Below are positions 1-64,000 of a stretch of DNA of 64,000 nucleotides, piece by piece; position 1 is the first letter of the stretch; every line of letters begins with the position of its first letter. Under the pieces are notes generated by a model, which saw nothing but the letters and a program-made list of their open reading frames with translations, made no database searches and was not told the origin of the DNA. Source of the DNA: an uncultured Acidimicrobiales bacterium (GTDB lineage: Bacteria; Actinomycetota; Acidimicrobiia; Acidimicrobiales; SZUA-35); the NCBI GenBank assembly GCA_963700755.1, contig CAVOYW010000005.1:181845-245844 (forward strand), written 5' to 3'. The translations under genes were made by a program, and so were the position numbers.

Positions 1-660
1 ATGATCACCGCCGCCGGCACCGTCCCCCCGGCGCGGGTCCTCGTCCTCGGGGCCGGTGTCGCCGGGCTCCAGGCGATCGCAACGGCGAAGCGCCTCGGCG
101 CAGTCGTCGAGGGCTACGACGTCCGGCCGGCCGCCGCCGAGCAGATCCGGTCGCTGGGGGCCAGAGCGGTGGAACTCGACGTCGATACCGCCGACAGCGA
201 GGACACCGGTGGGTACGCCAGGCAGCAGGATGCCGACACGGCCGCCCGCCAGCGCGAACTGCTGTCTCGACATGTCGCGCAGGCCGACGTCGTGATCACC
301 ACGGCAGCCATTCCCGGTGCCGCCAGTCCGCTGCTCGTCACCACCGAGATGGTCGAGGCCATGGCCCCGGGATCGGTGATCGTCGACCTGGCGGCCGAAC
401 GGGGTGGCAACTGCGAGCTGACCCGCCTCGACGAGTCGGTCGTTCACCACGGTGTCTCCGTTCTCGGACCGTCGGACCTCGCCTCCGGCTCGTCGGCGAC
501 GGCCAGCCACATGTTCACGAACAACGTGATCGCACTGCTCGGCCACCTGGCCGACGAAGGCGACATCGAACTCGACCTCGACGACGAGATCACCGCAGCG
601 GTCCTGGTTGCCCGAGGGGGCGACGTGGTTCACCCCCGCGTGGTGGAGAGATTGACATGA
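1..660 (+). CDS. pntA: NAD(P) transhydrogenase alpha subunit, dI/NAD-binding part (5' truncated by window edge)
   Basis: TAAGTVPPARVLVLGAGVAGLQAIATAKRLGA, DVVITTAAIPG and IVDLAAERGGNCE are PntA dI motifs. Confidence 0.95.
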   Translation: MITAAGTVPPARVLVLGAGVAGLQAIATAKRLGAVVEGYDVRPAAAEQIRSLGARAVELDVDTADSEDTGGYARQQDADTAARQRELLSRHVAQADVVITTAAIPGAASPLLVTTEMVEAMAPGSVIVDLAAERGGNCELTRLDESVVHHGVSVLGPSDLASGSSATASHMFTNNVIALLGHLADEGDIELDLDDEITAAVLVARGGDVVHPRVVERLT

Positions 661-959
661 GCTTCTTGATCGCACTGACCCTGTTCGCCCTCGCCGTGTT
701 CCTCGGAGTCGAGTTGATCTCGAAGGTGCCGCCGACGTTGCACACGCCGTTGCTGTCGGGATCCAACGCGGTCAGTGGCATCACGCTGATCGGGGCGCTC
801 GTCTCGGCCGGGAGCGAACACTCGACGACGACCTCGATTCTCGGATTTCTCGCCGTGACCCTGGCCACGATCAACGTCGTCGGCGGGTTCCTGGTCACCA
901 ACCGCATGCTGATGATGTTCCGCACCAAGCGCCCCGATCGAGCGGGTGGCGATCGCTGA
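657..959 (+). CDS. pntA: NAD(P) transhydrogenase alpha subunit part 2 (membrane)
   Basis: KVPPTLHTPLLSGSNAVSG and INVVGGFLVTNRMLMMF; ATGA overlap with upstream gene. Confidence 0.95.
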   Translation: MSFLIALTLFALAVFLGVELISKVPPTLHTPLLSGSNAVSGITLIGALVSAGSEHSTTTSILGFLAVTLATINVVGGFLVTNRMLMMFRTKRPDRAGGDR

Positions 960-2329
960 TGTCGAACCTCGTCCAGGCCGGGTATCTCGTCTCGGCCGTC
1001 CTGTTCGTCCTCGGCCTCAAGGGCTTGGCCCGCCCTCGCACGGCCGTGCGGGGCAACCTCCTGAGCGCACTCGGGATGCTCGTCGCCGTGCTCGTGACGC
1101 TCACCAGCGAGTCCATCGTCAGTTACTGGGTGCTGCTCGCCGGTGTGGTCGTCGGCAGCGCAATCGGTGCGTTGCTCGCGTTGAAGGTGCAGATGACCGG
1201 TATGCCGGAACTCGTCGCACTGTTCAACGGTGTGGGTGGCCTGGCGTCGGCGCTCGTCGTCGCGGCCTCGTATCTGGAATCGACCGACCTGGCCCTCGAC
1301 GACAACGCGTTCATCGGTGCCGTCGGGATCGGTGCGATGATCGGCCCGACGACCTTCAGCGGCAGCGTCCTCGCCTTCGGCAAGCTCCGGGAATCGATCG
1401 GCACCGTGCGTTCGAGGGCCCTCCCCGTGATCAACGCCGCGCTGCTGGTCGTCACGCTGGCCGCCCTCCTCGGCCTCTTCCTCCAGCCGGACAGCATCGG
1501 GTGGTTGATCGCCATCATCGTCTTGAGCACGATTGCCGGTGTGGCCCTGGTGCTCCCCATCGGTGGGGCGGACATGCCCGTCGTGATCGCCTTCCTCAAC
1601 TCCCTGTCCGGGTTGGCGGCGGCGTCAACCGGCTTCGCCCTCGACAACAGCCTGCTCATCATCGCCGGCTCACTGGTCGGCGCCAGCGGGCTCGTGCTCA
1701 CCCAGGTGATGTGTGTCGCCATGAACCGGACGCTGGCCAACGTGCTGTTCGGTTCGATCTCGGCGGAACGAACGATCGATCCCGATGACGTCTACGAGGG
1801 CAGGATCCGTTCGACATCGGCCGACGACGTTGCGCTCATCCTCGATGCTGCGAGCAGTGTCATCATCGTTCCCGGCTACGGTCTCGCCGTTGCCCAGGCC
1901 CAGCACGCCGTACGGGATCTGTCTCGTGCGCTCGAAAAGCGTGGGACATCGGTGACCTTTGCGATCCACCCCGTCGCCGGGCGAATGCCGGGGCACATGA
2001 ACGTGCTCTTGGCCGAGGCCGAGATCGACTACGCCGACCTGATCGAGATGGCCGAGGCCAACCCGGCCTTCGCCCAGACCGACGTTGCCATCGTGCTGGG
2101 CGCCAACGACGTGGTGAACCCGGTCGCCCGTGAGCCCGACAGTGCCATCGCCGGCATGCCGATCCTCGACGTCGACAAGGCTCGAACGGTCGTGGTGATC
2201 AAGCGATCGCTTTCCCCGGGATTCGCCGGAATCCCCAACCCACTCTTCGCGAACGAGAACGCCCTGATGCTCTTCGCCGATGCCAAGAAGGCCGTCACCG
2301 ACATCACGAAGGCGCTCGACGAGCTCTGA
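959..2329 (+). CDS. pntB: NAD(P) transhydrogenase beta subunit
   Basis: IGGADMPVVI, VPGYGLAVAQAQH, HPVAGRMPGHMNVLLAEA, GANDVVNP. Confidence 0.97.
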   Translation: MSNLVQAGYLVSAVLFVLGLKGLARPRTAVRGNLLSALGMLVAVLVTLTSESIVSYWVLLAGVVVGSAIGALLALKVQMTGMPELVALFNGVGGLASALVVAASYLESTDLALDDNAFIGAVGIGAMIGPTTFSGSVLAFGKLRESIGTVRSRALPVINAALLVVTLAALLGLFLQPDSIGWLIAIIVLSTIAGVALVLPIGGADMPVVIAFLNSLSGLAAASTGFALDNSLLIIAGSLVGASGLVLTQVMCVAMNRTLANVLFGSISAERTIDPDDVYEGRIRSTSADDVALILDAASSVIIVPGYGLAVAQAQHAVRDLSRALEKRGTSVTFAIHPVAGRMPGHMNVLLAEAEIDYADLIEMAEANPAFAQTDVAIVLGANDVVNPVAREPDSAIAGMPILDVDKARTVVVIKRSLSPGFAGIPNPLFANENALMLFADAKKAVTDITKALDEL

Positions 2330-2398
2330 CCGCGCCTGCCCTCGAGTCGGCGGCCAGGATGGCACCGGCTCGGCATGGAGCCCCCGGCGGTCCGACCA

Positions 2399-3607
2399 CT
2401 AGGGTTCGAAGAGGTCGAGGGTCACGGCGGCGATGTCGCCGTTGTCGTCGAGGAAGAAGTCGACGGTCCACCACTCCAGACAACTCGTTGCCGTCGTTGG
2501 TTGGATGCTGATCCTCCGGAGGTCGGCGAAGCCCTCGGGCGCCGGTTCGGGTGGTGCGGCACAGCGTGCATGGGTGCCCACGGTGATCGTGATCGGCGGT
2601 GCCGCGAGGTCGAGGGCCGAGAACGGCCCAGCCCACGCACGGAACTCCTCGCGATCGATCGTCCACGCTCCAGGGCCGACCAGGTCGGCGGCGTTTCGGG
2701 TGGTCACGATGTCGGGTCCGAGGCCGAGTGCCACGTCGGCGGCCAGCGGCAGTGCGGTCACCGTGTCGGTTCCGGGCGCCTCGGCGAAGGCCAGGAAGGC
2801 ATCGACCAGCGCCTGGTCGGCCGGGCTGGGCTCGACCGAAGCCGATGCGGGGTCGACGATGAGTCGGTCGCCGTCGAAACGTACGGCGACATCGACCCGA
2901 TTCGACGTCCATCGCACCCCCTGCGCCTCCTCGAGGCCGACATCGAGCTTCTCGGGGTCGGCGATCACGATCCACAACCAACCGCACTGCGGCGGATAGG
3001 ACTCCATGAGTGTCTCGCACAGTCGGGCCGAGGTCTGGTCCCACACCACGAACCCGGAAACGGTCGCGTCGCGAGGACCTTCTCCGTCGAACAACGCCGA
3101 CAACTCGATCGACTCTTCCGACGAATCGGGCGCCGATACGGTCGTCGTGGCCGGCGGCTCGGCGTCGGAGCCTTCCGGCGGCCACGGCGCTCCGTCGACG
3201 CGGACGATGAACTCGACGATGCGCTCCGGGACCGGCGGGTCGTCGAACGGACGGAGGTACTCGAAACGCAGGATGCCCGCTCCCGAACCGGTCGCCTCGA
3301 ACTCGAAGACCTGCGTGCCGGCCGCGCCGACGAGGTCGGTGTCGGGTTCCTCGAAGGTCGTGGAGCCCACCTCGATCAGGCCCTCCAGGGTGGCCAGGTC
3401 GACCTGCCATTCGTAGCCCGTGCTGGGATTCGACTCGAGCCGGACCTCGAACGACTCGCCGGTGGCGACCGAGATCTCCGAGCCCGAGTCGGCATCGGTC
3501 ATCACGATCGGCGTCTCGTCACCCCCGGCCTCGTCACCCCCGCTGTCGTCGCTCCCGCACGACGTGAGAAGCAGAACCACCAACGCAGTCGACGCGAACC
3601 ATCTCAT
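2399..3607 (-). CDS. Lipoprotein with I42 (chagasin-like) protease-inhibitor domain plus two Cys-containing domains
   Basis: Signal peptide and lipobox MRWFASTALVVLLLTSC; ESNPSTGYEW...GAAG...YLRPF chagasin motifs; start reassigned to ATG at 3607. Confidence 0.75.
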   Translation of the reverse strand: MRWFASTALVVLLLTSCGSDDSGGDEAGGDETPIVMTDADSGSEISVATGESFEVRLESNPSTGYEWQVDLATLEGLIEVGSTTFEEPDTDLVGAAGTQVFEFEATGSGAGILRFEYLRPFDDPPVPERIVEFIVRVDGAPWPPEGSDAEPPATTTVSAPDSSEESIELSALFDGEGPRDATVSGFVVWDQTSARLCETLMESYPPQCGWLWIVIADPEKLDVGLEEAQGVRWTSNRVDVAVRFDGDRLIVDPASASVEPSPADQALVDAFLAFAEAPGTDTVTALPLAADVALGLGPDIVTTRNAADLVGPGAWTIDREEFRAWAGPFSALDLAAPPITITVGTHARCAAPPEPAPEGFADLRRISIQPTTATSCLEWWTVDFFLDDNGDIAAVTLDLFEP

Positions 3608-3708
3608 GAGTCGATCATGGGTGATCGAGTCGGGACCCGAACAGGTCCCAAAGACCCCTGCACACTGCGCCGACGTGCCTTGGCCGGTCGAGCGAGGCCG
3701 CGGTCTCC

Positions 3709-4092
3709 CTAACGTCGGGAATCGGGGACGACCATCACCGGGATGTCGGTGAATTCGAGCACGTGCTCGGTCTGGCTGCCGACATAGGGGCGGCCCGGGC
3801 GGCGCTTGTCGGATTGGCCCATCACGATGAGTTCGGCATCCCACCGATGGGCCTCCTCGAGCAACGCCTCGAACGGTTGGTCGCCGTGCAGCGGGCGCAG
3901 CGTGGCCACGATCCCAGCCTGAGTTGCCTGCTCGCCGACGTGCCGGAGCAGGGTGTCGCTGTTGAAGCCGGGTTCGGCGACGGCCGAGAAGTTGAGTTCG
4001 GCCGACCAGGCACGAGCGAGGCGAATGGCGAGGCCGGCTGCGCTCAGAGCGGTTGGTGAGTCGTCGACAGCGACCAGAATACGGTTCATCAT
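3709..4092 (-). CDS. Universal stress protein (USP)
   Basis: RILVAVDDS...AELIVMGQ...VGSQTEHVLEFTDIPVMVVP; lies 7 nt after the V-ATPase D gene. Confidence 0.9.
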   Translation of the reverse strand: MMNRILVAVDDSPTALSAAGLAIRLARAWSAELNFSAVAEPGFNSDTLLRHVGEQATQAGIVATLRPLHGDQPFEALLEEAHRWDAELIVMGQSDKRRPGRPYVGSQTEHVLEFTDIPVMVVPDSRR

Positions 4093-4099
4093 GGCTGGC

Positions 4100-4708
4100 T
4101 CACTCACGTCGTTGGGTGGCGAGCCGGACCCGGAGGCCCTCCTCGCGGTCTTGTTCGTCGAGATGGAGCTCGAGGTCGTGGAGTTCGGCTTCGAGCCGGG
4201 GCAACAGTCGCTCTTCGATGGCCCGCCGGCGGCGTCGGGTGTCGGCGAGTTCGGCATCCAGGCGCTGCAGTGCCGCACTCGTCGCCGCCTGTTGGGCGGC
4301 TGCCTCGAGCGCTCGACGATAGGCGTCGGTGGTCGGGGCCAAGGCCGCCGTCGAGACCACCGGCGGCGCGGGTGCCGGCACGCAATCGACGCTTCCGGGA
4401 TAGGTGATCCCCATCGAACGTTGCCATTGGGCATCGATCGTTGCCGCGGCGACGGGGTGTCGAGCCAACGCGGCCAGATCGCCGCTGGCCCCCATCATGC
4501 GGGCTCGGAGCAGCCAGGTGGTGGCGTCGAGGCACTGCCGTTTCCAGTTCTGATCAGCTCGCACGGCGTGACCCTCGAGCCGGACGCGCTCTCGTTCCAA
4601 CGCGGTTTCCTTGCTGTGCAGCAGGTCGGCCGCATGCCGGGCGAGTTCGGCCCGCCCGAGGAGCCTCAGACGTTCGGCTCGGGAGCGTGTCGACGTGGTG
4701 AGGGTCAT
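4100..4708 (-). CDS. ntpD: V/A-type ATPase subunit D
   Basis: ARHAADLLHSKETAL and TRRRRRAIEERLLPRL...LDEQDREE; operon position. Confidence 0.88.
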   Translation of the reverse strand: MTLTTSTRSRAERLRLLGRAELARHAADLLHSKETALERERVRLEGHAVRADQNWKRQCLDATTWLLRARMMGASGDLAALARHPVAAATIDAQWQRSMGITYPGSVDCVPAPAPPVVSTAALAPTTDAYRRALEAAAQQAATSAALQRLDAELADTRRRRRAIEERLLPRLEAELHDLELHLDEQDREEGLRVRLATQRRE

Positions 4709-6144
4709 GTCCGACCCCCCGTTGGGTTCTGGTCGTCCACGGGGGCAGGCATCCGGTCACGGATCTGCTGGGCGGTCACCATGGTGAGCTCGCGGCTCGG
4801 GAGAATGGCGGCGACCTGCCAGGCCCGGGCGAGCGTGTCCTCGAGCGAGCGGGAGCCGTGGGATCCCTGATCGACGAAGTCGGTCTCGAAACGCTTGGCG
4901 AAGTCCAGATAGCGGCGCTCGGTGATCGACAGCGCATCGAGGCCGATCAGTGCGGACAGTTCCTCGGCCTGGCGGGCCTGGGCGAGGAGGGCGAGGAGCT
5001 GGGCGGAGATCGCGAGGTGGTCGTCGCGGGTTCGGCCGGGCCCGGCGCCGCGACGCATGAGGCGGGACAGCGAGGAGAGGGCGTCGATCGGAGGGGAGAT
5101 CTCCCTGGCCCAGATGTCGGCCGAGAGAACGATCTGACCCTCGGTGATGTAGCCGGTGAGATCGGGGACCGGATGGGTGATGTCTCCGGCGGGCATCGTG
5201 AGGATCGGCAGTTCGGTGATGGACCCGGGCCGCTCCTTCAGCCGCCCACATCGCTCGTAGATGCCCGCGAGATCGCTGAACAGATAGCCGGGGTAACCCC
5301 GGCGGCTGGGGACCTCGCCCCGGGCGGCGGAGAGTTCACGCACGGCATCGCAGTAGCTCGTCATGTCGGTCAACACCACGAGCACGTGCCGGCCGAGGTC
5401 GAAGGCGAGGTGCTCGGCGACGGTGAGTGCGAGACGGGGTGTGAGGATGCGTTCGATCGTCGGGTCGTCCGCCGTATTCAGGAACAGCGCTGCTTCGCCG
5501 GCCCGTACCCGGTCGCTCAGTCCCTCGGTGATGAGGTCGGCATCGGCGTTGGTGATCCCCATTCCGGCGAAGATCACCCGGAACTCGGCGCCCTCGACCG
5601 TGGCCTGAGCGGCGATCTGGATGGCGAGTTCGAGGTGGGGAAGGCCGCCGATCGAGAACACCGGCAGCTTCTGTCCGCGGACGAGGGTGGCCAGGCCGTC
5701 GATGGCGGAGATGCCGGTGAGGACGGGATCGCGGGGCACGTCGCGTCGGGCCGGGTTGATCACCGAACCCGAGACGGGCCGGACCCGTGATCCGGTGATC
5801 GGTGGGCCCCCGTCGAGTGGCTGTCCCCGTCCGTTGGTCACCCGTCCGAGCCAGCGGTCCGTGACGGGGATGTGGAGTGGTGACCCGGTGAAGGCCACCA
5901 CGTTGCCGGCCGTGCCGATGCCGTCGGTCCCCTCGAACACTTCGACGATGGCCAGATCGTGATCGACGTCGACGACGACCCCGTGCCGGATTCGACCGTC
6001 GCCGAATCGGATCTCGACGTACTCGTCCCAGCCGACCTGCTCGGTTCCGGTCACGAACAGCAGCGGTCCGTCGACCCGGTCGACGGTGGTCATCTCGATG
6101 GGAGCGATCAGCCCCTCGTGAACGGGTACGCCGGATCGGCTCAT
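4705..6144 (-). CDS. ntpB: V/A-type ATPase subunit B
   Basis: TLVRGQKLPVFS, LTDMTSYCDA, RGYPGYLFSDLAGIYERCG, DITHPVPDLTGYITEGQI; start ATG at 6144 overlaps the stop of subunit A. Confidence 0.95.
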   Translation of the reverse strand: MSRSGVPVHEGLIAPIEMTTVDRVDGPLLFVTGTEQVGWDEYVEIRFGDGRIRHGVVVDVDHDLAIVEVFEGTDGIGTAGNVVAFTGSPLHIPVTDRWLGRVTNGRGQPLDGGPPITGSRVRPVSGSVINPARRDVPRDPVLTGISAIDGLATLVRGQKLPVFSIGGLPHLELAIQIAAQATVEGAEFRVIFAGMGITNADADLITEGLSDRVRAGEAALFLNTADDPTIERILTPRLALTVAEHLAFDLGRHVLVVLTDMTSYCDAVRELSAARGEVPSRRGYPGYLFSDLAGIYERCGRLKERPGSITELPILTMPAGDITHPVPDLTGYITEGQIVLSADIWAREISPPIDALSSLSRLMRRGAGPGRTRDDHLAISAQLLALLAQARQAEELSALIGLDALSITERRYLDFAKRFETDFVDQGSHGSRSLEDTLARAWQVAAILPSRELTMVTAQQIRDRMPAPVDDQNPTGGRT

Positions 6145-7872
6145 GAGGTGACCCCGTTCAACTCGGTGCAGATGCGGGTGGCGATGGCGGTCGACACCGC
6201 TCGCGTCATCGGGAGCGGTGTCGTCCTTGGCCCGGATGAGCGGGCTGAAGTCGAAGGTCTCGATGACCGCAGCGGGTGTGCCCGCCCGTCCGAGCACGAC
6301 GGCGGTGTCGTAGACGTCGAGCACGGCCTGCGCGAGCGCGGCCTGCTTGGTCGTCGCAGCAGAAGCCGTCGTTGTCGCTGAGCGCGCTCTGCTGCAGGAT
6401 CCCCTCGCGTGCCAGTCGGGCCGCGAGCAGAACCAGGCGTTCCTCGGTCGGAAGTGCGGTCAGGCCGACCAGGTCGGCGATGCCTTGCAGCCGTGCCGCT
6501 TCGTTGAGCAACGATTGCAGACGCGAACGGCGGACCGCCCAGTCCGGATCGCCGTTGGCGGCATGCCAACGGGCAACGGCGACGCTGTCGCGGGAGAACG
6601 AACGGGTCCAGCTCACGGCGGGGTAGTGGCGGGCGTAGGCGAGTTCGCGATCGAGGGCCCACATGGCCTGGACGAAGCGTTGGGTATGCGCCGCGACCGG
6701 CTCGGTCGGATCGCCGCCCGGTGGTGAGACCGAGGTGACGATGGTGACGGTCCCATCGAGCCCCCCGGTCGTGGTGACGTGACCGGCCCGTTGGTAGAAC
6801 GCCGCCAGTGAGGACGGCAGATCGGCCGGATAGCCCTGTTCGGCCGGGATGGCCCCGGTACGGCCGGCGAGTTCGCGCCTCGCCTCGGCCCAGCGTGATG
6901 TCGAGTCGGCGATGATCACGGCGTGAAGGCCCATGTCCCGGTAGTACTCGGCCAGGGTCACGGCGGTGTAGATGCTGGCCTCGCGTGCCATCACGGGCAT
7001 GTTGGAGGTGTTGGCCAGGATGATCGTGCGTTCCAGGAGCCGCCGCCCGTTCCGGGGATCGACCAGCTGGGACAGCTCCTCGATGAGGTCGGCCAGTTCG
7101 TTGCCTCGTTCGCCGCACCCCACGTAGATGATGATGTCGGCATCACCCCATTTGGCCAGCTGTTCGAGCAGCATGGTCTTTCCCTCACCGAAACCGCCGA
7201 TCACGGTGGCGCTGCTGCCCTTGGCGATGGGTTCGAGGGTGTCGAGCACCCGTTGCCCGGTGAGGAAGGGCTTCCGTTCGGTCAGACGACGGAGGTAGGG
7301 ACGAGGTTTGCGGACGGCCACTGGCCGGTGAGGGCGATCGGTGTGCCGCCGACGATGGCGATGGTGGCGGTGGTGTCGTAGCGCCCGGCGGTGACCAGGT
7401 GGTCGAGGGACCCGCCGACGCCCGGCGGCACGACCACGAGGTGGTCGAACGCGGTCGTCGACGTGACCGAACCGAGCACGTCGCCCGATCGGACCTCGGT
7501 GCCGGCGACGGCCGATGGCACGAACTCGTGGGTGGAGGCTGCGGCTCGGGTGAGACCGCGGGGAGGGAGGAAATCGGGCGCCTCGTCGAGTGGGCGAAGG
7601 AGGCCGTCATAGATCCCGCCGAGGAGACCGGGACCCAATTCGACGGTCAGCGGGTGCCCGGATGTCCAGGCCGGTTCACCGACTTCCAGCCCCCCCGTGT
7701 ACTCGTAGAGCTGGGCGACGACGCGGTCGAGGTCGAGCGCGATGATCTCCCCGGGCAGGCGGTCGTGTCCGACCTCGACGTACTCGAACCGGGTCACGTC
7801 GCCGAGGCCGCCGAGGTGCACGACGGGGCCGTTGACCCGTTCCACTCGTCCGGTGCCGGTGCTCAGGTCCAC
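6141..7872 (-). CDS. ntpA: V/A-type ATPase catalytic subunit A (split by about 3 frameshifts)
   Basis: ELGPGLLGGIYDGLLRPL in frame 7282..7872; P-loop GGFGEGKT, GCGERGNE, ANTSNMPVMAREAS and DSTSRWAEA in frame 6206..7321; the tail continues in two other frames. Shifts near 7318, 6340 and 6190. Confidence 0.93.
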
Positions 7873-8404
7873 AGCGTCGCCACCTGGTCGGCCAGGACAT
7901 CCAGGGCTCGGTCGGCCAGCGCCGGGAGCGTGTAGTCGACCTGGCGGCGGCCCGATGTCGCCCTCACCCCACCGGCGGGGTCGGGATCGCGTTCGATCAC
8001 GGCGCCGGTGCCGAGCTGGGCTCGGACGATGGCCTCGAGGCGATCGAGCAGGTCGGGATACCGGGTATCGTGTCGCATGGCCAGGGCGGCGGCGTGGACG
8101 TCGTCGACCAGGCGGTCCCGCAGTTCGGACCGTGTCGACAGCACACGATCGTGGGCCTCGGTCCTGGCCCGGGCGAGTTCCTGGTCGACTCGGGCCTGCG
8201 CCGCCTGCTCCTGGCGCCGACGGGCCCGGTCGAGTTCGACTTCGGCTTCCCGCTCGGCCTGGGCAATGCGTTCCTCGGCGGCGTGGTTCGCTTCGGCCAG
8301 GATTCGTCGGGCCTCGGACCTGGCGTCGTCGAGGAGGGCGGCGCCCGCCGGCAGCAGGGAGTCCAGGAGGACGCCCGACCGGGTGCCCGATGCGATCCCG
8401 GTGG

Positions 8405-8408
<4 letters not shown>
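7863..8408 (-). CDS. ntpE: V/A-type ATPase subunit E
   Basis: Coiled-coil N-terminus and C-terminal AGGVRATSGRRQVDYTL; operon position. Confidence 0.8.
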
Positions 8409-10472
<2,064 letters not shown>

Positions 10473-10486
<14 letters not shown>

Positions 10487-11390
10487 CGAAGACCCCCTGC
10501 GGTGAGCGACCGGCGACCTCGATCGCCGCGGTGACCAGCCAGAGATCGACCAGGAGCAGGGCCATGATCGCCATCACGGTGTTCCGGGTGTAGCGCCCGG
10601 TCGTTGCCATCTTCATGGCGTCGGTGCCGACCCGCCGAACGACGGCGAGTTCGGCTTCCCAGAGATTCTCGGGGGACGGGCTCGGTCCGAGCGGCCAGGC
10701 AGCCGATTTCGGCAGCTGATCGACCAGATCGGAAAGGGTCGTCGCCCGTTCCCAGCGGGTGCCCAGCAGTGCGTCGACCTCGTGGCTGGTTCGATCGCCG
10801 ATCGTGCGGTCGAACGCGAACCGCTCGCGGGCGATGAGCACGGCCGTCGCCCCCCGAGCCCAGTCGCCGGCATCGGGAACTTGTCGAACGATGCGGCGAG
10901 CCCAGGCCACACGAAGACCCAGTCCGATGGCCAGGGGATCGCTTCCGCCTGGGTCTCCCCACGCCGAACGGGCGAGCATGTCCCGAATCTGTTCCGCCGA
11001 GTTGGCCCCGCCGATTCGGGCACCGGCCACCGCCAGCGAACCGAGCGGAATGGACGCAACGGGATCGTCGCCCGCCAGCTGCCCGAGTCGTTGCTCGATG
11101 TTCGCGATCTCCAACGGACCGGCGAAGAGTCGGGCCAGTCCACTGGCCGCCGGTGGGAGCCAGCCGGCCAGGACCCGCAGCTGCCAGGCCGTGGCGGTGG
11201 CGGCGTTGCGACGGGCCGTGGCGCGATCGGCGTCGGTCGGAAGGTCGGTGCCGTAGACGGTCGTCCGGAGTTGCGTCGTGGTGTCAGCCCACGATTCGCT
11301 CTCGGCGAGCGCTCGGGCGCCGCTGGTCCCGACCAGTCGTCCGAGGAGCGCCCGTCCACGAGTGGCGGCAGCGACCCAACCTGCGGTCAC
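10473..11390 (-). CDS. V/A-type ATPase subunit C/d-like protein
   Basis: About 305 aa, overlaps its neighbours, sits directly upstream of subunit I as in other actinobacterial V-ATPase operons. Confidence 0.65.
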
Positions 11391-11845
11391 GATGGATCCT
11401 CACGGTCGACGGCGCCGGACTGGCCGAGTTGGGCCCAGATCACGTCGATCACCGCATCGACCGTGGCCGGCGTCATGTCCCGGGCCGTTTGCCGCAGCCG
11501 CTCGACGGTCTGGGCGGTGTCGGCTTCCAGTCGAGATCGTTCGTCATCACCGAGTTCGTTGCGGTTCCCGGTCGTTTCCGCCCCGGCCTTGGCCAGACGG
11601 TCGGGCAGCTCGGCTCGGATCCGACTCTCCCGCCGTTCGGCCTCGGTTCGGACCCGTTCGGCGTCGGCCCGTGCCGCAGCCACGACGCCGTCTGCTTCAT
11701 CCTCGAAGGCCTGCAGGATCCGAGCGACGTCGGCCAATTCTCGTGCGTAGATCGCTTCCTGGTGCGGCTGTTCGCCCTCGGTCGGCGCGCCAGGTGTTCC
11801 CGCCGGCCGGATTCGTTCGAGGAGTTCGCTGAGGCGAGGGGGCAC
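11387..11845 (-). CDS. Probable V/A-type ATPase peripheral stalk subunit G/H
   Basis: Charged coiled-coil (EADGVVAAARADAERVRTEAERR); first gene of the operon. Confidence 0.6.
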   Translation of the reverse strand: MPPRLSELLERIRPAGTPGAPTEGEQPHQEAIYARELADVARILQAFEDEADGVVAAARADAERVRTEAERRESRIRAELPDRLAKAGAETTGNRNELGDDERSRLEADTAQTVERLRQTARDMTPATVDAVIDVIWAQLGQSGAVDREDPS

Positions 11846-12005
11846 GGGACCGCCTCAGCTGCGGTTGGGATGATGGTCGGTCGGGTCGGCCGAAACCACG
11901 GTTTGCATCACGGCCGCCAAGATTCGCCTCATGGATGCTCCCTTCGCTTCGAATGGGCTGGTCCGTTCCGCTGTCAGCATCGCATCGACCCGGAGTTCCC
12001 AGCGA

Positions 12006-12019
12006 GAGTCCTAGGTCCC
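12006..12019. promoter_or_regulatory. DevR/DosR-like box upstream of the V-ATPase operon
   Basis: Minus strand reads GGGAC-CTAG-GACTC versus core consensus GGGAC-N4-GTCCC. Confidence 0.4.
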
Positions 12020-12162
12020 TGCGCCGTCCTCGACTCGTCCCGAAGTCTCCGACGAGCGGCACGGCCGACCTGACCGGCCGGGCCCTTGCCGGCCGGTGGT
12101 CGAACCCCTATGTTGTGCGAGTGGAGCTGGCACAAGATTCCGACCGAGATGGGGACCCAGGC

Positions 12163-12744
12163 ATGAACGACGAACCGATCCCGAACCTGTTGCAGGATTC
12201 GCTCTATCGGCGGATGCGCACGATGCACTCGCTCTACTACCAGGCCGTCGACACGATGGACCTCGACCACGTGAACCACTTCGAACGCGAAGGCGTGGTC
12301 CCGATCGCCTTCTCGCTCTTCCACTACACCAACATGCAGGATGCGACCTTCATGGTGATCACGGGCGAGCTTCCGATCTGGAACGCCGAGTGGCAGGATC
12401 GGGTCCAGATGGCGGTCGACGACCACGGAAAGGAGCGGACCGTCGACGAGATGGTGCACCAACGCATCGGCGACTACGAGGCCTTCAAGGACTACCAACG
12501 CTCGGTGTTCTCTCGTACCGAGGAGCACCTCGCCACGATGGATGCGGCCGACTTCGGTCGGGTGATCATCGCTCCGCCCTACCCGCCCCAGGTGGCCAGC
12601 ACCTACAGCGCGATGTGCGCCGGACCGCAGGGGATCACGGTGCTCGATGCGTTCGAGTGCTGGCACTACCAACACGGTCTGCGCCACATGGGTGAGATCG
12701 AGATGGCCCGCGGACTCGTGGGGCTCGGCGGGATGACCTCATGA
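12163..12744 (+). CDS. DinB/YfiT superfamily protein
   Basis: PIAFSLFH and C-terminal HGLRHMGEI give a His-triad pattern. Confidence 0.7.
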   Translation: MNDEPIPNLLQDSLYRRMRTMHSLYYQAVDTMDLDHVNHFEREGVVPIAFSLFHYTNMQDATFMVITGELPIWNAEWQDRVQMAVDDHGKERTVDEMVHQRIGDYEAFKDYQRSVFSRTEEHLATMDAADFGRVIIAPPYPPQVASTYSAMCAGPQGITVLDAFECWHYQHGLRHMGEIEMARGLVGLGGMTS

Positions 12745-12800
12745 CGAGATCGACTCCGGACGCGGTCTCGCCGAAGACAGATCATGACGAAAGGATTCCC

Positions 12801-13314
12801 ATGAACACGCCGAGCGTCGACCAGATCCCGGTGGCGTACACGCCGACCGGAGGCTGGAAAGACTGGCCGGCCGCCGATCCTGGTCGGCTGTGGCGATCCC
12901 CTTCCGGAGGGGGCACCGGACCTGGATGGTTGGTGGCAGATCATCGAGGTGACCGTCGACGACGACGTCGCCCCCGAGCACCCGATGATGGGGCACGTCT
13001 CGCGCATCGAGCAGGCCGGTAACCGAGTGATCGTTGCCGCAAGCGGCGTCATCCACGACATGCGCTGCGACGGCACGCTCGACAACGGGGTCCACGACGT
13101 GGCCGAGTTCGACAAGACCACCGAGATCACGGTGGCTGCGAGCTACGAGGACGGTGTTCACGTGCTCCGCCCTCGGGGGCTGCCCATCGAGGTCCGCCGG
13201 TGGCGCGATGGCGAACACCTCATGTGGCAGTACGTGGGATTCATCGCTCGTCTGCAACGCCTTGCCCCGTCCGATGCCGATCCGGTCGAGGTGATGGCCT
13301 CGATCGGGCGATGA
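12801..13314 (+). CDS. Conserved hypothetical protein (one frameshift near 12870)
   Basis: RBS GAAAGGA before ATG 12801; MNTPSVDQIPVAYTPTGGWKDWP joins PILVGCGDPLPEGAPDLDGWW...IEQAGNRVIVAASGVIHDMRCDG after a 1-nt shift. Confidence 0.65.
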
Positions 13315-13370
13315 ACGAGGGGCTGGAGGCGACGCGATGTGTTCGTCGCTCGCCTTGCCGCCTCGAATCG

Positions 13371-13931
13371 TCAGGCGGCGGCTTCCTCCTGATCCTCGAA
13401 CGTCGCGAGCGCAGCCTCGAGCCGTGCGACGAGTTCCGGATCGGTCAGCGTGGCCGTCTCCGGGTCGAAGTTCTGGCCGAAGCTCGGAATCGACAGGCTG
13501 GCGAGGACCTCGTTGCCGAAGAACGGGGCCGACGCCACGGCGGTCTGCAACACGTTGCCGCCGCCGCGAGGCCCCATCGAGGTCGACAGCATCACCGTCG
13601 GCTTGTCCTGGTAGACGCGCATGTCGATGCGAGACGTCCAGTCGAAGAGGTTCTTGTAGGCGGCGGTGTAGAGCCCGTTGTGCTCGGCGAACGAGATCAG
13701 CAGGGCGTCGGCGGAGCCGATCTTGGCGTAGAAGTCGTGGGCGGCTTGAGGGATGCCACCCTCGTTCTGGCGATCGATGCTGTAGATCGGCATCTCGTAG
13801 TCGTTCAGGTCGATGGTCTCGATCTCGACGTCGTCGACCGATCGGGCTTCGAGGATCGTCGCGGCGAAGCGAATGAGTTGCTTGTTGATGGAATTGCGGC
13901 TGCTGGTGGCAGCGAAGGCGAGGATCTTCAT
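13371..13931 (-). CDS. NADPH-dependent FMN reductase
   Basis: MKILAFAATSSRNSINKQL, SFAEHNGLYTAAYKNLFDW, LSTSMGPRGG. Confidence 0.92.
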   Translation of the reverse strand: MKILAFAATSSRNSINKQLIRFAATILEARSVDDVEIETIDLNDYEMPIYSIDRQNEGGIPQAAHDFYAKIGSADALLISFAEHNGLYTAAYKNLFDWTSRIDMRVYQDKPTVMLSTSMGPRGGGNVLQTAVASAPFFGNEVLASLSIPSFGQNFDPETATLTDPELVARLEAALATFEDQEEAAA

Positions 13932-14062
13932 GAGCGATGGTTGCTTTCTCGGGTCGAGGAGAAGGTGGTGAAGTAATTCAGATTTCGATCATCCTCGCGG
14001 AGTCCGCAACGGATCGCAAAGTCCGGAGAGCCGAACCTGCTGCGGCCCACTCGTCCACGCGG

Positions 14063-14123
14063 TGTCGAGATCCCACTGTCGGGATCCCACTGTCGGGACC
14101 CCATAGTCGGGACCCCAGGTCGA
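14063..14123. repeat. Intergenic 14-bp tandem repeat, about 4.3 degenerate copies
   Basis: TGTCGAGATCCCAC TGTCGGGATCCCAC TGTCGGGACCCCAT AGTCGGGACCCCAG GTCGA. Confidence 0.85.
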
Positions 14124-14375
14124 GCGTCGGTGGGCCGGAGCCCCGAGACCGACTCCCCGGCGGTCGGGCCGACGGCAGGACAAGTGACCTTGGGCTCTCA
14201 CGACGAAGCCGGGGTCGGCGCGACGCTGCAGCCGAGGAGCACCAGCAGCGGAACACTGCAGGAGAGGAACACCCTCGCCGAGGAACGTCGATGTGCACAT
14301 GGTCAGGAGCCCCGTCGGTCGCCACGACGTCCCCGACACGTCGAAGGCAATCCATGAGATACCGGTGATGAGTCG

Positions 14376-15743
14376 ATGAGGGCACCGACCCCGCGGCTGC
14401 CGAGACGTCTCGCTTCGCGAAGCGAGAGCGAGGACGCCCGGTTGGCGCACCTGCGCGACTCGCTGCGCACCGGCTTGTGGTTCGTGCCGAGCCTGTTCGT
14501 CGTGGGCGCGTTCGTTCTCTCGGTGGCGACGATCGCGCTGGATCGGCGGCTCGGCGGTGAACCCAGCTGGCTCTCGTTCAGCGGCGGGCCGACGAGTGCC
14601 CAACAGATCCTCACCACGATCGCGACCTCGATGATGACGTTCACCGGGCTCGTGTTCTCGATCACGATCGTCGCGCTGCAGCTGGCCAGCAGTCAGTTCT
14701 CGCCCCGGGTGTTGCGTGCCTTTCTCCGAGACCGTGGCAGTCAGGGTGCGCTCGGGGTGTTCACTGCCACGTTCGCCTTCGCCTTGTCCACGCTCGTCCA
14801 GGTGCGCACCGGGACCGTCGGGACCGTGTTCGTCCCCGGGTTGTCGGTCAGCCTGGCCATCGCCTTCATGGTGGTGAGCCTGCTCACCTTCGTGTACTAC
14901 GTGAACCACGTCGCACAGTCGATTCGGGTGGTCAACATCATCGAGGCCGTCGCGGCCGAGACCCGGTTGGCGATCGACGAGGTGTATCCCGCCGCTGGTG
15001 GTGAGGGTGGCCCGCCGGTCGTCGCTCCGGTCTTCACCGAGCCTCGGCAGCGAATCGAGCTTTCCGGCCGTGGCGGCGCCGTCGTCGCGGGGCTCGATGT
15101 CGCCGGGCTGGTCGAGATCGGTCGTCACTACGGTTGCGTCCTGCGCCTCGTGCCCGACCTCGGCGATTTCGTTGCCGAGGGGGCGCTGCTGGTCGAGGTT
15201 CATGGCGGTGATCGGACCGTGCCCGCCGGGCTCGTCCGTCGGCAGCTCGAGCTCGGGCGCGAACGAAGTATGCGCCAGGATCCGGCGTACGGCTTTCGTC
15301 AGCTGGTCGACATCGCCGAGAAGGCGTTGTCCCCGTCGCTGAACGACCCGACCACCGCCGTCCAGGCGCTGGATCGGATCCACGACCTGCTGCGGAGGGT
15401 GATGTCGCGACCCCAGCCCGTCGGGGTGTACCACGACGGCGACGGCGAGGTTCGATTCGTTCGCAAGGTGACGTCCTGGGCCGGCCTGGTCGTCCTGGCC
15501 TTCGAGGAGGTTCGTGAGTACGGCGGCTCGTCGATCCAGGTCCACCGTCGATTGCGAGCCTCACTCGAGGAGCTGCTCGAGGTCGCACCTCCCGAACGAC
15601 GTGAACCCCTGCTGCGTCAGCTTCGGCTGCAAGAACAGAGCGCCGCCCGGTACTTCCCCGAGCCCGAGGAACGTCATCTGGCCGAGGAGGCCGACGAATC
15701 GGGGCTCGGGAGCGACGACGACGGGGACGACCCCGCTGGGTGA
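14376..15743 (+). CDS. DUF2254 family membrane protein
   Basis: FSITIVALQLASSQFSPRVL and QDPAYGFRQLVDIAEKALSPSLNDPTTAVQALD. Confidence 0.9.
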   Translation: MRAPTPRLPRRLASRSESEDARLAHLRDSLRTGLWFVPSLFVVGAFVLSVATIALDRRLGGEPSWLSFSGGPTSAQQILTTIATSMMTFTGLVFSITIVALQLASSQFSPRVLRAFLRDRGSQGALGVFTATFAFALSTLVQVRTGTVGTVFVPGLSVSLAIAFMVVSLLTFVYYVNHVAQSIRVVNIIEAVAAETRLAIDEVYPAAGGEGGPPVVAPVFTEPRQRIELSGRGGAVVAGLDVAGLVEIGRHYGCVLRLVPDLGDFVAEGALLVEVHGGDRTVPAGLVRRQLELGRERSMRQDPAYGFRQLVDIAEKALSPSLNDPTTAVQALDRIHDLLRRVMSRPQPVGVYHDGDGEVRFVRKVTSWAGLVVLAFEEVREYGGSSIQVHRRLRASLEELLEVAPPERREPLLRQLRLQEQSAARYFPEPEERHLAEEADESGLGSDDDGDDPAG

Positions 15744-15752
15744 GTGGCGGAG

Positions 15753-16130
15753 TCAGAGGCGTGACCACCGGCGGCGCACCACGTCGGTGGCGACCTCGAC
15801 ATCGACTCCGAGCTGGCGCGCGGCGATGACGTAGGCATCGGCCGCCTCGGCCAGAGCAGTGGCGGGCGAGTCGGTGTCGAGCGTGATTCCGGCGGGGTCG
15901 AGGACGAAGCTTCCCTTGTGGCCGCGAGTCTCGAGCACTCGGTGTTCCTCGAGGAGCGAGTAGGCCTTTGCCACCGTGCCCTTGGCCAGCTGCAGGTCGT
16001 TGGCGAGCTGGCGAATCGTGGGCATCCGCGTCCCGGGCTCGAGTGTCCCGGACACGACCATGCGAACCACCTGCTCCCGAATCTGCTCGTACACCGGGAG
16101 CGCCAGATTGGCGTCGACTCGCAACATCAT
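15753..16130 (-). CDS. GntR family (YtrA-type) transcriptional regulator
   Basis: PVYEQIREQ...LEPGTRMPTIRQLANDLQLAKGTVAKAYSLLE; short C-terminal domain. Confidence 0.92.
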   Translation of the reverse strand: MMLRVDANLALPVYEQIREQVVRMVVSGTLEPGTRMPTIRQLANDLQLAKGTVAKAYSLLEEHRVLETRGHKGSFVLDPAGITLDTDSPATALAEAADAYVIAARQLGVDVEVATDVVRRRWSRL

Positions 16131-17017
16131 GGGCGAACAGCCGACAGCAGGTTGGAGCGACTCTGGCGGCTCGATACGTACCACGCCAACGCTGCGACCC
16201 ACAGGACGGCAGCGCCTGCGCCGTAGCCGGTACCCGTGCCGAGCTCGCTCAACGCCCGGGCCAGGAGTGCAACGCCGAGCGCGATCGACGGCCTGGTGAA
16301 GCCCTGCGTGGCGGCCAGTCGGCGCAGGAGGTCATCGGCCGATCGAAGATCCGGGGGAAGGGCGGGGCGGTGACGCAACACCACCGATCGCTGGAGCCCG
16401 GCGGCCGCCGACACGGCGACCGTTGCACCGATGCTGCTCACCATGGCGACGGTTCGGCCGTCGGCCGAGGAGCGGACGGAGGCAACGGTGAAGATGATGG
16501 CGAGGCCTCCCACCACGATCAGCGCCAGCAGGTCGGTGTGCGACACATAGTCAGCCGTTCGTCTCACCAGGAGCTCCGCACTCCGGCGCGCACCGGAGCG
16601 GCGTCGGACAACGTGGATCTCGGCCAGTCCTCCGCCCACGGCAACTCCGGCCAGTATCCAACAGAGCAGGGTGAGCAGGCTTCCATCCAGGAAACCGATT
16701 CCCAGGACGCAGCCCACGGTGCCGCCGACGAAGCGGAAGTACTTGGATCGCCGCAACCATCGGGCCAGGAGTTCCTGTGACGCCCCATCGGACACCAGCA
16801 CCGCAGCACGTTCCTCGGCATCGGGATCGTGGCCGGCGAGGTTCAATCCGAGAGTCAGCACGAACGCGGTCAGGGTGAGCGCGACGGCCATGATGAGCCA
16901 CAGCGGCCCGCCCCCTCCGTCGCTCGAGACGGCGACGAGGGGGATCATGGTCGCCACCGACCCGAGGAGGAAGAGCGGCCAACGACGACGACCGAGCATG
17001 TCGAGCAGGCGCCTCAT
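16127..17017 (-). CDS. Multi-pass membrane protein of unknown function
   Basis: Several hydrophobic segments; 4-nt overlaps with both neighbours. Confidence 0.75.
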   Translation of the reverse strand: MRRLLDMLGRRRWPLFLLGSVATMIPLVAVSSDGGGGPLWLIMAVALTLTAFVLTLGLNLAGHDPDAEERAAVLVSDGASQELLARWLRRSKYFRFVGGTVGCVLGIGFLDGSLLTLLCWILAGVAVGGGLAEIHVVRRRSGARRSAELLVRRTADYVSHTDLLALIVVGGLAIIFTVASVRSSADGRTVAMVSSIGATVAVSAAAGLQRSVVLRHRPALPPDLRSADDLLRRLAATQGFTRPSIALGVALLARALSELGTGTGYGAGAAVLWVAALAWYVSSRQSRSNLLSAVRP

Positions 17018-17772
17018 CGTGCGACCTCGCAGGCAACGTCGAGGGGGTGCGCTCCGGTGACGAGCTCGTCACCGATCAGAATCGAACTCTCCACGCCGTT
17101 CTCCCCGATCGGGTCCTGATCGAGGCGGAGCCAGCGAGACAGGGGCGGGAAGGCGCCATCGCCGAAGTCGAGCCGCACGTCGGCCACGCCCCACGTCCTT
17201 CCTTCGCCCTCCCACCGATCGGCCTCGGGTGCGTTCGAACAGTCGAGCGGATCGAACCAGAGGGCCAGGAAGGCCGTTTCTCCGGGTTGGACCGTCACGG
17301 GGAGGGCAGCCGCCGTGTCGAGCTCCGATTCGTCGACCGGCGTGGCGGCCGATGTGTCGACGCCGCCGGCCTCCCCTGCCGAATACCCTCGGTCCTCACG
17401 CGCCGGCGTCCCACCACGACGGTCGAGGGGTGGCTCGATCAGCACCCGAACCTCGACGAGTTCGGCGCCGGGAGCATCGAGTGCGACGTCGGTGATCCGG
17501 ATCGCTCGCCCGCTGTTGTTCGGCAACATGACGCGAGCCACGGTGACGCCTCGTTCCCCATCGGCTTCGAGAAGGCGTCCGGAGCTGTAGCTGGTTCCGG
17601 CGGTCGGTCTGGGCCACAGGTAGCCGCCGAAGTTGAGGAAGGTGAATCCGGCAGCGAGCACGACGAGGCTCGTGCCGGCCAGCAGCTTGCGTCCTTCGGA
17701 CATCGGGGGCGGAATCAGCTGATCGAGGCGGTCGCCGAGTTCGTCGGGAGATTCGGTGAGGATGACGGACAT
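17014..17772 (-). CDS. Membrane-anchored hypothetical protein with extracellular beta-rich domain
   Basis: RBS AGGAG upstream of ATG 17772; one TM helix, then LPNNSGRAIRITDV...LPVTVQPGET. Confidence 0.65.
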   Translation of the reverse strand: MSVILTESPDELGDRLDQLIPPPMSEGRKLLAGTSLVVLAAGFTFLNFGGYLWPRPTAGTSYSSGRLLEADGERGVTVARVMLPNNSGRAIRITDVALDAPGAELVEVRVLIEPPLDRRGGTPAREDRGYSAGEAGGVDTSAATPVDESELDTAAALPVTVQPGETAFLALWFDPLDCSNAPEADRWEGEGRTWGVADVRLDFGDGAFPPLSRWLRLDQDPIGENGVESSILIGDELVTGAHPLDVACEVAR

Positions 17773-17810
17773 CGTCGATGGTGCTCCTGGTGCGCCTCGC
17801 CGTTCGAGGC

Positions 17811-17858
17811 TTGTCTCATGACTATGAGACAAACTCTTGTCACAGTCAACTGATACAA
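17811..17858. promoter_or_regulatory. Two tandem GntR/YtrA-type operators
   Basis: Perfect palindrome TTGTCTCAT-gact-ATGAGACAA (17811-17832) and imperfect TTGTCACAG-tcaa-CTGATACAA (17837-17858), upstream of the GntR operon. Confidence 0.75.
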
Positions 17859-17875
17859 CGGTTCGGATCCGGATA

Positions 17876-17915
17876 TTCACTCACTGTTCACTGAGTCAAT
17901 TGGATCTGAGTGAAT
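17876..17915. promoter_or_regulatory. Probable ArsR operator of the ars operon
   Basis: ACTCA-N8-TGAGT (17879-17896) overlapping AGTCA-N8-TGAGT; outer inverted repeat TTCACTCA...TGAGTGAA. Confidence 0.65.
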
Positions 17916-17927
17916 AGGATCGTCGGA

Positions 17928-18650
17928 ATGAACGAGATCCTCGAGCAGCGGGCTGCCCTGCATGCGGCACTGGGCGAGCCGATTCGCCTGGCCATCGTCG
18001 AGGACCTCGCCCACAGCGACCGTTCCCCGATCGAACTGATCCACCGGTACGGCTTGGCGTCGAACCTCCTCGCCCACCACCTCGACGTTCTCGAGTCGGC
18101 CGGGCTGATCGAGCGGTTCGTTTCCGAAGGCGACCGTCGTCGTCGCTACGTCCGCCTCGTTCGTTCACCCCTCGCCGACCTCGGTATCCGCACGGCCCGA
18201 CCCCCGGGTCGTGTCCTCTTCGTCTGTTCGCACAACTCGGCACGGTCCCAGTTGGCAGCAGCTCTGTGGAAACGGCGCACCGGTGCGGAGGCCTCGTCGG
18301 CCGGGACCCACCCGGCCCCCCGGGTCCATCCCGGCGCGATCGCAGCCGGACGTCGGGCCGGCCTCGATCTGCGTGCTCAGGTGCCCCGAGTGCTTCGGCC
18401 CGACGAGACCGCCGAGCTGGTCGTCACGGTCTGCGACCGAGCCCACGAGGAGCTCGACCCCGACGACTCGTGGTGGCACTGGTCGATTCCCGATCCCGTC
18501 GCCATCGGCACCCCGCCGGCGTTCGACGAAGCACTCGCCGATCTCGACGCTCGCATCACCGCAGTCACCGACCCAGAAGGAGCAACGGCAACGATGGAGA
18601 ACGAAGACATGACGACACCCTCCGGTCGCGATCGGGGCGTGGGCCGATGA
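17928..18650 (+). CDS. ArsR helix-turn-helix fused to LMW-PTP-type arsenate reductase domain
   Basis: [13 protein letters not shown]...[10 protein letters not shown], then [13 protein letters not shown] (CX5R), SAGT, VTVCD, HWSIPDP. Confidence 0.88.
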
Positions 18651-19666
18651 CCATCCGAATCGGGATCAACGGATTCGGCCGGATCGGCCGCCTGGTCGTG
18701 CGGTCCCTGCGCGATCGGCGCGATCTGCAGCTCGTCCACGTGAACGAGCTCTCGGGCGATGTGGCGACCGCAGCGCATCTGCTCGAGTTCGACACGGTGC
18801 ATGGTCGCTTTGCCGGCACGGTGGGGACCGACGGTGTGTCGCTCGTCGTCGACGGCGAAACCGTCACCTACTCCTCGAAGAGCTCCCCGGCCGAGGTGCC
18901 GTGGAACGACCACGGGGTCGACCTCGTGCTCGAGTGCAGCGGAGCCTTCAAGACGACCGAGACCCTGGCGCCCTATTTCGACCGGGGTGTTCGCAAGGTG
19001 ATCGTCGCCGCGCCGGTGAAGAGCGAGGGTGTCCTCAACATCGTCATGGGCTGCAACGACGATCTCTACGACCCCGCCACCGACCACGTGGTGACCGCCG
19101 CGTCGTGCACCACGAACTGCCTGGCGCCGGTCGTCAAGGTCCTCCACGAACGGATCGGGATCGAGCGGGGTGTCATCACGACGATCCACGACGTGACCAA
19201 CACCCAGGTCATCGTGGATGCGCCCCACCGAGATCTCCGGCGGGCCCGGTCGGCTCTGAACTCATTGATCCCCACCAGCACGGGTTCGGCAACGGCGATC
19301 ACCCTGATCTATCCGGAACTGGAGGGGAAGCTCAACGGACTCGCCGTTCGGGTTCCCCTCCTCAATGCATCCCTGACCGACGCGGTGTTCACCATGTCGC
19401 GCGACGTGACCGTCGACGAGGTCAACGCTCACCTGCGGGCCGCGGCCGAGGGCGACCTCGCCGGCATCCTCGGTTTCGAGGATCGACCGCTCGTGTCGGC
19501 CGACTACACCAACGACACCCGGTCCGGCATCGTCGACGGACCCTCGACGATGGTGATCGACGACCGAATGGTCAAGGTTCTCATCTGGTACGACAACGAG
19601 TACGGCTACGCCTTCCGCATGGCCGACCTCGCAGCCAAGGTCGCGGCCGGCCTCTCGCCACGATGA
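18647..19666 (+). CDS. ArsJ-associated glyceraldehyde-3-phosphate dehydrogenase
   Basis: [29 protein letters not shown]; translationally coupled to arsJ. Confidence 0.93.
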
Positions 19667-20973
19667 AGGTCCGGAACTATGTGTTGGTCACCGCCGGATA
19701 CTGGGCCTTCACGCTCACCGACGGTGCGCTCCGAATGCTGGTGCTGCTCTACTTCCACGAGCTCGGCTACTCGCCGGTGGCGATCGCCTTCCTCTTCCTG
19801 CTCTACGAGTTCATGGGGATCGTCACCAACCTGATCGGCGGTTGGGTCGGCGCCCGGTCGGGGCTGAATCGAACGTTGCTCGCCGGACTGTCCCTCCAGA
19901 TCGTTGCATTGGTCGCCCTGACGTTCCACGAACCCAGCTGGCGGGAGTGGGTGTCGGTCGGCTTCGTGATGGGAGCCCAGGCGCTGTCGGGGGTGGCCAA
20001 GGACCTCACCAAGATGAGTTCGAAGAGCGCCGTCAAGTTCGTCGTCGGTGACGGCGACGGCGCCCTGTTCCGGATGGTCGCCCTGCTGACCGGATCGAAG
20101 AACGCGTTGAAGGGCGTCGGGTTCTTCATCGGCGCCGCCCTGCTCTCGTGGGTCGGCTACGACGCGGCGTTGTGGACCATGGCCGCTCTCATCACCGCAG
20201 CCCTGATCGCGGTGGCGGTGCTACTCGACGAGGACATCGGCAAGGCCAAGAAGAAGCCACCGCTTCGTTCGATCCTCTCGAAGTCGACCGCCATCAACCG
20301 CCTCTCGGCGGCCCGGTTCTTCCTGTTCGGGTCGCGCGACATCTGGTTCGTCGTCGCACTCCCGGTCTTCCTCGACGACGTCCTCGGCTGGTCCTACGAG
20401 GGCATCGGCGCCTTTCTCGCCGCCTGGGTCATCGGCTACGGCATCGTGCAATCGGCCGCGCCACGGCTGCTGCGTCGATCCACCGGAGGGATCTCGGCCG
20501 AGATCGGGGCCGCCCGGGTCTGGGCGCTCGTGCTCGCCGGAGTCTCCGGCACGATCGCGGTTGCCGTCGCGTTCGACTTCGAGACCACCACCGCCATCGT
20601 TGGCGGGCTGATCGTGTTCGGGGTGGTGTTCGCCCTCAACTCGTCGCTCCACTCGTATCTGATCCTCGCGTACGCCGAGGGCGACGACGTCTCTCTCGAC
20701 GTGGGCTTCTACTACTCGGCCAACGCCATGGGACGGCTCGTCGGCACCCTGTTGTCGGGTACGCTCTATCTGTGGGGTGGGCTCGAGGCCGCGCTCTGGG
20801 GATCGACTGCCTTCGTTGCCATCACCTGGGTCCTCACCCTTCGCCTGCCGCCGCTCGTGCCTGCACCGAAGAGCGGTCGCGGGGTCATGCCGGCGGCGGG
20901 CTCTGCGGGTAGTAGCGCCCTCGGGCCCACAGGGCCACGTACACCAGGCCGACCAGCACCGGGACCTCGATGA
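19663..20973 (+). CDS. arsJ: Organoarsenical efflux MFS transporter ArsJ
   Basis: [59 protein letters not shown]. Confidence 0.93.
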
Positions 20974-21961
20974 GCGGTCCGACGACGCCGGCCAGCGCCT
21001 GACCCGAGGTGACGCCGAAGACCCCGATGGCGACGGCGATCGCCAGCTCGAAGTTGTTGCCGGCAGCGGTGAACGCGAGCGTGGCGTTCTTCTCGTAGCC
21101 CAGTCCCAGACGAAGCCCGAGCGCGAACGACGAGGCCCACATGATCCCGAAGTAGGCGAGGAGTGGCAGGGCGATCCGCGCCACGTCGGCCGGTTTGTCG
21201 GTGATGGTCTCGCCCTGCAGCGCGAACAGGATCACGATCGTGAACAGCAGTCCGTACAGGGCCACCGGACCGATTCGGGGCAGGAACGTGTTCTCGTACC
21301 AGTCGACCCCTCGGCTGGCTTCGCCCCAGCGCCGCGTGAGGTAACCGGCAGCGAGCGGGATGCCCAGGAAGACGAGCACGATCTTGGCGATCTCCCACAT
21401 CGAGACGTCCAGCTCTGCGGTGTCGAGACCGAGCCAGCCGGGCAGGAGCTCGAGATAGAACCAGCCGAGCACGGCGTAGGCCAGGATCTGGAACACCGAG
21501 TTGAGTGCCACCAGCACCGCAGCCGCCTCACGATCCCCGCAGGCCAGGTCGTTCCAGATCAACACCATGGCGATGCAGCGGGCCAGGCCCACGATGATGA
21601 GACCGGTGCGGTACTCGGGGAGGTCCGGGAGCAGGATCCACGCCAGCGTGAACATCAGCGCCGGGCCGACCAGCCAGTTCATCACCAGCGAACCGATCAT
21701 CAGGCCTCGGTCGGCGGCGACCTCGTCGATCTTGGAGTACCGAACCTTGGCCAGCACCGGATACATCATGGCCAGAAGGCCGATGGCGATCGGCAGCGAC
21801 ACCGTCCCGATCTTGACGCTGTCGAGCCAGTCGTTCAGATCCGGGATGAGGCGACCCAAGCCGATTCCCAGACCCATGGCGGCGATGATCCAGACCGGCA
21901 GGAATCGATCGAGCATCGACAAGCGTTCGAGCACCGGGGTATCGATTGCCGTTTCGGTCAT
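20885..21961 (-). CDS. acr3: ACR3 family arsenite efflux transporter
   Basis: [44 protein letters not shown]. Confidence 0.96.
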   Translation of the reverse strand: MTETAIDTPVLERLSMLDRFLPVWIIAAMGLGIGLGRLIPDLNDWLDSVKIGTVSLPIAIGLLAMMYPVLAKVRYSKIDEVAADRGLMIGSLVMNWLVGPALMFTLAWILLPDLPEYRTGLIIVGLARCIAMVLIWNDLACGDREAAAVLVALNSVFQILAYAVLGWFYLELLPGWLGLDTAELDVSMWEIAKIVLVFLGIPLAAGYLTRRWGEASRGVDWYENTFLPRIGPVALYGLLFTIVILFALQGETITDKPADVARIALPLLAYFGIMWASSFALGLRLGLGYEKNATLAFTAAGNNFELAIAVAIGVFGVTSGQALAGVVGPLIEVPVLVGLVYVALWARGRYYPQSPPPA

Positions 21962-22054
21962 TGTGCGTCCCGTTCATCGGCGAGGGATGATCAGACCGAT
22001 CTTGCCCGAGTTCTCACGGTTTCCCGCACGAGATCCGACTTCAGAAAGCCCGGT

Positions 22055-22840
22055 ATGGCCACCCCGACGACACCACCCGACTCCGATCCAGCCTACGACA
22101 TCGAGTTCTTCTGGGATCCGGTCTGTCCCTTCGCCTGGATCACCTCCCGCTGGGTCGAGAAGGTCGCGGCCCAGACCGACTACGCCGTCGACTGGCGATT
22201 CATCTCGCTCCGGCTGCTGAACAAGGACAAGGACTACGCCACCGAGTTCCCGCCCGAATACGAACGCGGCCACACCGCCGGGCTGCGGATGCTCCGGGTG
22301 GCCGCCGCCGTCCGCAACGACCTCGGCCGAGCACCGATGGGCGATCTCGTCACCGCCTACGGCCAGAGCTACTGGGACCGGCCCCGGGGTTCGGGCATGC
22401 GAGACAGGCTGAGCTCGACCGAACACGTCGTCGAGGTCCTCGCTGCGGCCGGGATCGACACCGGATACGCCGATGCACTCGACGACACGTCGTGGGACGA
22501 GCTCCTCGACGCCGAGACCGAGTTGGCGCTCGAGCGAACCGGCCGCGATGTCGGCACGCCGATCATCACGTTCCGACCACCGGACGGCTTGTCGTTCTTC
22601 GGTCCCGTCATCTCCCGGGTGCCGAGCGACGCCGAGGCCGTTCCGCTCTGGAATGCCGTCACCACGCTGGCGGCGTTTCCCGGTTTCGCCGAGATGAAAC
22701 GCAGCCTGCGCGAGGTCCCGCAACTCACCATCCTCGGTGCCTCACCCGAATCGGCGCCGGCCCGAGAAGACTGGAAGGGTGGCCATCGAGTGGGCCACCT
22801 CGCCTCCGACCGGGCCACTGCGGGCGGAGCGAACGACTGA
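22055..22840 (+). CDS. DsbA-like thioredoxin-fold protein, Rv2466c/mycoredoxin-2 family
   Basis: FFWDPVCPFAWITSRW, DVGTPII, FFGPVISRVP, FAEMKRS. Confidence 0.85.
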   Translation: MATPTTPPDSDPAYDIEFFWDPVCPFAWITSRWVEKVAAQTDYAVDWRFISLRLLNKDKDYATEFPPEYERGHTAGLRMLRVAAAVRNDLGRAPMGDLVTAYGQSYWDRPRGSGMRDRLSSTEHVVEVLAAAGIDTGYADALDDTSWDELLDAETELALERTGRDVGTPIITFRPPDGLSFFGPVISRVPSDAEAVPLWNAVTTLAAFPGFAEMKRSLREVPQLTILGASPESAPAREDWKGGHRVGHLASDRATAGGAND

Positions 22841-22868
22841 CCGAGCACTCGTCGGGCGTTGTCGGCGG

Positions 22869-23978
22869 TCAGGTCCGGCGGCGCATCGACATCGCCCGTT
22901 CGACCCGACTCCGGGCAACGACCATGGCAGCTGCTCTCGGGGTCACGCCGTCGTGTGCGCTACGTTCGAGAACTTCGGCGGTGTTCGCCCGGATCCGATC
23001 GTCGATGGTCTCGAAGGCCTGGGAACGAGTTCCGTGCGCATACTCGACCGCCCCGCAGATCACCCCGCCCGCGTTCGCGATGAAGTCGGGGACCGAGATG
23101 ATGCCTCGCTCGTGGAGGCGTTGTTCGGCCTCGAGTGTGGCCGGGATGTTGGCCCCCTGCAGGACCAGCTTGGCCTGCAGACGATCGACGTTGTCGATGC
23201 GCAGCACATCGGGCCCTGCGGCCGGGATCCAGATGTCGCATTCGACATCGATGACGTCGTCTCCGGTCAGTTTCGTGCCCGGGTGCTCGGCGACCGAGAG
23301 CCCGGCGGCCTTCAGTTCGTCGAGTCGATCGAGGTCGAGTCCGCCGGCGTCGGCCACACCACCTCGGGAATCGACGGCGGCGACCACGACCGCGCCCCGC
23401 TCGGTCAGGAACCGTGCGGCCGGTCGACCCACATTGCCGTAGCCCTGGATGACCACCCGGGCCCCGTCGAGGTCGAGGCCGATCCGAGCCGCGGCCACAT
23501 CACCGGCGGAAGCCACCCCGAACCCGGTGGCGCCCAGCTGATCGAGAGGCAGGCCGCCGAGTTCGGCCGGCAGGCCGACGGCGCGGCCGATCTGATCCAG
23601 CACCCAACTCATGGCGGTCTCGTCGGTCCCCATGTCGGGACCCGGGATGTACTCGACGAGATCTCGAATCCCATCTGCGTAGGCTCGGATCAGCTCCTCC
23701 TTCCGCTCGACGGGCATTCGAGGATCGGCCACGATCCCGGACTTGGCACCCCCGTGGCGCAGGCCGGCCATGGCGTTCTTGAGGGTCATGGCCCGAGCCA
23801 GGCGGAAGCACACCTCCATCGACATGTCGGGGGCCATGCGCAGCCCGCCGATCGCGGGACCGGCCGCGACGTTGTCGATCACGACCATCGCCCGCAGGCC
23901 GGTTCGGCGTTCGGTGATCGCCACCACCTTGGCCGGGCCGAGATCGTCGGTGAACAGGAAGGGATCGTGCGCGGTCAT
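22869..23978 (-). CDS. Glu/Leu/Phe/Val dehydrogenase
   Basis: GPAIGGLR, LARAMTLKNA...GGAKSG, PGPDMGT, IQGYGNVG, PDFIANAGGV. Confidence 0.93.
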   Translation of the reverse strand: MTAHDPFLFTDDLGPAKVVAITERRTGLRAMVVIDNVAAGPAIGGLRMAPDMSMEVCFRLARAMTLKNAMAGLRHGGAKSGIVADPRMPVERKEELIRAYADGIRDLVEYIPGPDMGTDETAMSWVLDQIGRAVGLPAELGGLPLDQLGATGFGVASAGDVAAARIGLDLDGARVVIQGYGNVGRPAARFLTERGAVVVAAVDSRGGVADAGGLDLDRLDELKAAGLSVAEHPGTKLTGDDVIDVECDIWIPAAGPDVLRIDNVDRLQAKLVLQGANIPATLEAEQRLHERGIISVPDFIANAGGVICGAVEYAHGTRSQAFETIDDRIRANTAEVLERSAHDGVTPRAAAMVVARSRVERAMSMRRRT

Positions 23979-25081
23979 GTCGGCTGCTCCAGGTCGTCGA
24001 GAAGGCTGGTGAGGAATCGGGCAGCCTCGCTGCCCATCACCACCCGATGGTCGAAGGTGATCGAGATCGGCAGGATCGGCCGGACGACGGGTTGCCCATC
24101 CCGGGCAACGACGGCCGGGCGGATCCGGCCGGCCCCGACGATGGCCACCTGAGGGGGAACGACGACGAGCGCGGCATGCCGTCCGCCGAAGACCCCGAAG
24201 TTCGACAGGGTGATGGTCTGGCCCCGGAGGTCTCCAGGTGGAATGGATCGGGCGATGACGTCGCGTTTCATCGCATCGATCGCCGACCGGAGGTCGGCGG
24301 CCGAGCGGTCGACGATGTCGGTGAGGACGGGAACGAAGAGCCCGTCGGGGGTGTCGACGGCCATGCCCAGATCGACCGCGGTGTTCGTGCTGCGCCCTCG
24401 ATCCGGTCCGTGGAACGACATGTTGAGGGCGGGTTCGGCCCGGCAGGCCACGCCGATGGCGCGTACCAGGCGGAGGGTGGCGTCCTCGGAGGCCGCCCAT
24501 TCGCCGACATCGGCATCGTCGGTCACGGTGGCGGGCACCACCTCGGCGTGGGCCCGGGCCATGTTGGCCGCCATCGCCCTTCGCACCCCTCGCAGTGGTT
24601 CGATTCGAGCTGCCGGGCCGGGGGTCGACGCCGCCTCCACATCGGCCATCGTGACCGTCCCATCGGTCCCGGTGGCCGTGACGGTCGACAGGTCGACGCC
24701 GAGTGCTCGGGCCCGGGCCCGCACCGCCGGCATCGCCCGGACCCCCGGCGTGCCGGCTGCCGGCGGCAGGGAGTCGGGACGGGGCGTCGTCGCCGGCGTC
24801 GCGGGGGGTCCGAGGTCGCCGACGATCGCGCCGACGTCGATGGCGTCACCGTCGGCGAAGTCGACCAGGACGTCGCCCACCCGGATCAGGTCGCCGGCCT
24901 CGCCGTGCCGTTGCTCGATCCGGCCCGACTGTGGGGAGGGGATCTCGACCACGGCCTTGTCGGTCTCGACCGACACCAGGGGTTGGTCGGCGACCACGTG
25001 ATCGCCGGGTCCGACATGCCACGCCACGATCTCGGCCTCGTGCAGGCCTTCGCCGACATCGGGGAGACGGAAGGCGGTCAT
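23975..25081 (-). CDS. pdhC: 2-oxoacid dehydrogenase E2 (dihydrolipoamide acyltransferase)
   Basis: Lipoyl motif VETDKA, E3-binding AMPAVRARA, catalytic FDHRVVMG. Confidence 0.93.
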   Translation of the reverse strand: MTAFRLPDVGEGLHEAEIVAWHVGPGDHVVADQPLVSVETDKAVVEIPSPQSGRIEQRHGEAGDLIRVGDVLVDFADGDAIDVGAIVGDLGPPATPATTPRPDSLPPAAGTPGVRAMPAVRARARALGVDLSTVTATGTDGTVTMADVEAASTPGPAARIEPLRGVRRAMAANMARAHAEVVPATVTDDADVGEWAASEDATLRLVRAIGVACRAEPALNMSFHGPDRGRSTNTAVDLGMAVDTPDGLFVPVLTDIVDRSAADLRSAIDAMKRDVIARSIPPGDLRGQTITLSNFGVFGGRHAALVVVPPQVAIVGAGRIRPAVVARDGQPVVRPILPISITFDHRVVMGSEAARFLTSLLDDLEQPT

Positions 25082-25091
25082 CGGACGGCGG

Positions 25092-26072
25092 TCATCGGAA
25101 GGACATGACGTGGTGGGCGGCGTCGAGGACCTGCGGAACGCCCGGCAGGTACTCGTGTTCGAGCCGGTAGAGCGGCATGACGGTGTCGGGGCCGGTGACC
25201 CGGGTGACGGGGGCCAGGAGGCTGGCCAGCGCCACCTCGGCGAGCCCGGCGGCGATCTCGGCGCCGAGTCCGCCGCTTCTGGGTGCCTCGTGGACGATCA
25301 CGCAGCGCCCGGTCCGCTCGACCGACGCCGCGATGGTTTCGAGGTCGAGGGGTTTCACCGTGGACACATCGACGACGTCGGCCTCGATGCCTTCGGTGGC
25401 CAGGACGTCGGCCGCCTCGCGTATCTCCATCATCGATGCGCCCCAGCCCACGATGGTCAGGTCCCGGCCCGACCGCTCGACCACACAGATGTCGAGCGGG
25501 AGCGCGACGCCGTCGTCGTCGACGTCGTCGACCAGCGCCCGGTAGGCCCGTTTCGGCTCGAGGAAGACCACCGGGTCGGGGTCGGCGATGGCGGCCAGCA
25601 GCAGGCCGTAGGCCCGGGCCGGCGTGGACGGGATCACGACCCGGAGACCGGGGACATGGGCCAGCATCGACTCGAAGCTCTCGGAATGATGTTCGGGTGC
25701 GTGCACGCCGCCGCCATAGGGGGCGCGGACGACGAGCGGACAGCTGAGCCGGCCCCGGGTCCGGTTGCGGAGCCGACTTGCGTGGTTGGCCAGCTGATCG
25801 ATGCCCGGATACAGGAAGCCCATGAATTGGTACTCGACGACGGGGCGCATGCCCTGCGCCGACAGCCCGACGGCGAGCCCGGTGAACATCGACTCCGAGA
25901 TCGGCAGGTCGAGGACACGGTCGGGACCGAAGCGCGCCAGCAGACCGTCGGTGGCGCGGAACACCCCGCCGTCGATGCCAACGTCCTCGCCCAGGATCAG
26001 CACACGGTCGTCGTCGGTCATGGCCCGGGCCAGGGCCAGGCGCACGGCTTCGACGAGGCTGACCTCAGCCAT
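25092..26072 (-). CDS. pdhB: 2-oxoacid dehydrogenase E1 beta subunit
   Basis: LGEDVGIDGGVFRATDGL, APEHHSES, DPVVFLEPK. Confidence 0.95.
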   Translation of the reverse strand: MAEVSLVEAVRLALARAMTDDDRVLILGEDVGIDGGVFRATDGLLARFGPDRVLDLPISESMFTGLAVGLSAQGMRPVVEYQFMGFLYPGIDQLANHASRLRNRTRGRLSCPLVVRAPYGGGVHAPEHHSESFESMLAHVPGLRVVIPSTPARAYGLLLAAIADPDPVVFLEPKRAYRALVDDVDDDGVALPLDICVVERSGRDLTIVGWGASMMEIREAADVLATEGIEADVVDVSTVKPLDLETIAASVERTGRCVIVHEAPRSGGLGAEIAAGLAEVALASLLAPVTRVTGPDTVMPLYRLEHEYLPGVPQVLDAAHHVMSFR

Positions 26073-27195
26073 GTCCGTGGGCCCCCCGCTCGACGACCGC
26101 GGCCCGTTGGGCGGCCATGGCCCGCGGAAGCGTTGCGTACAGATGATCGAACATGCTCGCCGGCTCGCGCGGCTCGGTGGCGAGGTAGGCGTCGGCTGCC
26201 TCCTCGATCCGTGCGTGACAGTCGGCCTGCAACCGTTCCTCGTCGTCGCGTCCCCAGTGTCCGGTTTCGACGAGGTGGGCGCGGAGCCGGGCGATCGGAT
26301 CGAGCGCCCACTGCGCACTCACCTCGCGATCGTCGCGGTAGCGGCTGGCGTCGTCGGCGGTCGTGTGATCGGCGAGGCGGTAGGTGAGCGCTTCGATCAA
26401 GGTCGGACCTTCGCCGTTGCGTGCTCGCTCGACCGCCCGCTCGACGACGGCCCGCACAGCGACGATGTCGTTGCCGTCGACCTGCTCGGCGGCGATCCCG
26501 GCGGCGATGCCTTTCTGGGCCAGGGTCTCGGCCGCCGACTGGTTCGACCGGGGCACCGAGATCGCCCACTGGTTGTCGTTCACCACGAACACCAGTGGTA
26601 GCCGTCGTACGCCGGCGTAGTTGATGGCCTCGTAGACGTCGCCCCGTGACGTCGCCCCGTCGCCCATCACGCACACGGCGACCCGGTCCTCACCCCGCAG
26701 CTGGAAGGCGAGGGCAACACCGGCGGCGTGGGGTACATGGGTCCCGATCGGCACACAGATGGGGAAGTCCTCGCGGGGGCCGGCGAAGTCACTGCCCCGC
26801 TCGTCGCCTCCCCAGTAGAGGAGGAGCTCGACCGGAGTCACGCCCCGCAGCAACTGCGCCCCCTGCTCGCGGAACGACGGGACGAGGACATCGTCGATCC
26901 GCATGGCCGAGCCCACCCCCACCGCCACCGCCTCCTGGCCGAGTGACGACGCGAACGTTCCGAGCCGTCCGGTGCGTTGGAGCGACACGGCCTTGGCGTC
27001 GAAGGTCCGGGTGAGCCACATGGCGCGGTACAGCTCGATCAGCGTGTCGGGGTCTCGGGCGAAGCCGGGGAGTTCGCCACGAGCAGAACCGTCGGGGTCG
27101 ACATAGGCGGTACGCCGGACCACGAACGACGCAACGTCGGCCGAGACCGCAGAGCCAGCCGAGACCGCAGAGCCATCGTTCCCCTGGTCGGACAC
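26065..27195 (-). CDS. pdhA: 2-oxoacid dehydrogenase E1 alpha subunit
   Basis: SSLGQEA, TPP motif GDGATS...NDNQWAIS, YRLADHTTADD. Confidence 0.95.
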   Translation of the reverse strand: MSDQGNDGSAVSAGSAVSADVASFVVRRTAYVDPDGSARGELPGFARDPDTLIELYRAMWLTRTFDAKAVSLQRTGRLGTFASSLGQEAVAVGVGSAMRIDDVLVPSFREQGAQLLRGVTPVELLLYWGGDERGSDFAGPREDFPICVPIGTHVPHAAGVALAFQLRGEDRVAVCVMGDGATSRGDVYEAINYAGVRRLPLVFVVNDNQWAISVPRSNQSAAETLAQKGIAAGIAAEQVDGNDIVAVRAVVERAVERARNGEGPTLIEALTYRLADHTTADDASRYRDDREVSAQWALDPIARLRAHLVETGHWGRDDEERLQADCHARIEEAADAYLATEPREPASMFDHLYATLPRAMAAQRAAVVERGAHGHG

Positions 27196-27240
27196 GGTTC
27201 CATGGTGAGAGAAGCGAACGGATCGGCCAAGGGGCGAAGG

Positions 27241-27900
27241 TCACCGGAGAGGCCATGGCGATCCGCTCGGCCGGTCGAGGTCGGCCACCAGGGACACCAT
27301 GCTCTCGAGAATCCCCACGCCCATGGTCATCTTGCGAAAGAACGATGTGGTGTGGGGGATCAGCGTGAACCGGGGGTGGGGCATCCACAGTTCTCGCAGT
27401 CGTTGATCCAGTGCGATGGCCTGCTCGTGCGACTCGGTGCGGTAGCGGTTCTCGCTCTCGAAGCCGTGACCGCCCCGTGCTGCGGTCTCGAAGAAGATCA
27501 CGGCGTCGTAGCGGTCGAGTTCGGCCTGATGACTCGAACCGACCGAGGCGAAGAAACCGTCGGCACCGTCGGGCCAGTAGGCGCCCCCGTCGACCGTTCC
27601 CCGGTCGCAGAGGAGGATCCGGTCGGGGAACCGCTTGGCCTGGACGTCTTCGAGATTGCGTTGGACGCTGTAGATCGCAGCTTGCACGCTTCGTGTTGCT
27701 TCGGCTTCGGAAGGGCGGGGGAACCCACCGGTGAAGAGCAGGGTCGCTGCCTCGGGAACCACGGTCACGCGGTCACCGATCTCGCGTCGGAACAGATCGG
27801 CTGCGGTGGTCTTGCCCCCTCCGGGGCCGCCGGTGAGGACGACCCGAAATGGTCCCCGGTGGTCGGAGTCGGCTTGGGTGGGTCTGGCGGAATCGGTCAT
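27241..27900 (-). CDS. AAA_28-type P-loop NTPase (NadR/Ttd14-like)
   Basis: VVLTGGPGGGKTT, VPEAAT, LCDRGTVDG. Confidence 0.8.
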   Translation of the reverse strand: MTDSARPTQADSDHRGPFRVVLTGGPGGGKTTAADLFRREIGDRVTVVPEAATLLFTGGFPRPSEAEATRSVQAAIYSVQRNLEDVQAKRFPDRILLCDRGTVDGGAYWPDGADGFFASVGSSHQAELDRYDAVIFFETAARGGHGFESENRYRTESHEQAIALDQRLRELWMPHPRFTLIPHTTSFFRKMTMGVGILESMVSLVADLDRPSGSPWPLR

Positions 27901-27989
27901 GTCACCTCGTCGCGGTGCTGTTTCGTTCCCGTGCACCTTGCACGCGGCGACGCTCGTGCTCACTGCCCGGGATCGTCACCGGCATCATG

Positions 27990-28403
27990 TCAGATTCCGG
28001 TCCTGCGTCGGTACGGACCGTTGGGAAGCAGATCGAGGATGGCGGCGTGCTGAACGTGGTCGTCGACGCCGACGGTGCTGATCCTCACCGTGTCGCCACC
28101 GAGCTCCAGGGCAACCTGGAGACACGCCCCACAGGGCCAGGTCAGGCCGTTGTCGGTGCTCGGGGCCTCGAGTAGGACGTGCGCCGGTCGGGCTCCGGAG
28201 GTTGCGCAGTTGAAGAGCGCCACCCGCTCGGCGCACATGGCGAGTCCCAGGGAGATGTTCTCGACGATGGCTCCGGTGTGGATGGTGCCGTCGGTGGCGA
28301 GCACCGCCGCCCCGGCATCGAATTTCGTGTACGGGGCGTAGGCCCGGCTGCGGGCCGCCCGGGCCGCAGCACGAAGTTCGTGGTCGATCGAGTCGTCAGG
28401 CAT
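27990..28403 (-). CDS. cdd: Cytidine deaminase
   Basis: AYAPYTKF, VENIS, CAERVA and PCGAC zinc motifs. Confidence 0.88.
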   Translation of the reverse strand: MPDDSIDHELRAAARAARSRAYAPYTKFDAGAAVLATDGTIHTGAIVENISLGLAMCAERVALFNCATSGARPAHVLLEAPSTDNGLTWPCGACLQVALELGGDTVRISTVGVDDHVQHAAILDLLPNGPYRRRTGI

Positions 28404-28620
28404 CGGGGTCCCTTCGGGTGGGAGGTCGGGAGGAAGCCGACCGACCGCTGGCCCCGATACAAGCGCTCGGGGGGTCCCTGATCAAGTCCGGTGAGTCGGC
28501 GGGGCGTGCCCGCGCCGCCGAGTGCGGACAACCGGGACGGCACGAATCGGCATGGCTCGCACGATTCAGGGTAGGAACAGGGCATGTGCTTCATCACCCG
28601 ACCCACCGCCCGGTTTCGAC

Positions 28621-30072
28621 ATGGCTGCTGATCTCGGTCTCATCGGTTTGGCCGTGATGGGCCAGAACCTCGTGCTCAACATGGCCGACCATGGCTTCTC
28701 GGTCGCCGTGCACAATCGCACCGCCGAGACCACTCGAGAGTTCGTCGAGGGTCCGGCGGCCGATCACGCCGCCGCCGGGCGGATCGTTGCGACCGGCAGC
28801 CTTCCCGATCTGGTCGCGGCGGTGGCGCGGCCCCGTCGGATCATGTTGATGGTCAAGGCCGGGTCCGTCGTCGACGCGGTCATCGACGAGTTGGCGCCGT
28901 TGCTCGATGCGGGCGACCTGATCATCGATGGCGGGAACTCTCTCTACACCGACACCGAACGCCGCACCGAGACCCTGTCGGGGCAACGGCTCCACTACGT
29001 CGGCGCGGGCGTTTCCGGCGGGGAGGAGGGAGCCCGGCACGGCCCGTCGATCATGCCCGGTGGGTCTCCCGAGGTCCGGGACCTGATCCAGCCCGTCTTC
29101 GAGGCGATTGCGGCGAGGGCCGACGACGGGCAGCCCTGCACCACGTGGCTCGGGCCCGGCGGGAGCGGCCATTTCGTGAAGATGGTGCACAACGGCATCG
29201 AGTACGGCGACATGCAGGTCCTGGCCGAGGCGTATTCGCTGTTGAAGGCCAGGGGTCTGAGCAACGCCGAGATGGCGTCGGTCTTCGATCGATGGCGCTC
29301 GGGTGTGTTGTCGTCCTACCTGGTCGACATCACGGCCGAGATCCTCGGTACCACCGACTCCACCGGTGCTGCCGTGATCGATCAGATCCTCGACGCCGCC
29401 GGTCAGAAGGGCACCGGTCGGTGGACCGTGGTCACCTCACTCGAACTGGGCCAACCACTGACCTTGATCGGCGAAGCCGTCATGGCCCGACAGTTGTCGG
29501 CCGCTGTCGACCAACGTTCCCGGGCCTCCACCGTGCTGTCGGGACCCGACGTCGGACTCGACGACGCCCTGTCGATCGACGACATCGAGCTCGCGGCGTA
29601 CGGATCGAAGATCATCTCGTACACGCAAGGCTTCATGCTGCTGTCCGATGCCTCCACCGAGTTCGGCTGGGATCTCGATCTCGGTGCGGTGGCCTCGATC
29701 TGGCGAGCCGGCTGCATCATCCGCGCCGGCTTCCTCGACGACATCACCCGGGCCCATGCGGCCACGCCCGGTCTCGAGAACCTGCTGTTCGCGCCGTTCT
29801 TCGGCGACGCGATGGCGAGGGCACATCCGGCCATGCGCCGGGTCGTTGCGGCGGCCGTCGGCGCCGGGATCCCGGTTCCGGCCTATGGCTCGGCCCTGGC
29901 CTTCTACGACGGGTTCCGAAGCGAGCGGCTGCCGGCCAACCTGATCCAAGCCCAACGCGACTACTTCGGGGCTCACACCTACGAGCGAGTCGACCGACCC
30001 CGGGGCGAGTTCTTCCACACCGACTGGACCGGATCGGGTGGAGCGGCGACGTCCAACGCCTACGAGGCCTGA
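28621..30072 (+). CDS. gnd: NADP-dependent 6-phosphogluconate dehydrogenase
   Basis: GLAVMGQNL, VKMVHNGIEYGDMQ, QKGTGRW, LIQAQRDYFGAHTY. Confidence 0.97.
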   Translation: MAADLGLIGLAVMGQNLVLNMADHGFSVAVHNRTAETTREFVEGPAADHAAAGRIVATGSLPDLVAAVARPRRIMLMVKAGSVVDAVIDELAPLLDAGDLIIDGGNSLYTDTERRTETLSGQRLHYVGAGVSGGEEGARHGPSIMPGGSPEVRDLIQPVFEAIAARADDGQPCTTWLGPGGSGHFVKMVHNGIEYGDMQVLAEAYSLLKARGLSNAEMASVFDRWRSGVLSSYLVDITAEILGTTDSTGAAVIDQILDAAGQKGTGRWTVVTSLELGQPLTLIGEAVMARQLSAAVDQRSRASTVLSGPDVGLDDALSIDDIELAAYGSKIISYTQGFMLLSDASTEFGWDLDLGAVASIWRAGCIIRAGFLDDITRAHAATPGLENLLFAPFFGDAMARAHPAMRRVVAAAVGAGIPVPAYGSALAFYDGFRSERLPANLIQAQRDYFGAHTYERVDRPRGEFFHTDWTGSGGAATSNAYEA

Positions 30073-30079
30073 GAGATCG

Positions 30080-30271
30080 ATGGACCGCCACGTCGTGATC
30101 ACCGGCTCGATGGGCGTCGGGAAGTCGACCACGGCACAGGCCGTCGTCGCCGTGACCGGGCTCGCCTGGCGCGACTCCGATGCCGACCTCGAGTGGCACG
30201 ACCTTCGGCTCGATGCGACCCAGCCTCCGGAGTCGCTCGCAATGACGATCGTCGAGGCCCTGACCGGCTGA
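30080..30271 (+). pseudogene. Internally deleted shikimate/gluconate-kinase-like remnant (63 aa)
   Basis: VITGSMGVGKSTT P-loop and WRDSD joined directly to a kinase-like C-terminus DLRLDATQPPESLAMTIVEAL. Confidence 0.6.
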
Positions 30272-30303
30272 CAGCGACGGGCGGCGCGGTTCATACTGTC
30301 GCC

Positions 30304-31011
30304 ATGGATCAGTTGACGCCACTTCCCGAGGACTGGCACCGAGGACTGGCGGTGGTCGCCCACCCCGACGACATGGAATACGGAGCGGCCAGCGCCGTCG
30401 CCCGTTGGACGCAGCAGGGCAAGGACATCCACTACGTGCTCGTGACCGCCGGCGAGGCGGGCATCTCCGACCTGGCCCCGGCCGAGGTGGCACCGCTGCG
30501 CCGGTCCGAACAGGTTGCGAGCTGCGCCGTGGTCGGTGTCGGTCAACCCGAGTTCCTCGGCTACCCCGACGGCCTCGTGATGGCCGACCTGGCTCTTCGC
30601 CGTGACCTGGCCGCCGTGATTCGCCGGCACCGGCCGGAGGTGGTCCTGTCGATCAACTTCCGGGACAGTTGGGGTGGACCGAGCTGGAACCACGTCGACC
30701 ATCGCAACGTGGGGCTGGCGCTGCTCGACGCCGTGCGAGATGCCGCCAACCCGTGGATCTTCCCCGACGCCGGTGGGGCCTGGCCGGGTGTGCGGTTCGC
30801 CGCGTTCGCCGGTTCCCCGCAGAGCACCCACGGTGTCGACATCACCGACACCATCGAGGCCGGAGTCGCCTCGCTCTCGTGTCACCGGCTGTACCTCGAG
30901 CACCTCGACGAGCCAACCGACCCCGACGCGTTCCTCCGCGAGTCGGCCGAAGCCACCGGACCGCGACTGGGTGTGGCACTGGCCGCGGCGTTCGAGCTGA
31001 TCTTCCCCTGA
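30304..31011 (+). CDS. PIG-L family deacetylase
   Basis: VVAHPDDMEYG, TAGEAG, NHVDHR. Confidence 0.92.
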   Translation: MDQLTPLPEDWHRGLAVVAHPDDMEYGAASAVARWTQQGKDIHYVLVTAGEAGISDLAPAEVAPLRRSEQVASCAVVGVGQPEFLGYPDGLVMADLALRRDLAAVIRRHRPEVVLSINFRDSWGGPSWNHVDHRNVGLALLDAVRDAANPWIFPDAGGAWPGVRFAAFAGSPQSTHGVDITDTIEAGVASLSCHRLYLEHLDEPTDPDAFLRESAEATGPRLGVALAAAFELIFP

Positions 31012-31147
31012 TCTCGGCACGTCCGCCGATTCGGCGATTGGCCCACCACGGTTCGACGATCACCCGTGTCGTCGATCCGCCGAAGTCCTCGGCCCTCACC
31101 CCTGAGACGCGGGCACGCCCGGGATGCAGGCTCCCGACCCGGAAGCC

Positions 31148-31539
31148 CTAGGTCCGGCGGCGCAGGATCACCAGGCTGACGCACACCGAGATGATGCCGG
31201 CGAGGACCTGGGCCCCATGGGCGAGGCGGTCGACGTCGATGGTCGGCTTCCATTTCAGGGCACCGTCGCGAATCTCGTAGACCCCGACAGGTCGGGCCCC
31301 GAGACCGAACCCGGTTCCGAAGCCGCGACCACCCTCGTCGTCGGGGCCGGTTCCCTCGCCACCACCGCCCCCGGCACCACCGGCCACACGGGCGACAGGG
31401 ATGATCGTCACCCCGTCGGCGGTGATCGGATCTCCGAACACTCGCCGAACCGAGAGCGCGTCGCGCGTGTCCCTCGGATGTCGTCGAAGATGGCGATCTC
31501 GGAGGGGTCGGTCGTGTTCGTGTTCATGGGGGTGGTCAT
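31148..31539 (-). CDS. GerW/YtfJ family protein (frameshift near 31470)
   Basis: VRRVFGDPITADGVTIIPVARVAGGAGGGGG...ARPVGVYEI; RBS AAGGAG before ATG 31539, which is in another frame. Confidence 0.8.
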
Positions 31540-31550
31540 CGTGGGGCTCC

Positions 31551-31946
31551 TTACTGAATGGCTGAACGATGGTGAGTGGGTGAACGGTGGACGTCGGTGG
31601 ATGTGTCGATCCTTGCCTGGCGCAGGTGCTCGGTGCTCGCCGACGTGAACATCGGCCGGTAGAGCCAGTCTGCGCCGAAGGTGAACACGGTGGCGGCCAC
31701 CACGAACAGGATGGTGGCAGCGGTCGTTGCGTTCGGATCGTCCCGGAGCTGCATGACCACGGCCATGGCAGCAACGGCGGCCGGCACGAGGGCGAACCAT
31801 CCGATGATCGCGTAGGCGGCCGTCCGCGCCCAGCGCCGATGGCGGCGGAGGGCGATGGCGGCAGCGAGCCACTCCGATTCCCGATCGTCGTTCGCTGCGG
31901 TCTGGAGGGTGGCGTCGGCGGCGGTGTCTCGGATGGCGGTACGCAT
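31551..31946 (-). CDS. Small hypothetical membrane protein (two TM helices)
   Basis: RBS GAGGA, two hydrophobic helices, fills the gap in the operon. Confidence 0.6.
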   Translation of the reverse strand: MRTAIRDTAADATLQTAANDDRESEWLAAAIALRRHRRWARTAAYAIIGWFALVPAAVAAMAVVMQLRDDPNATTAATILFVVAATVFTFGADWLYRPMFTSASTEHLRQARIDTSTDVHRSPTHHRSAIQ

Positions 31947-31965
31947 GGCGGGTTCCTCTCGATCG

Positions 31966-33603
31966 TCAGCCGGCAGGAGTGGTCCGGGTCAGCACCACGT
32001 CGGTCATGTAGGCGACGAACTCGTCCGGCTGCTCCCACAGGGGCCGGTGACCGGACGTGTCGAAGACGACCACGTCCTTGTTCGGAGCATCGACCATCGG
32101 GTACCAGTCGGCGAAGGGCTCGGCCCTCCCCGGCGCCTCGTTGAGGCCCTGCACGAAGAACATCGGGATCTCGAACTCGGTGGCGGTCCGGCGGAAGTCG
32201 ATCGCCTGCAGTTGGGGATACATCACACTGAAGGTGTCGACGAACGCACCGAGCAGGTGGACCTGGTCGATCAGCGCATACTCGGAGACGAGGAAGTTCT
32301 CGGAGAACCCGCCCTCGCCCTCGGAGTTGGCCGAATGGTCGTAGGGGTAGATCTCGTGTTCGTAGGACAGCGCCGTCTCGTAGTCGAGCATCCGCTCGTA
32401 CGGGGGTGGGCCGATCGCCTCCAACCGATCGACCAGCCCGCCGTCGCCGTTGGCCCTCGCCCAGACGAGGGTGTCGTCGTAGAAGATCCGGTCGGTTGCC
32501 AGTTGGCTCACCATCTGACCGACACCGATGAACGCCACGAAGCGGTCGGGCTGCTCCTGCACGGCGAGAACCCCGAGTGTCGATCCCCACGACTGGCCGG
32601 CGAGGTAGATCCGCTCCTGGCCGAAGCGCTCACGCAGATGGTCGGTCACGGTGATGACATCGTCGATGGCGTTGTCGAGGGTGAGGGTGTCGGCCGGATC
32701 GAGTTGGGAGTAGGACTTCCCGGTGCCGCGTTGATCGAGGGTGACGACCGTGAAGCGCTCTTCGAGTTCAGGAAGATGGTTTCGCATGGCGCCCATCTCG
32801 GAGCCACCCGGTCCCCCGGCCAGGAACAGCAGGACCGGGTTGTCGACGTCGTGGCCCCGGATCAGCAGGGCCAGATCGTGGCCGCCGGCCTCGACCGTGG
32901 TGAGCTCGGCAACGCTGTCGGCCAACGGCCGGCCGTCGGCGTCGACGATCGGGTCGGTGGAGGCCGGACGGGCCAGGCCCACGACGAACGCGATCAGTCC
33001 CAATGCCGCGAGAATCGCCACGCCGCGAGGGGCCCGGCGTGTGACGGTCCGATCGTCGGGCTCCCGGGTGAGGATGCGAGCCGTCCCGGCCCCGACGGCG
33101 GCGCCGAACACGAGTGGGAAGAGCGAGAGCAGGGCGTGGAACCCCCGACCGACCACGAAGGCGAGGATGCCATAGGTCGTGAACACGAAGCCGTCGACGG
33201 TCGGGCCGTCGGTGCCCCGGCGCACGAACTCGAACATGACGGCGAAGGCCATCGGCGCGACCAGCATGGCCCACCGAGATCGCAGGACGAGACCGGCCGT
33301 GGCACCGACCAGCAGGCTGATGACGATCGACCAGAGCGCCTGCCCCGTCGTGAGCGGGCTGCGGGGTGTCCATCGGCCGGCAACGAATCCCCACAGCAAC
33401 GCCGTGCCGAGCGCCGTGGCGTAGCCGATCCGGCGGTCCCGCCAGAGGGGCTCGAGTGCCGTTGCCGACCGGTCACCGGCCCTTTGGAGTCGACGGCGCC
33501 GGCTCGCCCCGGGCTGGTCGGTGAGGATCACGATCTCGTCGGACGGCGCGGGACCGGTTTCGAATTCGGCCCCGGGAGAGCGGTCGGTGCCCGTCGTCGT
33601 CAT
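31966..33603 (-). CDS. Membrane-anchored alpha/beta hydrolase (proline iminopeptidase-like)
   Basis: N-terminal TM bundle; LAGGPG, DQRGTGKS, GQSWG, SGHRP. Confidence 0.88.
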   Translation of the reverse strand: MTTTGTDRSPGAEFETGPAPSDEIVILTDQPGASRRRRLQRAGDRSATALEPLWRDRRIGYATALGTALLWGFVAGRWTPRSPLTTGQALWSIVISLLVGATAGLVLRSRWAMLVAPMAFAVMFEFVRRGTDGPTVDGFVFTTYGILAFVVGRGFHALLSLFPLVFGAAVGAGTARILTREPDDRTVTRRAPRGVAILAALGLIAFVVGLARPASTDPIVDADGRPLADSVAELTTVEAGGHDLALLIRGHDVDNPVLLFLAGGPGGSEMGAMRNHLPELEERFTVVTLDQRGTGKSYSQLDPADTLTLDNAIDDVITVTDHLRERFGQERIYLAGQSWGSTLGVLAVQEQPDRFVAFIGVGQMVSQLATDRIFYDDTLVWARANGDGGLVDRLEAIGPPPYERMLDYETALSYEHEIYPYDHSANSEGEGGFSENFLVSEYALIDQVHLLGAFVDTFSVMYPQLQAIDFRRTATEFEIPMFFVQGLNEAPGRAEPFADWYPMVDAPNKDVVVFDTSGHRPLWEQPDEFVAYMTDVVLTRTTPAG

Positions 33604-35079
33604 CGCACGGACTCCGGACTCGGTTCGCTCGCCGGTCGGAGGTCGAGGGGCGGGGCCGGCGGGCCTGCGTCGGGTGCCGGCGGAATCGCCGGTTCGTCAC
33701 CACCTTGGTCGAGCCGGAACGGCGGGTACTCGTCGGTCATGAGCGCCACGTAGGCGATGACCCGGTAGATCCAACGGTTCAGACCGACGATCAGATCGAA
33801 CAGTGACCGGGGGTAGTCGCCCGGGAAGAGCAGGACGATGCCGGCGACCAGGACGAGCAGACCGAGCAGGCCGCCACCGCCGCTCGGGTCGAACCGGACC
33901 CGGTCGCCACTGACCGTCAGCCAGCGGACCGACGAGCCGGTCAGCAGGGCCACGATGATCAGGTGGGGATCGCCAGGAACCACTTGACGAACACCAGACC
34001 ACGGGACAGCTGCTCGGGATAGGCGATGTCGAGGTGGGCCGGGTCGTCGGGCTCGGCCTGCGAGGCTGAACGGGGGATACCGGTCGGTGCCGATGCCACC
34101 GGTCGAGGCGTAGTGGGTGACCCGCCACGTCCAGCGCAGGACGCCGACGTTGAAGTCGAAGATGCCCTTCGGGTACCGACCGGTGAACACGATCGGCGAC
34201 CGCCGCGACCAGCGTCAGGATCACGAAGGCCAGACCCAGGAACGCGAGGACGATGAAGTGCGGAATGGCCAGGAACCACTTGACCAACCAGAGCCAGCGC
34301 GAGAGACCGGGGTCGAGTGTCGCGGTGAGGACGACCGGGTGCTCCTGGGTCGGGTTGGCCATCGGGCCGGGCCGCATGCTCGGGGCCGCCGGCGTCTCAC
34401 CGGGGGCGTGGGCCGCCCCGACCGCCCCGACCACGATCAGGACGATCGCCGCCGTGGTCGACACGGCCCCGACGCCGAGCATGGTCAGCGCCAGGGGCAG
34501 GACGAACGAGGGGTTGACGCCGACGTTCACGTCGGCCGCGACACCCGGTGAGCCGGCGGCGTTCATCACGACCGCCGACCAGCGACCGCTGGTGGCCTCC
34601 CACACGACCTCCTGGGTTCCCGGTCCGGTGGCCGACGCCACCCAGAATCCCTGCTCGGTGGGCGGAGCGATCTCGTCGTCACCGGGCTGCGAGCGATACA
34701 CGGGCTCGAGGCCATCGGCGAGTTCGATCAGTTCGTCGTGCGCCGTGCCGGCCAGATAGGCGGACACGTCCGACTCGCGGCCGATGCCGACGAAAACCGG
34801 GCGCTCGTTGTCGGCCCCGGTCACGCGCAGGCGCACGTCGGCGTCGAGTGCGTCGACGATCCAATCGGGCGAACCCGGTTCGGCGGCGAACGTGAGGTCC
34901 TCGGCCGTGATGGCCACGGTCGGCGTGTCGAGCCGGTCGAGCGTGGCCTCGAAGTAGCCCTCGTCGTCTCGGCCGAAAGCGTGGCCCAAACCGAGCGCCC
35001 CTCCTCCGAGCAAGAGGGCGAACGACGGGATGATCAGCAGGCATCCGACGACGAGCGCGGCAACCCGGCCTGGCTTCAT
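33600..35079 (-). CDS. DUF4389 domain membrane protein (several frameshifts at 33960-34200)
   Basis: LSRWLWLVKWFLAIPH, FTGRYPKGIFDFNVGVLRWTWRV, TDEYPPFRLDQG. Confidence 0.85.
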
Positions 35080-35204
35080 CACGGTCTCCTTCCTTCGGGC
35101 GACGGCGTCGACCGTCGAGACCCGTGGACCGAACGAGGGATCGTCCGGTCGACGATCGGCGGTCTCGCTCCTTCGATTCTGCGCCCGCACCGGTCGGGTC
35201 CCAA

Positions 35205-35249
35205 GGGACCAATGTCCCCCCGGTCCGGCGCGGGAGGGACCTCGGTCTC
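35205..35249. promoter_or_regulatory. Tandem DevR/DosR-like boxes in a divergent promoter
   Basis: GGGAC-CAAT-GTCCC (35205-35218) and GGGAC-CTCG-GTCTC (35236-35249). Confidence 0.6.
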
Positions 35250-35331
35250 TATGCCGTCACCGATCGCGGTCGCAGGATCGGAGTGAGAGCTCCGGCGCGT
35301 GCGCTGTCGCCGAAAGGAAGGGAGGCATTCG

Positions 35332-36033
35332 GTGGATCTCGATCGGGTCTCGTCGACCAATCCCGACTTCGTGCCCTCCGAGGCGACGTCGGCCGTCGAT
35401 CTCTTCTGGATCCCACTCGGCGCCGGTTCGCCGATCGTGCAGGCGAGTGGCCGGGTGTTCGAGGCGATCGCGGCACGGCGTGACCGGCGACCCCGCTGCG
35501 ATCTGTACCACGCTGCGCTCGAGCTGCGAACCCCCGAGGGTCGCTTCGCCATCGAACAGGCACCGGTTCCCGACCACGATGGTGCGAGCCGGGGGGTGGT
35601 CGCCGCCGGTCCGGTCGGCCTGCGCTCGGCCGGTCGATTGCGCATCTTCCGCTACGAGGTCCGTTGCTGGCGGGACGGCTCGATCCCCGACATCGGTGCC
35701 GCCGTCGACAGTCCTGTTCGGCTGTCCACCGACCCGGCGGTCGGTTCGCACATCCTCGAGGTGTTGCCCGGCGTGCCGACGCCGGTCTGGGGGAGGGACG
35801 AGGCCGGTCTCGGCGACATGTGGAACTCGAACTCGGTGATCTCCTGGGTCCTCACGAGGAGCGGTCTCGACCTCGACGGGGTCGAACCTCCTCGAAGCGG
35901 CCGGGCGCCCGGATGGCTCGCCGGGCGGAAGCGGGCCGAGACACCCACCGGTCATCCGATCTCCGCCGATCCATCGCACACCGGGGTCGCAGACGTCGTT
36001 GCGTCTCCGACCAGAGCAAGGCAGGAATCATGA
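35332..36033 (+). CDS. Conserved actinobacterial hypothetical protein
   Basis: RBS GGAGG before GTG; VDLFWIPLGAG, YHAALE, FRYEVRCW, WNSNSVISW. Confidence 0.75.
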   Translation: MDLDRVSSTNPDFVPSEATSAVDLFWIPLGAGSPIVQASGRVFEAIAARRDRRPRCDLYHAALELRTPEGRFAIEQAPVPDHDGASRGVVAAGPVGLRSAGRLRIFRYEVRCWRDGSIPDIGAAVDSPVRLSTDPAVGSHILEVLPGVPTPVWGRDEAGLGDMWNSNSVISWVLTRSGLDLDGVEPPRSGRAPGWLAGRKRAETPTGHPISADPSHTGVADVVASPTRARQES

Positions 36034-37008
36034 ACACCACATCCCTCGTCGGCGAGGACGTTCGCTCGTCTCCGACCTCATCGAGTCCGTCTGCCGAAGG
36101 CCATGCGCTGGTGGTCGATCATGTCACCAAGCGCTACGGCGGCCACACCGTCGTCGACGACCTCAGCTTCACCGTGCCGCCCGGCCGGGTCACCGGGTTC
36201 CTCGGCCCGAACGGTTCGGGCAAGTCGACGACCATGAAGATCATGCTCGACCTGGCGTCGGCCGATCGTGGGCGGGCCTCGATCGGCGGCCACCGCTACC
36301 GCGAGCTGCCCGACCCGGCCCGCACGGTGGGTGCCATCATCGAATCCGACGCCTTCCACCCCGGCCGCAGCGGTCGCAACCATCTGCGGATCCTGGCCGA
36401 CGCCACCGGAATCGCCCGGGGCAGAGTCGACGAGATCCTCGAGCAGGTCGGTCTGGCCGACGCCGCCGATCGTCGAGCCGGCGCCTACTCGCTCGGCATG
36501 CGTCAGCGGCTCGGGCTGGCTGCCGCCCTGCTCGGCGAACCGCCGGTGCTCGTGCTCGACGAACCCGGCAACGGTCTCGATCCGCAGGGCATCCGGACGC
36601 TGCGCGATCTGCTCCGTGCCCACGCCGCGAACGGGGGGCACCGTCTTCGTGTCGAGTCACCTGCTCTCCGAGGTCGAACACCTCGCCGATGACGTCATCG
36701 TCGATCAATCAGGGTCGCCTCGTCGACCCAGGGCTCCCTGGCCGACGCTCCAGCAGGCGGCCTCGCTCGTCCGCACGCGCCGATGGCGGCCCGGCTCGGC
36801 GTGGCGCTCGAACAGGCCGGGGCGACCGCCCAGGTCCGAGGGCCCCGACGGGCTCGTCGTTCGGGGTATGCCGATCGACGAGATCGGTGAACGCGCCTTC
36901 GCCGCCGGGCTCGCGCTCCACGAGCTGTCACCCCACGCCGGGTCGCTCGAGGAACTGTTCCTGAACTGGACCACCGACCCATCGACCGAGGAGGTCATCG
37001 AGCTGTGA
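36030..37008 (+). CDS. ABC transporter ATP-binding protein (frameshifts at 36630-36840)
   Basis: GPNGSGKST, YSLGMRQRL, LDEPGNGLD; VSSHLLSEVE and SLEELF in a shifted frame. Confidence 0.9.
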
Positions 37009-37751
37009 CCATGTCCCGACTCATCCGAGCCGAGCTCCGCAAGCTCACCAGCACCAAGATGCCGTGGGCCTTCCTCGGGGTGCTCGTTGCGATCGCGGCC
37101 ATCAACGCGTTCGCCGTGGTCGCCGGGACCGACATGGACGGCAGCAAGACGTTCATCTCGACCGAGGCCGACCAGCAGTCGCTCATGGCGTTCGCGGCCA
37201 ACGCGTTCATGGGCGCCGGGCTGTTCGGCGCGATCGCCGTCGCCCGTGAATACGGGCATCACACCGTCGTTCCGACCTTCCTGGCCTCTCCTCGGCGCCA
37301 CCGGGCCGTGCTGGCCCAGCTCGTCGCCGTCGCGATCGGGGGCGCGGTCCTCAGCGTCGTCGGGGCCGGTCTGACGGTGGCTCGCGGTTGCGTTGTCACT
37401 GCCGACCACCGAGTACGGCTTCCTCGTCTCGATCGGCACGTCGTGCAGATCGTCGCCGCGTCGGGGTTCGCCGGTGCCGCCGGCGCCGTGCTCGGTGCGG
37501 GGATCGGCGCCGTGGTGCGCAACGTCGGCGGCGCGGTGACCACCACGGTGCTCGCGCTGATCGTCGCGCCGCCGCTGATCGTGCAACTGGCCAATGGCAC
37601 CGCTTCGTGGATGCCGAACGTGCTCGCGAACGTGCTCGCCGGGGTCGGCACCGAGGTCGGTCAGGCGGCGGCGATCGGTGCACTTGCCCTGTGGGCCCTG
37701 GTCCCGGCGCTCATCGGCCTCGTCCTCGTTCAGCGTCGCGACGTCGTCTGA
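37005..37751 (+). CDS. ABC-2 type exporter permease
   Basis: LIRAELRKL, AREYGHHT..PTFLASPRR, C-terminal QRRDV; probable compensating frameshifts at 37380-37435. Confidence 0.85.
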   Translation: MTMSRLIRAELRKLTSTKMPWAFLGVLVAIAAINAFAVVAGTDMDGSKTFISTEADQQSLMAFAANAFMGAGLFGAIAVAREYGHHTVVPTFLASPRRHRAVLAQLVAVAIGGAVLSVVGAGLTVARGCVVTADHRVRLPRLDRHVVQIVAASGFAGAAGAVLGAGIGAVVRNVGGAVTTTVLALIVAPPLIVQLANGTASWMPNVLANVLAGVGTEVGQAAAIGALALWALVPALIGLVLVQRRDVV

Positions 37752-37822
37752 CACGGGGCCGATCGCCCGGTCGATGGGTCCGACGCGGGCCGGCGGTGTG
37801 ACGGCGGCGATTCGCCGGCCGA

Positions 37823-38278
37823 TCAGTCCTCGAACAGCGACGGGGGGAACCCGCCCTTGCTCACCGGTCCCCATCGGGTCGGTGTGATGCGGATGATCGA
37901 CTTGCCCTGGTCGGCCATCGCCTGTCGGTACTCGTCCCAATCGGGATGTTCACCCTTGATGCAACGGAAGTACTCGACGAGCCCATCGGCGGCGTCGGGC
38001 ATGTCGAGTACCACCGCATCGCCGTCGATCTGGACCCAGGACGCATCGAAGTCGTCGCCCATGACCGCCACCGACACGAGCGGGTTGCGCCGGATGTTGC
38101 GGGCCTTGACCCGGGTCGGGTAGGTCGAGATCAACAGGTCTCCTTCGGGGGTGATGGTGCCGGTCACCAGGCTCATCTGCGGGCGACCGTCGGCCCGGGT
38201 GGTCGACAGCACCCACCGGTTCCGGCCGGTGACGAATTCGATCAGACCGGCCCGGTCGACCTCGACGTCACTCGACAT
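37823..38278 (-). CDS. PPOX class F420-dependent oxidoreductase
   Basis: VLSTTRADGRPQMS, KARNIRRNP, EHPDWDEYRQAM. Confidence 0.9.
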   Translation of the reverse strand: MSSDVEVDRAGLIEFVTGRNRWVLSTTRADGRPQMSLVTGTITPEGDLLISTYPTRVKARNIRRNPLVSVAVMGDDFDASWVQIDGDAVVLDMPDAADGLVEYFRCIKGEHPDWDEYRQAMADQGKSIIRITPTRWGPVSKGGFPPSLFED

Positions 38279-38316
38279 GTACTGGGCTCGGCGGTCGTCT
38301 CTCGGGATCTTCTTCA

Positions 38317-38721
38317 TCAGACGATGGGGAGGAGTCGTGAGTCTTCGAGGGCCGCGGTTCGGTGACCGATACCGGCCAGATACCCCGGATTCGACGCGAA
38401 GGCGAAGAAGTCGTCGAGGGATCGCTGACGAACGAGGAGCACGTGATCCCATCGCTCGTCGCCGGGTCCGATGAAGAAGGTGCCGCCGGTACCGTCGAGG
38501 ATCACCTCGCCCCCGCTCTCGACGAGGAAGGGCATCGTGTGATCGGCGTAGCGACGGTAGGCCTCGGCGCCCGAGATCGGGTGAGCGGGTTCGAGCTCGG
38601 GGCTGCCCGAGTAGTCCGCCACCTCGCGGAAGCGAAGCAGGTTGAGCATCGTGATCGGTCCGTCGATGCTGCGGGCGATGAGGCTCTGGGCACTCTCTGG
38701 GGTGGGATCGAAATAGGGCAC
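38317..38721 (-). CDS. DUF1330 family protein
   Basis: GPITMLNLLRFRE, ISGAEAYRRY, HRTAALEDSRLLP. Confidence 0.85.
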   Translation of the reverse strand: MPYFDPTPESAQSLIARSIDGPITMLNLLRFREVADYSGSPELEPAHPISGAEAYRRYADHTMPFLVESGGEVILDGTGGTFFIGPGDERWDHVLLVRQRSLDDFFAFASNPGYLAGIGHRTAALEDSRLLPIV

Positions 38722-38762
38722 CGGAGCATTGTGGCATCCGTGGGTGGTGGCCATCGGGTCGT

Positions 38763-40466
38763 TCAGCGTTTCGGAGGAGCACCGGTGCGCACGAACGCGA
38801 TGGCCTCGGCGACGTTTCGAGCGACGAATCGTTCCAATCGGGGGGCAGCCGCGAACCGGGCGGCGGCGGCCAGCGGAAGGCTCGAGCCGATCGTCAGGGC
38901 CTCGCGGCGGGCTGCTTCGGCCATCTTCACGATGTGAACGGTGACGATGAACGAGCCGGACCGGTCGCACATCGATGCCCGGCCGATGGCGTCGGCGACG
39001 GTCACGGGGTCGCCGGCGAGGCTGTGGGCGACGGCGTCGTCGGGGCGACGCTCGAGAATGGCGGCCTCGACGTCGCCCGGGCGGGGCTCTGGGACCGAGA
39101 GCACCGGGTCGTATCGTCGTGCTCGCTCGGCTCGACCGGTGTCGTGGGCCAGGAAGACCGTGAACAGGGCGAGGCGAGCCGTTGCCGCCGACGGGTGCTG
39201 CCGCCACGCCCACCGAGCGGCGTTGGCATAGGTCAGCCCGTGGGTGATGTCCAGCCACCCGAAGTCGTTCGTCGGGTCGAAATCCGTTGTCGAGTCGTAC
39301 CGCAGCAGCCGTTCGCTCACGGCGAGCGAGACCGTGTCGAGCAACCCCTCGATTCCGGCTCCGGCCACGACCGCGGCGGCCGCGGGCGCGATCGCCGCTT
39401 CGGGCTCGTCGAGCAGCGCCCGTCGCAGTTCGCCGTCATCGGCCCAGCCGGTCCGGCGCCGGTCTGCGGCACCGGCGAGGGCATCGAGGTCGGTGGCATC
39501 GATCATCCGCATCGCGGCCTTCATGTACGGCAACGTGTCCTCCCGGGTCGAGTGGGTGAGCGTCATGGCGAGCCACGGCAGAACCGCCGACGCATGATCG
39601 GTCCCGATCGCGTCGAGGAGTTCGAAGACCTTCTGGGTGTAGATGGCGCCGTGGCCGTAGCCGAGATGGTGTGCCGACGCTGCCTCGATCAGCTCGGCTC
39701 GAACCGAGACGAAGCCATCGCCGACCTCGAGCCGGCCGAGCACGGATGCCATGGCGCCGTCGGTGTCCTGGGCCTCGATCGCGGTGTTGAGATCGATGGT
39801 TGCATCCGGCTCGGGCAGGACCTGTCTGGGCCGGTCGCGTGCCGTTTCGGCGATTCCGGCGAGCGCCTGGGTCACCGGCAGTGTGGACTCGAGCCCGTCC
39901 CAGAGGTGGCCGAGCGCGAGGCAGTCGGCCGCCATGGCGAGCTCGTGACCGGGCCCGTATTCGATCCGGGGGAGCGCGTGGATCGCGGCAGCGGCGACGA
40001 TCTGGCTGGGACCGGCGCCGGCCTCGAGCAGCCGGGCGGTGTCGCGGGCGATCTGCCCCGGGTAGTCCCGATCCACTCCTCGCAGGAGACTCGGCCACAG
40101 TCGTTCCCGCCGCTCGGCGCTCGTCGCCTCGGTGATGGTGACAAGGACCTCACCGTCGACGACCTCGACCCCGTGGCAGGTGACGTCTTCCTCGCCGACC
40201 AGGCACCGACCGTCCTCGACGCGGTACCTCCAGTTGTGCCACCGGCAGGTCAGTACCTCACCCTCGAGGGTTCCCCGCACGAGTCCGTAGCCCTGGTGCG
40301 GGCAGGCGTTGTCGATCGCATGGAAACCCGATTCGGTTCGTACGAGCGCGACGGGGCGATTGCCGACCCGGACCATGCGTATCGATCCCACGGGGTGGGA
40401 GTCGGCGGTGCCGACGGATTCGGTCACGGTCGTCGCACGATCGGCGGCGGGCGTTGAGGTCGTCAT
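38763..40466 (-). CDS. Rieske [2Fe-2S] protein with large helical His-containing C-terminal region
   Basis: CPHQG...CRWHNW Rieske ligands; about 450 aa C-terminal region unlike a ring-hydroxylating catalytic domain. Confidence 0.85.
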   Translation of the reverse strand: MTTSTPAADRATTVTESVGTADSHPVGSIRMVRVGNRPVALVRTESGFHAIDNACPHQGYGLVRGTLEGEVLTCRWHNWRYRVEDGRCLVGEEDVTCHGVEVVDGEVLVTITEATSAERRERLWPSLLRGVDRDYPGQIARDTARLLEAGAGPSQIVAAAAIHALPRIEYGPGHELAMAADCLALGHLWDGLESTLPVTQALAGIAETARDRPRQVLPEPDATIDLNTAIEAQDTDGAMASVLGRLEVGDGFVSVRAELIEAASAHHLGYGHGAIYTQKVFELLDAIGTDHASAVLPWLAMTLTHSTREDTLPYMKAAMRMIDATDLDALAGAADRRRTGWADDGELRRALLDEPEAAIAPAAAAVVAGAGIEGLLDTVSLAVSERLLRYDSTTDFDPTNDFGWLDITHGLTYANAARWAWRQHPSAATARLALFTVFLAHDTGRAERARRYDPVLSVPEPRPGDVEAAILERRPDDAVAHSLAGDPVTVADAIGRASMCDRSGSFIVTVHIVKMAEAARREALTIGSSLPLAAAARFAAAPRLERFVARNVAEAIAFVRTGAPPKR

Positions 40467-40473
40467 GACGTCA

Positions 40474-40504
40474 TGTCTACAATCTCAAGTAATGTTGAGG
40501 TCAA
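40474..40504 (-). promoter_or_regulatory. SoxR-dependent MerR-type promoter with Sox box
   Basis: Minus strand TTGACC-19 bp-TAGACA; dyad TCTCAAGTAATGTTGAGG (40483-40500) resembles E. coli CCTCAAGTTAACTTGAGG. Confidence 0.85.
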
Positions 40505-40507
40505 GGG

Positions 40508-41029
40508 ATGCGTGACGATGTGACGAGTCCGGAGCCGGCCGAGCCGATGCTGGCCATCGGCCAGGTCGCGGAGCGAACCGGGCTCGCGGTCTCGGCGATT
40601 CGGTTCTACGAGGATCGTGGTCTGGTGCGGTCCGAGCGTTCGTCCTCGGGACATCGTCGATTCGGTCGCTCGGTGATCCGGCGCCTGTCCTTCATCATGG
40701 TCGCTCAACGCCTCGGCTACCGACTCGACGAGATCGCCACCCAACTCGACACCCTGCCCTCGTCGACGGCGCCGACCGACCAGGACTGGGAGCGACTCGC
40801 CACCGGATTCGAAGCCGAGTTGACCGCTCGCATCGAGGCACTCGTCGAATTGCGCGACAAGCTCGATGGGTGCATCGGCTGCGGCTGCCTCTCACTCAGC
40901 CACTGCGCGCTCTACAACGACAGCGATCGAGCGGCCGAGCGAGGTCCCGGCCCGCGCTACCTTCTGGGTGACCGGCCGCCGACCGTGGGGTCGGAGCGCC
41001 GGATCACGACTGAAGCAGGAGAACGATGA
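40508..41029 (+). CDS. soxR: Redox-sensitive transcriptional activator SoxR
   Basis: IGQVAERTGLAVSAIRFYE HTH and CIGCGCLSLSHC [2Fe-2S] motif; true start may be 40520 or 40547. Confidence 0.95.
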   Translation: MRDDVTSPEPAEPMLAIGQVAERTGLAVSAIRFYEDRGLVRSERSSSGHRRFGRSVIRRLSFIMVAQRLGYRLDEIATQLDTLPSSTAPTDQDWERLATGFEAELTARIEALVELRDKLDGCIGCGCLSLSHCALYNDSDRAAERGPGPRYLLGDRPPTVGSERRITTEAGER

Positions 41030-41427
41030 GCAACCGAACCCCGATCATTCCCGACGGCCACGAAGCCCACTATGACCGGTTCCACTTCGCCCCGGCCTTC
41101 CGGGTCGGCGACACCATCCACGTTTCGGGCATCATCGGAACCGGAGCCGACGGTCGGGTTCCCGCCGAGCCGAGCGACGAATTCGCCGCCGTGTTCACAC
41201 AGATGCAGGCGACGCTCGAGGCGGCTGGGGCTTCGCTCGACGATGTCGTCGAGCTCACGTCGTTCCATGTCGACCTCACGCAAATCGGTGCCTTCATGAA
41301 GGCCAAGGACGCCGCGATCGGCGAGCCGTACCCGGCCTGGACGGCCATCGGTTGCACCGGTCTGGTCGACCCGAAGGCGACCGTCGAGGTGAAGGCCACG
41401 GCGGTCGTCCACGGCTCTGCGAGGTAG
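41026..41427 (+). CDS. RidA/YjgF family protein
   Basis: FAPAFRVGDTIHVSG, YPAWTAIG..GL, VEVKATA; ATGA overlap with soxR. Confidence 0.9.
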   Translation: MSNRTPIIPDGHEAHYDRFHFAPAFRVGDTIHVSGIIGTGADGRVPAEPSDEFAAVFTQMQATLEAAGASLDDVVELTSFHVDLTQIGAFMKAKDAAIGEPYPAWTAIGCTGLVDPKATVEVKATAVVHGSAR

Positions 41428-41472
41428 GTGTCGCCCACCTGGGCCGGTGCTCGGCCGGCGGCGATCGTCGGG

Positions 41473-42135
41473 TCAGCTGCCGGGCTGGACCACCCCCGTG
41501 TCGAAGGCGTAGACGATCGCTGCCGCCCGATCACGGACCCCGAGCTTGGCGAAGATCGACCCGACGTGGGTCTTGACGGTCGTCTCGGCAACGAAGAGCG
41601 AGCCGGCGATCTCGGTATTGGTTGCGCCGCGGGCCATGAGGCGGAGGACGTCCAGTTCTCGATCCGTCAACGCCTGCAGCTTCACCGCCGCTCGTTGCTG
41701 GGGAACGGCGATGGATCGGTACGACTCGAGGATCGGTCCGAGCAGGGAGCCGTCGATCCATGATCCACCGCCGGCCACCGTACGAACGGCCTCCACCAGG
41801 TTCTCCGGTGTCGCCGATTTGAGTTCGAAGCCGTTGGCGCCCGCTTCCACTGCGGCCCAGAGGATCTCGTCCTCTCCGAACGTGGTCAGGACCAGCACGG
41901 GCGGCCCGTCCGCAGCGCGGAGCTCGGCAGTCGCTCGAATCCCGTCGACACCCGGCATTCGGACGTCCATGCAGACGAGGTCCGGGCGATGTTCGGTCAC
42001 CGCGGCCCCGACCTCGGCGCCGTCGTCACATTCGGCGACGACCTCGATGTCGGGCTGCGCCCCGAGGATCATCTTCAGTCCGGCCCGAATGAGCGGTTGG
42101 TCGTCGACCAGGATGACACGGATCGATCCGCTCAC
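41473..42135 (-). CDS. NarL/LuxR family response regulator
   Basis: VILVDDQPLIR, MDVRMP, LTDRELDVL...TVKTHV. Confidence 0.95.
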   Translation of the reverse strand: MSGSIRVILVDDQPLIRAGLKMILGAQPDIEVVAECDDGAEVGAAVTEHRPDLVCMDVRMPGVDGIRATAELRAADGPPVLVLTTFGEDEILWAAVEAGANGFELKSATPENLVEAVRTVAGGGSWIDGSLLGPILESYRSIAVPQQRAAVKLQALTDRELDVLRLMARGATNTEIAGSLFVAETTVKTHVGSIFAKLGVRDRAAAIVYAFDTGVVQPGS

Positions 42136-43256
42136 GTTCGGACACCGCCTCCGGCCCCGGTGAGCACACTGGGGAGTTGCGCTTCGAGGACCCAGAGCCT
42201 TCCGACCACTGCGCCGCGGATGGAACCCCCGACCGCTTCGACCCGTTGCCGGAGCCCGTCGAGCCCCTGTCCCTGTGCCGTGCTCGTGATCGACGGTTGT
42301 GACCGGACCTCGTTCTCGATCCGCAGACTGACGTCGTCGCTGTCGATCGTCAAGGTGATCGATGCCCACGGTCGTGCTGCGTGTTTGGCCACGTTGGTGA
42401 GCGCCTCTCGCACGATGTCGTGCACGACGATTCCCGGACCCGAGTGCAATGATTCGATGGCGCCGTCGACGGTCAGATCGACCTGCATGCCGGCGTCGGT
42501 GTAGGTCTGGACGAGTCGTGCGAGTCCGCCCGCTTCGACCGGAACCAAGGTCACGGCGTCGGTTCGCATGAGGAGCAGGGCCTGGCGGAGGTCGTCCATG
42601 CCCCGGCGTCCGACCTCTTCGGCCTTCCGCAGCGCAGCGGCGGCTTCGACCTCCGACGGGCCCAGCATCGCCCGCGCCCCTCCGAGATGGAGCAGGACCA
42701 CGCTGAAACTGTGCCCGACGAGATCATGGAGCTCGCGGGCGATCCGCTGGCGTTCGTCCATCACGGCAGCTCGAGCGAGCAGGGATCGGCTTTCCTCGAG
42801 CTGGTCGATGAGGCCCCACTGTTGGCCGACGATGGCACCGAAGAGCCAGCCGAGGGCGATGCCGGCCATCCAGGTCCAGGGGCCGAGTTCCACGTAGTCG
42901 GGAACCCGGACCGCCCACAGCACGAGGGGGCTGACCAGGATCGTCGCCATGGCGAGATTGTCGCCGGTCGTCGGTCCATTGGCCGCAACGATCACCATGG
43001 CGACGATCACGACGAAATAGGCGTTCGTGGAGACATCGTTCGCTTCGCCGATCACCGTCGGAATCCCGACCCAGGCGAGGAGCACGAGTGCCGGCATCGT
43101 CCGCCAGACCGCCCGCAGCCCCATGGCCGGGAGGATCGCCAGCGCCGGGATCCAACCCCACCCGCTCACCGTGGCGAGATTCAAGATGCCGAACGCCGTG
43201 GCCAGGATTGCGGCACCGAACAGGAACTCGTCGCGATCTCGGAACACCGGGAGCAT
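42132..43256 (-). CDS. HisKA_3 membrane sensor histidine kinase
   Basis: ERQRIARELHDLVGH, REALTNVAKHA, GQGLDGLRQR. Confidence 0.93.
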   Translation of the reverse strand: MLPVFRDRDEFLFGAAILATAFGILNLATVSGWGWIPALAILPAMGLRAVWRTMPALVLLAWVGIPTVIGEANDVSTNAYFVVIVAMVIVAANGPTTGDNLAMATILVSPLVLWAVRVPDYVELGPWTWMAGIALGWLFGAIVGQQWGLIDQLEESRSLLARAAVMDERQRIARELHDLVGHSFSVVLLHLGGARAMLGPSEVEAAAALRKAEEVGRRGMDDLRQALLLMRTDAVTLVPVEAGGLARLVQTYTDAGMQVDLTVDGAIESLHSGPGIVVHDIVREALTNVAKHAARPWASITLTIDSDDVSLRIENEVRSQPSITSTAQGQGLDGLRQRVEAVGGSIRGAVVGRLWVLEAQLPSVLTGAGGGVRT

Positions 43257-43290
43257 CCCGACACTGTAAATCGCGGGTCGGCGACGTGGC

Positions 43291-43414
43291 ATCCGACGTC
43301 GGGGTCATCGCGTCCTCCTCCCGGGGGAGGAGCCGGCCGACCCGCTTGGGCCTCGGGTCCGACCTCGGGAAGGTCCTGTCCTCCGACGACGAGGTCGACC
43401 TCGATTCCTACCGT
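43291..43414. promoter_or_regulatory. Probable response-regulator sites and -10 box of the MMPL promoter
   Basis: Dyad CTCCTCCCGGGGGAGGAG near 43315-43332, three TCCGAC half-sites, TACCGT at 43409-43414. Confidence 0.45.
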
Positions 43415-43458
43415 CGACACCAGGCAATCGGGACGGTCCCGAGCCCAGAAAGGCAGTC

Positions 43459-45708
43459 ATGTTCACGAGACTCGGAGAGACGATCGTCCGGCGGACGAGG
43501 ATGGTGCTGTTCGGATCCGTGGTGGCCTTGGTCCTCACCGCCACCCTCGGTGTGGGTGTCTTCGGGGTGTTGGCCGGAGGGGGCTTCGACGACCCGTCGT
43601 CGGAGTCGAGTACCGCGCAGCGAGTGCTCGAAGAGGAGTTCGGTGCCGGTACGTCGAACCTCGTCCTGCTCGTGACGGCGATCTCGGGTGACATCGACGA
43701 CCCCGGGACGGTCGAGGCGGGGCTGGCCCTCACCGAGGAACTCGCCGCCGTGGACGGGGTGGAGGACGTGGGTTCGTACTGGAGGTTCGGATCCCCGCCG
43801 AGCCTGAGGTCCGAGGACGGGACCGCGGCGTTGGTGTTCGCCCGGACGGTCGGAGACGAGGACGCCCAGGAGGAGACGACGTCGTGGGTCGTCGAGGAAT
43901 TCGCCGGCGAGCGCGACGGCTTCACCGTCGAGGTGGGAGGGGTGGGTGCCGTCTACGCCGGCATCGGCCAGACCGTCGAGGAGGATCTCGCCCTGGCCGA
44001 GATGATCGCCATTCCGCTGACCCTCGTTCTGCTCGTGATCGTGTTCCGCGGCGTCGTCGCCGCCCTCCTTCCGCTCGCCGTCGGCGTCTCGGCGATCTTC
44101 GGTGCGTTCTTCGTGCTCTGGGCGATTGCGCAGTTCACCGACGTGTCGATCTTCTCGATCAACCTGGTCACCGCCCTCGGCCTGGGCCTCGCCATCGACT
44201 ACAGCCTGCTGATCGTCTCCCGTTTCCGGGAGGAGCTCGACGCCGGGCGCTCCGTCGAGGAGGCCACGGTACGCACCGTCGAGACCGCCGGGCGCACGGT
44301 CGCCTTCTCGGGTCTGACCGTCGCCGTGTCGCTCGTTGCGCTGGTTGCCTTTCCGCTGTACTTCCTTCGGTCGTTCGCCTACGCCGGAGTCGGGGTGCTC
44401 CTGGTGGCGATGGTGTCGTCGGTGGTCACGCTTCCCGCCCTGCTCCGTGTCCTGGGCCCTCGGGTCAACGCCTGGTCGCTGAAGGGGGGCCGCGGACGTG
44501 GATCGGAATCGGCGATGTGGGCCCGCGCCGCCGAGCTGGTCCTGCGTCGCCCGGCCGTGGTTGCGGTGGCTGTCGTCGGCATCCTCGTGTTCGTCGGCGC
44601 ACCGTTCCTGCGGGTCACCTTCGGCAACAGCGACGAGCGTGTTCTCCCGGCGAACCATCCCGCTCGGGTCGCCACCGAGAACATCCAGCGCCAGTTCGCC
44701 TCCGACGAGTCCGCGGCCTTCCCGATCGTGGTGACCGAGGAAGCTCCCGGCGCCGTTCTCGACGACTATGCAGCCCGGGTGTCCATGGTCGACGGTGTCG
44801 CCCGGGTGACCATGGTCAACGGGACGTGGGTCGATGGGGCACGAGTCGCACCGGCCGATTCGACGTCGGCGCAGTACGCCGCCGAGTCGGGAACCTGGAT
44901 GAGCGTGATCCCCGAGGACCATCCGATGTCGACCGAGGCGCAGGCCGCCGTGACCGAGATCCGTGCGATCGACACCCCCCTCGATGCCGCCGTCGCCGGC
45001 GAGACGGCCCAGCTGATCGACACCAAGACGGCGATCTTCTCGGTGGCCCCGTGGGCCGGGGCGTGGATCGCCGGAGCCACGTTCGTGCTCCTGTTCCTCA
45101 TGTTCGGAAGCTTCCTGGTGCCGTTGAAGGCGATCATCCTCAACAGCCTGAGCCTCACGGCCACCTTCGGGGCCATGGTCTGGATCTTCCAGGACGGCAA
45201 CTTCTCGGGTCTGCTCGACTTCACCGCCACCGGCCTCACCGACGTCTCGATGCCGATCCTGATGTTCGCCATCGCCTTCGGCCTGTCGATGGACTACGAG
45301 GTGTTCCTGCTGGCCCGCATGAAGGAGGAGTACGACCGCACCGGTGACAACCACGCGGCGATCGTCGCCGGCCTGGCCAAGACCGGCCGGATCGTGACCG
45401 CGGCGGCCCTCGTCCTGTCGGTCACGTTCTTCGCCTTCGCCAGCGGTGGGATCACGTTCATGAAGCTCTTCGGCCTCGGCTTGGGCATCGCCGTCCTGGT
45501 CGATGCATTCCTGGTTCGGGCCACCCTGGTCCCGGCGCTGATGCAGATGGCCGGCTCGGCGAACTGGTGGGCTCCGGCATGGGCCCGGCAGATCCACGAC
45601 CGCTTCGGCATCGACGAGAGCGGCCGTGACGCCGACCCGTCGGCCGAGGACCGACCCGCGGAGGTCGGCGAGGTCGTGGAGGTCAGGGAGCCGGTGCTCA
45701 CTCGCTAG
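43459..45708 (+). CDS. MMPL (RND) family transporter
   Basis: GLAIDYSLLIVSRFREE, TAGRTVAFSG, FGLSMDYEVFLLARMKEE. Confidence 0.95.
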   Translation: MFTRLGETIVRRTRMVLFGSVVALVLTATLGVGVFGVLAGGGFDDPSSESSTAQRVLEEEFGAGTSNLVLLVTAISGDIDDPGTVEAGLALTEELAAVDGVEDVGSYWRFGSPPSLRSEDGTAALVFARTVGDEDAQEETTSWVVEEFAGERDGFTVEVGGVGAVYAGIGQTVEEDLALAEMIAIPLTLVLLVIVFRGVVAALLPLAVGVSAIFGAFFVLWAIAQFTDVSIFSINLVTALGLGLAIDYSLLIVSRFREELDAGRSVEEATVRTVETAGRTVAFSGLTVAVSLVALVAFPLYFLRSFAYAGVGVLLVAMVSSVVTLPALLRVLGPRVNAWSLKGGRGRGSESAMWARAAELVLRRPAVVAVAVVGILVFVGAPFLRVTFGNSDERVLPANHPARVATENIQRQFASDESAAFPIVVTEEAPGAVLDDYAARVSMVDGVARVTMVNGTWVDGARVAPADSTSAQYAAESGTWMSVIPEDHPMSTEAQAAVTEIRAIDTPLDAAVAGETAQLIDTKTAIFSVAPWAGAWIAGATFVLLFLMFGSFLVPLKAIILNSLSLTATFGAMVWIFQDGNFSGLLDFTATGLTDVSMPILMFAIAFGLSMDYEVFLLARMKEEYDRTGDNHAAIVAGLAKTGRIVTAAALVLSVTFFAFASGGITFMKLFGLGLGIAVLVDAFLVRATLVPALMQMAGSANWWAPAWARQIHDRFGIDESGRDADPSAEDRPAEVGEVVEVREPVLTR

Positions 45709-45726
45709 TTGGTCGACCGGCAGAAA

Positions 45727-45752
45727 GCCCGCCCCCGAGACCGGGGGCGGGC
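45727..45752. terminator. Bidirectional hairpin terminator between convergent genes
   Basis: GCCCGCCCCCG-agac-CGGGGGCGGGC flanked by GAAA and CTTC. Confidence 0.8.
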
Positions 45753-45783
45753 CTTCGTCGCGCCGGTTGCCGGACCGGTCGGG

Positions 45784-46821
45784 TCACTCGGACCAGGCTT
45801 TGATCTTCTCGATCGTTTCGAGCGGGTTCTCACCGGCCGGATTGATGTTGAGGTACGTGACGCCGACCTCTTTGTAGACGGCCAACCGTTCCCGGACGTG
45901 TGCCTCGTCGCCGCAGAGCATCGACAGATCGAGGTATTCGTCGGGAATGGCCGCCGTGGCCTCGGCCCGCTTGCCCGACAGGAAGAGATCCTGCACCTTC
46001 TCGGCCTCTTCCTCCCAGCCGTATCGCTTGAACAGGTCGTTGTAGTAGTTCTTGTTCTTGGCCCCCATCCCGCCGACGTAGAAGGCGATGTGGGCCCGGG
46101 CCGCCTCACGGGCCTCCTCGACGTGGGGACCGTCACCGAGTGCGACGACGCCGCCGGCGATCATCTCGAGCGGGGGTAGATCGGGGGAGCGCTTGGCCTT
46201 GCCCGCCTCGAGCGCGTCTCCCCAGACCTTCTCGAACCGGTCGGGGACGAAGTGGATCGGCTGCCAGCCGTTCGCCAGCTCGGCGGTCATCTCGACGTTC
46301 TTGGGGCCGATCGATGCGATCACGATCGGGATGTCACGGGTCGGGGGGCGGTTCATGAACTTGAGCGGCTTGCCGAGCCCGGTGCCCTGCCCTGCCGGCA
46401 GCGGAAGGCTGAAGGCGCGGCCGTCGTGGGTGACCTTGTCGCCGCTCCACACCTTGCGGCAGATGTCGATGGTGTCGCGGGTGCGAGCCAGCGGCTTGTC
46501 GAACGGGAAGCCATGCCACCCCTCGATGACCTGAGCCCCGGAGGAACCGAGTCCGAGAATGAACCGTCCTCCCGACAGGGCGTCGAGGGTGGCCGCAGTC
46601 TGGGCGATCAGGGCCGGGCTGCGTGAATAGATGGGAATGATCCCGGTCATGAGCTCGAGGGTCGTGGTCTGGCCGGCGAGGAAGCCCAGGGTCGAAACCA
46701 GGTCGTAGCCGTAGATCTCACCGCCCCAGACCATGTCGACCCCCGCGGCTTCGAGGTCCTTGGCGTGTCGGGCGAGCTTCTGGGGGTCGCCGTCGAAGCC
46801 GATGGTGGTACTGAGTTTCAT
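45784..46821 (-). CDS. LLM class F420-dependent oxidoreductase
   Basis: WGGEIYGYD, ALSGGRFILGLGSSGAQVIEGWHG, GPKNVEMTAE; true start ATG 46821. Confidence 0.93.
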   Translation of the reverse strand: MKLSTTIGFDGDPQKLARHAKDLEAAGVDMVWGGEIYGYDLVSTLGFLAGQTTTLELMTGIIPIYSRSPALIAQTAATLDALSGGRFILGLGSSGAQVIEGWHGFPFDKPLARTRDTIDICRKVWSGDKVTHDGRAFSLPLPAGQGTGLGKPLKFMNRPPTRDIPIVIASIGPKNVEMTAELANGWQPIHFVPDRFEKVWGDALEAGKAKRSPDLPPLEMIAGGVVALGDGPHVEEAREAARAHIAFYVGGMGAKNKNYYNDLFKRYGWEEEAEKVQDLFLSGKRAEATAAIPDEYLDLSMLCGDEAHVRERLAVYKEVGVTYLNINPAGENPLETIEKIKAWSE

Positions 46822-46920
46822 GGGTCGAGTCCTTGTCGTCGTTGCTTCGAGAGCTTGCTGAACTCCCAGCGGTGTGTCCAGTCCCATCGATGGCGAGTGG
46901 TTGCTGACTAGTCTTGGAGT

Positions 46921-47366
46921 GTGAGACTGGAGGTGACCCGGAAGAGCGATCTCGCCGTCCGCTCGCTGCTGGCGCTCGCCGGGTCGGGGGACGCGGGTCG
47001 GGGGGACGCGGGTCGGGGGAACGGATGAAAGGTCCCGAGCTCGCCGATGCTGTTGGGAGCACCTCGGGGTTCGTGTCGCAGGTGTTGACTCCGCTCGTTC
47101 GAGCCGGATGGGTTCGCTCCGACCCGGGACCGTCCGGTGGGTACTCGCTCGTGGTCGATCTCGACGAGTTGTCGGTCCTGGCGGTGATCGAGACGATCGA
47201 AGGGCCGACCGACTCGGGACGTTGTGTGCTGGCCGACCGCCCGTGCGACGTGGGTGGTTTCTGCGCGCTCCACCTGCCCTGGGTCCGGGCCCGTGCCCAG
47301 TTGTTGGCCCAGCTCGATGACACACCGGTGTCGGCCGCCGGTCCGGCAGAGGAGACCTTGCAGTGA
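46921..47366 (+). CDS. Rrf2 family Fe-S transcriptional regulator (frameshift in repeat near 46990)
   Basis: VRLEVTRKSDLAVRSLLAL in one frame; VRSDPGPSGGY, LAVIETIEG and CVLADRPC....CALH in the next. Confidence 0.88.
46981..47024. repeat. G-rich 14/15-bp tandem repeat inside rrf2, 3 copies
   Basis: GGGTCGGGGGACGC GGGTCGGGGGGACGC GGGTCGGGGGAACGG. Confidence 0.85.
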
Positions 47367-48208
47367 GCATCGGCTCCGCCGACCGCGGCAGGGGTTCGAC
47401 CCGAGACCTCCCGGCCGAGCGACCGGCGAGACCTCGTCCCTCGTGGCGCTCGGTCGCCCTGCCAGCCGAGCACGGCGGCTGGAGCCTCACCGCCGAGCCG
47501 GTCCTGCTCGGCCTGATCGTGGCCTGGTCGCTTCCCGGCCTGGCCCTCGGCCTGGCGGCGATGGTGGCGTTCGTCGCCCGGACTCCGATCAAGCTGGTGC
47601 TGGTCGATCGGTTTCGGCATCGACGCCTCGATCGCACGAGACTCGCCACGAGGATTGCCGCAGTGGAACTCCTGGTTCTGGTCGCCCTCGTCATCGTGGC
47701 GGTGACGACCGCGGCGTCGGGATTCTGGGCTCCGCTGATCGTCGCAGCCCCGCTGATCGTGCTCGAGCTCTGGTACGACATGCGGAGCAGGAGCCGACGA
47801 CTCATTCCCGAGTTGGCGGGGTCCATCGGCATCGGTTCGATGGCAACGGCCATCGCGTTGGCCGATGGTGCTCCGACTCGTGTGGCCTGGGGGCTATGGG
47901 TCGTCATCGGTGCTCGCTCGCTCGCTGCCATCCCGTACGTCCGAACCCAGATCCTGCGCACGCGATCGCATCCGGGTCCGACGTGGCACAGCGACCTGGC
48001 CCAGGTCTCGGCTGTCGTGGTCGCCGGCGGGGCCTGGAGTGTCGATCTCGTCCCCTTCGCCACCTGGATGGCGCTCGTCGTCCTCGCGGTGGTCGACCTG
48101 GCGGCAGTCCGGATGCGACCCCGCCCCGCCGTCGTGATCGGCATCCAACAGACGGTCGTCGGTCTCGGTGTCATCGTCGTGACCGGAATGGCCATCCACC
48201 TCACCTGA
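47363..48208 (+). CDS. YwiC-like membrane protein
   Basis: LPAEHGGW signature, multiple TM helices, IPYVR. Confidence 0.85.
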   Translation: MSIGSADRGRGSTRDLPAERPARPRPSWRSVALPAEHGGWSLTAEPVLLGLIVAWSLPGLALGLAAMVAFVARTPIKLVLVDRFRHRRLDRTRLATRIAAVELLVLVALVIVAVTTAASGFWAPLIVAAPLIVLELWYDMRSRSRRLIPELAGSIGIGSMATAIALADGAPTRVAWGLWVVIGARSLAAIPYVRTQILRTRSHPGPTWHSDLAQVSAVVVAGGAWSVDLVPFATWMALVVLAVVDLAAVRMRPRPAVVIGIQQTVVGLGVIVVTGMAIHLT

Positions 48209-48225
48209 ATCTCCGACCGAGGAAG

Positions 48226-48346
48226 CCCCGACACCGTGACCCTGACACCATGACCCCGACACCATGACCCCGACACCATGACCCGACACCATGACCCCGA
48301 CACCATGACCCCGACACCACCCCGACACGAACCACCCCGACACCGA
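48226..48346. repeat. Intergenic 14-bp tandem repeat (VNTR), about 6 full and 3 degenerate copies
   Basis: Unit CCCCGACACCATGA repeated head to tail without spacers. Confidence 0.92.
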
Positions 48347-48372
48347 TCACGGGCGACATCAGCCCGCCGGAC

Positions 48373-49263
48373 ATGATGGCCGGGATGGGTGGCCCAACTG
48401 CGTTCGACACCGTGTCGATCCGGGCCAATGGTTTCTCGTTCACCGCCGACGTCGGTGGTCCACCCGACGCCGAGCTGGTGCTCTTCCTCCACGGCTTCCC
48501 ACAGACCCGTCACACCTGGCGGGCCGAGCTCGCCGCCGTTGCCCATGCCGGGTACCGCTCGTGCGCCCCCGATCAGCGCGGCTATTCGCCCGGTGCCCGA
48601 CCGGTCGGGATCGAGCCGTACCGGCTCGAGTTCCTCGTCGCCGATGCGGTTACGATCGTCGATGGCCTCGGGGCCGAACGATTCCATCTCGTCGGGCACG
48701 ACTGGGGTGGGCAGCTGGCCTGGGTGATCGCTGCGCTCCACCCCGACCGGGTGCAGACCCTGTCGGTGATCTCGCGACCGCATCCCGGCTCCTTCGCGCA
48801 GGCCATGGCGAACGACGCCGAGCAGGGGAGTCGTTCGGGGCATCACCGCAGCTTCCTTCGACCCGAGGCGACCGATGAACTGCTCGCCGACGGTGCGGCT
48901 CGGCTCCGAGCGGTCTACCAACGCAGCGGTGTCCCCGAGGCCGATGCCGACACCTACCTGGCCACCCTCAACGATCACGCCGCCCTCGACGCCGCCATCA
49001 ACTGGTACCGCGCCGCCGGCGACTCGTCGATCCGGACGGCCGACCTGCCGGCGGTGACGGCGCCCACGATGTACGTGTGGGGCAACGCTGACGCAACGGT
49101 GGGGCGACCGGCGGCCGAGGGCGTCGCTGCCTTCGTCACCGGTCCCTACCGCTTCGTCGAGCTCGACGGTCTCGGTCACTTCGTCACCGACGAGCAACCC
49201 GGAGTGTTCCCACCCCTCCTCCTCGAACACCTCCTCCTCGAACACCTCGGTCAGAGCGTCTGA
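48373..49263 (+). CDS. Alpha/beta hydrolase (epoxide hydrolase-like)
   Basis: LHGFPQ, DQRGYSPG, GHDWGG, INWYRA, GHF. Confidence 0.9.
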   Translation: MMAGMGGPTAFDTVSIRANGFSFTADVGGPPDAELVLFLHGFPQTRHTWRAELAAVAHAGYRSCAPDQRGYSPGARPVGIEPYRLEFLVADAVTIVDGLGAERFHLVGHDWGGQLAWVIAALHPDRVQTLSVISRPHPGSFAQAMANDAEQGSRSGHHRSFLRPEATDELLADGAARLRAVYQRSGVPEADADTYLATLNDHAALDAAINWYRAAGDSSIRTADLPAVTAPTMYVWGNADATVGRPAAEGVAAFVTGPYRFVELDGLGHFVTDEQPGVFPPLLLEHLLLEHLGQSV

Positions 49264-49371
49264 CCCGGCCCGGCAACAACGGGCAGATCGCGTCGTTCGT
49301 TCTCGGGGGGCGAGCCGCACGGAGCGTGGATGTGCTCGAATGGTGTCCCGACCGTTCGACGGAGGCATCCG

Positions 49372-50070
49372 ATGACCCACCTGCATCCACGGGGCGTGAA
49401 CCATCTCGCCCTGTCGACCACCGACATGAAACGTCAGCTCGAGTTCTGGTGTGACGCGCTCGGCCTCCCGCTCAAGGCGCTGTACTGGATGCACGGCGTG
49501 CAGGGGGCCTACCACGGCTTCGTCGAACTGGCGCCCGACAGCTACGTCGCCTTCGTCCAGCATCCCGACAACGGCAAAGAGGTCGACTTCGGTGTCAGCC
49601 ATGCCGACGGTCCGGGCGGCGCCATCCGGGGCGGAACGATGCAGCATGTCGCCTTCCACGTCGACACGCTCGACGAGGTGCTCGAAATGCGCGACCGGCT
49701 TCGTTCGAAGGGGGTGCAGGTGCTGGGCCCGATCGATCACGGGTTCATCCAGTCCATCTACTTCGAGGGTCCGGAGGGTCTGAACCTCGAGGTCTGCTGC
49801 GGCCACGACATCGACGAGCGGGCGTGGATCGACCCCGAGGTCACCGGACTGTGCGGGATCACCACCGACGAACTCGAACGGATGAAGAACCCCGAGCCGT
49901 TCCGACGGCCGACCGACGCCGTGGCCCAGCCGACCGAGCCGCACCCCGACAACGTGCGGGCCCAACGTCAACCGGCCCGGCACGCCAAGACCATGGCGCT
50001 CCCCGACGACGTCGTGTGGAGCAGCTTCAGCGAGACCACCCCACCGGTCGATGTCGAAGGTGGCCGATGA
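49372..50070 (+). CDS. VOC/glyoxalase family protein
   Basis: GVNHLAL, MQHVAF, SIYFEGPEGLNLEV. Confidence 0.9.
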   Translation: MTHLHPRGVNHLALSTTDMKRQLEFWCDALGLPLKALYWMHGVQGAYHGFVELAPDSYVAFVQHPDNGKEVDFGVSHADGPGGAIRGGTMQHVAFHVDTLDEVLEMRDRLRSKGVQVLGPIDHGFIQSIYFEGPEGLNLEVCCGHDIDERAWIDPEVTGLCGITTDELERMKNPEPFRRPTDAVAQPTEPHPDNVRAQRQPARHAKTMALPDDVVWSSFSETTPPVDVEGGR

Positions 50071-50498
50071 CGAGCGACAACAAGACCACGGTGACCGACG
50101 TCGACCCGGTCGAGTTCGTTGCCGCCGTCGAGCACCCGGCCAGACGGGCCGATGCCGAGGTCCTCCTCGACCTGATGCGGCGAGTGACCGACTGCGAGCC
50201 ACGAATGTGGGGTCCGTCGATCGTCGGATTCGGTCGCTACCGCTATCGCTACGAGTCCGGTCGGGAGGGCGAGTTCATGCTCACCGGGTTCTCGCCTCGG
50301 AAGGCCAACCTGGTGGTCTACGTGCTACCCGGTTACGACGACATCGCCGACGATCTCGCTCGGCTCGGCAAGCACCGGATCGGCAAGAGCTGCCTCTACA
50401 TCAACAAGCTCGCCGACATCGATCTCACCGTTCTGGAACAGATCGTGAGCGACGGTGTCGCTCGCATGCGCGAGAGCTACGAGATTCTCGCCGACTGA
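50067..50498 (+). CDS. DUF1801 family protein
   Basis: MWGPSIVGFG.Y.Y.YESG, GFSPRK, GKSCLYI. Confidence 0.9.
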   Translation: MTSDNKTTVTDVDPVEFVAAVEHPARRADAEVLLDLMRRVTDCEPRMWGPSIVGFGRYRYRYESGREGEFMLTGFSPRKANLVVYVLPGYDDIADDLARLGKHRIGKSCLYINKLADIDLTVLEQIVSDGVARMRESYEILAD

Positions 50499-50576
50499 CC
50501 GTTGGACGGCCTCGCTCGCGATCCTTGCCCGTCGAGGCGCTCGGCTGCGGCGCAGCCGACTCGGCTGCCTCGGCGA

Positions 50577-51209
50577 TCATGAATCGGCTCGGGTGAGCCG
50601 CAGCTCGAGGAGGTCCCGAACCCGGTGCCCGATCGGTGATGCGAGCGCCGTGCGGATTCGCTCGGTGTCGGCCCCGGTGTCGTAGTAGAGATCCTGGGTC
50701 TCGAGCACCGAGATCGTGTCGACGGCCCGGTGATGAGCGAGCGGCATGCCCGGGGTCACCGACCCCTCGTCGATCACCCGACAGTAGACCCCGGGTCGTC
50801 GAGCCTCGCGGAACCGGCGCTGCCAGTCGGATTCGTTCACCTTGTGCTGGAAGACGGCGCACGGAATGCGGGCGCCGGTTGCCTCGATGACCGTGTCGCC
50901 CAGCGTGAATCGGTCACCGACCCGGACCTCCGCCGAACTGACGCCCTCGATCGTCAGGTTCTCACCGAACGTTCCGCCGGGTACGTGGCGGCCGAGGATC
51001 TCTTCCCACCAGAGGTAGTCGTCCCGGGTGTAGACGTAGACGGCCTGGTCCGGGCCGCCGTGGTGCTCGGTGTCGGCCACCACGTCGCCGACGAGCCCGA
51101 GCCGCGTGATGCGGGCCGACTCGACGGCGGACTTGTTGATGCCGGTGGTCCCGAGGCGTCCGACCGGTGAGGGTTCGGAGCGGCCGATCTGGATGGAGTC
51201 GAGGCGCAT
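50577..51209 (-). CDS. MOSC domain protein (YiiM-like)
   Basis: HHGGPDQAVY, FGENLT, RIPC, PGVYCRVI. Confidence 0.92.
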   Translation of the reverse strand: MRLDSIQIGRSEPSPVGRLGTTGINKSAVESARITRLGLVGDVVADTEHHGGPDQAVYVYTRDDYLWWEEILGRHVPGGTFGENLTIEGVSSAEVRVGDRFTLGDTVIEATGARIPCAVFQHKVNESDWQRRFREARRPGVYCRVIDEGSVTPGMPLAHHRAVDTISVLETQDLYYDTGADTERIRTALASPIGHRVRDLLELRLTRADS

Positions 51210-51273
51210 ACGGACGAGTACAGCAGGTTCGTGCCAACCGAGTGATTCGGTACGGGCCTGCTAGACCTGGGAC

Positions 51274-51814
51274 ATGGGCAGAGCTTTCGACACGATCACC
51301 CACGCCATGGCGAGCTTCATCGGTGCCCAGCACGTCTTCTTCGTGGCGACGGCACCGGCGAGCGGAGCGGCCGTGTGAACCTGTCGCCCAAGGGGTACGA
51401 CTCGTTCACGTTCTCGACGACTCATCGGGTCGCCTACCTCGATTTCACCGGCAGCGGGGCGGAGACCATCGCCCATGTCCGCCAGAACGGGCGGATCACG
51501 TTCATGTTCTGCGCCTTCAACGGCAAGGCGAACATCGTGCGCCTCTACGGCACCGGCACGGTGGTGACGCCCGAAGACGCGGTTCGCAACCTTGCGGCCT
51601 TGGTTCGACGCCCCGGACCGTCCGATCGATCATCGTCGCCGACATCGACCGCACGTCGAACTCGTGCGGCTATTCGGTGCCGTTCATGGACTTCGTCGCC
51701 GATCGCCCGACGCTCGACGCGTGGGCCGACAACAAGTCCGACCACGAGCTCGAGGTCTACCGGTCCGAGAAGAACGCCAAATCGATCGACGGCCTTCCGG
51801 CCCTCGGAGCCTGA
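51274..51814 (+). CDS. Pyridoxamine 5'-phosphate oxidase family protein (two frameshifts)
   Basis: QHVFFVATAP / VNLSPKG..YLDFTGSGAETIAH / SCGYSVP..SIDGLP spread across three frames. Confidence 0.82.
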
Positions 51815-51842
51815 CGACCCCGACCCCCCCGGTCCATTTCGA

Positions 51843-51878
51843 GAGAGTCTGAGCGACGAATCTGTCGCTCAGACTCTC
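51843..51878. repeat. Perfect 15-bp-stem hairpin (REP-like element or terminator)
   Basis: GAGAGTCTGAGCGAC-gaatct-GTCGCTCAGACTCTC, 29 nt after a stop codon. Confidence 0.75.
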
Positions 51879-52025
51879 GAAATCGAGGGAAAGAGGGGGT
51901 CGAGGTCCCGACCGGATGCCGGTTGCGCTCGGTAGGTTGTGCCACCGTCTCGAACACGAAGCGACTCCGATGTCCCAGCGCCGCCCCACCGACCATGCCC
52001 CTCGGATCTCGATGCGAATGGACCG

Positions 52026-52763
52026 ATGACCTGGTGGGAAGTGGCCCTCCTCCTCGGCGGCGGGCTCGTCGCCGGGATCATCAACGCCGTTGCCGGCGGT
52101 GGGTCGACGCTCACCGTGCCCCTCCTCGTCCTGGCCGGTGTTCCCGGGACGAGTGCCAACGGATCGAACCGCATCGGGATCCTGACCTCCAATCTCGCCG
52201 CGGCGACCTCGTTCCGGCGGCTCGGGGTCGACGGTCTGTCGAAGTCGTCCAGCATCCTCGGACCTGTCGTCGCCGGTTCGCTCATCGGTTCCCTGGCGAT
52301 CTCGAACCTGACCGACGACGCCTTCGAGACCGTGTTCGGTCTCCTGATGATCCCCCTGATCCTGCTGTCGATCCGCAAGCCACGGGTTCGCACCGACAGG
52401 GAGCCGTGGAGTCGCGGTGTCACCCTGGTCGTCTTCTTCCTGATCGGCATCTACGGCGGTGCGATCCAGGCCGGCGTCGGCCTGGTGCTGCTGGCCGCCC
52501 TCACCCGGGCCGGATTCGACCTCGTGACGGCCGACAGCATCAAGGTGCTGGTCACGTTCTCGGTCACCCTCGTCGCGCTCCCGGTCTTCATCTGGAACGG
52601 TCAGGTCGATTGGATCCCGGCCCTGGTACTCGCTGCCGGTTTCACGGCGGGAGGCTGGGCCGGTGCCCATGTGGCGGTCCGCGGCGGCGAGCAAGTCATC
52701 AGGATCGCCATGGTGCTCGCCGCCCTCGTGCTGGCGGCGAGTCTCCTCGGTGCCTTCGGCTGA
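52026..52763 (+). CDS. TauE/SafE (TSUP) family sulfite exporter
   Basis: AGIINAVAGGGSTL, ANGSNR, GIYGGAIQAGVG. Confidence 0.9.
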   Translation: MTWWEVALLLGGGLVAGIINAVAGGGSTLTVPLLVLAGVPGTSANGSNRIGILTSNLAAATSFRRLGVDGLSKSSSILGPVVAGSLIGSLAISNLTDDAFETVFGLLMIPLILLSIRKPRVRTDREPWSRGVTLVVFFLIGIYGGAIQAGVGLVLLAALTRAGFDLVTADSIKVLVTFSVTLVALPVFIWNGQVDWIPALVLAAGFTAGGWAGAHVAVRGGEQVIRIAMVLAALVLAASLLGAFG

Positions 52764-52777
52764 GTGCAGGCGATCGC

Positions 52778-53389
52778 TCAGGTGGAGAGCAGCCTGGTCA
52801 AGGCCGTGGTCCACGCTCGGCGCAGCTGGTTGGCCGAGCGGCCGTGGTCGTGGCGGGCCTGGTCCCACGACTCGAACGAGGTCATGGTGGCGATCACGGC
52901 CACCAGATCGTCGCGGGCCGCCCGGCCGAGCGTGGCCAGGTCCTCGTCGAAGTGGCGGCGGACCTGATCGGCGCGGGTCGCCCGCACACGGTGGATCAGG
53001 TCGTCGGCCTGTGCGAGCTCGGGGGCCCGGAGTCGCACGAGCCGGGCCATCGGTTCGTTGGTCTCATACAGGTCGATGCGTGACGAGACCAGGCTCGCGA
53101 TCCGTTCCGTGGTCGTGCCCTGGCCGAGGTTCGGGATCTCGAACAGGTGGGCATAGCGCTCGAAGTACACCGCGGTGGTGGCCTGCCGCAGATCATCGAG
53201 TGTCTCGAAGTACCGGAAGATGGAGGCCACCGAGACACCGGCTCGCTCGGCCACCTGGTCGGCCGTCGGGGGGATGTTGCCCTCCATCACCAGGGCGATC
53301 ATGGCGTCGGTGACCGCGACTCGACCACGTTCGCGACGGGCCCGTCGACCGTCGATCACCGGCCGCTCGTCCTCGGTTACCTTCGTCAT
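52778..53389 (-). CDS. TetR family transcriptional regulator
   Basis: DGRRARRERGR...PTADQVAERAGVSVASIFRYF; divergent from the sulfatase operon. Confidence 0.9.
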   Translation of the reverse strand: MTKVTEDERPVIDGRRARRERGRVAVTDAMIALVMEGNIPPTADQVAERAGVSVASIFRYFETLDDLRQATTAVYFERYAHLFEIPNLGQGTTTERIASLVSSRIDLYETNEPMARLVRLRAPELAQADDLIHRVRATRADQVRRHFDEDLATLGRAARDDLVAVIATMTSFESWDQARHDHGRSANQLRRAWTTALTRLLST

Positions 53390-53492
53390 GGACGCCAACG
53401 CTAGCACGGTCCAAACTTTTGACAGCGCAACTCGCACTTTGTCTTGATGTCTCGGACCATCGTCGCTAGTCTTCCCGGCGAAGGGGGTACTC

Positions 53493-55802
53493 GTGACACA
53501 ACGCGTGTGGCAGGGCGGTCGGTTCGAGGGTGTGATCGGCAAGACGGTCGGCGAGTCGCAGCCATGGTTCGCCGAACCGCCTCATCCTGGTGACGACGCC
53601 CCCAACGTGGTGCTCGTCCTGCTCGACGACACCGGTTTCGCCCAGTTCGGGTGCTACGGCTCCGACATCGACACGCCGAACATCGACGCCCTTGCGGCCC
53701 GCGGGCTCCAGTTCACGAACTTCCACGTGACCCCGCTGTGCTCGCCGACCCGAGCCTCGTTGCTCACCGGGCGGTCACAGCACGCCGTCGGCATGCGGGC
53801 GGTCTCGAACTTCCAAACCGGCTTCCCCAACCAGCTCGGTCACATCAGCAACCACGCCGCAACCGTGGCCGAGGTGCTCCGGGCCGAGGGATACGCCACC
53901 TTCTGCGTCGGGAAGTGGCACCTGGCTCCGATGGAGCAGTGCTCGGCGGCCGGTCCCTTCGACCAGTGGCCCCTGGCCCGTGGCTTCGACCGCTTCTACG
54001 GCTTCCTCGAGGGCGAGACCGACCAGTTCCATCCGGAACTGGTCTGCGACAACCATCCGATCGAGCCGCCGGGCAAGCCCGAAGACGGCTACCACGTCTC
54101 CGAAGACCTGATCGACCAGCTGCTGAAGATGGTTTCCGACAGCAAGGGTGTCCGGCCCGATCGACCCTTCTTCGCCTACGTGCCGTTCGGCGCGACCCAC
54201 GCTCCCCATCAGGCACCGCAGGCCTACCTCGACAAGTACCGGGGCCGGTTCGACGAGGGTTGGGACGTGGTGCGCGAACGCTGGTTCCGTCGCCAGCTCG
54301 AGATGGGCGTCATTCCCGAAGGCACCCAGCTCGCACCCAGGAACCCCGGGGTCGATGCCTGGGACGACCTGCCCCACAACCAGCAGCGGCTGGCCTGCCG
54401 GTTGCAGGAGGCGTTCGCCGCCTTCCTCGACCACACCGACGACCAGATCGGGCGGCTGGTCGACGGTCTGCGCGATCTCGGTCAACTCGACAACACGATC
54501 CTGGTCGTGCTCGCCGACAACGGCGCATCACAGGAGGGTGGTCCGTACGGCGTCATGCACGAGATGAAGTTCTTCAACGGCATCTTCGAGACGCCCGACG
54601 AGGCGATCGGCCGCATCGACGACATCGGCGGCCCGCACAGCCACACCAACTATCCCTGGGGCTGGGCCCAGTGCGGCAACTCGCCCTTCAAGTGGTACAA
54701 GCAGAACACGCACGAGGGAGGGGTCCACGTGCCGATGATCCTGCACGCTCCCGCACACATCGATCCCGCCCAGGCCGGCACGAAGCGGCAGCAGTTCGTG
54801 AACGTCTCCGACATCGTGCCGACCGTCTACGAACTGATCGGCGTGACACCGCCGACGGTCTACCGGGGGCTCGAGCAGCTACCGGTGACCGGCCATTCGT
54901 TCGCCTCGGCCCTCGCCTCCCCCGATGCACCGGCCACGAACACGCTCCAATACTTCGAGATGGGAGGCAGCCGGGCGTTGGTGGCCGGCGAGCCGCACGG
55001 AACGGAGGGGGGCCCGGTCGACCTGTGGAAGGCGGTCTGCAAACACACCCAGGGCGCCGACTACGACACCGAACCGTGGGAGCTCTACCACCTCACCGAG
55101 GACTGGTCGGAGTGCAACGACCTGGCCGAGGCCCAACCGGAGAAGCTGGCCGAGCTGATCGACCTGTGGTGGCAGGAAGCCGAACGCCATGGGGTGTTCC
55201 CGATCGACGACCGCATGTTCGAGCTCTTCGGCGCCCGGTTCCGGCCGAGGTCGCCCCACCCCGAAGACCGCCGATACGTCTATCGGCCACCGATGTCACC
55301 GATGCCGGGCCAGGCGGCGGCCGCGATCGGCGGACGCAGCTTCGATCTGACGGCCACGGTCACCCGCGAGGCCGGCGACGACGGGGTGCTCTACGCAACG
55401 GGCACCGAGAACTCGGGGGTGTCGATCTTCGTGCAGAACGATCGGTTGGTCGTCGACTACAACGCGTTCGACGACCACACGATCGTCGAGTCCGACATCG
55501 ACATCCCGACCGGCGAGTCGACCCTGGTGGTCAAGGTTCGACGTGGTGACGGTCGATCCGGGACCGTCGACCTCGAGATCGACGGCCGGGCCTGTGGCTC
55601 GGTCGAGCTTCCCCTGTTCATGCGCATGATGTCGTCGGTCGGTCCGAGCGTGGCCTACGACCACGGGTCGGCGGTGTCGAACCGCTATCGGGCGCCCTTC
55701 CCCTTCACCGGCAAACTCCACGAGGTGGTCATCCAATTGCTCTCGAAACAGGATCTCGATTCCCAGGCGGCCGAGGCCGCGGCCGAGATGAGCCGGCAGT
55801 GA
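53493..55802 (+). CDS. Arylsulfatase (Cys-type) with C-terminal LamG-like domain
   Basis: [41 protein letters not shown]. Confidence 0.95.
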
Positions 55803-56647
55803 TCACGATCACGCTGCTGGGCACCGGCAGCCCGATGCCGAGCGCCGACCGAGCCGGACCGTCCACGCTGATCAGTGCCGGGAGCGGCGACCAGGCCGAG
55901 CACTACCTGGTCGACGCCGGACGGGGCGTCCTGATGCGGCTGGCCGCACTGGGCCTCGGTGCCCCCAATCTGTCGGCGGTCTTGATCACACATCTTCACA
56001 GCGACCACATCACCGACCTCAACGACGTCATCACCACGCGCTGGATCATGACGTTCGTGCCGACCCCGCTCACGATCGTGGGCCCGGTCGGGACCAAGGC
56101 CGTCGTCGATCACATCATGGCCTCGCTCGAGCCCGACGTGGCCTATCGCATCGCGCACCATGAGGATCTCGAAGGGCCACCCCAGGTCGACGTGATCGAG
56201 GTCGACGACGGACCGGTCGAGCTCCCGGGGGCGATGTCGATTCGCTGTGCTCCCACTGATCACAAGCCGGTCGAGCCCAGCGTCGGGTACCGGTTCGAGG
56301 CTGCGGGGGCGGCGGTCGTGGTTGCCGGGGACACCGTGCCGTGTGCCGGACTCGATTCCCTGTGCGAGGGGGCCCAGGCGTTGGTCCACACGGTGATCCG
56401 CAAGGACATCATCGAGAACATCCCGCTGCAACGGATGAAGGACACCCTCGACTACCACTCATCTCCGGGAGAAGCGGCCCAGACCGCGGCCCGAGCCGGT
56501 CTCGGCACCCTGGTGCTCACCCACTACGTGCCGCCGATCCCGACCGGGGGCGACGGAGCAGACTGGCGGGCGCTGGCAGCCGAGCACTTCGGGGGCACCG
56601 TCGAACTCGGCGATGACCTTCACCGCATCGACGTCGGAGGATCCTGA
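55799..56647 (+). CDS. MBL-fold metallohydrolase, RNase Z/AtsA-like
   Basis: LLGTGSP, THLHSDH, AGDT, DYHS, LTHY. Confidence 0.88.
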
Positions 56648-56649
56648 CC

Positions 56650-57555
56650 ATGCAGACCCTGCGCACCCCCGACGAACGGTTCGTCGGTCTGCCCGACTAC
56701 GACTTCGCCCCGCACTACGTCGAGATCTCGGATCAAGACGGCGGAACCCTGCGCGTGCACTACGTCGACGAGGGGCCGAGCGATGCCACGCCGATCCTGT
56801 GCCTGCACGGAGAACCGTCGTGGAGCTACCTGTATCGCCACATGATCCCGTTGCTCGTCGCCGCCGGTCATCGGGTCATCGCCCCCGATCTGGTCGGATT
56901 CGGCAGGAGCGACAAGCCGACACAGAAGCGTGACTACACCTACGCCCGCCATGTCGCCTGGATGCAGGAGGCCATCATCGACCACCTCGATCTTCGCAAC
57001 GCAACGTTCTTCGGACAGGACTGGGGTGGTCTGGTCGGATTGCGGCTGGTCGCCGAGAATCCCGATCGGTTCGCCCGAGTCGTGATCGGCAACACCGGGC
57101 TGCCGACCGGCGAACACCCGCCGTCCGACGCCTTCATGGCGTGGCAGAAGTTCAGCCAGACCACACCGGTGTTCGACATCGGGTCGCTGATCAACCGGGC
57201 CACCATCACCGAACTGAGCGAGGCCGAGATCGCCGCCTACGACGCGCCGTTCCCGGACGACTCCTACAAGGAGGGGGCACGGATCTTCCCGTCGCTGGTA
57301 CCGACGAACGCCGACGATCCGGCAGCCGCGGCCAACAAGGCCGCATGGGATGTGTTCCGCCGGTGGGACAAACCGTTCGTGCTGTGTTTCAGCGACAGCG
57401 ATCCGGTGACGGCCGGTGGTGAGAAGCCCTTCCTCGCCCTCGTGCCGGGTACGGCCGGTCAGCCCCACGTCACCGTGGCGAACGCCGGTCACTTCTTCCA
57501 GGAGGATGCCGGCCCCCAACTCGCCCAACTGATCATCGACGTCAGTGGCCGCTGA
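56650..57555 (+). CDS. Haloalkane dehalogenase (DhmA/DhlA-like)
   Basis: LRTPDERF, LHGEPSWSYLYR, GQDWGG, GHFFQE. Confidence 0.92.
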   Translation: MQTLRTPDERFVGLPDYDFAPHYVEISDQDGGTLRVHYVDEGPSDATPILCLHGEPSWSYLYRHMIPLLVAAGHRVIAPDLVGFGRSDKPTQKRDYTYARHVAWMQEAIIDHLDLRNATFFGQDWGGLVGLRLVAENPDRFARVVIGNTGLPTGEHPPSDAFMAWQKFSQTTPVFDIGSLINRATITELSEAEIAAYDAPFPDDSYKEGARIFPSLVPTNADDPAAAANKAAWDVFRRWDKPFVLCFSDSDPVTAGGEKPFLALVPGTAGQPHVTVANAGHFFQEDAGPQLAQLIIDVSGR

Positions 57556-58009
57556 CGTGTCCGTCTCGGTCGTTCGTGAGCTTCGAGTCGACGCTTCGCC
57601 GGAACGGGTCTGGGCCGTGCTGGCCCACTTCGACGCCATCAGTTCCTGGGCCCCGAACGTCGACCATTCGTGCCTGCTGTCCGATGCGACTGCCGGCGTC
57701 GGCATGTCCCGACGGATCCAGACCGGGCGGACGACCGTGGTCGAGACCGTCACCACCTGGGAACCGATCGCGGCGGTGGGCTACACCATCAGCGGTCTTC
57801 CTCCGGTGATCCGGTCGATCACCAACACCTGGCGCCTCCGACCCGACGGTCGGGCAACGACGGTGTCGCTCAGCACCGAGATCGATGCGGGTTCCCGCCG
57901 ACCCCAACGGCTCGTCGCCCGAGCCGTCGGCCGGAAACTGGCGCAGACCTCCGACCAGATGTTGGCCGGCCTCGCCGAACACGTCGACCAGAAAGGATCG
58001 CGCCCATGA
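57545..58009 (+). CDS. SRPBCC family protein
   Basis: VDASPERVWAVLAHF...W.P.V; START-like length. Confidence 0.85.
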   Translation: MAADVSVSVVRELRVDASPERVWAVLAHFDAISSWAPNVDHSCLLSDATAGVGMSRRIQTGRTTVVETVTTWEPIAAVGYTISGLPPVIRSITNTWRLRPDGRATTVSLSTEIDAGSRRPQRLVARAVGRKLAQTSDQMLAGLAEHVDQKGSRP

Positions 58010-60600
58010 CCCGACCCGATGTGATCGTGATCATGACCGACGAGGAGCGGGCTGCTCCCCCCTACGAATCCGACGACGTGGCGGCGTGGCGGCGAGCAAC
58101 CCTCACCGGACGGGCCTGGTTCGACGACCACGCCGTGTCATTCGGTCGGCACTACACCGGATCGCTGGCCTGCGTTCCCAGCAGGCCCACGATCTTCACC
58201 GGTCAGTATCCCGACCTGCACGGCGTCACCCAGACCGACGGCCTCGGCAAGATGGCCGACGATTCCCGCCTCCGGTGGCTCCCGGTCGGTGAGGTTCCGA
58301 CCCTCGGTCACTGGTTCCGGGCCGCCGGCTACGACACGCACTACGACGGCAAGTGGCACCTCTCGCATGCCGACCTGCACGACGCCGACGGAACCCGGGT
58401 CACGACCAACGACGCCGAGGGCAACGTCGACCGGGCCGCCGTGCAGCGCTATCTCGATGCCGACCCGCTCGCGCCCTACGGCTTCTCGGGGTGGGTCGGA
58501 CCAGAACCGCACGGCGGCTCGCTGGCCGATGCCGGTGTTCGACGGGACCCCCTGATCGCCGCTCGGGTCGTGGCCTGGTTGGAGGACCGCTACGCCCGAC
58601 GACAGGCCGGCGATCCTGATGCGCTCCGGCCGTTCCTGCTGGTCGCCAGCTTCGTCAACCCGCACGACATCGTGTTGTTCCCGGCCTGGGCCCGGCGTGG
58701 CACCCCGATCGAACCCTCGCCGCTCGACCCGCCCTCGATCGCGGCGCCACCGACCGCCGACGAGGACCTGGCATCCAAACCGGCGGCGCAGATCGCCTAC
58801 CGCGAGGCCTACCCGAGCGGCTACGGACCCGTTCGGATGGTTGCGGGGACCTACCGGCGCAAGGCCCAGGAATACCGTGACCTCTACTACCGGCTCCACG
58901 CCGAGGTCGACGGCCCGCTCGACCGGGTCCGTCGAGCCGTGACCGACGGTCATGACGCCACGCCCGGTTCGGTCGAGGCCGTGATCGTTCGCACGTCGGA
59001 CCACGGCGACCTCCTCGGAGCCCACGGTGGGCTGCACCAGAAGTGGTTCAACCTCTACGACGAGGCGACCCGCATTCCGTTCTCGATCGCCCGGATCGGG
59101 GATCGGGCCACAACGGGCACCGTGGTCGACGGGGCCCCCACCTCTCATGTCGACCTCGTGCCGACCTTGCTGGCGGCCGCCGGGATCAACGAGGCCGAAA
59201 CGGCTGATGCCCTGCGGGAGTCGTTCTCCGAGGTCCACCCGCTCCCGGGTCGGAACCTCATGCCCATCGTCGACGAACCGTCGAACGCCGACCGCAACCG
59301 GGCCGTCTACCTCATGACGCGTGACAACATGCTCGAGGGTGACACAGGGGCCTCGGGCCTGGCCCGTCGACTCGGCCGTACCAACCCGCCGCCCGCTCCG
59401 TTGCGCATCCAGGTCCCGGCCCACGTCGCCGCCAACTTCGAGGGTCTCGTCGCTCGCGTCGACGATGCCCAGGCGACCGGCGGCCGGGGACACCTCTGGA
59501 AGCTGGTCCGCACCTTCGACGACCCCGCCACCTGGACCGAGCCCGGGGTTCGCCACCTCGCTGCCAACGGCCCCGGCGGCGAGCAGTACCGCACCGCCAC
59601 CCTGCCCGATCAGTGGGAGCTCTACGACCTCGACGACGATCCGATCGAGGCGGTCAACCGCTGGCACGACGATGCACTGTCGACCGTCTTCGATCACCTC
59701 CGTGAGGTCTTGAAGGACGTCCGTGCCCAGTCCGTCCCCGAGCGCCATCACCCGTGGCCCTACGCCGTCCGCCGACCCAACGGAGCCTCCGCCAAGGCGG
59801 CGACGCCGCCCCCGCCGGCTCGCCTGCTGCGCAAGCTCGTCCAGAGGATCGGGATGCATCCCGACGACCGTGTCGAGGCCACGTTCGACCTCGCCGGCAG
59901 ACGGGCCCTCATCGTGGCCACCAACACCGCGGTGATGGACATCGCCAAGCCGACGGGTGTGTTTGCCAGCGAGATGACCGTTCCCTATTACGCGTTCCTC
60001 GACGCGGGGATGGACGTCGACGTCGCCAGCCCCGGCGGCGGTGTCATCCCGGTCGATCCGCAGTCGGTGAAGCCCGTCCTGCGGACCCCCGAAGACGACC
60101 GGTTCCTCGTCGATCCGGTGTTCCGGGCCAAGGTCACCGAGTCCTTGGCCATCGGTGATCTCGACATGGCCGACTACGACCTCGTTTTCCTGGCCGGCGG
60201 CTGGGGCGCAGCCTTCGACTTCGGTTTCTCCGAAGCCCTCGGGGCCAAGATCACCGAGGCCAACGCCGCCGGCCGGATCATCGGAGGTGTCTGTCACGGG
60301 CCGCTCGGTCTGCTCAACGCGAAGGCCGTCGATGGTCGACCACTCGTCGAAGGACGTCGTATCTCGGCGGTCACCGACAAGCAGGTCCGCGAACTCGGGA
60401 TCGAGTCGACCCCTCACCACCCGGAACGAGAATTGCGTGGTGCGGGCGCCGAGTTCGAGAGCGAGACCCGATTCCGGGATCCCTTCGCCAATCACTGGGT
60501 GGTCGACGGCAACCTCGTCACCGGGCAGAACCAGAACGCCGGTCCGATGGTGGCACGCGAAATGATGCAACTGCTGAGCAGGGAGAACCACACCTCATGA
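58006..60600 (+). CDS. Sulfatase fused to DJ-1/PfpI (type 1 GATase-like) domain
   Basis: MTDEER, CVPSRPTIFTG, GKWH, SDHGD; C-terminal TGVFASE, LAGGWG, VCHGP, LVTGQN. Confidence 0.9.
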   Translation: MTRPDVIVIMTDEERAAPPYESDDVAAWRRATLTGRAWFDDHAVSFGRHYTGSLACVPSRPTIFTGQYPDLHGVTQTDGLGKMADDSRLRWLPVGEVPTLGHWFRAAGYDTHYDGKWHLSHADLHDADGTRVTTNDAEGNVDRAAVQRYLDADPLAPYGFSGWVGPEPHGGSLADAGVRRDPLIAARVVAWLEDRYARRQAGDPDALRPFLLVASFVNPHDIVLFPAWARRGTPIEPSPLDPPSIAAPPTADEDLASKPAAQIAYREAYPSGYGPVRMVAGTYRRKAQEYRDLYYRLHAEVDGPLDRVRRAVTDGHDATPGSVEAVIVRTSDHGDLLGAHGGLHQKWFNLYDEATRIPFSIARIGDRATTGTVVDGAPTSHVDLVPTLLAAAGINEAETADALRESFSEVHPLPGRNLMPIVDEPSNADRNRAVYLMTRDNMLEGDTGASGLARRLGRTNPPPAPLRIQVPAHVAANFEGLVARVDDAQATGGRGHLWKLVRTFDDPATWTEPGVRHLAANGPGGEQYRTATLPDQWELYDLDDDPIEAVNRWHDDALSTVFDHLREVLKDVRAQSVPERHHPWPYAVRRPNGASAKAATPPPPARLLRKLVQRIGMHPDDRVEATFDLAGRRALIVATNTAVMDIAKPTGVFASEMTVPYYAFLDAGMDVDVASPGGGVIPVDPQSVKPVLRTPEDDRFLVDPVFRAKVTESLAIGDLDMADYDLVFLAGGWGAAFDFGFSEALGAKITEANAAGRIIGGVCHGPLGLLNAKAVDGRPLVEGRRISAVTDKQVRELGIESTPHHPERELRGAGAEFESETRFRDPFANHWVVDGNLVTGQNQNAGPMVAREMMQLLSRENHTS

Positions 60601-61427
60601 GCACGAACAGTCCTCGCTACGGCCAGGTCGACCGCGACTACGGCCTCCGCCTGGCCACCACGCCCCCGGCCGAGGACGGCCCGGTGTGGATGGTCAACCT
60701 CATGAAGTATCGCGAGGTCGCCGAGTACGCCGACGGACGGGAATCCGAGATCAGCGGCCGGGAGGCCGACGACCGATATGCGCCGCTCGGACCGCTGGCC
60801 GCGGTCGGGGCCGAGGTGGTGTTCGTCGGCGACGTCGACCAGCAACTCCTCGGTGACGACACGGTGTGGGACCGCATCGGTGTGGTCAAGTACCCGACGC
60901 GTCGGGCCTTCATCGACATGCAGTCGCGACCCGACTTCCAGGAAAAGCATCAGCACAAGGACGCGGGGATGGCATCGACCATCGTGATGGGGTGCCAGCC
61001 CATGGACCGGATGGATCCGCCCGATGGGTCGGTGTCGGTCGATTGGGCCGATGTTCCCCACCCGCCGTCCGACGACGACGGCCCGGTCGTCGTGCTGCAC
61101 GTCATCCGTTTCGAAGACGCCGAGGCCCCGGATCGAACCCCCGCCCACATGGAGGCCTACCAGACCGCCGCAGCCAAGGCGGCGCTGGAACACGGTGTGG
61201 TGATCTCGGGCTGGTTCTCGGTCGAGGGCACCATCGTCGGTGATGGTCGGTCGTGGCACCAGGTTCGGTTCAACCTGTTTCCCAGCAAGGCGGCGTTCAT
61301 GGCCGTGGTCGCCGACCCGGATCGTCTGGCCGCGCAGGCCGACCACCGCGAGGTGGCAATCGCCGACACCTACGCCATGATCGTGCGCCCTCGCATCAAC
61401 GAACTCGCCCGGTCGACGCAGGCCTGA
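60597..61427 (+). CDS. Tandem DUF1330-like domain protein
   Basis: GPVWMVNLMKYR...WDRIGVVKYPT repeated as GPVVVLHVIRF...WHQVRFNLFPS. Confidence 0.78.
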   Translation: MSTNSPRYGQVDRDYGLRLATTPPAEDGPVWMVNLMKYREVAEYADGRESEISGREADDRYAPLGPLAAVGAEVVFVGDVDQQLLGDDTVWDRIGVVKYPTRRAFIDMQSRPDFQEKHQHKDAGMASTIVMGCQPMDRMDPPDGSVSVDWADVPHPPSDDDGPVVVLHVIRFEDAEAPDRTPAHMEAYQTAAAKAALEHGVVISGWFSVEGTIVGDGRSWHQVRFNLFPSKAAFMAVVADPDRLAAQADHREVAIADTYAMIVRPRINELARSTQA

Positions 61428-61460
61428 CACGCATCCAGATGCAGGCCTGACACCCATCCA
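61418..61460. repeat. 23-bp-period direct duplication across a stop codon
   Basis: GCAGGCCTGACACGCATCCA and GCAGGCCTGACACCCATCCA. Confidence 0.7.
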
Positions 61461-61541
61461 ACCGCCAACTCTGGAGCCAAGACACCGGATTCCGGGGCGT
61501 GAGGTCCAAAGTTGGTCGGAGGGAGTCGGTCGGAGTAGAGA

Positions 61542-62366
61542 ATGTCGATGGAACGAATGACCACCGAGGCCTTTCTCGGGCTCGAACGAGTCGACGACCA
61601 CCGCTGGAAGCTGCCCGTGGTCGATCGAGTGTGTGGGGGAGGGCGCGGTTCGTTGTTCGGTGGTGCCGGTCTCGCCGCCGGGGTCGTCGCCCTCGAGCGT
61701 GCGGCCGAGCGTCCCGTCGTGTGGGCCACCGGCCAGTACGTGTCGGTCACCGGATCCGGTGACGTGATCGACCTCGAGGTGCAGCTGCCGGCGGTCGGTC
61801 GGACGGTGACCCAGGGGCGGGTGATCGGTCACGTCGGCGACCGCGAGATCGTGACGGTGCTCGGCGCGGTCGGCCGACGGGTCGAGGTCTTCCGAGGCGT
61901 GTGGGACACCATGCCCGATGCCGGGCGACCCGATGAGTCCCGACTCGTCGTTCGCGAGGCCGACGGCGAGAACGTGCACCACCACATCGAGGTGCGCATG
62001 GCCCGGGGGATGTTCGGCTTCGCCGACGACGGGGGCGAGCCGAGTGGCGACCAGCGGACGCTGCTCTGGGTCCGGATGCGTGACGTCCACCTCGACGCGG
62101 CCGCGCTGGCGATGGTCGCCGACTACATGCCGTCGGCCCTGGGCAATGCGCTCGGACGCCGCGTGAACTGCACCTCGCTCGACAACACCATTCGCTTCGC
62201 CACCCGCCTCGACGACATCGACGCCGACGGTTGGGTGCTGTGCGACAACCGCATCGAGTACGTGGGCAACGGCTTCGCCCACGGCTCGTGCTTCATGTGG
62301 AGCGAGCACGGCGCCATGCTGGCAACGGCCAGCCAGTCCGTTCTCGTCGTCCCACCCCAGCCGTGA
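61542..62366 (+). CDS. Acyl-CoA thioesterase (TesB-like double hotdog)
   Basis: LFGGAGLAA, ADYMP, SLDNTIRF, LATASQS. Confidence 0.85.
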   Translation: MSMERMTTEAFLGLERVDDHRWKLPVVDRVCGGGRGSLFGGAGLAAGVVALERAAERPVVWATGQYVSVTGSGDVIDLEVQLPAVGRTVTQGRVIGHVGDREIVTVLGAVGRRVEVFRGVWDTMPDAGRPDESRLVVREADGENVHHHIEVRMARGMFGFADDGGEPSGDQRTLLWVRMRDVHLDAAALAMVADYMPSALGNALGRRVNCTSLDNTIRFATRLDDIDADGWVLCDNRIEYVGNGFAHGSCFMWSEHGAMLATASQSVLVVPPQP

Positions 62367-62378
62367 CCGACCCTTCCG

Positions 62379-62430
62379 GCAACCCTTCTCGTCGCAACCC
62401 TTCTCGTAGCAACCCTTCTCGTAGCAACAC
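62379..62430. repeat. Intergenic 15-bp tandem repeat, about 3.5 copies
   Basis: GCAACCCTTCTCGTC GCAACCCTTCTCGTA GCAACCCTTCTCGTA GCAACAC. Confidence 0.9.
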
Positions 62431-62448
62431 TGCCTCCAGGAAGTCGCC

Positions 62449-63414
62449 ATGACCGAGTTCGTACGAACCGATGACACCCATTTCGATGCCCTCGACGACT
62501 GGCCGTATGCGCCGAGGTATCACCCGTGGAAGGACCTACGAGTCCACTACATCGACGAGGGGCCGACCGACGGACCGGTGGCGCTCCTCCTCCACGGCAT
62601 GCCCACCTGGGGCTACCTGTATCGGACCATGATTCCGGCGTTGGTCGACGCCGGCTATCGATGCATCGCTCCCGATCACCTGGGTTTCGGGCGCAGCGAC
62701 AAGCCGACCGACCCGAACTGGTATTCGATCACGCGGCACACCGAGGTGCTGACGTCACTCATCACGGCGCTCGACCTGACCGACATCACGCTCGTGTGTC
62801 AGGACTGGGGTGGTCCGATCGGCCTCGCTCAAGCGGCGACGATGCCGGAACGTTTCGGCCGACTCATCATCATGAACACCTGGCTCCATCATCCCGAGTA
62901 CGAATACAGCGAGGGCATCCGGAACTGGATCTCGAACTGGCACGAGGGTGGTCTGTTCCATCGGGAGTCACCCAATCTCGCTCTGATCCTGCTGCTCAGT
63001 GGTCGGCTGGTCGAACCGCCTGTGGTGTTCGGGGCGCTCACGACGGGGAGTGAGCCCGAACTCGACGGTGAGGCGGCACGGGTCTACCGGGGGTTCGCCG
63101 CCCCGTTCCGGGGTCTGGGCGACGAGGCCTACAACGGCGCCCGCTGGTTCCCGCTGTCGATCCCGCTCAACGACTACGACAGCGGAAACGGCGCGGCCCA
63201 GACCATGCACCACCGGATGCTGCTCGATTGGGACAAGCCGGTGCACTTCGTGTGGGGCGGTGCCGACAACGTGTTCACCGAAGCCTGGGGCCGGACCTGG
63301 GCCGAGCAGATGGGGGCCGGGATCGACGTCATCGGCGATGCAAACCACTTCCTCCAGAACTCGCACGGTCCGCTCGTCGTCGAGCACATCCTGCACAGCA
63401 TCGGCGGCGATTGA
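62449..63414 (+). CDS. Haloalkane dehalogenase-like alpha/beta hydrolase
   Basis: LHGMPTWGYLYR, CQDWGG, NHFLQ. Confidence 0.85.
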   Translation: MTEFVRTDDTHFDALDDWPYAPRYHPWKDLRVHYIDEGPTDGPVALLLHGMPTWGYLYRTMIPALVDAGYRCIAPDHLGFGRSDKPTDPNWYSITRHTEVLTSLITALDLTDITLVCQDWGGPIGLAQAATMPERFGRLIIMNTWLHHPEYEYSEGIRNWISNWHEGGLFHRESPNLALILLLSGRLVEPPVVFGALTTGSEPELDGEAARVYRGFAAPFRGLGDEAYNGARWFPLSIPLNDYDSGNGAAQTMHHRMLLDWDKPVHFVWGGADNVFTEAWGRTWAEQMGAGIDVIGDANHFLQNSHGPLVVEHILHSIGGD

Positions 63415-63459
63415 TCCGCGACCGTCGTTCTGAACCGTCGTGAGCGGGCCGGGCGCCCG

Positions 63460-64000
63460 TCAGAGAATGTCGGCGTCGGCCAGGGAACGGCGAATATCGA
63501 CGTCGGCCTTCGGAACCACGTCGGGGCAGAACCGAAGCGACGCCAGCTCGAGCGCGTCGCGGACTTCCTCGACCAGCATCGGCGCATCGTCGAGCGAGGT
63601 CTCGATCACGATCGAGTCGTGCACGGTCTGGACCGGAACGGCGCCGGGATAGCGCCGTAGGCGTTGATGGAGGTCGGCGTACGCCGCCAACATGATGTCG
63701 GCAACGCCGCCCTGGATCGGGGCGTTCCGCCAGGCATTGACCATGGCACCGACCCGCTCCTTTGCCGCTCGCCGTAGGAAGGCGTGGGCGACGGCGTCGC
63801 CCAGGTCGGCTGCGACGGCCTCGATGTAGCGTCGCCGGAGATCACGCTCCTCGAAGACCCGGGTCAGCTCGGCGTCGTTCGGAGGGCTGACGAGATCGTG
63901 GAGAACCAGCGAGTGTTCGAGCTCGAAACGCCGCCGCACGGCGATGAGTTCGGAGGACTCGGTCCGGATGGCGTCGATCGCGGCCTGGAGGAACAGCCGA
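63460..64000 (-). CDS. Family A DNA polymerase, C-terminal part (5' portion beyond window)
   Basis: RNAPIQGGVADIM and motif C QTVHDSIVIE; frame stays open to the window edge. Confidence 0.85.
   Translation of the reverse strand, partial: RLFLQAAIDAIRTESSELIAVRRRFELEHSLVLHDLVSPPNDAELTRVFEERDLRRRYIEAVAADLGDAVAHAFLRRAAKERVGAMVNAWRNAPIQGGVADIMLAAYADLHQRLRRYPGAVPVQTVHDSIVIETSLDDAPMLVEEVRDALELASLRFCPDVVPKADVDIRRSLADADIL

Follow-up and report, generated by a model that had tools for sequence, protein, structure and literature searches.

A Rieske-fused putative BTG13-type oxygenase under probable SoxR control in an uncultured Acidimicrobiales bacterium

In a 64,000-nucleotide stretch of DNA from an uncultured Acidimicrobiales bacterium (the window, from contig CAVOYW010000005.1 of assembly GCA_963700755.1), we identified a gene that we consider reasonably likely to be activated by SoxR, to be transcribed probably without a leader, and to encode a non-heme-iron oxygenase of the BTG13 type with a fused Rieske domain, whose task would be the breakdown of (hydro)quinone-like redox cyclers. 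The gene occupies positions 38763-40466 of the minus strand and encodes a protein of 567 aa, which aligns end to end with homologs of 51-66% identity. An intergenic gap of 41 bp (40467-40507) separates it from soxR on the plus strand (40508-41029), which encodes a MerR-family [2Fe-2S] redox-sensing activator (TIGR01950). The source assembly of 5.42 Mb is ~80% complete and has a probable indel error near the locus, and the genomes with which it was compared are all metagenome bins.

We infer a mechanism in which soxR and the oxygenase gene would form a two-gene redox-defense module. Redox-cycling compounds would oxidize the [2Fe-2S] cluster of SoxR, which would sit on an 18-bp dyad within a promoter whose 19-bp spacer is over-long. 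The oxidized regulator would then remodel the oxygenase promoter, and transcription would begin at or beside the oxygenase ATG to give a leaderless mRNA. The product would be a single polypeptide combining a Rieske [2Fe-2S] ferredoxin domain and an all-helical BTG13/GedK/BruN/PaD-like domain, whose iron site would consist of four His and a probably carboxylated Lys, the carbamate being held by a Thr. Mononuclear Fe(II) at this site would bind O2 and oxidatively open a hydroquinone-type ring, with the agent that had triggered SoxR, a quinone- or phenazine-like compound, serving as the substrate in its reduced form. The redox cycler would in this way be removed irreversibly instead of exported. 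The Rieske domain may give single electrons, which would either 1) keep the iron as, or return it to, Fe(II) under oxidizing conditions or 2) reduce the quinone substrate. In the source genome, a co-operonic F420-dependent PPOX-class reductase may form the hydroquinone, a task that the reductases GedF, BTG7, and BruM perform for the fungal enzymes.

The first 112 residues (40131-40466, minus strand) correspond to a Rieske [2Fe-2S] domain, in which the motifs CPH (55-57) and CRWH (74-77) provide the putative cluster ligands C55, H57, C74, and H77. This region matches PF00355 (E 1.1e-13, 51.3 bits, cutoff 20.3), and a Foldseek search with it retrieved Rieske ferredoxins with TM(target) of 0.75-0.88, such as 5bok (E 4.6e-6, TM(target) 0.87). 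The four ligands are invariant in our alignment of homologs (alignment A1), and of 93 diverse homologs, 88 show the CxH...CxxH pattern. The helical catalytic domain of ~450 aa follows (residues 113-567; 38766-40130, minus strand). The full-length AlphaFold model has a pLDDT of 90.9 and a pTM of 0.88, while that of the C-terminal domain has a pLDDT of 96.6. When the helical-domain model was compared with 48,161 chains using VIA-align, 7y3w (BTG13) scored Z 18.7 with 314 residues aligned and 8z4q (PaD) scored 15.7, the next match reaching 9.5. A second structure comparison gave Z scores of 18.9 for 7y3x, 18.2 for 8yxs (BruN), 15.8 for 8z4r, and 15.7 for 8z4q, followed by 9.4. Strong fold matches are thereby limited to the four solved DUF4243 "questin oxidase" dioxygenases (BTG13, BruN, and PaD), with alignments that span 314-331 residues at 11-12% identity. 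As modeled, the helical domain has the all-helical BTG13 fold. These findings agree with the initial annotation, which was made from the sequence alone and had recognized the N-terminal Rieske domain with its CPH...CRWH motifs, had seen no ring-hydroxylating oxygenase domain in the rest of the protein, and had suggested looking for a structural likeness to questin oxidase/DUF4243.

None of the searches at the sequence level connects the domain with DUF4243. Residues 118-567 match no Pfam family, including the ring-hydroxylating-oxygenase catalytic domain, even at E ≤ 10, and matches in NCBIfam and among PDB sequences end at the Rieske part (residues ~15-119). PF14027 (DUF4243/Questin_oxidase) has no match at E ≤ 10 in this protein, at E ≤ 0.1 in 71 homologs, or anywhere in the source genome. 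Since the Pfam model has no match, we do not file the protein as a PF14027 member. Foldseek alone found no PDB match at E ≤ 0.001 for the helical domain, and a profile of the domain retrieved none of the solved enzymes. An hhalign comparison with a Streptomyces DUF4243 profile gave probabilities of 0.25-1.4%, at the level of noise, in a test of low power, as the same Streptomyces profile finds the fungal 8yxs only at E 0.018. In a MAFFT coalignment, H272, H409-T412, and H511-K514 fall on Streptomyces DUF4243 motifs, with 11-12 shared invariant columns, barely more than the 7-9 that controls yield when reversed or rotated. The protein was also considered as a Rieske non-heme-iron oxygenase alpha subunit, an assignment that we rejected on account of the helical fold and the absence of a catalytic-domain match beyond the Rieske part.

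The fungal enzymes act together with a quinone reductase (PMC11575538), and PaD cleaves hydroquinones without cofactor or partner (PMC11371914). With PaD needing neither, a Rieske fusion that is obligatory would argue for a possible departure from the stoichiometry of plain dioxygenation. The main alternative we regard as rather unlikely: the regulation and the iron site would be the same, but the enzyme would be a reductant-dependent mono-oxygenase or hydroxylase, i.e., a functional analog of Rieske oxygenases, in which two external electrons per turnover would reach a 4-His-1-Kcx iron from the Rieske cluster. The redox-active aromatic would be hydroxylated or otherwise oxygenated, with no cleavage of a hydroquinone ring. 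The near-universal retention of the Rieske domain in the diverse homologs fits such a scheme, and so do three points from the literature: 1) fungal dioxygenases work on the finished hydroquinone without an electron donor (PMC11371914 and PMC11575538), 2) the family is catalytically diverse, with OzmD performing an oxygen insertion and rearrangement (PMC12173810), and 3) the SoxR targets PA2274 and SCO1909 are mono-oxygenases (PMC4146615). Against it, the four solved relatives of known function all cleave hydroquinone C-C bonds, and no reductase gene is conserved beside the oxygenase gene in the related loci that were compared.

The four spaced His motifs pointed out in the initial annotation are present in the helical domain, namely GPGHEL (H174), GYGHGAIY (H272), DITHGLTY (H409), and VTVHIVK (H511), and their conservation is complete. 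H174, H272, H409, T412, H511, and K514 are each found in 94 of 94 homologs of 27-55% identity, while position 181 is D in 89 and position 266 is H in 93 of the 94 sequences. K514, the candidate fifth ligand, sits within the VTVHIVK motif of that annotation, which had missed it. H174, H272, H409, H511, and K514 are putative iron ligands, with T412 in the second sphere. In domain numbering, the putative ligands are H63, H161, H298, H400, and K403. The iron ligands are H63, H166, H317, H394, and Kcx397 in PaD (PMC11371914) and H63, H166, H308, H386, and Kcx389 in BruN (PMC11575538), and Thr299 holds Kcx377 in BTG13 (PMC12173810 and PMC11951088). The order of the ligands here is as in PaD and BruN, and the last His and the Lys form HxxK in all three proteins. 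T412 lies three residues past H409 (HxxT), and it is by this position only that it may be equivalent to Thr299 of BTG13. As far as computation can test it, the earlier proposal of a Rieske/His-metal enzyme is borne out by the match to the BTG13-type fold together with the invariance of the four His.

The same residues could in principle build a different metal center. Together with the Lys and with Asp181, which is nearly invariant, the four His would then support nonoxygenase chemistry, for example at a binuclear carbamylated-Lys site as in amidohydrolases and urease, with a structural or regulatory Rieske domain. Urease and phosphotriesterase are the classic cases of two metals with His ligands that are bridged by a carbamylated Lys (PMC11951088), and D181 and H266 bring the number of potential ligands above what a mononuclear site requires. 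We nevertheless consider this reading highly improbable: the fold is of the all-helical BTG13 type and not a TIM barrel, the ligand order and the HxxK and HxxT spacing are like those of the mononuclear PaD and BruN sites, and redox chemistry would better suit both the redox-sensing regulator and the redox domain fused to the protein.

The neighboring genes are less constant than the oxygenase itself. Downstream on the minus strand, a small DUF1330-like gene (38317-38754), with a weak match to PF07045 (E 0.0017, 19.1 bits, cutoff 23), starts 8 nt past the oxygenase stop and is probably cotranscribed with it. An F420-dependent PPOX-class oxidoreductase gene (37823-38302, minus strand; TIGR03618, 121.2 bits, cutoff 79.05) is the probable last gene of the operon, and its product is a candidate quinone-to-hydroquinone reductase partner of the oxygenase. 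The F420 ligase CofE is encoded in the source genome (PF01996, 191.6 bits). Among the related loci compared, these two genes recur only in L013, the closest relative. Directly downstream in other loci, a scan of 37 open reading frames found four SDRs, four DrrA-type ABC ATPases, and one MFS pump. On the other side, a Rid (YjgF/RidA) family gene (41026-41427, plus strand; PF01042, 77.5 bits) begins at an ATG (41026-41028) that overlaps the soxR stop (41027-41029) by 4 nt, as ATGA. The initial annotation had described this gene as a RidA gene coupled to soxR; the overlap and the family assignment stand, but RidA proper does not, as only the broad PF01042 is matched and the TIGR00004 score of 37.2 bits falls below the cutoff of 106.25. 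Since the Rid-family gene adjoins soxR in only one of 80 related loci, again L013, we place it outside the conserved module; its coupling to soxR is lineage specific.

The inconsistency of the downstream genes across loci would suit a protein that is not a detoxifying enzyme, but a redox relay or sensor, or a factor for iron or Fe-S repair induced under redox stress. This possibility strikes us as very doubtful, because the full ligand set is kept in all 94 homologs, as expected of a catalytic metal site under selection, and because each of the closest solved structures belongs to an enzyme.

The assignment of the oxygenase to SoxR control comes from its promoter. The initial annotation had reported, within the 41-bp gap, TTGACC and TAGACA at a 19-bp spacing, a Sox-box dyad, and an ATG about 7 nt past the -10 hexamer, all of which we found in the sequence. 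The SoxR-type promoter lies at 40474-40504 on the minus strand, with the -35 TTGACC at 40499-40504, the -10 TAGACA at 40474-40479, and, inside it, the 18-bp dyad CCTCAACATTACTTGAGA at 40483-40500. This dyad matches the Escherichia coli soxS box at 14 of 18 positions. Because the oxygenase ATG (40464-40466) begins 7 nt downstream of the -10, the mRNA is probably leaderless.

We described this promoter by a position matrix (TTGAC-Y, 19-bp spacer with dyad, TA-N4), which was built from sites that were later scored with it. The promoter scores 36.3, compared to a maximum of -6.5 over 1,439 control segments. It is the sole site scoring at least 20 in the source assembly, where one other site reaches at least 5, with 6.0. 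Of 78 related loci, 51 have a box scoring above 20 in front of the homologous gene and 27 have none. By position of soxR, it occurs in 27/27 loci with a divergent adjacent soxR, in 3/3 with soxR within 4 kb, and in 21/48 with no soxR within 4 kb. Four further loci that did not contribute to the matrix (L100, L103, L104, and L105) reach scores of 32.5-49.3, each with soxR next to the gene. Of the genomes that have the box but no soxR beside it, five were examined, and all five encode a SoxR above the cutoff elsewhere, compared to one of five box-less genomes. In 40 of the 51 box sites, 6-7 nt separate the -10 from the first in-frame start, and ten others have, by eye, an ATG at 6-8 nt. A quick tree with 73 rows shows the box in all major clades (47 rows), while box and soxR are both missing from the flanks of a distant subgroup (L108-L114). 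The survey of homologs that the initial annotation had called for thus finds both soxR adjacency and Sox boxes recurring, and SoxR control is upheld as far as computation can test it. On this evidence, SoxR very probably switches on the oxygenase gene.

The soxR product scores 181.4 bits against TIGR01950 (cutoff 116.9) over model positions 2-140 of 142 and is the single one above this cutoff in the source assembly. Its translation carries, near the C terminus, CIGCGCLSLSHC, which fits CIGCGC-x5-C, the C-terminal [2Fe-2S] motif of SoxR being CIGCGCxxxxxC (PMC6300522). The TIGR01950 match starts at residue 15, and the 41-bp figure for the gap rests on the start chosen for soxR. A promoter-like site on the plus strand (40454-40483, TTGAGG-18-TACAAT), which overlaps the oxygenase -10 on the opposite strand, may be the soxR promoter; a consensus scan found one such site where 0.3 were expected. 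We retained the ATG at 40508 because of this site and of a GAGG 7 nt upstream. That the Sox box serves soxR autoregulation only, leaving the Rieske gene outside SoxR control, has a precedent in E. coli, where the soxR and soxS promoters overlap and SoxR acts as its own repressor, and the plus-strand site does overlap the box. This reading is close to refuted, however: in the 21 loci that lack a soxR within 4 kb, the box stands in unchanged register relative to the oxygenase ATG and cannot serve soxR, and the two hexamers and their 19-bp spacer point toward the oxygenase gene.

The reach of a SoxR-activated, ring-cleaving oxygenase would be considerable. The family comprises 549 clusters at 50% identity, and 444 stretches in a collection of species-representative genomes encode a relative, yet it is unseen by Pfam and labeled by NCBI only as "Rieske (2Fe-2S) protein." The 4-His-1-carboxylysine iron site was recognized only in 2022, almost wholly from fungal natural-product pathways, and recognizing a putative BTG13-type site in a large bacterial family would greatly widen that chemistry. 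The Rieske fusion would represent a built-in electron supply that is absent from known BTG13-type enzymes, the SoxR switch hints at redox cyclers as substrates, and the SoxR repertoire of pumps, reductases, and small mono-oxygenases would gain a degradative enzyme. This yields a testable prediction of how a little-studied bacterial class, here represented by metagenome bins only, survives in phenazine- or quinone-rich environments. More tentatively, and with clearly less confidence than in the function proposed above, the protein could stand for a new architectural class of Rieske oxygenase, with the cluster wired to a 4-His-1-carboxylysine iron in an all-helical domain, and for the principal, often only, SoxR effector in Acidimicrobiia. 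If so, abundant soil, sediment, and marine actinobacteria would destroy the rings of redox-cycling antibiotics (phenazines and quinones) rather than rely on efflux or reduction, an undescribed resistance mechanism to redox-active natural products.

How does this system compare to known ones? In non-enteric bacteria, SoxR directly controls very few genes, which serve to handle redox-active aromatics, and it does so from a Sox box placed between the -35 and -10 hexamers (PMC4146615). The described targets are SCO7008, SCO1909, SCO1178, SCO4266, SCO2478, and SCO0320ext in Streptomyces coelicolor and mexGHI-opmD, PA3718, and PA2274 in Pseudomonas aeruginosa. The small target set is shared, with one promoter in the source assembly, but none of the targets so described (pumps, reductases, and small mono-oxygenases) is a Rieske or DUF4243-type dioxygenase. 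Our literature search found no paper joining SoxR with DUF4243, BTG13, GedK, or questin oxidase, or with a Rieske domain in this enzyme class, nor one joining DUF4243 with Rieske, in keeping with the initial view that this class of SoxR target is undescribed. By title and abstract, it found no studied SoxR regulon from the class Acidimicrobiia.

With BTG13, GedK, BruN (AflY-like), PaD, and OzmD (7Y3W, 8YXS, and 8Z4Q), the protein shares, as modeled, the all-helical fold of a ~450-aa domain, the order of the four His and one Lys, the HxxK motif, the Thr three residues past the third His, and, in some loci, a quinone-reducing partner. It differs from them in sequence (11-12% identity, no PF14027 match, and no signal at profile level), in its N-terminal Rieske fusion, which is not reported for the described members, in being bacterial, mostly from Acidimicrobiia, and in its association with a stress regulator instead of a natural-product gene cluster. 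With Rieske non-heme-iron oxygenases (the alpha subunits of naphthalene, carbazole, and phthalate dioxygenases, KshA, and NdmA), it shares an N-terminal Rieske domain of the same type and a putative mononuclear-iron domain in one polypeptide, and electrons would presumably flow from cluster to iron in both, but the catalytic domain here is helical and is not their 2-His-1-carboxylate domain. Finally, XylT-type ferredoxins re-reduce the iron of catechol 2,3-dioxygenase and thereby reactivate the enzyme. A [2Fe-2S] protein that keeps a ring-cleaving dioxygenase in the Fe(II) state is the role that we propose for the fused Rieske domain, although the analogy would be functional only, XylT being a separate plant-type ferredoxin while the Rieske domain here is part of the oxygenase itself.

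All the features listed in the initial annotation are present at this locus, i.e., the genes, the 41-bp gap, the promoter, the dyad, the Rieske motifs, and the four His motifs. The oxygenase gene is a 567-aa ORF on the minus strand (38763–40466) encoding a Rieske domain (CPH...CRWH, with a Pfam Rieske match) followed by a helical domain. A DUF1330-like ORF of 145 aa (38317–38754, minus strand) begins 8 nt past its stop and, 14 nt beyond that ORF, lies a gene for an F420-dependent PPOX-class oxidoreductase of 159 aa (37823–38302, minus strand; TIGR03618); the genome encodes CofE. Divergent across the 41-bp gap is soxR (40508–41029, plus strand), whose product contains the motif CIGCGCLSLSHC and matches TIGR01950 with 181.4 bits (cut-off 116.9). 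The start of a Rid-family gene (41026–41427, plus strand; PF01042 match), which is far under the score of the model for RidA proper, overlaps the soxR stop as ATGA.

Two further observations concern the surroundings. An ABC-transporter ATPase gene (35900–37010, plus strand), upstream of an ABC-2 permease (37005–37751), is frame-broken: its frame changes near 36633–36638 at a six-G run, where ...AANGG resumes as TVFVSSHLLSEVEHL in another frame, and a second shift is seemingly found near 36700. This gene is either a pseudogene or the product of a homopolymer indel error in the assembly. Beside the Rid gene (41473–45708) stand a LuxR-type response regulator (41473–42120, minus strand), beyond it a HisKA_3 histidine kinase (42132–43292, minus strand), and a divergent MMPL transporter (43459–45708, plus strand); we saw no link between the genes in 41473–45708 and the SoxR module.

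On the minus strand, the 41-bp gap reads TTGACC, 19 bp, and TAGACA, with the 18-bp dyad CCTCAACATTACTTGAGA (the Sox box) inside. We determined how far this arrangement extends by scanning species-representative genomes, which revealed 444 stretches encoding a relative of the oxygenase gene, the best 80 of which were analysed. Nearly all of these 80 loci are labelled as Acidimicrobiia or Acidimicrobiales metagenome bins, and 30 of them have soxR inside their 4-kb flanks. The upstream layout that recurs is TTGAC-Y, a 19-bp spacer with the dyad, TA-N4, and then ATG. From sites fitting a loose pattern, we derived a 31-nt promoter matrix and applied it to those loci, 78 in all, whose upstream sequence extends to 120 nt or more. 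The survey supports the proposed SoxR control, with a box (matrix score above 20) at 51 of 78 loci, a count to be read as circular since the scored sites include those from which the matrix was made, and with a divergent, adjacent soxR at 27 of 80. The box is found at 27/27 loci with adjacent soxR, 3/3 with soxR further away, and 21/48 without soxR in the flanks, while the top score in control segments from the same loci (n = 1,439) was −6.5. Four independently sampled loci with divergent soxR (L100, L103, L104, and L105) have boxes scoring 32.5–49.3. The assembly to which the window belongs is 5.42 Mb long and about 80% complete; in it, the box before the oxygenase gene scores 36.3 and is the sole site scoring at least 20, with one other at 5 or more (6.0), and there is one soxR above the TIGR01950 cut-off. 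The window shows the archetypal layout with an adjacent soxR and a putative regulon of a single promoter.

The idea that the box is there for soxR alone was rejected because the box also stands at loci without soxR in the flanks. Furthermore, a SoxR above cut-off is encoded elsewhere in the genome in 5/5 box-bearing genomes without adjacent soxR versus 1/5 box-less ones, although these are metagenome bins and absence of soxR is therefore a soft result. A plus-strand promoter-like site (TTGAGG-18-TACAAT, 40454–40483), which overlaps the box, would serve soxR. As for the oxygenase gene, its ATG begins 7 nt past the −10 hexamer. The first in-frame start is likewise 6–7 nt past the −10 at 40 of the 51 box sites; at ten others, spurious earlier starts occur within the hexamer, and by eye the ATG is at 6–8 nt there too. 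Since transcription usually starts about 6–8 nt from a −10, the ATG sits where the transcript would normally begin, and the oxygenase-gene mRNA is likely leaderless. Among the sequencing runs listed, no RNA run contains this stretch.

We then mapped the box onto a quickly built maximum-likelihood tree with 73 rows; 5 of the 78 loci were left out of it because their translations fell short of 480 aa. The box occurs in 47 rows spread over all major clades, and its label needs at least 8–11 changes, which fits an old SoxR control that was repeatedly lost. One locus on a contig labelled Verrucomicrobiales (L039) has both a homologue and a Sox box and is placed deep within an Acidimicrobiales clade; mis-binning of the contig, or else transfer of the gene, is the probable explanation. 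Box-less loci often have another regulator as divergent neighbour: among 22 upstream ORFs scanned from the 27 such loci, six are winged-helix ArsR/MarR-like genes and three are the SRPBCC gene that comes after soxR in a sister clade. The winged-helix regulators (212–239 aa) are divergent from the oxygenase gene at L011, L022, L023, L025, L051, and L081, and an upstream motif, TTGTCTTGACAAAT..., is common to L022, L023, L025, and L081. The SRPBCC 'Polyketide_cyc2' gene (163–167 aa) lies 9–28 nt past soxR at L047, L048, L053, L055, and L066, and directly divergent from the oxygenase gene at the sister loci L054, L058, and L059, which are without soxR. This last arrangement looks like a recent soxR deletion, and a decayed Sox box, scoring 11.8, is found at L054. 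Judged from gene order and upstream motifs, the box-less loci with winged-helix neighbours suggest that the regulator was exchanged and the enzyme retained.

The neighbouring genes are much less constant. Outside the window, the Rid, DUF1330-like, and PPOX genes were found again at a single locus, its closest relative L013 (1/80 loci; tblastn E ≤ 1e-5; best 80 of 444). RidA was consequently rejected as a component of the system. Of 65 downstream ORFs found, the 37 that were scanned comprise four DrrA-type ABC ATPases, four short-chain dehydrogenases, three AIM24 proteins, one MFS pump, one luciferase-like protein, one member each of five other families, and 19 without family. Since these genes vary, a conserved operon partner was rejected as well. 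Of 22 ORFs found after soxR, the 21 that were scanned comprise five SRPBCC 'polyketide cyclases' (at 9–28 nt), three Cys/Met PLP enzymes, two methylpurine glycosylases, two LtrA, one apiosidase-like protein, one Rid (at L013), and seven without family. Though not conserved, the neighbours lend mild support to a role in the handling of aromatics or quinones.

The N-terminal 112 residues form an ordinary Rieske ferredoxin-type domain. Searching with the helical domain (residues 113–567) as query gave 549 clusters at 50% identity, in which this domain nearly always starts from residue ~110–130 of proteins of ~560–600 aa. In an alignment of 94 sequences (27–55% identity), CxH...CxxH is present in 88 of 93 homologues and five are stand-alone, and exactly seven columns are invariant: H174, H272, H409, T412, H511, K514, and P313. 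The putative ligands among them, H174, H272, H409, H511, and K514, are residues 63, 161, 298, 400, and 403 in domain numbering. Five proteins of 447–479 aa (P0142, P0159, P0189, P0232, and P0253) have no Rieske domain and keep every ligand residue. In longer forms (P0170, 914 aa; P0242, 833 aa; P0244, 1181 aa), the Rieske domain is preceded by 260–345 additional residues that match nothing in Pfam. In the Rieske domain, G91, E92, E93, and H98 are invariant in 34 closer homologues, besides the cluster ligands, and one Glu of the 91–98 region remains conserved in over 90% of the 94 sequences; the iron domain may be contacted, or supplied with electrons, through these residues. Of 401 Actinomycetota genomes sampled, 17 encode the family, the window's own among them, and neither box nor soxR was found in the flanks of seven distant loci (L108–L114; 25–29% identity); the unpublished genome G148 counts only in these two sets.

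Sequence searches left the helical domain unnamed. Relaxing the Pfam threshold to E ≤ 10 gave no match for residues 118–567, a Pfam scan of 71 homologues gave no family for this domain, NCBIfam has no name for it, PDB sequences yielded none by phmmer or profile search, and the ESM Atlas returned unnamed clusters only. A canonical Rieske oxygenase was rejected, because a match to its catalytic domain is absent. Comparison by hhalign with a Streptomyces DUF4243 (PF14027) profile gave noise, with one local alignment setting HxxK on HAIK at a probability of 0.25%, which carries no weight by itself, in a test of low power in which the same profile finds a fungal member only at E 0.018. MAFFT co-alignment gave 11–12 shared invariant columns versus 7–9 with reversed or rotated controls, a weak signal. 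PF14027 was not found in the window's own genome, and a sample of 301 Actinomycetota genomes yielded it in just 3. Since statistical sequence methods give kinship to DUF4243 no support, we did not assign the helical domain to that Pfam family.

The helical domain was modelled from the 94-sequence alignment with a pLDDT of 96.6 and a pTM of 0.95, and the pTM of 0.88 for the full-length model suggests a defined domain arrangement. Foldseek recognised only the Rieske domain in the whole model; for the helical domain it gave no PDB match at E ≤ 0.001 and ranked PaD, BTG13, and BruN with probabilities of 0.5–0.8. The resemblance to questin oxidase/DUF4243 raised by the initial annotation was recovered by fold search, which placed these three enzymes on top. 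In an exhaustive structural search of 48,161 chains, BTG13 (7y3w) came out at Z 18.7, with 314 residues aligned at an rmsd of 3.8, and PaD (8z4q) at Z 15.7, the next match being far lower at 9.5. In a second search, the only chains above 9.5 were 7y3x (18.9), 8yxs (18.2), 8z4r (15.8), and 8z4q (15.7), all BTG13-class enzymes, followed by 9.4.

The relevant papers describe SoxR as activated by redox-cycling compounds themselves (PMC6300522), non-enteric SoxR as directly controlling few genes for handling redox cyclers (PMC4146615), BTG13-type enzymes as acting on hydroquinones that a partner reductase makes from quinones (PMC11575538), and PaD as taking a monocyclic hydroquinone with no need for a cofactor (PMC11371914). 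We therefore propose a pathway for redox-cycler destruction. A quinone- or phenazine-like redox cycler would oxidise SoxR, which would turn on the probably leaderless oxygenase gene; the redox cycler would be reduced by the cell, or here by the operon's F420H2-dependent PPOX-class enzyme, and a putative 4-His-1-Kcx iron would use O2 to open its ring, so that redox cycling stops. As for the Rieske domain fused to it, this would most plausibly hold the iron ferrous in oxidising conditions or hand electrons to the substrate. An unlikely alternative to ring cleavage, which we take seriously because PaD works without such help, is that the enzyme is a reductant-dependent mono-oxygenase. Our literature search returned no publication combining DUF4243 with Rieske, or SoxR with DUF4243, BTG13, GedK, or questin oxidase. 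As listed, publications on SoxR, Rieske, and regulon were unrelated. Judged by title and abstract, nothing pertinent came up for SoxR in Acidimicrobi*, or for SoxR combined with a hydroquinone dioxygenase, with ring cleavage, or with redox-cycling. A review of BTG13-related enzymes covers fungi, plants, and OzmD, and the retrieved parts of its main text make no mention of bacterial Rieske fusions (PMC12173810).

Taken together, these findings show that the oxygenase gene is real, conserved, and regulator-linked, and that it probably encodes a new form of a known enzyme class, with a chemistry that is predicted. According to the papers, the iron in BTG13, BruN, and PaD has as its ligands four His and one carboxylated Lys, together with water (PMC11371914, PMC11575538, PMC12173810, PMC11951088), the residues being H63, H166, H317, H394, and K397 in PaD (PMC11371914) and H63, H166, H308, H386, and Kcx389 in BruN (PMC11575538), while Kcx377 of BTG13 is hydrogen-bonded to His58 and Thr299 (PMC12173810, PMC11951088). 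We regard the helical domain as a distant relative of the DUF4243 enzymes, of the same structural class and with the same putative ligand set. Its ligand candidates come in the same order as in PaD and BruN, with similar spacing and an identical HxxK, and T412 is placed as HxxT, a position that may correspond to Thr299 of BTG13. By eye, three motifs of the Streptomyces 'questin oxidase family' resemble those of the window-protein family: GATH-PVI (GAYH-PVI in 8yxs) and GYGH-GAI, H-AAT-APNA and H-GLT-YANA, and H-AIK and H-IVK.
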